In this document: piece by piece, positions 1-24,414 of the stretch
Numbering within the stretch: the stretch's first letter is position 1
How the letters are laid out: every line of letters begins with the position of its first letter
Virus record (IMG/VR): IMGVR_UViG_3300020045_005287
Span: 1 to 24,414 of that record
Reading direction: 5' to 3' (one strand)
DNA: 24,414 bases
DNA from: a virus
Lineage: Duplodnaviria > Caudoviricetes
Program-made: the position numbers and the translations under genes
The notes under the pieces: model-generated
Seen by the model: the letters and a program-made list of their open reading frames with translations, nothing else
The model's database searches: none
What the model was told of the DNA's origin: nothing

Positions 1-119
1 AACGGCCCCGAAATTGCCGCAGTGCGCCACGTTTTATTGAGGCACGAAATAAAGTAAGTGGTGTCCTGCGGTCGAAGGAAACCGGCGCATTGAGGCAATT
101 TGTGTGTTAGCCGCCGTCC
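1..119. repeat. attC-like palindromic recombination site 1 (left edge cut by the window)
   Basis: AAC at 1-3. Arm AAATTGCCGCAGTGCGCC (11-28) pairs with GGCGCATTGAGGCAATTT (84-101), 16/18 Watson-Crick. GTTAGCC core box at 106-112. Confidence 0.7.
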
Positions 120-267
120 GGGCTATGAGTGTTAGCTTTCCTGAGTTTTCGGGGCCGTTAGACCGCCATCAGCATTTGTAAAAAGGAGTGACGTAGGAAC
201 GGTTTTACATTGCGTCTTTCAGTTTTCTTGTTACTAACTAAAGAGTATTATTTTTATTTTTTATTTT

Positions 268-286
268 AGCTGCGGAGCATGTATTT
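268..286 (+). repeat. Conserved 19-bp cassette inner motif AGCTGCGGAGCATGTATTT, copy 1
   Basis: Exact match to 897-915. Both copies follow the T-rich arm and precede the first cargo gene. Confidence 0.9.
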
Positions 287-313
287 GTATTTTTTAACTA
301 TTAAATAAATTTT

Positions 314-607
314 ATGATTACAAAAGAAATTGCAAGACTGATCCATAACTGTTATACAGAGATTGAATCAGCAGAAAAAATGATTGAAGAATTACAAAAG
401 TCATTAAATGACAAAGGAGAGTTTGAATTGAAGGATAACTGGGGTAACTCACGAGGATTAGAACTTCATGTGCCAACAAGCCAGTCTGGGCATTCAATAA
501 AAAGAGTTCCTATGTCTCTCGCTTTAAATGTAATAAAACTACATGTGATTACACAGGAAAAAGAACTTGAAAGATTAAAGGATGTATGTAAAATACAGCT
601 TGCTTAA
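314..607 (+). CDS. Hypothetical protein (cassette cargo)
   Basis: 97-aa ORF with AT-rich leader, located between the cassette arms. Confidence 0.8.
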   Translation: MITKEIARLIHNCYTEIESAEKMIEELQKSLNDKGEFELKDNWGNSRGLELHVPTSQSGHSIKRVPMSLALNVIKLHVITQEKELERLKDVCKIQLA

Positions 608-691
608 TTGAATTTCTGTCTTCTGTATTCGTGGCAAGGGAAAGAAAAAATAAAAAAAATTCCTTTTTCCTATGTAACAAAGGAACTGAAA

Positions 692-837
692 GGATGGCGG
701 TCTAACGCTGTGGCTTTGCGAAGGGCTGATGGCTTTGCACTTCCGACCCAAACCATTAATGCTGCTTGGATTTGTAATTGGCTCAAAATTTATTCAGCAG
801 CCAGCCTTTTGCAAAACCGCTTGTTATGTGTAGTTGT
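692..837. repeat. attC-like palindromic recombination site 2
   Basis: GTCTAAC box (700-706). Arm GTGGCTTTGCGAAGGGCTG (710-728) pairs with CAGCCTTTTGCAAAACCGC (802-820), 15/19 plus three G-T pairs on the + strand. GTTATGT box at 823-829. Confidence 0.75.
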
Positions 838-896
838 GGGTGCTAATTGATGTCGCTGCTATGAAAAACTAAAGTTCGGCTGTATTATTTTTTTGA

Positions 897-915
897 AGCT
901 GCGGAGCATGTATTT
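897..915 (+). repeat. Conserved 19-bp cassette inner motif AGCTGCGGAGCATGTATTT, copy 2
   Basis: Exact match to 268-286. Confidence 0.9.
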
Positions 916-992
916 AAAAGCGGAAACCGCTATGAAATAGCGGCTTCTTATACTACTTAAACACTTAATGGTTTAAAAGCTAAAACAAAGAT

Positions 993-1217
993 ATGGTAAA
1001 TTACGAAGCATTATTAAGAGAAAAATACCTATTAGGAACTCCAAAAGAGCAATATGAATGGGTAGTTAATTTAGTTGAGTTGAACTCAAAGCATGAAAGA
1101 GTTGCAACGTATCTGTTACAAACAGTTCTGGCTTTAAGAGATACACCTACTATTTCAGATACCATAAATGATATGTTGGATATTTCAATAGATGTAAGTT
1201 TAAAATCGCTAAAATAG
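993..1217 (+). CDS. Hypothetical protein (cassette cargo)
   Basis: 74-aa ORF, first of four tightly packed co-oriented ORFs. Confidence 0.75.
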   Translation: MVNYEALLREKYLLGTPKEQYEWVVNLVELNSKHERVATYLLQTVLALRDTPTISDTINDMLDISIDVSLKSLK

Positions 1218-1222
1218 AAAAT

Positions 1223-1474
1223 ATGGATTATCCACAATTAGAAAGAGTAGGAACGTTTTGCATGAAATGCAATCAGGTTGTTTGTATTTGTAAAAATTTG
1301 AAAGATTTTAATAAAAAAGTAAAGACTGGCGAATATGTTATTGCACCTGAATATCATAGTTTATTTGGGACTGTCAAACACTACCTTTCCGAAACTAATG
1401 TAATGATAAGTTGTAATGATTATAACTGCCTATCTGATGCTCAAAAAGAAAAATGTAAACCTGTTTATAAATGA
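1223..1474 (+). CDS. Hypothetical Cys-rich protein (cassette cargo)
   Basis: 83 aa with CMKCNQVVCIC near the N-terminus; ATGA overlap with the next ORF. Confidence 0.7.
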   Translation: MDYPQLERVGTFCMKCNQVVCICKNLKDFNKKVKTGEYVIAPEYHSLFGTVKHYLSETNVMISCNDYNCLSDAQKEKCKPVYK

Positions 1475-1683
1475 ATCCGCATACTAAGTATAGTCCAAAA
1501 GTAAGGGCAAGAAAGATGTATAATGACCATGCTTACTATATGGTTAAATACGGTATAAAAAACGCAACCGAAAAAGCTAAAAAATCAGCTATTAGAGAAG
1601 TTGATGAAATACTTAGCCAAGATTGGTTAAAAGGAAATGAACAATATTGGAATGAGGTAAAAGCTGAAATTGAAAAACTATGA
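1471..1683 (+). CDS. Hypothetical phage protein (cassette cargo)
   Basis: 70 aa; ends YWNEVKAEIEKL, a pattern I recall from small Bacteroidota phage proteins; ATGA overlaps on both sides. Confidence 0.78.
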   Translation: MNPHTKYSPKVRARKMYNDHAYYMVKYGIKNATEKAKKSAIREVDEILSQDWLKGNEQYWNEVKAEIEKL

Positions 1684-1901
1684 CAGATATAGAAGCGTTT
1701 GAAGTATTTGATAAATATTCAGATGAGCCAACAAGGGCAAAATTGAAAATCATGCTGCATACTGTTGGCATTGATAAAACCATAAAAACAATGGTTGAGG
1801 CTTATTCAGGGGAAGGCCAAAAACTACCGTCCGAATTTATAGGCGTTATGAAGCAGGCTTTTACATACATGAGTAAACAAATGGCAGAACCTTTAAATTA
1901 A
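1680..1901 (+). CDS. Hypothetical protein (cassette cargo)
   Basis: 73 aa; ATGA-coupled to the preceding ORF. Confidence 0.75.
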   Translation: MTDIEAFEVFDKYSDEPTRAKLKIMLHTVGIDKTIKTMVEAYSGEGQKLPSEFIGVMKQAFTYMSKQMAEPLN

Positions 1902-2055
1902 ATACAAATGTTGAATTGGAAACTAATGTGTGGCGTGGGCAAAAAAAAAATAATACAGTTATCCGTCTGCCCCATAAATGGTATGCTGGTAACAATTACA
2001 CATAACTCGTAAATATGCGACACTAAGGCTACACGGTGTAACTAAATTGATAACT

Positions 2056-2268
2056 ATGCAGCGATTCATAACGATTAAAACATGGGCAAAATTAGCCGGG
2101 ATGAAACGTGAATCGGCCTACAAAAGATTAAAATCCGGCAGGCTTGAATATTCACCTTATTGCGAAATGCCAGCAATTGATTTAGAAGAATTTCCGGCAA
2201 GTAGAATAAGGTGTGTTGCATCGCCACCGCCAATTAAAAAAGAGTTGCCGGATTGGTGTTACGAATAA
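2056..2268 (+). CDS. Small HTH DNA-binding protein (excisionase/AlpA-like)
   Basis: ITIKTWAKLAGMKRESAYKRLKSGRL is an Xis/MerR-like HTH pattern. ATG at 2056 is preferred over TTG at 2047. Confidence 0.65.
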   Translation: MQRFITIKTWAKLAGMKRESAYKRLKSGRLEYSPYCEMPAIDLEEFPASRIRCVASPPPIKKELPDWCYE

Positions 2269-2412
2269 ATTTAAAAAAAGGAGGCAAATATGAAATAAGA
2301 ACCAAACAATTCAGGCTCCATAATAAATATTAATCATCGTATTTTTATTCGTTAAATGGAATGGAGCCTGTTTTACTTTTAATTTTTAAAACTTAAAATA
2401 AAACCAAACAAA

Positions 2413-3744
2413 ATGAGCGAACAAAATGAGCAGTTAAATTTATCATTGCCGTATGAGGATTTTACTGGAAAAATGGGAAGCCAGGCTTATGCAAAAGCTA
2501 CTTACAAAAGAGGGAATGACGTAATGATTTTCCAAATACCATTTAAGGATATTCTTATTTGGGAAGGGTATAATGCCCGTACAGTATTTGAAAATATTGA
2601 GGATTTAGCAGACAGCATTCACCAACATAAACAAAAAACGCCATTTCAGCTTGTGCTTGTAAAAGAAGGTGATCGGGCTTATTTGAAAAAAGGTGGCCGT
2701 AGGCATCGTGCATACCAGTTGCTCATAGAACAGGGTTTGTTTAATCCAAATGACACTGTTCCATTTGAATTAACCAGCACCAAAGAAACGATGGAAGAAA
2801 TGATTTTGGATTTGCACGTATCGAATCAATATCCTGAGCCATTGAAGCCAATTGATCTTGCCACTGTTGCATGGAGATTAAAGCATCTTTGCGGCGCTGA
2901 AAAATCAAATGAAGAAGTATCTGAATTGCTTGGAGCAAAAAAAGTATCCCGGCAGACAGTTGATAATCTTCTCCTGATATATAATGCAAGTGATGATATT
3001 AAAAATCAAATTCGTGTAGGCGATATGAATATGACCAGTGCGGTATCGTTCATTCGTTCACAAAAAAAGTTAAAAAAAGAAGCGGATAAAAAAGAAGAAG
3101 AAGCAGGGCAATCATCCATGTATGTCCAGCCTGATCCTAAAGACAGTTTAAGGGATGAAGTAGCCGAATTAGAGGCGGCTGAGTTACAGGCAGAGATTTA
3201 TAGGGAGAGAGAGGCCAATAGGAGCAGAATTGAAGCAGAACGGTTAGAAAGAATTGCTAACTATCTTGAAGTTAAAGAAGATGTGCTTTTACAGCATATT
3301 GGCAAAAGGCTTGCGGCAGACGCTACATATAATTGGGTGGAAGATTTTGTAGATGAAGATACCGCAGAAGTGTTTCCGGTAAACAGGACAAATACCGTTC
3401 TTAAACAAGGGGAATTATTGGATGAAAACACAATCAAGGATCTTGTTGGAAGTAATGTAGAAAAGGTTTATGTATTCAAGGAAATCATTCCTACGGCATC
3501 AGTTTTTACGGAACCAGTAGCGGATCCGGAATCTCCAAAATTCGATGTGTCAAGACCAGAAATAGAAAAGATTCAAAAATGTATTCAAGGTGCTGACAAG
3601 GTAGAAGCCATTGTAACAAAGTTGGATGCTCCTGATGACGTAAAAAAAGATATTGCTTTTCAAATATACTGGCTCCAACGAAATCTTTCGGATGTGCGTG
3701 ATTGGGTACATTCCAATAAAAAACAAAATAAAAAAGACCGATAA
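2413..3744 (+). CDS. ParB/Srx-like N-terminal domain protein with HTH, coiled coil and RpoB-insert-like domain
   Basis: YNAR...IEDLADSI...P...GGRRHRA matches the ParB N-domain. NEEVSELLGAKKVSRQTVDNLL is an HTH. WVEDFVDEDTAEV resembles the Bacteroidota RpoB insert. Confidence 0.8.
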   Translation: MSEQNEQLNLSLPYEDFTGKMGSQAYAKATYKRGNDVMIFQIPFKDILIWEGYNARTVFENIEDLADSIHQHKQKTPFQLVLVKEGDRAYLKKGGRRHRAYQLLIEQGLFNPNDTVPFELTSTKETMEEMILDLHVSNQYPEPLKPIDLATVAWRLKHLCGAEKSNEEVSELLGAKKVSRQTVDNLLLIYNASDDIKNQIRVGDMNMTSAVSFIRSQKKLKKEADKKEEEAGQSSMYVQPDPKDSLRDEVAELEAAELQAEIYREREANRSRIEAERLERIANYLEVKEDVLLQHIGKRLAADATYNWVEDFVDEDTAEVFPVNRTNTVLKQGELLDENTIKDLVGSNVEKVYVFKEIIPTASVFTEPVADPESPKFDVSRPEIEKIQKCIQGADKVEAIVTKLDAPDDVKKDIAFQIYWLQRNLSDVRDWVHSNKKQNKKDR

Positions 3745-4180
3745 TGCCCAGACCAAAAGCTATAGATATTGAAATAATTTATCAAGGCGTTTTAAATAAG
3801 GAATTAACCATAAATTCAAAGGGTGAGATATGGCGTATTGGAATACGTTGGAGAAATAGTTCTGGGCAAAAAGGAGTGAAAAAATGCAAAAAAAAGAGAG
3901 CAGAGCATGATACCGGGGATTATCTTCAAATATCGGCATCATATAATGGGGTAGTATATTCCACATGCGCCCATAGGTTAGTTTTCTACCATTTAATAAG
4001 CATCTACCTATGGATATGACAGTCAACCATGAAAATGGCAATAAAAAGGATAATAGGCCTAAAAACCTAACATTGATGTCAGATTCGCAGCAGCATGTAC
4101 ATAGGGTTAGGGTTTTGAAAAATGGGCTAAAAAATTCAATAAAGTTTATTCTGAAAATAACAACGGATATTTTGCAATAG
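3744..4180 (+). pseudogene. HNH endonuclease, frameshifted at about 3992 and probably 3'-truncated
   Basis: The first frame gives GDYLQI...AHRLVFYH. The -1 frame continues FNKHLPMDMTVNHENGNKKDNRPKNL...QQHVH, the HNH core. Confidence 0.8.
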
Positions 4181-5439
4181 CATTCTTATGCGCGAGCCTT
4201 TTTGCTGATTTTATTTATTCCATTCACAGCTGGTTTCCAATGATGAATTCTTATGGAATGCCAAGAACTGGAAAAACAACAATCGCTAGATCAACAGCTA
4301 GAGTGATTTCTTCAACAGCAATGGAGTTTTCCCTTCACGGTGGTACGCCAATCGGTTTGCAACGGCTTTTAGCGCAAAAAAGAAATACAATTGAACTGGC
4401 TGATGAGTTCAGAAATGACTTGGATATGAAAACAATCCAAACATTGAAAAGAGTTTATGACCGTTCCAAAATCCCAAAAGGGCAAATGACGAACGATAAT
4501 AGAACGATTGACACTCCTGTTAATTCGGTTTTGTGGTTCATGGGGCAACACATGTGCACGGTTGATTCAGGAGCATTGCTCACACGTTGTATTTCACGTG
4601 AGTTCATGAAAACAATGGATAAATATACCAATGATGAAATTTTAGAGTATGAAGAGCTGCGCGAGTGGGAAAAAAAAGGTTTATCGGATGTTGTAATCGA
4701 AATAATACGCTCAAGATCATCCATTGAACAAAATTACCTTCATGAATTTACAGAAATTGGTGATAAAATACGTGATGAGTTAAGAGATACAGGAGCAGAT
4801 GGGCGTGTAGTTGGAAATCATATCGTTTTCTTGGCCGTGGTGAAGATTTTAAGCGATAAGTTAAGCTTTCCATTCACCTATGAAGAATTTTATGAAGAAA
4901 TCAAGAAATCCATACAACAGCAATCGCTTACAATTTCCAGCAATGATGATTTAGCTGATTTATTCCAAATGATGGAATTTTTAGCAATGCAACATGCCAT
5001 CAAAATCAATGAAGATTACAAGCTTGAAAAAAGAAAACTTCATATCACCATCGGGCGTGGCGAAACTGAGGAGAAAAAAACGCTTGAATGTGTTGATGTT
5101 CTTTATATCAAAATGACTAGGATTTATCCAATGTATGCTGAACACACGCGCAAACAAGGAAATGATCCTTTGCCTCAATCAACTTTGATTTCCTATTTCA
5201 AAAATCATAGGTCATTTATTGGACCAGTAAAAGGAACCAAGTTTAATGGTGTAAATACATCGGCATTTGCTTTTGATTACAACATTTTGGATATAAGATT
5301 ACCAGGATTAAATGACGAAGTGAAACCTGAAGAAGAAACGCCTGCTCCATACATTCCAAAATCACCACAAATGGAGCAATCAGTTTTGGATTTGGAAACA
5401 TGGCCAGCAGAAAAAGACGATGATGATTTACCATTTTAA
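4111..5439 (+). pseudogene. 5'-truncated phage primase/helicase (C-terminal P-loop helicase portion only)
   Basis: The frame opens after TAG at 4108-4110 with no start codon until 4240. It reads FEKWAKKFNKVY...ASLFADFI...FP, then Walker A GMPRTGKT, Walker B LADEF and VYDR. No primase or zinc-finger domain lies upstream. Confidence 0.7.
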
Positions 5440-5451
5440 AAACAGAAAACA

Positions 5452-5745
5452 ATGAAATTAACAGAATCCCAACAACAAGAATATTTAGATGAATTGGTGC
5501 GCACTTTATGCAAAATGCAATCAACCATCCATAGCATTGATAAATTATCAGATCAAGCGCTATTCTACAAAAACCATAAGCAAAAGCTATTGAACATGGA
5601 GAATTCACTTTCAACAATTTTGAACGAAACAACGATATTTTTCGGGTTCAAAACAACCGATTCGTTCTGTTTAGCCGTCAAAAGTATCGATGATGTGGCT
5701 GGTGAAATTACTTATAGAGAAGAAAGTTCTGAGAATGGAAAGTGA
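5452..5745 (+). CDS. Hypothetical phage protein
   Basis: 97-aa ORF filling the gap between the helicase and the MTase; A-rich leader. Confidence 0.75.
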   Translation: MKLTESQQQEYLDELVRTLCKMQSTIHSIDKLSDQALFYKNHKQKLLNMENSLSTILNETTIFFGFKTTDSFCLAVKSIDDVAGEITYREESSENGK

Positions 5746-7132
5746 TATCGTATTACTAGAATTATTTAGTGGAATTGGTGGTTTCGCTAAAGGTTTGGAA
5801 GATGGTGGTTTTAAAATAAACACTCATTATTTTTCAGAAATAGATAAACATGCAATTGCAAATTATAAATACAATTTTAAAAACTCAAAATATGTTGGAT
5901 CAGTTGTCGATGTTCGAGGAAGAAGCCTTGAACGACCAAATATTATCACTTTCGGAAGCCCTTGCCAAGATTTCTCAGTGGCTGGAAAAGGAAAAGGGAT
6001 GGACGGAGAAAGAAGTTCTCTTATCCTCGAAGCAATTCGCCTGGTTGACGAGTGCCGACCAGACGTTTTTATCTGGGAAAATGTTAAAGGAGCTTTCTCC
6101 TCAAATGATGGCGCAGACTTTTGGGCAATTATCAAAGCCTTTACCAACATTGGGGGTTATCGACTTGAATGGCAATTGTGTAACACAAGTTGGTTTTTAC
6201 CCCAAAATAGAGAGCGGATATACCTTGTCGGACATCTTGCAGGAAGAAGTGAACTCGGAGTATTTCCTTTCACAAAAAATGGTGGATTATTTAATGGTTC
6301 GAAAGGATCAGAAACAAGACAATCACAAACCCAAAATAGTACAACACTATCCGCAGGAACAGCTCCTGGAATGAAAGCGAGTGATACGTTTGTTGAAGTT
6401 CAAAAAATTGCAGGATGTTTAACTGGAGGTGGACATAGTGGTGGCTTGCATAGTGATATGACTACTATTAAAGTAAAACCAGTTCAATTAGGTAAATCAG
6501 ATAATTATTCAGAAACATCAAATTTAATTGGAGATAATAATCAAGATGCATTTTGTTTAAGAGCTACTCAATCTAATGGAGTAATGGTAAATTCCAACAC
6601 CAAAAAAGGCTTTGATATTGCCAATGAAGGTGATTCCATAAATCTTTCCAATCCGAATTCCGAGACGAGACGTGGACGTGTAGGTGTAGGTGTAGCACAA
6701 ACATTAGACACCCAATGTAATCAAGCCGTTGTAAAATCGGTAGCAACTCCAGATAGAAAAGAAAAAAAACAGAATGGCAGCAGATTTAAAGAAAATGAAT
6801 CATTTACGCTTTGTTCTCAAGATCAACACGGAGTTCAAATAAATGATTCAGTTCGTAGATTAACAGAAATCGAATGCGAACGCTTGCAAGGATTTCCGGA
6901 TGATTGGACCAAGTTTGGATTTTACTTAAAACCAAGTGTGCAAAAGTACATTTATGGTAGTAAAAAAAGATGGCGAACAGCAAAAGCATTGCACAATTTA
7001 TTTGTTTTTGCCGTAAACAACACCACTTTGATTGAAAAGGAAATTGGAAAAACAAATCGTTACAAAATGTGTGGAAATGCCGTAACCACGGATTTACCCA
7101 GAGAAATAGCCAAACGATTAAAAATAACCTGA
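5735..7132 (+). CDS. DNA (cytosine-5)-methyltransferase
   Basis: Motifs I ELFSGIGG, IV GSPCQDFS, VI WENVKG, VIII QNRERIY, IX RRLTEIECERLQGFPD and X GNAV. ATG at 5735 is preferred. Confidence 0.95.
   Translation: MESDIVLLELFSGIGGFAKGLEDGGFKINTHYFSEIDKHAIANYKYNFKNSKYVGSVVDVRGRSLERPNIITFGSPCQDFSVAGKGKGMDGERSSLILEAIRLVDECRPDVFIWENVKGAFSSNDGADFWAIIKAFTNIGGYRLEWQLCNTSWFLPQNRERIYLVGHLAGRSELGVFPFTKNGGLFNGSKGSETRQSQTQNSTTLSAGTAPGMKASDTFVEVQKIAGCLTGGGHSGGLHSDMTTIKVKPVQLGKSDNYSETSNLIGDNNQDAFCLRATQSNGVMVNSNTKKGFDIANEGDSINLSNPNSETRRGRVGVGVAQTLDTQCNQAVVKSVATPDRKEKKQNGSRFKENESFTLCSQDQHGVQINDSVRRLTEIECERLQGFPDDWTKFGFYLKPSVQKYIYGSKKRWRTAKALHNLFVFAVNNTTLIEKEIGKTNRYKMCGNAVTTDLPREIAKRLKIT
5892..6374 (+). CDS. 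Overlapping alternative-frame ORF inside the MTase (M.EcoHK31I beta-polypeptide-like)
   Basis: Stop-free frame of about 160 codons in AT-rich DNA, containing TLSDILQEEVNSEYFLSQK; begins MLDQLSMF. Confidence 0.55.
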   Translation: MLDQLSMFEEEALNDQILSLSEALAKISQWLEKEKGWTEKEVLLSSKQFAWLTSADQTFLSGKMLKELSPQMMAQTFGQLSKPLPTLGVIDLNGNCVTQVGFYPKIESGYTLSDILQEEVNSEYFLSQKMVDYLMVRKDQKQDNHKPKIVQHYPQEQLLE

Positions 7133-7410
7133 TGAACCAACTCAACCTTTTCGATGAATACGAAATAGACCAGAAAAACGAGAAACTTTCAAAAGCTGCC
7201 GATGCTATATTGGCAGCCTTGAATGATGGTCAAAAATTGAAATATGAACCTCATTACTACTTTCAGGAAGGGAATTATATCGTGTTGATGGCCGTGAACA
7301 AAAACAAAGAATCCGTTTTCAATATTCTGGATTTGGATGGAAAGGTACCCAACGGTTTTTCGGCTTGTTGGCGGAATTTACAACACATCAAACAAGATTT
7401 AAAAAATTAA
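7132..7410 (+). CDS. Hypothetical protein with an N-terminal QLNLF clamp-binding-like motif
   Basis: TGATG overlap with the MTase stop; reads MNQLNLFDEY. Confidence 0.75.
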   Translation: MNQLNLFDEYEIDQKNEKLSKAADAILAALNDGQKLKYEPHYYFQEGNYIVLMAVNKNKESVFNILDLDGKVPNGFSACWRNLQHIKQDLKN

Positions 7411-7429
7411 AACAATTAAACAACAAATT

Positions 7430-8542
7430 ATGAAAATCACATTAAGCAGCGGGGAATTATCGAAGAAACTCAATTTTTTGGGAGGTGTAATCGCACCCAA
7501 CAACACAATGCCAATTCTGGACAATTTCCTTTTTGATATTGAAAACAAACAATTGAAAATAACATCATCAGATCTCGAAACCACGATGTCCACCACGATG
7601 GACGTGGATTTTGAGGGCAAAGCAACCGTGGCGATACCGGCCAGACTTTTGATAGAGATTTTGAAAACATTCTCTGAACAACCTTTGGTTTTCACGATTC
7701 AGGAAAACAACACCATCGAAATCAGTTCGAATACAGGACAATATGAAATTGCTTATTTCCTTGGTGAAGAATATCCAAAATCCATCGTGTTGAAAAATCC
7801 ATCATCCACGCTTATACCGTCCAAAATATTAGCCAATGCGATTGGAAAAACGCTTTTTGCCACAAACAACGACGATTTGAGACCGGCAATGAACGGTGTT
7901 TATTTTCAGCTATCGACTGAAAGCATCATTTTTACGGCCACCGATGCACACAAGTTGGTTAAATATTCCAGAACGGACGTGAAAGCCACTGAAGAATCCA
8001 GCTTCATTATGCCAAAGAAACCTTTGGGTGTTTTGAAAGGCATATTAAGCACCTTGGATGAAGAAGTGAAAATTGAATTCAATGAGTCGAATGCGGTGTT
8101 TTCTTTTGGAAATTACATCATTTCGTGCCGCTTGATTGATGCCAAATATCCCAATTATGAGGCGGTTATCCCAAAAGACAATCCAAGCAAATTGATCATC
8201 GACAGAACTTCTTTTTTACAATCTGTAAAGCGTGTGGCAACTTTTTCGAACAAAACCACGCACCAAATCCTTTTGAAAGTGGCGGGAACGGAACTGAACA
8301 TTTTTGCTGAAGATGTGGACTATTCCAACAAAGCCGATGAACGCCTGACCTGTAATTTTCAGGGTGAAGATATCAAGATAGGTTTCAATTCCCGTTTCCT
8401 GTCTGAAATGCTGGGCGTTTTTCAGTGCAACACGATTGAAATGGAATTGTCATCGCCAATGCGTGCCGGAATCCTGAAAGCCGTGGACGGTCTGGAAGAA
8501 GGCGAAGAAATCCTGATGCTGGTAATGCCGGTAAAAATATAA
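7430..8542 (+). CDS. dnaN: DNA polymerase III beta subunit (sliding clamp), phage-borne copy
   Basis: 370 aa with PILDNFLF, SDLETTM, DDLRPAMNGV, ATDAHKL, RLIDAKYPNYEAVIP, IGFNSRFL and terminal LVMPV. Confidence 0.97.
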   Translation: MKITLSSGELSKKLNFLGGVIAPNNTMPILDNFLFDIENKQLKITSSDLETTMSTTMDVDFEGKATVAIPARLLIEILKTFSEQPLVFTIQENNTIEISSNTGQYEIAYFLGEEYPKSIVLKNPSSTLIPSKILANAIGKTLFATNNDDLRPAMNGVYFQLSTESIIFTATDAHKLVKYSRTDVKATEESSFIMPKKPLGVLKGILSTLDEEVKIEFNESNAVFSFGNYIISCRLIDAKYPNYEAVIPKDNPSKLIIDRTSFLQSVKRVATFSNKTTHQILLKVAGTELNIFAEDVDYSNKADERLTCNFQGEDIKIGFNSRFLSEMLGVFQCNTIEMELSSPMRAGILKAVDGLEEGEEILMLVMPVKI

Positions 8543-8562
8543 ACTCATTAAAAAGTTGCCGT

Positions 8563-8769
8563 ATGTCAAATGAAATATCAGTAATCCAAAAGCAAAGGAT
8601 ATTGGAATTATTCTTTTGTTCCGATGACAGAAGATTGCGAGTTATAGGCGAAACATTGGGCGTGTCGGAAAGCACGGTTTCGAAAGTGGTTCAAGACTAT
8701 TTCGACAAGAGAATAAAGTTTGATCGCGGCAACTTTTTGATTTATCATTCAGAATTAAATAATTTTTAA
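8563..8769 (+). CDS. Small HTH DNA-binding protein
   Basis: LRVIGETLGVSESTVSKVV is an HTH pattern. Confidence 0.75.
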   Translation: MSNEISVIQKQRILELFFCSDDRRLRVIGETLGVSESTVSKVVQDYFDKRIKFDRGNFLIYHSELNNF

Positions 8770-8778
8770 AAATAAGTT

Positions 8779-8997
8779 ATGGCAAAGAAAAAAACTTACA
8801 CACAAAAAATAGCCGAAAAACTGCAACCAATGGAAGTTGGTGAAAGTTTTCCAAAGAAACCGTTTTTGAAAGCAACTTGGGGTGATGATGATTATTTCAC
8901 GGACAGAACCTTCTCGGTATCATTCGCAAAGGCAAAAAAACTGATGCCGGACAAACTTTTTCAAACGATTGACGGTAACATAACCCGAATTGAATAA
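8779..8997 (+). CDS. Hypothetical protein (possible DNA-binding)
   Basis: 72-aa basic protein within the operon. Confidence 0.75.
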   Translation: MAKKKTYTQKIAEKLQPMEVGESFPKKPFLKATWGDDDYFTDRTFSVSFAKAKKLMPDKLFQTIDGNITRIE

Positions 8998-9113
8998 TGA
9001 ACCGAAAAGAATACAATAACCTCGAAAAACTCTACTCCAAAGCCAATAAAATACTGATGATACAAGTGGTTTCAATCATTGGATTCTGGATTTGGGTACT
9101 AAAACAAATTTAA
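8997..9113 (+). CDS. Small putative membrane protein (38 aa; not in the ORF track)
   Basis: TAATG overlap. MNRKEYNNLEKLYSKANKILMIQVVSIIGFWIWVLKQI fills the gap exactly and has a hydrophobic C-terminus. Confidence 0.6.
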   Translation: MNRKEYNNLEKLYSKANKILMIQVVSIIGFWIWVLKQI

Positions 9114-9114
9114 A

Positions 9115-9591
9115 ATGAAAGCACTATCGATCAAGCAGCCTTATGCTCAATTAATAACTGAAGGAATTAAGCCAATTGAAAACAGGTCATTTAGAACTCA
9201 TTTCCGTGGTAGAGTTTACATTCACGCATCAGCGCAATGGCACGACAGATTAAAAACGAATTCTTTATTCACTAAAGAACAATGGGAAAGTATCCACAAA
9301 AATAACCTAGACAAGAATATAAACTTGAATATGTACAGATACCTTCAAAAAGACGTAGTAACCGATAAATTATTGGTTTCTGCCATCATCGGAGAAGTCG
9401 ATATTATTGATTGTGTTCAAGATCATCCGAGTATTTGGGCAGAAAAGGCTCCAAAAGATGATCCAGAAAATTTTATGTTTTATGCTCCAATCTGGAACTG
9501 GGTACTCGCCAATCCTGTACTTTACGACAAACCAATCTTAAATGTAAAAGGAAAACTTTCGTTTTGGGAATATGAATCTTTAAATAATTGA
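9115..9591 (+). CDS. ASCH domain protein
   Basis: MKALSIKQPYAQLI..GIKPIENR...RGRVYIHAS...AIIGEV.I.DC...W.LANP...VKGKLSFW. Confidence 0.92.
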   Translation: MKALSIKQPYAQLITEGIKPIENRSFRTHFRGRVYIHASAQWHDRLKTNSLFTKEQWESIHKNNLDKNINLNMYRYLQKDVVTDKLLVSAIIGEVDIIDCVQDHPSIWAEKAPKDDPENFMFYAPIWNWVLANPVLYDKPILNVKGKLSFWEYESLNN

Positions 9592-10040
9592 TTATGAGAA
9601 AGTTAAAAGGAATGACTGATTTTGTTTTGAAGCAATGGGAAGGCGTTGGTAATATTTATCCATTCAAAGAAATGTGTGTGAGGCTTTACGATTATGCCAA
9701 CTTTTTTAAACAACCCTTGGAAATATGGATGTTTGTGCCTTGCAAATTGGTTAAAGGTGTTTGGGTTGTTTTGGATGAACCAAGTCATTATTTGTTATGG
9801 ACAATGGGAATTGCTCCAGATGATACACAAATGAATGAATGTCAGGAATACCAAGAAGCAAAAGATCGTGTTTTGTTTGAAGGATTTGAATTCAAAGGAG
9901 AATCTGATTTCAGTTGGATATTTAAACATAATGGATTGTTCCCTGTGATGATTGCTAAAAGGAATGTTGAATATTTAACGGTTATTTTAAAACGTGAAAT
10001 TACATTAACGCCAACCGCCCAAAAACAACTTGGATTATGA
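9588..10040 (+). CDS. Hypothetical phage protein
   Basis: 150 aa; MTDFVL...YANF.KQPL..WMFVPC...EYQEAKDRVLFEGF, a pattern I recall from flavobacterial phages. The start may be ATG 9594. Confidence 0.8.
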   Translation: MIMRKLKGMTDFVLKQWEGVGNIYPFKEMCVRLYDYANFFKQPLEIWMFVPCKLVKGVWVVLDEPSHYLLWTMGIAPDDTQMNECQEYQEAKDRVLFEGFEFKGESDFSWIFKHNGLFPVMIAKRNVEYLTVILKREITLTPTAQKQLGL

Positions 10041-10255
10041 AAAATGAACTAACTGAAGATGATATTCATTTTATCAAAAACGTGATAATGGAATCAAAAG
10101 GCGCTGGTCAATTGGTTGAAACTAAATCTGGCAAAACTGGAAGAACATACAACAACGAAAATTTGATAAATGGTAAATATCAAGTTCATTGTACCGATGG
10201 TTCAAAATTACTATGCAGTCCAGAAAATTTAACTCTAAAAGGATTTATTGACTAA
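10037..10255 (+). CDS. Hypothetical protein
   Basis: 72 aa; ATGA overlap. Confidence 0.75.
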   Translation: MKNELTEDDIHFIKNVIMESKGAGQLVETKSGKTGRTYNNENLINGKYQVHCTDGSKLLCSPENLTLKGFID

Positions 10256-10267
10256 AAAATTTAAACT

Positions 10268-10570
10268 ATGAGCCAACCAATCGATTTCTGGAACCATAAG
10301 TTAAATCCAATAACAATGCTTCCGGTACCAATAGAAAATAAAGCAGATGTGTCAAGGTATTCGAAAAAAGGGGCGTATGTCAACAAAGAAGACCACGACA
10401 CGGTAATTGAAGTAACTGAATTGCGGAAAGAGTTTGGGATGTCATCCAAGGCCATTGCAAAATTATTCAAGTCCGTTGGCTCAAAACCACGATACAAAGG
10501 AGCAATAACCTGCTATGATGCCGAAAGCGTTAAGAAAGTTAGAGAACTTAAAAAAGACCAACAACTATGA
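10268..10570 (+). CDS. Hypothetical protein (possible HTH)
   Basis: 100 aa; ELRKEFGMSSKAIAKLF is HTH-like. Confidence 0.72.
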   Translation: MSQPIDFWNHKLNPITMLPVPIENKADVSRYSKKGAYVNKEDHDTVIEVTELRKEFGMSSKAIAKLFKSVGSKPRYKGAITCYDAESVKKVRELKKDQQL

Positions 10571-10797
10571 GCAAAGACATCAAAAAAACTCAAAAAGTAA
10601 TCCTGTTTCCAGAAGATCCGGAAATAAACAAGGAAGCAAACCAAGAAGTGGTGATTTCAGAAAAAGGTACCCAAATCAGTATTATGCACGATGGAGAATC
10701 AATCTGGATGAGTGTCGAAAATTTCATCAAGTTTGCGGAACTGATTGATTCGGCTTTCAGTGAATTGTGTGTTAAAAACTATAAGAGATTGCTGTAA
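10567..10797 (+). CDS. Hypothetical protein
   Basis: 76 aa; ATGA overlap. Confidence 0.7.
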   Translation: MSKDIKKTQKVILFPEDPEINKEANQEVVISEKGTQISIMHDGESIWMSVENFIKFAELIDSAFSELCVKNYKRLL

Positions 10798-10848
10798 AAT
10801 AAAACGAAAATTTTTTCGCTTTTTAATTAGAACATCTCCAAATTTGTT

Positions 10849-10856
10849 TATATTTG
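10849..10856 (+). promoter_or_regulatory. Bacteroidota -7 promoter box TATATTTG
   Basis: Matches the TAnnTTTG consensus in the 150-bp intergenic gap upstream of the RuvC-like gene and tRNA; no clear -33 TTTG. Confidence 0.5.
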
Positions 10857-10947
10857 TAACTCAAGTATTGCTTAATACTACCAATTTTTCACAAGTCCTA
10901 ACGAACCTCGATAGGCACGATATTTCAAAAATTACCTTTTACCGAAC

Positions 10948-11385
10948 TTGAAAAAAGTATTAATTGGAATTGATCCTGATACGGAAAAATCAGGCTTTGC
11001 CTTAAAATTTGGCAAAGAAATACAGCTCAAAAATTTGACCTTTTTCGAACTTTTTGAAACACTTTCTTTTATAAAACACAATCCAGATTATTCCGGCATT
11101 GAAATTATGGTTTATGTGGAATGCGGCTTTCTCAATGGTGGTAATCGACACTTTCAAGCAGCATCTTCCACGGCATACAACGGAAAAATAAGCGAACGTG
11201 TTGGAGCAAATCACGAGATAGCCAAAAAGATATGTGAAATGTGCGAATTTCTAAAATTGTCATTCACACAAGTAAGGCCAACCAAGTCCAAAACAGATTC
11301 CAATTTTTTCAAACAAATTACCAAAATCACAGACCGAACCAATCAAGAACAACGTGATGCCGCAATGTTGGTTTGGGGATTATAA
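10948..11385 (+). CDS. RuvC-like/RNase H-fold nuclease (putative Holliday junction resolvase)
   Basis: LIGIDPD..SG, VYVE and C-terminal NQEQRDAAML acidic motifs; TTG start. Confidence 0.75.
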   Translation: MKKVLIGIDPDTEKSGFALKFGKEIQLKNLTFFELFETLSFIKHNPDYSGIEIMVYVECGFLNGGNRHFQAASSTAYNGKISERVGANHEIAKKICEMCEFLKLSFTQVRPTKSKTDSNFFKQITKITDRTNQEQRDAAMLVWGL

Positions 11386-11391
11386 TAAAAT

Positions 11392-11464
11392 CGTGAGGTA
11401 GAGCAGTTGGCAGCTCGATAGGCTCATAACCTATAGGTCGCAGGTTCGAATCCTGCCCTCGCAA
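11392..11464 (+). tRNA. tRNA-Met(CAT), initiator (fMet)-type
   Basis: Cloverleaf: acceptor CGTGAGG/CCTCGCA with C1:A72 mismatch, D-stem GAGC/GCTC, anticodon stem ATAGG/CCTAT with loop CTCATAA, T-arm GCAGG-TTCGAAT-CCTGC. CCA is not encoded. Confidence 0.93.
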
Positions 11465-11650
11465 CAAAAACCAAGAAAAGTAGCCATCGAAAGCAAGTAT
11501 TGTGAATTACGTAATAAGCAATGTTTGTTTCTTAATTGCAAGTAGGATAGATGGTGAAAATGTGAGACGGCCGGTAATAATTAAATACTGGCAAAAAAAG
11601 AATCGGCTGCGATAACATCAAAGCCGATTTAATAAAACCAAGATAACACT

Positions 11651-11926
11651 ATGACAAAAATAATATTTCATCTGATAAAGTTTATAATCATCGGTTGCGT
11701 GATAGTTTTTGGATTGGAATTTTATGATCAATCAAAACCTATTTACCTGCAAAGTATTGTTTTTTGGATATTGGTATTTATTCCTTGTACTGGAGCTTAT
11801 GAATATTTCTGGGTGATAATAATAAAAAAAGTGTTTGCCAAATACATTGATAAACAAAACGCTCCAGAAAAACCAAAGAAAAGGTTTCAAGACAAACTTG
11901 ATGAAATAATGAATCAAACTAAATAA
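11651..11926 (+). CDS. Hypothetical membrane protein (two TM segments)
   Basis: Two hydrophobic stretches followed by a charged C-terminus. Confidence 0.75.
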   Translation: MTKIIFHLIKFIIIGCVIVFGLEFYDQSKPIYLQSIVFWILVFIPCTGAYEYFWVIIIKKVFAKYIDKQNAPEKPKKRFQDKLDEIMNQTK

Positions 11927-11928
11927 AT

Positions 11929-12303
11929 ATGATTAGAATCGAGAATAACCAGTTTTACATCAAAGGCGTAACAACCACCAACCCCGAATTAATTGGACTG
12001 GCTATTTTGGACTTTATCGAAAACGATGGCAAGGAGATTCCTGTAAATAAAAAAGCAGCCAAAAACAAAGCTTTGTCAAAAGACAAGTATTTTGAATACC
12101 TGTCACAAAACAAACTATCCATAACCAGGGAAAGAAAACTATTGATTGATTTGTTTCTGAACATAAAAGATTTTGAACCTATCAATTTGATAAAAAAAGC
12201 ATTGAATCACAAGATAACACCGGCCACCTGCTACAATTTCATTCAAACCTGCGTTGATGCCGAGATACTGGAAATTCAACCTAAAAAATACATTTTCAAA
12301 TGA
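11929..12303 (+). CDS. Protein with a C-terminal Fur-like winged-helix DNA-binding domain
   Basis: FEYLSQNKLSITRERKLLIDLF...ITPATCYNFIQTCVDAEILE parallels the Fur pattern L...GLR.T.QR..IL...S.ATVY..L..L...G. Confidence 0.65.
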   Translation: MIRIENNQFYIKGVTTTNPELIGLAILDFIENDGKEIPVNKKAAKNKALSKDKYFEYLSQNKLSITRERKLLIDLFLNIKDFEPINLIKKALNHKITPATCYNFIQTCVDAEILEIQPKKYIFK

Positions 12304-12452
12304 CGACATACACCGAACAGGAGCTGGAACTCATAAAACTCAAAGCCATTCAAGATTATTTATTGACCCGTGGACACAATGACGAGAAAATAAATGATAA
12401 AATACGGAAAATAGAGAATCCAAGACAAAATTTTCCAAAATCAACATCGTAG
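12300..12452 (+). CDS. Small hypothetical protein (50 aa; not in the ORF track)
   Basis: ATGA overlap; reads MTTYTEQELELIKLKAIQDYLLTRG...STS then stop. Confidence 0.6.
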   Translation: MTTYTEQELELIKLKAIQDYLLTRGHNDEKINDKIRKIENPRQNFPKSTS

Positions 12453-12513
12453 CATTTACAAGGGTTGAGTTAACTTTCTTCACACGCTGGAGACAAAAAA
12501 ATAAATAAAAATT

Positions 12514-13059
12514 ATGAAAGCATTTTTAGATATCGAAACAGGTGGCTTCAGTATCACCAAAAACGGAATTTGTGAAATCGCATTAACTGTGGTTGACGAA
12601 GAATACAAAGTAGTGGATACTTTCCATTCCTTGATTAAGCCTTATACAAGATTAGACGAAAACGGAAATCCATCTGAAGAATTAGTAAGTTACAAAGATG
12701 ATGCAATGGACGTAAATGGATTAACCGTTGAAAGATTGATTGAAGAAGGATTGGAAGTTGAAGAAGTTGTTGCCAATTTAATTGATTTCATCTGCTTGAA
12801 TAAAGTAAAAACAATCATTGGTCACAACTCAAATGCTTTTGATATTCCAAGAGTTGACTATTTATTAAAACGTTTTTCGAATGGATCTCTTAACGGTTCA
12901 AATACCGAAGACACAATGAAAATAGCCAAAGAGAAATTAAAACTACCATCGTACAAATTAGAATCTCTTTGCGCTCACTTTGGAATTGTAATAACGGACC
13001 AACACACGGCCAAAGGTGACGTGATGGCAACAATAGAATTGTATCAAAAATTGATTTAA
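12514..13059 (+). CDS. DEDDh 3'-5' exonuclease (DnaQ/Pol III epsilon-like)
   Basis: ExoI FLDIETGG, ExoII IGHNSNAFDI, ExoIII HTAKGDV. Confidence 0.93.
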   Translation: MKAFLDIETGGFSITKNGICEIALTVVDEEYKVVDTFHSLIKPYTRLDENGNPSEELVSYKDDAMDVNGLTVERLIEEGLEVEEVVANLIDFICLNKVKTIIGHNSNAFDIPRVDYLLKRFSNGSLNGSNTEDTMKIAKEKLKLPSYKLESLCAHFGIVITDQHTAKGDVMATIELYQKLI

Positions 13060-13060
13060 T

Positions 13061-13594
13061 ATGAAGTCAAACAACCTCACCATAAAACAAGAAGCATTCT
13101 GCCAAGCGTACATCCGTTTGGGAGATAAATCAGCGGCTTATCGTGAGGCTTATTCGACTTCAAGAATGAAAAATGAGACGGTTAACAACAACGCTTATAA
13201 GTTATTACTAAACAACGAGATTACAACGAGGATTGACTTTTTGCGTGACGATATGCAAAAAAGAAACAAAGTCGAAATTGATGAGCTTCTTATTGCTTTG
13301 GCCGGAATGGTTCGATTTGATGTTGCTGAATTGTACAATGAAAATGGATCATTGAAAAACATCCACGAAATGTCTTTATCGGCAAGGCAAATGATCACCC
13401 AATTAGACACCTTCGAAGCATACGATAAAAATGGCGACAAATTGGGAGAAACCAGAAAAATAAGAACCATTCCAAAATTAGATGCCATTGAAAAATTGAT
13501 GAAGCATTTGGGAGCATACGAAAAAGACAACCGACAAAAAGCAACAGTGGTAAAAACCAAGATCACTTGGGGTGGAAAGGAGATTGAAATATAA
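13061..13594 (+). CDS. terS: Terminase small subunit
   Basis: LTIKQEAFCQAYI.....SAAYREAY N-terminus and KLDAIEKLMKHLG; lies directly upstream of the large subunit. Confidence 0.93.
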   Translation: MKSNNLTIKQEAFCQAYIRLGDKSAAYREAYSTSRMKNETVNNNAYKLLLNNEITTRIDFLRDDMQKRNKVEIDELLIALAGMVRFDVAELYNENGSLKNIHEMSLSARQMITQLDTFEAYDKNGDKLGETRKIRTIPKLDAIEKLMKHLGAYEKDNRQKATVVKTKITWGGKEIEI

Positions 13595-14982
13595 TGGAAC
13601 TTTCACCGAAACAAACCGAGGCTATGAATGCCGTTGAAAGTGAAAAATACAACTTCATCACTTTCGGCGGTGCAATTCGTGGAGGCAAATCAGTTTGGGG
13701 GTTTTCGGCTTTGTTGATATTGTGTACTGTTTATCCTGGTTCAAGATGGTGTATCATTCGTGAAGATATGGAAAAGATTAGAACTACATCAGTACCATCG
13801 TTCAAGAAATTGGAACCAAGCGGTGTTTTAAGACAATCGCCGTATGAATATACGCATCCAAACGGATCTGTAATATTATTCAAATCTGAAAATTACGCAC
13901 AGGATAAAGATTTAGACTGGATGAAAGGTTTGGAGGTTAATGGCTTTCTTTTTGAAGAAATAAACGAATGTCAAAAACAAACGCTTTACAAAGCATTCGA
14001 AAGGGCTGGAAGTTGGATTATACCTCACACGGATAACCAACCAAATCCATTGATAATGGCAACTTGCAATCCTACGTTTGGATGGTTTAAAGAAACGGTT
14101 TATGATCCTTGGAAAACGGAAACTTTGCCAGTAAAATGGCTTTATATTCCTGCTAAAATTACCGACAATGTTGACAAGGATGGTAATTCAAACCTTCCAG
14201 CGGCTTATATCGAAAGTTTGAACAATATGCCAAGATTCGAATATATGGTATTCGTTGAAGGTAATTGGGATGTGCAGCTGAAAACAGGCGGTGAGTTTTA
14301 CAAAAACTTCGAAATTAATCAGCACGTTAGGCACGTAAAATATGACCCAGAATTGCCATTGCACATCAGTTGGGATGATAACGTAAACCCTTATTTGCCT
14401 TGTGGCATTTTTCAAATTGATGGAACCGATATTTATATGATTGATGAAATAGCTGGAGTAACACCAAATAATACAGTTAAATCAGTATGCAACGAAATCA
14501 TTCGAAAATATAAAGCACATAATTCAGGAATGTTTATTTATGGTGATGCCACGGCAAACAAGCAAGATACTAAACTGGAAAAAGGGTATAATTTCTATAC
14601 CATAATCCTTGATTATCTTAAGGAATTCAATCCAGTAAGTAGGGTAATGCGCGCCAATCCAAGCGTGGTAATGCGTGGTAATTGGATAAACACCGTTTTT
14701 GAAACCCAATTGCACGGAATAAGCATAACTATTGGAGAAAATTGCAAGAAAACAATAACTGATTTCGTGACCTTGAAAGAAGCTCCTGACGGTTCCAAGT
14801 TGAAAGAAATGGCAACAGATCCAAAAACAAAAGCGAGGTTTCAAAAGGTAGGACACTTTACAGATTTATTTGATTATCTGATTTGCACAGCATTCAATGA
14901 GAATTACCTTTTATATATGAAAAAACCAAAAGCAATGGTTTATCAAATGACCGAAGAACAAAGCAAAAGTTTAAACTATTAA
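13594..14982 (+). CDS. terL: Terminase large subunit
   Basis: LSPKQ, Walker A GGAIRGGKS, Walker B FLFEEINE, ATCNP coupling motif, nuclease motifs SWDDN and HFTDLFDY. Confidence 0.95.
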   Translation: MELSPKQTEAMNAVESEKYNFITFGGAIRGGKSVWGFSALLILCTVYPGSRWCIIREDMEKIRTTSVPSFKKLEPSGVLRQSPYEYTHPNGSVILFKSENYAQDKDLDWMKGLEVNGFLFEEINECQKQTLYKAFERAGSWIIPHTDNQPNPLIMATCNPTFGWFKETVYDPWKTETLPVKWLYIPAKITDNVDKDGNSNLPAAYIESLNNMPRFEYMVFVEGNWDVQLKTGGEFYKNFEINQHVRHVKYDPELPLHISWDDNVNPYLPCGIFQIDGTDIYMIDEIAGVTPNNTVKSVCNEIIRKYKAHNSGMFIYGDATANKQDTKLEKGYNFYTIILDYLKEFNPVSRVMRANPSVVMRGNWINTVFETQLHGISITIGENCKKTITDFVTLKEAPDGSKLKEMATDPKTKARFQKVGHFTDLFDYLICTAFNENYLLYMKKPKAMVYQMTEEQSKSLNY

Positions 14983-14993
14983 AAAATATCACA

Positions 14994-16421
14994 ATGGAAG
15001 AATTACTAAAATTACTGGTTTCAGATCCGAAAAAGGCAATAACCGAAATCAAGTCGCAATCAAAAGATATAAAACTGATTGAATCCTATGTAAAAGAATA
15101 CCGTGACTTCGACAGAAATCAGCGTGAAGGTCAGCTCGAAAAAATTCAAATAAACAAAACACTAGATGCCGGAAAAACCGCCAAGATGGTTAAGATATAC
15201 CTGAACCACGCACAAAACATAGTAGAAACACTTTCGGCTTTCGTGATTGGTAAACCGGTGACATTGATACCGTCGGAAAACAATGATCTTGCCAAACTCA
15301 TCAAGCAAATTTGGAGGGTAAACCGTATTGATTCCAAATTATTAGAAGCAACCATCATCAAGATGTCACAAACTCAAGTGGCAATGCATTTCTATATTGA
15401 TGATGCAGGGGAAACTTCACTTATAAACAAAATATTGGAATTCTTGAAAATGAAGTCTCAATTGAAAGATATCAAGGTAAAAGTTTTGGACAACACCAAA
15501 GGTGTAATGTCTCCTTATTTTGATGCCAGTGGAAATATGGCCGCTTTTATGTGGGAGTACAAAAATACAGTGAACGGCAAAGAAATAAATAATATCCAGA
15601 TTTGGGATTCTGAAAAGTACTATTACCTGAATGATGAAAAAGGCACTTTGGCTCTTGTATCAAATCCATTACCTCACGGATTTGATAGAATTCCAATCGT
15701 TTACGATAGCCAATCAGAACCTCAATGGTACACGGTGAAATCTCCAATAGATAGAAACGAGATTGCAATATCAAAATTAGGTGATTCCAATGATTATTCT
15801 GGACATCCTATTTTGGTAACTGAAGGCGTTGTAAAGGGTATGCCAACCAAGGAAGAAAGTGGTAAACATTTTAATATTCCAATCCAAATAGATGAAGAGA
15901 CAGGTAAAGAAGTAAAAGGATCTGTTTATTTTCTTGAAGCCACTACAGCCCCAGAAGCTAACAAACTGGAAATGGATAGGCTTGAAGATTACATTGCTTA
16001 TGGTTCCGGAGTTCCTAATTTATCATTGGAAAAATTGAAATCATTGGGTAATGTTGCAGAAAAAACGGTGAAACTGATGTTTTTAGCAACCAACATAAAA
16101 GCATCTTTGAAACAATCTGATACAAAAACTTTCATCGAAAGATGTTTAAACATCATCACATCAGGAGTTGTCAAAACTACAAATACAGCATTGGCTAAAC
16201 ACGGTTCTATGTTGTATTATGACATCCAATTCAATTCCATATTGCCGTCAGATATTGCCGAAACGGTAACAACAGTTACAACTGCCGTGACTGGAAAAAC
16301 AATGAGCCAAAGAACAGCCATAGGAATATTGGACTTGGTTGATGATGTGGATGCTGAATTGAAATTGATTCAGGAAGAAAATGCAACAACTGAAGTTATA
16401 CCAACAAATACAACAGTATAA
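14994..16421 (+). CDS. Portal protein (SPP1 gp6-like)
   Basis: 475 aa following terL; IVETLSAFVIGKPV, PHGFDRIPIVY, SNDYSGHPIL, F.S.LP.D..E and D.DAELKLIQEE. Confidence 0.9.
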   Translation: MEELLKLLVSDPKKAITEIKSQSKDIKLIESYVKEYRDFDRNQREGQLEKIQINKTLDAGKTAKMVKIYLNHAQNIVETLSAFVIGKPVTLIPSENNDLAKLIKQIWRVNRIDSKLLEATIIKMSQTQVAMHFYIDDAGETSLINKILEFLKMKSQLKDIKVKVLDNTKGVMSPYFDASGNMAAFMWEYKNTVNGKEINNIQIWDSEKYYYLNDEKGTLALVSNPLPHGFDRIPIVYDSQSEPQWYTVKSPIDRNEIAISKLGDSNDYSGHPILVTEGVVKGMPTKEESGKHFNIPIQIDEETGKEVKGSVYFLEATTAPEANKLEMDRLEDYIAYGSGVPNLSLEKLKSLGNVAEKTVKLMFLATNIKASLKQSDTKTFIERCLNIITSGVVKTTNTALAKHGSMLYYDIQFNSILPSDIAETVTTVTTAVTGKTMSQRTAIGILDLVDDVDAELKLIQEENATTEVIPTNTTV

Positions 16422-16423
16422 TT

Positions 16424-16669
16424 ATGGAAGCAATCACATTTAAAGGCGCAAATACTATTATTGCCGAAAAACAAGAAGAATACGAATCATTACCGGCTTT
16501 TACAAGCGATGATGGAATAGTTGTCACTTGCTGGAAACTATCCAAAGATGAGGTTAAAAAATTATCTGAAACGGGTGAATTATGGCTTTCGGTAATGACT
16601 TTTAACCAACCTCTTCAACCATTGTTTTTAAGCGTGAACAAAGAAGATGTTATAATTTTTAACGAATAA
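16424..16669 (+). CDS. Hypothetical phage protein
   Basis: 81 aa; Q.EY..LPA...VVTCWKLS.DE...GELWL.V.TFNQPLQP, a pattern I recall from small phage proteins. Confidence 0.82.
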   Translation: MEAITFKGANTIIAEKQEEYESLPAFTSDDGIVVTCWKLSKDEVKKLSETGELWLSVMTFNQPLQPLFLSVNKEDVIIFNE

Positions 16670-16677
16670 AACACATT

Positions 16678-16908
16678 ATGAAAACATTTTTCAAAAAACT
16701 ATTCTTTCCTATATATGTTTTCTTTCGAAAAAAAGATCCTGTAATCAAGGCTAAAATAGAAGAAGTACTTAAATCTTATGACGTACTGATAAAACAATAT
16801 GAATTGATTCAACAACGTAAATCAGGTCTTTCTGCAAACCAAAGAAGAAAAGTCGAAGCGCAAGTTAAATTCCTAATTGCCAAAGGACATATAAAAGTTA
16901 ACCTATAA
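16678..16908 (+). CDS. Hypothetical basic protein
   Basis: 76 aa; YELIQQRKSGLSANQRRKV. Confidence 0.75.
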   Translation: MKTFFKKLFFPIYVFFRKKDPVIKAKIEEVLKSYDVLIKQYELIQQRKSGLSANQRRKVEAQVKFLIAKGHIKVNL

Positions 16909-16955
16909 TCAGCATCAAGAGGATTGGCAGGTATGATCAACTTGCAAGATGCATT

Positions 16956-16987
16956 AAAACCACATTAGAAATAGTGTGGTTTTTTTT
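16956..16987 (+). terminator. Rho-independent terminator
   Basis: CCACATTA-GAAA-TAGTGTGG stem with GNRA loop followed by a T-run; the upstream A-run makes it potentially bidirectional. Confidence 0.85.
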
Positions 16988-17002
16988 ATGTCAATATTTC
17001 CT

Positions 17003-17043
17003 ATTTAGAAACGTTATAAATAAGAAAATATTTTCTACATTTG
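17003..17043 (+). promoter_or_regulatory. Head-operon promoter (-7 box TACATTTG at 17036-17043) with an upstream dyad resembling a flavobacterial Fur box (17003-17021)
   Basis: TAnnTTTG consensus 35 bp before the scaffold ATG; imperfect palindrome ATTTAGAAACGTTATAAAT over the -33 region. Confidence 0.6.
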
Positions 17044-17077
17044 TTCCACTATAAATCAACAATTTAAAACATTAATT

Positions 17078-17740
17078 ATGGCAGTAGACAAAGTGAAAGT
17101 GATAGCAAGACTTAAGGCATTGTTCCCTAAGGCTAATTTATCGCAACAAAGGTTAGACGCAATAGCGGATAAACTTGCAAAAAAACCAGCAGACGACGCT
17201 GATGATACAGCTATTGATGCAGTGATTAACGATTTCAACGATGTGTTAAGCATCGAAGACATTGCAAAAGGGGATGATAGAACTCGCACCCTTGAAGCGG
17301 AAAAAAAGAAAGCGGATGAACTTGCAACAAAGAAAAAAGACGGTGGCGAAGAGGAAAAAAAAGATGAAGTTAAAATTGATGATGATGCGCCAGCTTGGGC
17401 TAAAGCATTATTGAAACAAAATGAAAAATTAACTTCTGATTTAGAATCCATCAAGTCTGGGAATGTCAAACAAAGTAAATTGGAACAAGCAAAATCATTG
17501 CTTGGGAAATCGGAGGTCTTTAAAAAACTCGACGAGGAAACCAAAGGCTTTATGCTTAAAAATGTTGAACTGGATTCTGAAACTCCATTCGAAGAGCAAA
17601 TAACAGGCTTGGAAAGTGTGTTTTCTAAAATGGTTCAAACCAATGCTGATACAAATCAATATGCTCCTGGTGCCGGTCAAGGCGTTCCAAGCAATGCAGT
17701 TGATGAAAAATTAGTGGAAGGTATTGTTGAAAGTTTATAA
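17078..17740 (+). CDS. Putative capsid scaffolding protein
   Basis: Highly charged helical protein with PAWAKAL motif, placed before the decoration and capsid genes. Confidence 0.75.
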   Translation: MAVDKVKVIARLKALFPKANLSQQRLDAIADKLAKKPADDADDTAIDAVINDFNDVLSIEDIAKGDDRTRTLEAEKKKADELATKKKDGGEEEKKDEVKIDDDAPAWAKALLKQNEKLTSDLESIKSGNVKQSKLEQAKSLLGKSEVFKKLDEETKGFMLKNVELDSETPFEEQITGLESVFSKMVQTNADTNQYAPGAGQGVPSNAVDEKLVEGIVESL

Positions 17741-17776
17741 AAGAAAAAAAAACATTAACAAAACACATTAGAAATT

Positions 17777-18178
17777 ATGTCTGACGTAAAAGGAGATTTA
17801 AATAATACACCGATCCAAGTAGATACTACTTTGGATAGTATTATCATCAAAAAAGTAGACCACGACATTCCGGGAGGTAAAACTTTGGACGTTACAGGTG
17901 TTACTGAAGAAGTTCTTAAAGCTGGTAGGGTTATCATTGTTGAAACTGCTACAGGTGTTCACAAACCATTGGGTATTACCGACGGTGCTTATGTGGCATT
18001 ACCATCTTTACATACCTACAAAGGTATTTTGATTGCTACCATTCTAACAAAAAGACCATTTGCGTCTGTAATGTTAGGTGGAGACGTTAACGAAGGAGCT
18101 GTAATCAATTATGATTTGCCAGCTATTCCATCAGGTGCCAAAACGGCATTAACTCACATTTTATTCACTCAAGATTAA
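17777..18178 (+). CDS. Putative head decoration protein
   Basis: 133 aa, beta-rich; IPGGKTLDVTG...VLKAG.VI; lies between scaffold and capsid. Confidence 0.7.
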   Translation: MSDVKGDLNNTPIQVDTTLDSIIIKKVDHDIPGGKTLDVTGVTEEVLKAGRVIIVETATGVHKPLGITDGAYVALPSLHTYKGILIATILTKRPFASVMLGGDVNEGAVINYDLPAIPSGAKTALTHILFTQD

Positions 18179-18185
18179 TTAAATT

Positions 18186-19730
18186 ATGGAAAAGTCATTA
18201 TTCCCTGCGTGGGTGGATAAATATTTCAAAATGTTTACCCAAAAGATTGTAGAAAAACTAAACGGATCCACAAATCCGCTTACGTATCTTCACAGAACGA
18301 TGTTGAAAAAAGAATATTCTCCCACACTTCGTTGGGGTTCTTTGTCAACTTCAAATACTGTTGTTTCTGCTGATGTAGTTGCAATGGATTCAAGTTTACC
18401 ATTGAAAAAAAGAGATTCCATCAAGAAAGCCGATGGTGAAATTCCTAAAATAGGTATGAAACTAGCCTTGAACGAAACTACTATGAATGAGTTAAACATT
18501 CTATTAGCTGTTGGAGGTCAAGATTCAGAAGTTTTAAGAAAACTTTTCGCCGATACTAACAAGGTAGTTTCAGGGGTTTGGGAAAGATTGGAATTTATGT
18601 TTCATCAAGCATTGTCGACAGGTTATATATTGGTTGCCGATGATGACAATCCAGGTCTTGGAGTCCGTGTAAATTTCAATCATTCAGATGATAATAAATT
18701 TGGAGTTGAGATTAAATGGTCTGAATCGGGAGCTAAATGTATCGATGATATCGACAGGGTTATTGAAGCTGCAAGACCATCTGGAAATACAATCAAGTAC
18801 ATCTTGATGGATAAAGCCACTTGGAACAAATTCAAACAAAATCAGCAAGTGAGAGAAGGTTACGCTTTTTATCGTGATTTCGTTGGCTCAAACATTCCAC
18901 CAGTACAATCAGTTGAAAAAGCAAATGAATTTTTGCAAGCTTCTTATGGAGTTACAATTACTATTGTTGATCGTCACGTTTTAGTTGAGAAAAACGGTAC
19001 TCAAAAATCAATCAAACCTTGGGCAGATAATGCCGTGGTATTCTTGACTGACTTAAACGTGGGTACATTGACTTATGGTAGATTAGCTGAAGAAACTTTT
19101 CCAAGCAAAAATGTTGATTACCAAAAACTAGATGATTTCATCTTGGTATCTAAATACCATTTGAATGATCCAATTAAAGAGTTGACATCTTCTCAAGCTA
19201 TTGTATTACCAGTTCTAAACAACATCGACAGTATATACATAATGGATTGTGAGGAATCGCAAACAGAATCAGGTCAAACTGAAGATGATGCAACTATCAC
19301 CATATATGCTGATTCAACTGTTACAATCGCAAATCTTGTAAATGCATTGAATGAAGTTGGAGTTACTGCAAGTTCCGAAATGACAGATGTTCAGTTAATC
19401 AAGTTGGTTAACAAATTAAGCAAAGCCAAAGAAGCTACCTTGAAAGAAATTCTTGAAATTCCTGTTGTTGATGCTGGTGCAAACACAACTTCAAGTGCTG
19501 CAACTAAAGCGTTGTTAGGAACTGCAACAGCTGCCGGAGATAAAGAAATTGAATCAGTTCTTTGGACTCAAGTTTCTGGACCAAACACGGCTGCATTTAG
19601 TGCCGCAACAGCATTGAGCACAAATGCTACAGGTTTAGTTACCGGTGTTTACGTGTTCAAATTGACTGCAACGGATTCTGAAGGTACAGTGGCATCTGAC
19701 ACAATCACAATCACAGCAACTGTAGCATAA
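18186..19730 (+). CDS. Major capsid protein (lambda gpE-like) with C-terminal helical linker and PKD/Ig-like domain
   Basis: ADVVAMDSSLPLKKR...GEIPKIGMK, ERLEFMFHQALSTG and PVL..IDSIY. The C-terminus PVVDAG...WTQVSGP...GVYVFKLTATDSEG is PKD-like. Confidence 0.88.
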   Translation: MEKSLFPAWVDKYFKMFTQKIVEKLNGSTNPLTYLHRTMLKKEYSPTLRWGSLSTSNTVVSADVVAMDSSLPLKKRDSIKKADGEIPKIGMKLALNETTMNELNILLAVGGQDSEVLRKLFADTNKVVSGVWERLEFMFHQALSTGYILVADDDNPGLGVRVNFNHSDDNKFGVEIKWSESGAKCIDDIDRVIEAARPSGNTIKYILMDKATWNKFKQNQQVREGYAFYRDFVGSNIPPVQSVEKANEFLQASYGVTITIVDRHVLVEKNGTQKSIKPWADNAVVFLTDLNVGTLTYGRLAEETFPSKNVDYQKLDDFILVSKYHLNDPIKELTSSQAIVLPVLNNIDSIYIMDCEESQTESGQTEDDATITIYADSTVTIANLVNALNEVGVTASSEMTDVQLIKLVNKLSKAKEATLKEILEIPVVDAGANTTSSAATKALLGTATAAGDKEIESVLWTQVSGPNTAAFSAATALSTNATGLVTGVYVFKLTATDSEGTVASDTITITATVA

Positions 19731-19731
19731 T

Positions 19732-20310
19732 ATGTACAGCCAAGAAGTCATATCATCAATTTCAGAAAGGATTGCTTTTAGTAATTCCTTAAACCCAGAT
19801 TTTCCGGTTGAGTTGTCAGACGATAACTCAACCGGTACATCCGGAAGAAAATTTGAATCTTTCCATCAATTGGTAACGATTGACAATATCTATGCTTCAG
19901 TTAAGGAAATTGATATGGATGAAGAATTATTCAATGAATATCTGAAAGAAATGAAAATGCAAACTGTTTTAGAAGTTTTGCCTAAAATATTTGATTCGAA
20001 CACTCAATACATTGACGCAACGGATTATTCAAATGTTATTACTGCAAAAGCAAGTTTGATAGATGAGTGTATAGGTTATTCGATGGCTTCAAAAGTCATC
20101 GAATTACTTATTACAACTCAAAGAATTAATTCAGAAGAAAGATCTAATAAATTAAGTTATTCTGCATTGAAAATTGAACTTGATGGAGTGAGAAACGACA
20201 AAGGATTTTTAGTTTCAAAAGGGATTATTTATAAAATGAACAGTGCCATTAAAAGAACATCAAAAATCATTTTTCCTGTTGTAGCAACAATAACATCTAA
20301 ACCCTGGTAA
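19732..20310 (+). CDS. Putative head-tail adaptor/neck protein
   Basis: Position after the capsid gene; SGRKFESFHQLVTIDNI. The function is inferred from synteny. Confidence 0.55.
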   Translation: MYSQEVISSISERIAFSNSLNPDFPVELSDDNSTGTSGRKFESFHQLVTIDNIYASVKEIDMDEELFNEYLKEMKMQTVLEVLPKIFDSNTQYIDATDYSNVITAKASLIDECIGYSMASKVIELLITTQRINSEERSNKLSYSALKIELDGVRNDKGFLVSKGIIYKMNSAIKRTSKIIFPVVATITSKPW

Positions 20311-20841
20311 ATGAATCACACAATTGAAAACCCAAAAGGAATTGATTATCCAGTTCAGCAGATTCAAACATATTTGTTTAACAAGCTTGGATGGTCAGAA
20401 ATAGAAGTTTACGGTCGTGTTTTCAAATTACAAACGGAAAATGGATTTGTTCCAAGAGGATTTGTATCTGGAAAAGATTACAAGGATGTGTTTACAGATG
20501 ATCGTAAAACAGCCAGTATCTTTTTCATCTGTGATGACAATCACGAAACCAAGCAAGGCATTTTATTTACCGTAAAAGTAAAAATAGTGTTTATGGTTAA
20601 TGTAAAAAAGATATTGACCAATGTTGTTAGTAGGGGTGACACAGATGTTCAGGAACAAGCAATCACGACATTAATGCAGATGAGGTCTTTTGTGTTTAAT
20701 GGAGAAATCGAAACAAAAATTGAAGAGATATTTAAAGGATTCACAACGGAAAGTATTAAAAAATCCGATATGCAACCTTACCACGTCTTTTCATTGAATG
20801 GTGAGATAAACTACACTTTTCAAGGCAATTGCTTCAAATAA
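20311..20841 (+). CDS. Putative tail terminator/completion protein
   Basis: Position before the major tail gene; size and beta-rich C-terminus (DMQPYHVFSL.GEINY). Confidence 0.55.
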   Translation: MNHTIENPKGIDYPVQQIQTYLFNKLGWSEIEVYGRVFKLQTENGFVPRGFVSGKDYKDVFTDDRKTASIFFICDDNHETKQGILFTVKVKIVFMVNVKKILTNVVSRGDTDVQEQAITTLMQMRSFVFNGEIETKIEEIFKGFTTESIKKSDMQPYHVFSLNGEINYTFQGNCFK

Positions 20842-20871
20842 AAAAATTATTAATCAATAAAAAAATACACC

Positions 20872-21762
20872 ATGGTTAAAAGTAAATCAGAAGTATGTGA
20901 TACAGCTACCAAAAAAGTAAAAAACACCGGACAACGTGGGTTGCCGTGTTTAGAAGGTACGCTAATTAAAATGGCAGTTGCCAAACAGGATTTTAGATTC
21001 GACACTTTTGCAGATTTTAAAACATTGGCAAAATGGAATGAAGCTATTGCAGCAAAGGACATTGTTCCATTGTTTGATGCTTATGAAGTTGCGGATGAAA
21101 ATACCGAAGCCACAAAATACGAAACTGGAAACTTCTCTTATGAGACTTCTCCAGCTGTCAAAAAAACAGGATCCGAATCGTATTTATCATTCTGTTCCCA
21201 CGCTGCATTGGCATCGTTGAGAGGTTCAGAATATTCCCAAATGTTCGAGTTCAATTCTGATGGTTCCGTAGTTGGAATTTATGATTCTGACGGTATCAAA
21301 ATCAAAGGTCAAGACCTTAAAGATTTGAATATTGGTATCAGAAATAGAGCCACAAAAGACAAAGTTCCTTTTACTAAAGTAGTTGCTACTTATAGAGATT
21401 TCAAGGAATTGGAAGATAACTATGCCGTTGCAAAACCAATCTGGACAGCAGCGGACATTGACGGTATTTATGATGTGATAATCGAACAGGTTTCGGCAAC
21501 TGCAACATCAATCAAGGTTAGAATAACTGAAGAATGCTCTTCTGCAAAAGTGAAAACATTGATAAGTGGCGACTTGATTGTAAAAGACACTACTGGAGGT
21601 GTTGAGACAGTTACTTTCGTGGGTTATGATGATGAAAATGACTTATACGAATTGACTGGAACAGCTATTGCTGACGGCTTCACCGTGTCATTGAATGGTG
21701 TTGTTACAGCTGGAGAAGTTTCTTATGAAGCCGTTGAACCATTAGTTTTAGCAGTTACATAA
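20872..21762 (+). CDS. Putative major tail (tube) protein
   Basis: 296 aa, acidic, Thr/Val-rich with an Ig-like C-terminal part; fits the position in the tail module. Confidence 0.7.
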   Translation: MVKSKSEVCDTATKKVKNTGQRGLPCLEGTLIKMAVAKQDFRFDTFADFKTLAKWNEAIAAKDIVPLFDAYEVADENTEATKYETGNFSYETSPAVKKTGSESYLSFCSHAALASLRGSEYSQMFEFNSDGSVVGIYDSDGIKIKGQDLKDLNIGIRNRATKDKVPFTKVVATYRDFKELEDNYAVAKPIWTAADIDGIYDVIIEQVSATATSIKVRITEECSSAKVKTLISGDLIVKDTTGGVETVTFVGYDDENDLYELTGTAIADGFTVSLNGVVTAGEVSYEAVEPLVLAVT

Positions 21763-21763
21763 G

Positions 21764-21979
21764 ATGGAAAACACCTATAAAGGGATAGTATTCGCAAAGG
21801 GCTATAACAAGCCCTTTAGCGAATTTAAAACCGAGTTCGAGCAAACACACGTTTTTAAAAAAATCCCAAGTGCCGACAGATTGAAAGCACTCAAAGAAGC
21901 TCATAAAATAGCAATCAATGGCAACACTAAACCAGCAGTTACAGAAAGCGAAAAGCCTGAACCAACAGGCAATAACTAA
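21764..21979 (+). CDS. Hypothetical tail-module protein
   Basis: 71 aa starting just after the major tail stop codon. Confidence 0.65.
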   Translation: MENTYKGIVFAKGYNKPFSEFKTEFEQTHVFKKIPSADRLKALKEAHKIAINGNTKPAVTESEKPEPTGNN

Positions 21980-22394
21980 AGAACTGTTTTTGTTTATTCG
22001 CAGCATTGAAAATGAATTTTTAGACCGGAACAAGGAACAAATAAACATTGATTCAACTGATATTTTCGAAAAAGCATTAGGTTTTTATTCTGAAGCAACA
22101 GAATATATCACCACCAACAATGCACTACTTGGAAAAGGAGGTACAATCAAAAAAGCTGGAGATCCTTACACAGGTAAGGATACTGGAGATTGGCTTGATG
22201 GGTTCTACATTCAAATAGTAAACAATGTGGTTCGTTTTGGCTCAAATGATCCTAAAACAGGAAATATTTTGCAAGGCGAACATTGGTTAACAACTGAATT
22301 TTTCGGTTTAACAGATAAAAATTTAAAGGAAGTGATAAGCAAATTATTGCTTCCTTTTTTATTAACCAAAACCAGAAATACACTCGACATCTAA
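21918..22394 (+). CDS. Putative virion morphogenesis/tail completion protein
   Basis: KKAGDPYT.KDTGDW..GF...S.DPKT...FFGLT..NL pattern, resembling neck/tail-completion proteins. Confidence 0.6.
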   Translation: MATLNQQLQKAKSLNQQAITKELFLFIRSIENEFLDRNKEQINIDSTDIFEKALGFYSEATEYITTNNALLGKGGTIKKAGDPYTGKDTGDWLDGFYIQIVNNVVRFGSNDPKTGNILQGEHWLTTEFFGLTDKNLKEVISKLLLPFLLTKTRNTLDI

Positions 22395-22395
22395 A

Positions 22396-22998
22396 ATGTA
22401 TAAATCATTAAAATATATACCATACGTAATTTTCTTTGAGATTTTAGAATCGTCAAATTTCCATTTGCTGTCCAAAGAAGAAAAGGAATTTGAAGATTTT
22501 ACCGATTCTGAATTAGAAGAATTTGTAACAGTCTGGGAAAAGATTTACAAGGAATCTATTTCGTTAGATCCTACAAGTGAATATGACAAAATTTTAAAGA
22601 TTGAACGTGAGGTAAGCCATTTTAAAGCAAAATACAAGTATATAAAAATTGCTTGTCAGTGTTTAAGATTTGATTATGATCAAGAATTATTCGATGAAAT
22701 AAATGCTTTTGGTTATGGCTTGAAAGATGATGAAAATTACTATTCCCATTTAGAACGAATCGAGCGTGAAGCAGAAGGTCTTTTGGTAAAATCGGAAAGA
22801 TTTGCTAGTCAATTGCCAAAGATTGACGAACAAGAACCAACCAAAAAAGTAAGTCCTTATGATATTTTGGGAAGCTATTCTGCCATTTTGGGAATTGCAT
22901 TAAACTTCAACAAAGTGACTTATTTGGAAGCCAAAGCATACGAATTGCAAGTTTCAAACAAAATCAAGGCAGCCCTTAAAAATACTGATAAAAAATAA
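22396..22998 (+). CDS. Hypothetical protein, possibly a tail assembly chaperone
   Basis: 200-aa acidic helical protein directly upstream of the tape measure gene. Confidence 0.6.
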   Translation: MYKSLKYIPYVIFFEILESSNFHLLSKEEKEFEDFTDSELEEFVTVWEKIYKESISLDPTSEYDKILKIEREVSHFKAKYKYIKIACQCLRFDYDQELFDEINAFGYGLKDDENYYSHLERIEREAEGLLVKSERFASQLPKIDEQEPTKKVSPYDILGSYSAILGIALNFNKVTYLEAKAYELQVSNKIKAALKNTDKK

Positions 22999-23003
22999 TT
23001 ACG

Positions 23004-24414
23004 ATGGCAACACCTGGAGGAACAATTACGAGAAAAGACATTATAACCGATGAGGCACTTAAATTTGGTGAGGAATACTCTAAAAATGTAAAGCAAGCCA
23101 TAGATGCCAATGGTAAATTAATAGATTCGGCCAAAGAACTTTCCGGAATTATCAACTCTTATCGAAAAGTAAATTCTCAAAATGCTTTCTTGGAAGAAAA
23201 GCAAAAAGAATCCATTGCATTACTTCAAGCTACCAACGCAATCAAGCAGGAAGAGGCTGCAATGATTTCTATGGAGAAAATCAAAAGACAGTCAATTGCC
23301 ACATTGGAAGCAGAAAGAAAGGCACAACAATCTGCTACAGATGCACAATTGAAAACCCAAAAAGCAAAACAAGCATCCGTAAAACTTACTATGGATGAAA
23401 AAGTGGTAAATGAAGCAAACAATAAAATTTTAAAACAGGAAGCCAGGGAAAGACAAGGATTGGTAACTGCCTATGAAAAACTAAACAGGTCAAGGTTAGA
23501 ATCTCAAAAACGACTTGCCGATTTATTATCTGCTGAACAGAAAAACTCCAAAGAAATAGCCAAAGCATCACTTGAATTTGAGAAATTGGATGCAAGGGTA
23601 AAAGCCGTTGATGCAGCCACGAAAAACTACTCAAAGAATATCGGTAATTATTCAAGTGCTTTTTCTGGATTGAATAGTACGGCCAAGGAGTTGATAGCCA
23701 CTTTTGGCGTTGTCACTGGTTTTGCTTTGTTTGGAACTATTGTAAAAGATATTTTTAACGTTGTCAAGGATTTTGACCGTCAATTAATAGCCGTTGGTAA
23801 AACTACCAATATGACCGGCGATGAATTAAAACAATTTGGACGTGAAGTTGTAGAACTTGGTGATAAATTGGATGGTATTACCGTGGATGGATTAATACAA
23901 TCAGCCGAGGTTGCCGGACAATTGGGGGTTACTGGAACATCTAATATTTTAAAGTTCTCGGAAGCTATTGAGAAACTGAAATTAACTTCAAACATCATTT
24001 CAGATGAACAGGTTGGCCAGTTTGCCAAATTCATCGAGGTGTCTTCAGATAGCTTTGACAATGCCGATAAATTAGCATCTGTAATCACGCAATTAGGAAA
24101 CTCTTTTGCTACTACTGAAGCTGAAGTATTGGCGAATGCAACGGAAATTCAAAAAGGTATTGCGGTTTACAACACATCAGCTCAAGGAGTTTTGGCTCTT
24201 GGTGCCGCCACATCTACATTGGGATCCGAAGCGGAAAGTTCAAGAAGTGCCATTCAAACAACATTTGGCGTAATCGATGAAGCGATAACATCAGGAAAAA
24301 ACCTTGAGAAAGTATTAAAACTTACAGGCCTTACTCAAAAAGAACTTTCTCAACAATTCAATAAAGATGCCACCGGTGTATTTGTGAAATTTGTGGGAGG
24401 TTTGAATAAAGCTA
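23004..24414 (+). CDS. Tail tape measure protein (partial; runs off the window; not in the ORF track)
   Basis: ATG at 23004 (MATPGGTITRKDIITDEAL...), long Ala/Lys/Glu helical frame with NIGNY and FDRQLIAVGKTTNMTGDELKQF, typical of TP901-type TMP cores. Confidence 0.92.
   Translation, partial: MATPGGTITRKDIITDEALKFGEEYSKNVKQAIDANGKLIDSAKELSGIINSYRKVNSQNAFLEEKQKESIALLQATNAIKQEEAAMISMEKIKRQSIATLEAERKAQQSATDAQLKTQKAKQASVKLTMDEKVVNEANNKILKQEARERQGLVTAYEKLNRSRLESQKRLADLLSAEQKNSKEIAKASLEFEKLDARVKAVDAATKNYSKNIGNYSSAFSGLNSTAKELIATFGVVTGFALFGTIVKDIFNVVKDFDRQLIAVGKTTNMTGDELKQFGREVVELGDKLDGITVDGLIQSAEVAGQLGVTGTSNILKFSEAIEKLKLTSNIISDEQVGQFAKFIEVSSDSFDNADKLASVITQLGNSFATTEAEVLANATEIQKGIAVYNTSAQGVLALGAATSTLGSEAESSRSAIQTTFGVIDEAITSGKNLEKVLKLTGLTQKELSQQFNKDATGVFVKFVGGLNKA

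Follow-up and report, generated by a model that had tools for sequence, protein, structure and literature searches.

The window, by which we mean the entire stretch of viral DNA analysed (24,414 bases), carries ParB-like, DNA methylase, sliding clamp, terminase, portal and capsid genes on its + strand. At its left end we identified two attC-like hairpins, each followed by a unit of small genes, then a hairpin-less AAC site and an HTH-like gene (Table 1). An earlier note had read this region as an integron-like array. The two palindromes it described (1-119 and 692-837) are real stems, with the correction that these intervals include the flanks and that the stems themselves span 1-108 and 704-825. 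The complementarity that it reported between 823-837 and 1992-2006 holds at 14 of 15 positions (0.01 matches expected by chance), and the site at 2004 has no hairpin, as it had stated (folding z about +0.3, and no covariance-model match there). It had seen no integrase, and a PF00589 search of the contig (47% complete) was likewise empty.

Table 1. Features of the array and its surroundings in the window.
Feature	Position	Strand	Details
Whole record	1-24,414		Identical to the window; completeness 47%
Site 1, attC-like hairpin	1-108	+	AAC 1-3, 7 nt spacer, stem, 4 nt spacer, GTT 106-108; contig starts at AAC
Inner GTT flank	106-119	+	Imperfect complement of 692-706 (pairing of the earlier note)
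Inverted copy of unit-1 circle junction	147-170	-	147-159 exact inverted repeat of 1-13; 157-170 exact complement of 693-706
Unit-1 inner inverted-repeat block	216-267		71% complementary to 641-692
Leader motif	259-286	+	T run + GCTGCGGAGCA; also at 888-915
Unit-1 cargo, 97-aa protein	314-607	+	No function assigned; virus-dominated family, 81 homologues
Unit-1 trailer	631-706	+	GTGGC/A-run motif, inner block, AAC flank 693-706
Site 2, attC-like hairpin	704-825	+	AAC 704-706, 5 nt spacer, stem, 4 nt spacer, GTT 823-825
Unit-2 leader	823-919	+	Contains GTT flank 823-837, inner block 880-894 and leader motif 888-915; six more phage loci have a conserved copy
Unit-2 cargo, four small ORFs	993-1217, 1223-1474, 1471-1683, 1680-1901	+	No function assigned; first two also together in one unit in L007
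Unit-2 trailer	1895-2006	+	Contains GTGGC/A-run motif, inner block 1944-1958 and AAC flank 1992-2006; five more phage loci have a conserved copy
Terminal attI-like site	2004-2020	+	AAC, 11 nt, CG; hairpin-less; same site in L006
HTH-like gene, 70 aa	2056-2268	+	phrog_575, E 1e-3; occupies the recombinase position of relatives

All five cargo ORFs of the array lie on the + strand. They matched no Pfam family, one PHROGs family that is itself without function, and PADLOC models only weakly; a protein-atlas search placed 314-607 in unnamed viral clusters and returned nothing for 1680-1901. DNA methylase-like genes, judged by their translations, are repeatedly found as cargo in the arrays of three related phage loci (L004, L006 and L007). 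The host is probably a member of the Bacteroidota, judging from the site family described below and because the first cargo protein has a homologue with a Chryseobacterium name.

The DNA folding z-scores of the two hairpins are modest, at -2.6 (+) vs. -2.2 (-) for site 1 and -1.9 (+) vs. -0.4 (-) for site 2. In a terminal-site matrix derived ranking, the 2004 site takes place 13 of 1030 AAC sites, though its core motif is present. The window's best match to this matrix, far above the 2004 site, lies at 11179-11197 within a Holliday-junction resolvase-like gene, with no hairpin near, and is either a chance match or a secondary docking site. The hairpins do not look like terminators, there being no U-tract terminators at them, and promoter and terminator scans stayed at chance level; the sole terminator-like hairpin in 1-2450 (927-943) is inside the unit-2 leader, ahead of the first cargo gene. 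An Rfam scan gave no family at gathering score (best E 1.4), and blastn of 1-2400 against cultured phages gave no match.

Strand polarity and conservation of the sites

We compared the strands of sites in 17 phage loci and 22 host chromosomal loci in a census scored neutrally for G.T and A.C, in which site 1 of the window is assumed to be preceded by a pyrimidine, as seen in L006. The long spacer comes first on the gene strand in all 48 asymmetric phage sites. Wobble G.T pairs outnumber A.C pairs by 69 to 26 in phage sites and by 74 to 19 in 49 host sites, and a single oriented G.T lies 15-16 nt before GTT in 42 of 44 phage sites, 14 of 14 metagenome sites, 41 of 46 host sites and both sites of the window. 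Cargo lies on the site's long-spacer-first strand in 25 of 26 scored phage units and on the opposite strand in 22 of 24 host units. The polarity tracks the site and not the mRNA, and a role at the DNA level is therefore favoured. The flanks of neighbouring sites score at least 8/10 in 25 of 32 phage units, compared to 3.3% of random pairs. The loci have cassettes in common, so these counts are not independent and p-values overstate their independence.

Covariation in the stems reaches 0.71, vs. 0.17 when shuffled and at most 0.15 when slid. The host alignment has 20 paired columns and no conserved bulge, and the 48 phage sites contain 16 bulges, 13 of them on the left arm; in the model alignment, site 2 has no extrahelical bases and site 1 has one extra base beside the spacer. 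A covariance model built from 28 host sites only, all on Bacteroidia chromosomes (27 of 32 length-selected sites and one L024 site), found site 2 as the best match in the window (30.6 bits on the + strand, E about 1e-5, and 12.7 bits on the minus strand) and site 1 as the second (17.5 bits, +). The same model matched 56 times in 21 further loci, almost all of them phage, and the site family is common to phages and host chromosomes. The proposal of the earlier note that the + strand is the one that folds, with cargo reversed relative to classical integrons, agrees with the wobble census, the oriented G.T and the host-only model, all of which point to the + strand as the predicted folded strand.

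Compound structure of site 1

The earlier note had paired 106-119 with 692-706. The two are complementary, but imperfectly, with one gap and one mismatch, and the covarying partner of the AAC flank is instead 157-170, which is the reverse complement of 693-706 at 14 of 14 positions (0.03 expected by chance at 2 mismatches). When the window is compared with L006, an additional base in the 157 flank goes with an additional base in the AAC flank, and the two flanks therefore covary. Because 1-13 is repeated inverted at 147-159, with 157-170 complementing 693-706, site 1 is compound. The same layout is found in L006, L012 and L129, with covarying arms that in L012 are altered yet still paired, and in the host loci L018, L019 and L070; our guess is that it may be the trace of an inverted self-insertion followed by a deletion. 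The search for the unit-1 circle junction that had been suggested is invalid, since the junction string is already present in the linear genome (167-150, minus strand).

The inner repeats of the window and of L006 have different sequences, each complementary to its own trailer. Across loci, inner inverted repeats at unit ends exceed the 95th percentile of the null in 11 of the 36 phage units and 6 of the 24 host units, several of which come from one family. Within the unit-1 inner inverted repeat, GTT at 230-232 and AAC at 676-678 form an inner pair, as though newer ends had been placed around an older cassette core.

Gain, loss and exchange of units among relatives

With an 18-nt motif common to both units as the query we identified eight viral loci, of which seven are real; the remaining one, L001, was a chance match in GC-rich DNA and was dropped. 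The ParB-like neighbour as a query gave no relatives among viral contigs. In L006, site 1 and 157-329 are followed by another gene and then directly by the terminal site and the HTH gene, and 707-2006 is absent. Because L006 lacks this segment and its identity to the window resumes at 2003, with the break inside a common TAAC, we conclude that 707-2006 was cleanly gained or lost inside TAAC; the earlier note had placed the crossover in AAC/GTT and the unit at exactly these positions, and L006 has the same site 1 and terminal site without that unit. The empty-site evidence is one genome, since searches with the HTH gene and with the terminal-site pattern found only the contig of L006. The note had named as adverse to its proposal a lack of gain or loss at the AAC boundaries, a lack of further sites, and hairpins that act only as terminators or RNA processing sites. 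The window and L006 differ at such a boundary, further sites are present in relatives, and the hairpins are, as described above, unlike terminators.

Copies of the unit-2 leader and trailer in other phage loci enclose other genes and are followed by other hairpins, which lie directly past the AAC of the trailer in L003, L004, L005, L007 and L008; the unit-2 ends are 86-97% identical across phages. Public-run contigs of related phages cover mainly 712-2006. Eight of 24 listed runs were examined and, among the loose ends listed, six of the eight have other sequence after the unit-2 trailer, with divergence right after 2006 in X1, X3, X5, X6 and X8 and after 2011 in X12. In all the runs examined the contigs are those of relatives, and no run covers half of the stretch, so that missing cover at 1-700 or past 2006 carries no evidence. 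Loose ends at 826 place site 2 ahead of another unit. One X3 contig (depth 2) joins 2006 back to 712 via six other letters, which fits either a circle or two tandem cassettes.

Hairpins do not stay with one unit. Six copies of the unit-2 leader stand behind five different hairpin bodies, and one hairpin body was found with different left spacers. The upstream flank is kept in none of the four scorable same-body pairs, which supports crossover at AAC, and a common downstream 40 nt is found in only two of five such pairs (at our own threshold). Cargo has also been swapped at inner motifs (885-919 and 1943-1948). A plain integron model does not predict so loose a link between hairpin and unit, and a second layer of exchange is needed, perhaps homologous or top-strand recombination.

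Several of these observations could be accommodated if the mobile element were the GTT...AAC-bounded unit itself, including the long inverted repeats at its ends. Xer-like recombination on double-stranded DNA would then move it with no need for folding, and the hairpins would be separate, exchangeable spacers. The 14-bp and inner inverted repeats (beyond the null's 95th percentile in 11 of 36 phage units), the same unit ends behind five different hairpins, the loose ends at 826 and an enzyme without I2 (see below) all fit this explanation, which we nevertheless consider unlikely: hairpin and unit were gained together at AAC between the window and L006, no scorable same-body pair keeps its upstream flank, and the oriented G.T and the 20-bp covariation mark one strand.

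T4-type PeSL cassettes are a known case of module shuffling through homologous recombination at intergenic motifs. The hairpins could be RNA processing or stabilising stems that head genes, with modules shuffled, as in those cassettes, by homologous recombination at common intergenic motifs, an explanation to which we assign a low probability. The G.T-rich strand is the mRNA strand in phages, the common leader and trailer motifs act as breakpoints, and some ORFs start inside hairpins; however, host sites have the same G.T polarity on the template strand, breakpoints fall at a 3-4 bp core where flanking homology is absent, the hairpins lack U-tract terminators, and the unit-specific end pairing and the recombinase at a fixed distance are left unexplained.

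A recombinase beside the terminal site in related phages

In L003, L005 and L008, a recombinase of 290-298 aa with PF13495 and PF00589 domains lies right after the array on the + strand; a search with the family alignment finds 1154 proteins at E<=1e-40. Among 35 distinct upstream regions of the phage clade, 32 have an AAC with CG 11 nt later, 37-57 nt (mostly 40-43) ahead of the recombinase start. The scan of relatives for a tyrosine recombinase that the earlier note had recommended thus yielded an enzyme of about 290 aa some 41 nt beyond the terminal AAC in 32 of 35 loci. In the loci tested, among those listed, the terminal AAC is complementary to the flank of the last hairpin. The window's site at 2004 has the core motif of this terminal AAC, with the HTH gene adjoining in place of a recombinase. 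In a quick tree of the recombinases, whose only IntI sits on a long branch and which includes no Xer outgroup, the phage clade is weakly separated (support 70), and we draw no order of events from it.

These enzymes differ from IntI, which the earlier note had named as the enzyme of integron attC sites: array-adjacent enzymes score 105-127 bits against TIGR02249 (IntI), for which the cut-off is 265, and the spacing from KG.KDR to H.LRH is 64-69 aa (in 40 family rows that match the pattern; 6 rows do not), compared to 107 in the IntI of L181, i.e., about 42 residues shorter across the I2 region. The same gap appears in an alignment with IntI4 (2a3v). It is accordingly most improbable that the array is an ordinary CALIN served by a classical host IntI integrase. 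Its AAC/GTT cores and the divergent enzyme position do match class 1 geometry, and IntI1 recombined 5 of 6 phage attC sites tested (PMC9892861), but the adjacent enzymes fall far below the IntI cut-off and are some 42 residues short, true IntI matches only 1 of 301 genomes of the host class, and the sole tested site with the spacer geometry of the window, P12002L_attC1, was the one that failed (PMC9892861).

Searches of five array-bearing records found this recombinase in G003 only; G004, which is 98% complete and has five sites, has none. The window's array might be inactive, a relic that was either captured from a host array or outlived its recombinase, with no recombination now in this phage. 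The absence of the enzyme from both the contig and G004, the host type of the sites and the imperfect terminal motif are compatible with such a relic, but the cargo orientation is opposite to that in hosts, the unit-1 cargo family is virus-dominated, identity of the unit-2 ends across phages is 86-97%, and L006 and the window differ by one clean unit, which together make this very unlikely. What these observations show is recent activity in the lineage, not in the window genome itself.

Among cultured phages, Polaribacter phage Leef_1 encodes the enzyme (35% identity), with a terminal AAC lying 57 nt ahead of it, and four of its sites score at least 29; Ingeline_1 has the enzyme and one clear site; and P12002L has nine candidate sites, all on the gene strand, with no match in the enzyme search. 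In P12002L (L184) a hairpin-less terminal site occurs twice (about 29170 and 37245), and the published attC2 is its reverse strand. We also observed long sites of 177-196 nt with loops that hold the start of a cargo gene (L182, 5598-5774; L183, 5178-5368; L184, 31118-31313).

Host arrays and known systems

Matches to a host recombinase of the family at E<=1e-50 occur in 156 of 301 genomes of its class. Sites lie downstream of a co-directional enzyme in 13 of 20 host regions that we picked from the top matches on long contigs; in 1 they are upstream in a divergent layout, 1 region is doubtful and 5 have none; the layout is also divergent in the host loci L018 and L019. The layout of the 13 is that of rAID-1 arrays of Bacteroidales, for which a XerD-like recombinase, small genes in a row and recurring intergenic motifs 'reminiscent of integrons' have been described (Ross et al., 10.1101/471110; PMC12247911). 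They are defined by a recombinase >44% identical to BF9343_RS08045 and located 5' of >=2 co-directional genes, a cargo GC <=41% and a repeated intergenic motif, and the accessible parts of these descriptions give no hairpin or crossover (10.1101/471110; PMC12247911). The 13 host loci carry sites of the window's family. By contrast, the recombinase is 3' of the cargo in phage relatives and absent in the window, and the immunity-gene cargo of rAID-1 is not found here; this distinction is by layout. The cargo GC of the window (30-34%) lies below the rAID-1 limit, which is uninformative since the whole window is at about 35%.

With classical integrons and CALINs the array shares AAC/GTT cores, complementarity of neighbouring flanks, a covarying stem, a one-strand G.T bias, which in integrons is a feature of the attC bottom strand (PMC5027507), and a hairpin-less candidate docking site; as in classical integrons, the enzyme of the window's relatives is transcribed away from the array. 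It differs from them in an enzyme without I2, stems mostly without extrahelical bases, unequal spacers and a fixed G.T. In addition, the end complementarity covers 13-15 bp as well as inner blocks, a unit holds up to four genes, all cargo is reversed, and the hairpin stands at the head of its gene. Phage attC clusters have been reported by Qi et al. 2023 (PMC9892861), including attC-like sites without IntI in the Bacteroidota phage P12002L, of which P12002L_attC1 has the same geometry; there, two P12002L sites were tested and divergent directions noted, whereas we find nine candidates on the gene strand, and the accessible text describes no cognate enzyme or reversed cargo. Integration of CTX-phi by XerCD likewise uses a folded single-strand site without extrahelical bases and an enzyme without I2 (PMC4792948), but with host XerCD at dif and one genome, in contrast to a dedicated family beside multi-cassette arrays. 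Host arrays of such a layout (rAID-1) and phage attC clusters (Qi 2023) are thus already in print, whereas the literature searched, which omitted most subscription papers, yielded no account of phage arrays that combine reversed cargo with an enzyme lacking I2.

Taken together, the array appears to work like an integron, yet it is not an IntI integron, nor, by layout, rAID-1. We regard it as probable that 1-2020 comprises two gene cassettes in a row and a docking site in a phage likely of Bacteroidota, with insertion and excision at the AAC triplet likely carried out by a short tyrosine recombinase predicted to use the folded + strand. Weighing against this explanation are the lack of a recombinase in the contig and in G004, circle evidence consisting of the single X3 joint, which could be tandem cassettes, the loose link between hairpin and unit, the cargo swaps at inner motifs, weak folding z-scores of single sites and the rank of the 2004 site.

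Proposed mechanism and implications

From the sites and enzymes we infer single-strand hairpin chemistry, in which the enzyme would exchange one strand at the AAC of the folded + strand. The second exchange would be blocked by the unequal spacers (5-7 vs. 2-4 nt) and not by flipped-out bases and the I2 helix, and replication would resolve the junction. A unit (hairpin, cargo and AAC flank) would leave as a circle, with the 14-bp and inner inverted repeats lengthening the stem. The reversed cargo could reflect phage transcription reading through the array toward the docking site. For the window phage, the enzyme would act in trans, from the host, a co-infecting phage or the unsequenced half of the genome.

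More broadly, and tentatively, Bacteroidota phages may have an integron class of their own, a possibility that we take seriously while stopping short of calling it probable: an I2-less recombinase lineage would swap hairpin-headed, reversed cassettes by single-strand recombination, a site code common with host arrays would let enzyme-less phages borrow the host enzyme, and new cassettes would arise from reused end frames with exchanged hairpins and cargo. If true, such arrays would be a living model of a pre-I2, phage-linked integron ancestor and of cassette creation.

The I2 domain has been called essential to integron function (PMC8138268), and the IntegronFinder authors did not accept I2-less recombinases near attC sites as integrases (10.1101/030866). 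The finding of an enzyme without I2 at a fixed distance from the docking site, together with precise cassette gain and loss, challenges I2 as essential and fits the idea of a phage-linked, Xer-like integron ancestor, on which there is speculation in print (PMC4792948). For phages, such arrays would be a defined route to mosaicism. The 'integrases' of cultured flavophages have been taken as signs of a temperate life (PMC8776804), and our results suggest that they may be cassette enzymes; as Leef_1 and P12002L are in culture, the cassette question is directly testable.

Outside phages, the TnpF beside tet(X3) on pHH1107 (L185, 3067-5088) is a shortened recombinase of the host family (49% to L024), at whose locus the site detector found no full hairpin site; the same protein is also found on many Acinetobacter plasmids.

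Elsewhere in the window, the DNA polymerase sliding clamp gene (7430-8542) is full length. ORF 3744-4019, which we take to be HNH-like, seems to be continued in another frame (4010-4180), and the ORF at 4240, presumably primase/helicase-like (both judged by motifs), is apparently a C-terminal part only.

Follow-up and report, generated by a model that had tools for sequence, protein, structure and literature searches.

An attC-type cassette variant with a conserved second arm complementary to its own circle junction in phage and bacterial arrays

Integron-type recombination sites are described as one hairpin whose folding probability sets mobility. According to the available text of PMC5027507, the integrase cleaves the folded strand in AAC, the cleaved strand is richer in G:T pairs, and the unpaired spacer is a feature that matters for integron attC sites. 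Integrons have rarely been reported in Bacteroidetes, as stated in the available parts of PMC9024848 and PMC8618304. The locus considered here resembles integron cassettes and phage CALINs in its imperfect hairpin with AAC/GTT cores, its unpaired spacer and its arrays exchanged at the core (PMC9892861; PMC5027507), as well as in the G.T pairs on the strand that probably recombines and in the tyrosine recombinase that stands at the array end in some records. It differs from them in a second internal arm, complementary to the circle junction of the unit itself. With this conserved arm, the unit is a new variant of the attC-type cassette.

Layout of the array and unit boundaries

The window, i.e., the whole stretch of DNA that was analyzed, is an entire viral contig of 24,414 bases with an estimated completeness of 47%. 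It contains phage genes, namely those of terminase, portal, capsid, tape-measure, methylase and beta-clamp; no tyrosine recombinase was found in this 47%-complete record. The beta-clamp gene is full (7430-8542), a tRNA is encoded at 11392-11464, and the major capsid protein (18186-19730) has a C-terminal PKD-like domain. Frames related to the cassettes of the window were found in records of Chitinophagaceae, Lacibacter and Ferruginibacter, from which we infer a host among the Bacteroidota. The left end of the contig (1-2006) is an integron-like array of two attC-type units (Table 1), each consisting of an AAC...GTT hairpin followed by genes within a closing stem that ends in AAC. The start of the contig coincides with a core; such a start would be expected were several upstream neighbours to converge on this point in the population.

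Table 1. Features of the cassette array and of insertion-bearing family-G copies
Feature	Position	Strand	Remarks
5' core (AAC) of unit 1	1..3	+	contig begins here; homologs switch flank at the core
attC-like hairpin	1..108	+	arm 11-28 pairs with 85-101
Hairpin segment	4..10	+	pairs in the second-arm fold but not in the ordinary one
Ordinary partner arm, GTT + 11 nt	106..119	+	pairs with the 3' end of the unit; family G.T wobble at position 11; one bulge here
Spacer	120..146	+	variable sequence; GTT-to-GTT distance 50-51 nt in 4/4 family members
Second arm	147..170	+	147-156 complementary to 4-13, 157-159 to either core, 160-170 to 693-703
Side hairpin behind the second arm (predicted)	172..213	+	purine-rich loop AGGAACG at 196-202, like the loop of the second family
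Long closing stem around the gene, left arm	216..267	+	71% complementary to the right arm; differs yet is complementary in three homologs
Cargo ORF, 97 aa	314..607	+	no family match (Pfam); other genes in homologous frames
Long closing stem, right arm	641..692	+	partner of 216..267
3' end of unit 1 with 3' core	693..706	+	AAC at 704-706
Unit 2, ordinary	704..2006	+	hairpin 704-825; closing stem 823-837 with 1992-2006; without second arm; followed by non-hairpin phage DNA
IS-bearing family-G copies	G212:C1:2711105, 2717728, 2721005, 2985095		5-base duplication; different upstream cassettes

In the ordinary fold of the hairpin, both the core boxes and the inner boxes are paired and the spacer is left unpaired, as in attC sites. 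The last unit of the array ends at AAC and is followed by non-hairpin DNA in the window, in the record of the related phage L001 and in five other phage arrays, and the same downstream phage DNA stands behind different last units in the window and in L001; the units therefore run from core to core. They are exchanged precisely at the core, since the flanks switch there both in the homologs and in seven copies of a unit in the bacterial genome G212. The crossover at AAC proposed in the preliminary description thus gains support from the unit boundaries, with the reservation that the complementary 24-mer, taken there as independent support, does not alone prove a circle. The cassette genes of chromosomal arrays are on the strand opposite to this one, and the AAC core therefore probably corresponds to the ordinary integron crossover, read here from the complementary strand. 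Position 11 of the closing stems is a G.T pair on this strand in all 25 stems examined. Since the hairpin that precedes the frame of unit 2 varies from phage to phage, exchange also takes place on the GTT side.

This frame (823-915 and 1905-2006; L151-L154, L158, L159) is reused with different genes and hairpins, and in frames of its type the cargo is swapped inside, near motifs at 270-286 and 632-636. In four further loci (L148, L127, L140 and L146), leaders with a common GCTGCGGAGC motif were found, the starts of which presumably resemble Xer dif sites.

The second arm and its covariation in two cassette families

When reverse-complemented, 147-170 gives 693-706 continued, via the common AAC, by 1-13, with 24 of 24 bases matching. 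Both strands of the window were scanned for a GTT flanked by segments, each 6 bases or longer, that are perfectly complementary to an AAC arm lying upstream and to an AAC end lying downstream; this site was the only one. In 300 of 300 dinucleotide shuffles of 1-2100, the weaker side had at most 5 paired bases, compared with 10 in the actual sequence. Thus, the perfect complementarity that had been described for unit 1 was confirmed, as was the lack of a perfect copy in unit 2 (704-2006), where the best alternative match was 14/23.

The earlier concern that the arm could be a fold-back artefact near the contig end was excluded, since the same arm lies internally in three homologous units of other records. 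The bases upstream of these three units are unrelated to the end of the unit, and the internal arm is nevertheless present; a simple local inverted repeat with the upstream cassette was rejected for the same difference of the upstream bases. In the reads, no contig extended across position 1, an outcome that argues neither way. Nor is 147-170 merely the ordinary right end of an extended hairpin, for a separate ordinary arm is present at 106-119, which has the wobble at position 11 and covaries. A role of 106-119 as a target guide was dismissed as well, its match to the present upstream neighbours being at most 3-5 bases in three of three cases.

The 24-mer by itself does not prove a circular intermediate. 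The end sequence of unit 1 also forms the array entry in the L001 record and in L170, so the junction could once have existed in linear form. At these entries (L001, minus strand, 4905-4900; L170, 1495-1514), the sequence is almost that of the 3' end of unit 1; such a unit may have left it as a relic, or it may be a site at which docking is preferred.

Three further full units with the same 5' block (family F) were found in the phage records L001, L311 and L323, each differing in its gene, closing stem and neighbours. In L001, both the 3' end and the arm are short of one base, which is a compensated indel; the arm of L311 matches 23/24 bases, with two compensated substitutions and one mismatch. 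The 5' arm of L323 differs at three positions and in the core, all compensated, and the right half of its second arm has decayed (5/11 ungapped), its core matching the 5' TAC and not its own 3' AAC. All 13 pairs of the left helix are kept in the four members of the family (52/52 cells), and four pairs are changed on both sides; covariation as high was reached in 2 of 500 shuffles, a figure that is inflated by relatedness, with all four changes coming from one lineage. Position 12 is compensated in both the ordinary hairpin and the second arm, which indicates that both folds are kept. In two partial homologs from run X2, the arm is kept and the spacer is different. In three of the four family-F units, and likewise in the G212 unit, the ordinary arm is bulged, mismatched or a poorer fit to the end than the second arm. 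A strong hairpin stands between the cargo stop codon and the closing arm in the L311, L323 and L001 units, terminator-like in two of them; the unit of the window is without it.

Family F was found once per record, and no new member was revealed by the viral pattern searches (one of them covering 120 of ~460 stretches), by the genome pattern searches, among annotated phages or in the metagenome pattern search, where 13 of 13 matches were due to chance. Genome searches for family F gave 0 hits among 401 genomes, one short match among 401, and weak matches in 6 of 151 that proved not to be homologous on reading; a pattern match was found in 36 of 401 genomes, with no returned locus homologous by profile.

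A total of 38 distinct units from loci with a GC content of at most 0.47 were scanned for complements of their own junctions; the L323 unit was missed by this filter. Four of the 38 matched at 20-21 of 21 positions and the other 34 at 13 or fewer. One of the four is a second, different unit in the L311 record, with the arm 68 nt behind the ordinary arm. Homologs of its body were found in 2 of 301 family genomes (five gave a match; three short matches, of which only L438 was read, were left uncounted). This family G therefore comprises one phage and two bacterial genomes, and its bodies are gene-less. In the L311 record (minus strand, 3650-3380), a 63-codon ORF lies inside the hairpin loop of the family-G unit; the chromosomal versions are without it. 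The three versions of the family have three different 5' arms, and each matches its own second arm at 8/8 positions and the arms of the others at 4-6/8.

Taken over both families, the second arm tracks both ends of the unit in seven distinct sequences, with a perfect or near-perfect match to its own ends in six of the seven. All left halves are perfect (8-10 of 8-10), whereas cross-family matches of the left half reach 4-5/8 and those with the L323 arm 5-6/8. Behind the ordinary partner arm, which has likewise been kept, the second arm follows at a distance of 50-85 nt. Its pairs are Watson-Crick both at position 11, where the closing stems have G.T, and at the base preceding the core. In both families the second arm is followed by a covarying hairpin with a purine-rich loop, and the same scaffold bears quite different arm sequences. 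Among ordinary hairpins, no general inner second arm was found, with weak scores only. The arm changes in step with both ends of homologous cassettes, and the earlier proposal of a cis alternative pairing arm recognising the recombined junction is supported on both halves. A one-off template-switch footprint, suggested at the same time, is insufficient as the whole story because the arm keeps matching the ends at a conserved place in two families. Comparison of these sequences indicates that the second arm is conserved and selected; its mechanism is putative.

The G212 genome contains seven near-full family-G copies with 97-100% identity and different flanks, as well as three partial ones. In three regions of this genome, 14 units were detected (detection being incomplete): seven are the family-G unit and seven are single-copy ordinary units. 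These near-identical copies show that the second arm does not stop movement; spread to several copies was observed in a single genome and for a single family only. One copy abuts the tyrosine recombinase gene of the array (PF00589 and PF13495), which is related to the gene beside the phage array of L154. Four of the seven copies carry, at the same spot in the 5' end, an element with a 544-aa DDE transposase (DUF772 and DDE_Tnp_1_6), which we take to be IS1182-like. It is either a targeted IS or a composite that moves, and some of the spread may therefore be IS-linked.

Predicted folding and possible functions

Folding was predicted at equilibrium, without protein or kinetics. In the circles of all seven sequences, the core pairs with the second arm at a predicted probability of about 0.99-1.0. 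In the linear unit, the second arm is predicted to hold 4-13 and 693-703 side by side, and its GTT is contested by both cores, the two differing by no more than about 2-3 kcal/mol in six of the seven sequences and by 8.9 in L323. The ordinary recombinogenic fold typical of attC sites is not favoured in the intact sequence: its predicted probability is 1e-6 to 1e-14 in family F and 8e-6 to 4e-15 in family G, compared with 0.48-0.96 when the family-F arm is replaced and with more than 0.1 in 23 of 24 ordinary units. A strand-selecting device was considered and rejected, as the second arm is predicted to win about equally on both strands, and a likeness to group II intron domain V was dropped, having no support in Rfam.

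Our leading reading, which we hold tentatively and at somewhat less than even odds, is that the second arm is a cis splint on the recombining single strand and aids self-circularisation of the cassette. An integron-like tyrosine recombinase supplied in trans would cut at both cores, and the splint would align the enzyme-carrying end with the freed 5' end, so that a circle could form without the hairpin of a neighbour. One strand would be excised while the other would keep the donor copy, and copies would accumulate. The ordinary arm is also conserved and covarying, which argues that the second arm is not simply the working site; the ordinary arm was probably kept for the other step, either integration or the 5' cut. 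What we infer in this reading is that cutting takes place, that such an enzyme acts and that the effect has this direction. Against a splint, full pairing of the spacer removes the unpaired attC feature and might block strand exchange on integration, and the right half of the L323 arm has decayed.

A lock or ratchet is a less probable explanation. The arm would unfold the recombinogenic hairpin and occupy the 3' end, so that a cassette would insert through a short-lived ordinary fold, rarely leave and accumulate. The predicted fall of the ordinary fold in the presence of the arm and the conservation of both folds are consistent with it, and it is suggested by the report that integron excision falls with low folding probability (PMC5371416, available text). 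However, so strong a lock should also stop the circles needed for spread, yet the near-identical G212 copies stand at different junctions. Moreover, in the copies that have multiplied the ordinary arm contains a mismatch, while the second arm is perfect, and therefore the splint is favoured over the lock.

A role as RNA appears unlikely: a structured transcript would guide the recombinase to junction DNA or form a processing or regulatory duplex around the cargo. The covarying hairpin with its conserved loop and the variety of arms on one scaffold fit such a role, as does the gene-less state of family G, gene-less cassettes often regulating transcription according to the abstract of 10.1101/2023.11.21.568050. 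Against it, the arm is a single contiguous complement of one strand and bridge RNAs are split guides to both strands (PMC11208160, in its available parts); the units contain no recombinase; and neighbouring genes lie on opposite strands in phages and chromosomes. At the gathering score, Rfam matches in the window were limited to the tRNA. The motif TAnnTTTG, the Bacteroidota promoter consensus, is absent in 7 of 7 units.

Still somewhat less likely, the arm and the purine-loop hairpin could be the scaffold of a reprogrammable guide for an integron-like tyrosine recombinase. The 21-24 nt arm would specify the donor junction, as RNA or single-stranded DNA and possibly in trans, and would turn ordinary cassettes into self-amplifying ones.

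A neutral relic is very unlikely; in this case, template switching across the junction would have produced the arm, and repeated conversion within the folded strand would have preserved the match. At both positions where the family has a wobble, the arm is Watson-Crick, as a copy of the junction strand would be, and a hybrid in G212 (C1:2741153-2741400) consists of a family-G 5' part that passes, where the second arm would stand, into the end of an ordinary arm and a different cassette. Since the ordinary arm end occupies this place, the hybrid fits an origin by perfecting of a duplicated right arm; the arm may have arisen in this way or by copying of the junction strand. However, it stays matched while the adjoining spacers diverge, it keeps a fixed distance in family F, it occurs in two families with a covarying hairpin beside it, and 34 of the 38 similarly folding units have no such copy.

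Tyrosine recombinases need spacer identity at their sites, and the arm, on double-stranded DNA, is an inverted junction copy with an identical spacer next to the core; an inversion site, i.e., a third, inverted double-stranded recombination site flipping the hairpin segment 1-159, is nevertheless highly improbable, as this segment shows a single orientation in every one of the 4 family-F units and of the 7 full G212 copies and an inversion has no need for covariation with the distant 3' end.

Comparison with known systems

No title or abstract describing a junction-complementary second arm was found in the literature (subscription papers and supplements being outside this scope), and Rfam gave nothing relevant. 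Besides the second arm, the arrays differ from integrons in their 14-bp closing stems with a fixed wobble, in genes that, in the phages, are inverted relative to the site, and in the recombinase beside the L154 array, which scored 105 bits, below the TIGR02249 integron-integrase cut-off of 265. In this class of cassettes, selection maintains two partner arms that exclude each other, and the one predicted to win complements the product junction perfectly. Whether excision is promoted or hindered by it, the second arm would be a built-in control of cassette movement and may explain the multiplication of gene-less selfish cassettes in arrays.

Family G resembles the gene-less integron cassettes of 10.1101/2023.11.21.568050 in being gene-less and interspersed among gene-bearing cassettes. 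The published ones show promoter activity, and the abstract mentions no junction-complementary arm; family F, in contrast, carries genes. The attP(+) site of the CTX phage, a precedent for folded inverted half-sites, is similar: two such half-sites, separated by about 100 nt, pair within a single strand, and a tyrosine recombinase acts in trans. However, CTX is a phage that integrates at chromosomal dif through host XerC/D with two arms, whereas gene-cassette arrays with three arms were found here (PMC4246890, available parts).

In the IS110 bridge RNA, the donor-binding loop is alike in that a non-coding left end pairs with both sides of the element's circle junction about a short core and shows covariation with that junction (PMC11208160, available parts), and in the present units the arm also covaries with the circle junction. 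The DEDD RuvC-like recombinase (PF01548, PF02371) that lies inside IS110/IS1111 elements was not found in them, the cargo ORF being without a Pfam match and family G being gene-less. If the arm were reprogrammable, a guide principle would be added to a tyrosine recombinase system. The split guides of the IS110 bridge RNA pair with opposite strands of the donor (PMC11208160, available parts), whereas the arm of the present units is one contiguous complement of one strand.

What the first reader, a model, noticed from the sequence alone, without database searches (positions are those of the whole stretch)
3283..3483. ParB-like protein carries a domain resembling a Bacteroidota RNA polymerase beta-subunit insert
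Seen: VLLQHIGKRLAADATYNWVEDFVDEDTAEVFPVNRTNTVLKQGELLDENTIKDLVGSNVEKVYVFKE. From memory of Bacteroidota RpoB, the lobe insert reads roughly IGRKLAARVL.TW.EDFVDEDTGEVVSIERNE.I..R.T.L....I..I....VK.I.L.KE, which aligns along the whole length. Inference: a ParB/CTPase-like and HTH protein displaying an RNAP surface mimic could decoy or recruit host factors that bind this RNAP domain, linking DNA clamping to transcription control or anti-defence.
Basis: partly seen in the sequence, partly recalled or inferred. Interest (0 to 1): 0.72.

Follow-up and report, generated by a model that had tools for sequence, protein, structure and literature searches.

The report
Phage ParB carrying RNA-polymerase surface domain
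A bacterial virus carries a copy of a surface domain of bacterial RNA polymerase inside a ParB-type protein, and the best-kept part of the copy is a loop that docks the repair helicase UvrD/PcrA in other bacteria, so the protein likely brings that helicase onto viral DNA (untested).

Summary
Confirmed. Residues 282-357 of a 443-aa phage ParB-like protein (2413-3744) are a complete copy of the Bacteroidota RpoB beta-lobe insert (Si1/beta-i4, BEAN fold): E 9e-8 for the single sequence, 2e-22 for a profile, rmsd 1.9 A to 9N9Q. The insert is present in 61 of 73 family members and is exchanged as a module.

Its hairpin tip corresponds to the published PcrA/UvrD 'helicase interaction motif'. The glutamate that is essential in Bacillus is kept in 55 of 61 copies, while the hairpin stems evolve fast and several RpoB-invariant residues are lost. 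Best reading (0.35, inferred): a DNA-bound ParB dimer displays this loop and recruits host UvrD/PcrA.

Against this: the window's copy reads TAE, not TGE; only 2 of 61 copies fit the strict motif; 12 members lack the domain; host-lineage UvrB lacks the glutamate (4 of 4). No complex could be modelled.

The same domain sits in about 12 other non-RpoB scaffolds, including a second ParB lineage. This scan had already noted it twice in other phage proteins. I found no paper on phage copies. New variant; interest 0.6.

The parts
2413..3744 (+). Gene for a 443-aa ParB-like protein in a Bacteroidota-type tailed phage (early/replication region)
   Evidence: 73 family members
2524..2832 (+). ParB N-terminal (CTPase-fold) domain, aa 38-140, with the GxRR box at aa 94-97 (window 2692-2703)
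   Evidence: phrog_1033 E 5.9e-21; GxRR in 72 of 73 members, one GxQR; Foldseek hits Noc/ParB/KorB
2833..3111 (+). ParB-type helix-turn-helix region, aa 141-233
   Evidence: HTH_ParB in 54 of 61 members at E<=0.01; only E 0.03 for the window's own protein; helices in the model
3112..3255 (+). Linker and long helix (aa 234-281) that carries the insert; travels with the insert in recombination
3256..3483 (+). Complete copy of the Bacteroidota RpoB beta-lobe insert (Si1/beta-i4; BEAN domain), aa 282-357
3349..3375 (+). Hairpin tip VDEDTAEVF (aa 313-321), equivalent to the helicase interaction motif; E319 kept, Gly replaced by Ala in this copy
3544..3732 (+). Conserved C-terminal two-helix domain (aa 378-440); dimerisation role inferred by analogy with ParB, no family match

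Best explanation
The protein is a phage ParB-family protein whose linker holds a domain homologous to the host RNA polymerase beta-lobe insert, and it likely uses that domain's hairpin tip to bind the C-terminal Tudor domain of the host helicase UvrD/PcrA and hold the helicase on phage DNA. Shown: the homology, the predicted fold, the intact ParB box, the modular presence or absence of the insert, and preferential conservation of the tip glutamate. Inferred: that the gene was taken from rpoB, CTP-dependent clamping and dimerisation, binding to UvrD/PcrA in Bacteroidota, and a benefit such as clearing R-loops, stalled RNA polymerase or recombination intermediates during phage replication.
Against: The window's own copy reads T-A-E-V-F and departs from the published consensus at two positions. 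Only 2 of 61 copies match the strict motif and only 19 of 61 have the exact TGE triad. 12 of 73 members lack the domain, 9 of them without any such motif, and 2 more (P0058, P0064) keep the domain but have lost most of the hairpin. The insert as a whole evolves no slower than the linker (1.26 against 1.24). UvrB from the host group has Lys where Bacillus UvrB has the essential Glu in 4 of 4 examined, so the motif-Tudor code is not clearly conserved in this phylum. Gly and Asp at a beta-turn can be kept for folding alone. The tip window and the relaxed patterns were chosen after I had seen the alignment.
Confidence: 0.35

Rival explanations
1. The domain docks a different factor that normally binds the RNA polymerase beta-lobe insert (a TraR/DksA-type or an unknown Bacteroidota regulator, or a defence sensor). 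The ParB clamp would then recruit or divert that factor to modulate transcription, in the manner of KorB-type clamps.
For: [quoted passage not shown] The whole domain, not only the hairpin, is kept in 59 of 61 insert-bearing members. Host-group UvrB lacks the motif glutamate.
Against: Conservation is concentrated on the exact residue that PcrA needs in Bacillus. Most other RpoB-invariant surface residues are lost. No such partner is identified in Bacteroidota.
Confidence: 0.22
2. The insert is a tolerated passenger: a small, stable, mobile BEAN domain that serves as a spacer in the ParB linker and binds nothing.
For: BEAN domains are inserted in many unrelated proteins with no assigned function (PMC11515920). 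The insert's absence is scattered over the scaffold tree: 9 changes, at least 6 forced. Its overall rate equals the linker's. The slowest sites are mostly near the start and end of the domain and include likely core positions.
Against: The exposed tip of a long hairpin is conserved while its stems are not. The motif survives without the domain in 3 members and in 3 other phage proteins. The same domain is fused to about 12 other scaffolds.
Confidence: 0.2
3. The domain binds UvrD/PcrA as a decoy. It would titrate the helicase away from RNA polymerase and so blunt repair or anti-phage helicase activity, rather than use the helicase on phage DNA.
For: UvrB and RNA polymerase compete for the PcrA Tudor domain (PMC8318588). 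The module is also fused to proteins with no evident DNA-binding role (DUF4494, LRR_5, phrog_35807).
Against: Here the module rides on a DNA-binding ParB scaffold with an intact box. It is also fused to a DnaN-like domain (P0210) and to a second ParB lineage (P0183), which suits localisation better than sequestration.
Confidence: 0.17

Closest known systems
RpoB beta-lobe insert Si1 / beta-i4 = type 4 BEAN domain (CATH 3.90.105.10; PMC11515920), Bacteroidota form in PDB 9N9P/9N9Q and 8DKC
   Same: Sequence homology over the whole domain (41% to the nearest RpoB, up to 54% for relatives), the same predicted fold (rmsd 1.9 A), the same hairpin.
   Different: Here it lies in the linker of a phage ParB, not in RNA polymerase. 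It is optional and faster-evolving, and several RpoB-invariant residues are lost. The BEAN paper lists RNAP, uL10, MoeA, OKR decarboxylases, a ferredoxin and one unknown protein; the words 'phage' and 'ParB' do not occur in its main text.
PcrA/UvrD helicase interaction motif (PMC8318588; PDB 7EGS)
   Same: Acidic beta-hairpin tip with D-x-x-T-G/A-E; the essential Glu is kept.
   Different: The window's copy has Ala for Gly and Phe at the last position. The motif was tested in Bacillus, not in Bacteroidota or in phages ('phage' and 'Bacteroid' have 0 occurrences in that paper's main text).
ParB/Noc/KorB CTPase clamps; PHROG 1033 ParB-like phage proteins
   Same: ParB N domain with GxRR box, followed by an HTH and a C-terminal helical domain.
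   Different: Extra 76-aa RpoB-like domain in the linker. No ParA found in 3 incomplete virus records and no parS found.
PHROG 35807 and DUF4494-fused phage proteins of unknown function
   Same: They carry the same RpoB-like domain.
   Different: Unrelated scaffolds, with the domain at the N- or C-terminus.

Membership tests
BEAN domain (RNAP-beta type 4 / Si1) | Full-domain sequence similarity to RNAP-beta BEAN inserts | tested here: met
   E 2.3e-22 over 74 of 74 positions; 71 of 151 genomes matched, every listed match in an RpoB-length frame except a truncated RpoB and one family member
BEAN domain (RNAP-beta type 4 / Si1) | BEAN fold | tested here: met
BEAN domain (RNAP-beta type 4 / Si1) | TGD/E motif of RNAP-beta BEANs | tested here: inconclusive
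   Window TAE; family TGE 19, SGE 11, NGE 10 of 61
Helicase interaction motif | Strict pattern [VIL]-D-x-x-T-G-E-[VIL]-[VILT] | tested here: not met
   The window's copy fails at two positions; 2 of 61 members match
Helicase interaction motif | Essential glutamate at the tip of an exposed beta-hairpin | tested here: met
   E319 in 55 of 61; strands 304-313 and 320-330 in the model
Helicase interaction motif | Binds the PcrA/UvrD C-terminal Tudor domain | not tested
ParB CTPase clamp | ParB N domain with GxRR box | tested here: met
ParB CTPase clamp | HTH DNA-binding domain after the N domain | tested here: met
ParB CTPase clamp | CTP binding/hydrolysis and sliding on DNA | not testable with these tools
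   biochemistry needed
ParABS partition system | Cognate ParA and parS site | tested here: inconclusive
   No AAA_31 match in 3 records that are 47, 28 and 74% complete; no parS-like site found in the window

The most novel reading that the evidence does not exclude
Bacteroidota phages repeatedly capture the RNA polymerase Si1 domain as a portable 'UvrD handle'. Fused to ParB clamps (two lineages), a DnaN-like domain and about ten other scaffolds, it would load the host helicase onto phage DNA through the same site that RNA polymerase uses: a general, undescribed form of host-helicase hijacking by RNAP mimicry.
Probability: 0.3. Interest if true: 0.85.

Novelty: new variant of a known kind. 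Interest (0 to 1): 0.6.

Why it matters
Si1 is a lineage-specific part of RNA polymerase with few known partners, and I found none tested in Bacteroidota. Phage copies that keep some of its residues and drop others point to the surface that matters outside the polymerase, and they give soluble reagents for finding the partner. If the partner is UvrD/PcrA, this is a new route by which phages redirect a host repair helicase, and a ParB clamp that loads a helicase. It also shows that BEAN domains, described in PMC11515920 as ancient insertions that tapered off early in evolution, occur as exchangeable modules in present-day phage proteins.

Tried and rejected
Artefact or chance: rejected; 61 relatives from several sources carry the insert in frame.

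One versus several captures: unresolved. With 61 ParB inserts, 31 RpoB and 3 phrog_35807 rows, the ParB inserts form one side of a branch (100/99). With 24 of the 61, 22 RpoB and 24 other carriers this is not recovered (4 changes, bootstrap unsettled), and an AU test does not reject grouping P0183 with the family (p 0.13). The direction of transfer (rpoB to phage) rests on distribution, not on a rooted tree.

Sequencing runs: no RNA holder listed; three runs held 6-12% of the words, and none covered the whole insert. Pfam has no model for the insert. The C-terminal domain gave no usable Atlas or PHROG hit. Integrase and ParA were not found in three incomplete records. Phage record MT836236.1, a tblastn hit, holds rpoB itself in what looks like a host operon and was dropped. 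G101:C32 is a truncated RpoB. A single-protein scan of viral contigs found no relative.

Ten paper searches showed no report of a phage copy of this domain. The library lacks most subscription papers, and I did not read any supplements; the tables of PMC11515920 could list further BEAN carriers.

Full report
Setting. The window is a 24.4-kb virus record, estimated 47% complete. It has a terminase small subunit, an SPP1-type portal, a major capsid protein, a C5 methylase and a DnaN clamp. The finding lies in ORF 2413-3744 (443 aa, P0001), residues 291-357. Two relatives were found on short contigs of MAGs named Chitinophagales and Parafilimonas, which is a weak pointer to the host group.

Family. 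A search with P0001 scored 8,000 candidates and returned 73 proteins. 61 of 73 carry the insert and 12 (348-379 aa) do not. GxRR is present in 72 of 73. On a tree built without the linker and insert, absence needs 9 changes, at least 6 forced by strong branches (shuffled mean 11.4). Many insert-less members share a similar short linker, so exchange of two alleles is as likely as repeated loss. P0001 is itself a mosaic: residues 1-215 are 85-95% identical to P0005, which is only 30% identical in the insert, whereas residues 216-357 are 76-88% identical to P0003 and P0004. Neighbours of relatives include HNH nucleases, a DnaB helicase, sugar epimerases and glycosyltransferases (24 chosen ORFs from 7 loci).

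What the insert may do. PMC8318588 (abstract, section 7 and passages read) shows that the PcrA Tudor domain binds a hairpin in Si1 with consensus [VIL]-D-x-x-T-G-E-[VIL]-[VILT], and that the Glu is needed. I took this lead from an earlier scan note and tested it. The 31 host RpoB inserts, which were the top scorers and so a biased set, fit the motif nearly perfectly. In the phage copies the Glu is kept in 55 of 61. Its site rate is 0.32, the tip averages 0.96, and both stems exceed 2.1. RpoB-near-invariant residues are retained at 0.67 in the tip and 0.42 elsewhere (p 0.02; columns are not independent and the window was chosen after inspection). A core pattern [DN]xx[TS]GE occurs in 28 of 61 (1.24 expected) and in 3 of 12 insert-less members (0.29 expected; two are sisters). 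The partner domain is present in 57 of 61 genomes of the host order. The lysine that corresponds to PcrA K727, judged from the paper's primer context, is invariant in 27 of 27 aligned; of 31 loci, 2 did not parse and 2 near-duplicates were left out.

Against. The window's copy is T-A-E-V-F. The strict motif fits only 2 of 61 and exact TGE 19 of 61. Two members keep the domain but have lost most of the hairpin. The insert's mean rate (1.26) equals the linker's (1.24). All 4 host-group UvrB proteins examined have Lys in place of the Glu (a fifth was split across contigs and not read). Si1 has at least one other known partner, TraR (PMC6970531, passages), and KorB shows that ParB-type clamps can regulate transcription (PMC11790492, passages). 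That ParB linkers lie between the HTH and a dimerising C-terminal domain of a clamp is recalled knowledge.

Wider distribution. The profile found 663 proteins at E<=0.001 among 1.84 billion; the best 150 were examined. By their flanks, 62 are RpoB, 18 ParB-like, 2 phrog_35807 and 68 unassigned. Reading those 68 by eye, I took 23 as non-RpoB carriers and set aside 45 as short RpoB-like fragments, chimeras, one unclear 96-aa protein or one low-complexity hit. The 26 carriers outside this family fall into 12 clusters, two of them doubtful: DUF4494 fusions (9), an LRR_5-containing group (6), phrog_35807, phrog_26490, phrog_9513, a DnaN-central-domain fusion (P0210) and a distant ParB with the domain at its C-terminus (P0183). 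They have Glu (18) or Asp (8) at the motif position, though they were selected by the profile and have no genomic context. Hairpin-only copies occur in Flavobacterium phage FPSV-D35 QCW20773.1 and in two viral contigs. The number of independent captures is unresolved.

Novelty and verdict. The parts are known; the fusion was not found in ten paper searches of the held library. Two earlier notes of this scan describe the same domain in other phage proteins; none was found for the ParB fusion. The homology is secure and the function is inferred: recruitment of UvrD/PcrA 0.35, another Si1 partner 0.22, passenger 0.20, UvrD decoy 0.17. New variant of a known kind, interest 0.6.

Noticed in passing
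window 3744-5439: The ORF at 3744-4019 looks like an HNH endonuclease (recognised by eye, no library match) whose HNH-like motif continues in another frame to about 4180. The next ORF (4240-5439, P-loop, open from about 4120) looks like the C-terminal part of a primase/helicase with no N-terminal part: a deletion or an assembly join. No contig bridged the region.
   Followed up: partly
window 5850-6374 (+): A 174-aa ORF in another frame inside the C5 methylase gene (5690-7132). It recalls two-polypeptide methylases with an overlapping subunit such as M.EcoHK31I (recalled, untested).
   Followed up: no
window 7430-8542: Full three-domain DnaN sliding clamp encoded by the phage.
   Followed up: no
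window 18186-19730: Major capsid protein with a C-terminal PKD-like domain.
   Followed up: no
window about 3333-3362 against L033: A 30-base exact DNA match between the hairpin codons and one of 31 host rpoB genes; rpoB-like contigs also laid here. It may follow from amino-acid identity alone, or from recombination with rpoB.
   Followed up: partly
L002, L003, L006, L007, L010: Relatives of this ParB often lie upstream of nucleotide-sugar epimerase and glycosyltransferase genes.
   Followed up: no
P0210, P0183, P0191: The same RpoB-like domain fused to a DnaN central domain, to a distant ParB (C-terminal) and to an LRR_5 protein.
   Followed up: partly
L050:3635-6484: A 949-aa acidic protein of a 90-kb virus contig carries only the hairpin.
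   Followed up: no
L046 (MT836236.1): A record deposited as a bacteriophage holds rpoB itself in what looks like a host operon.
   Followed up: yes
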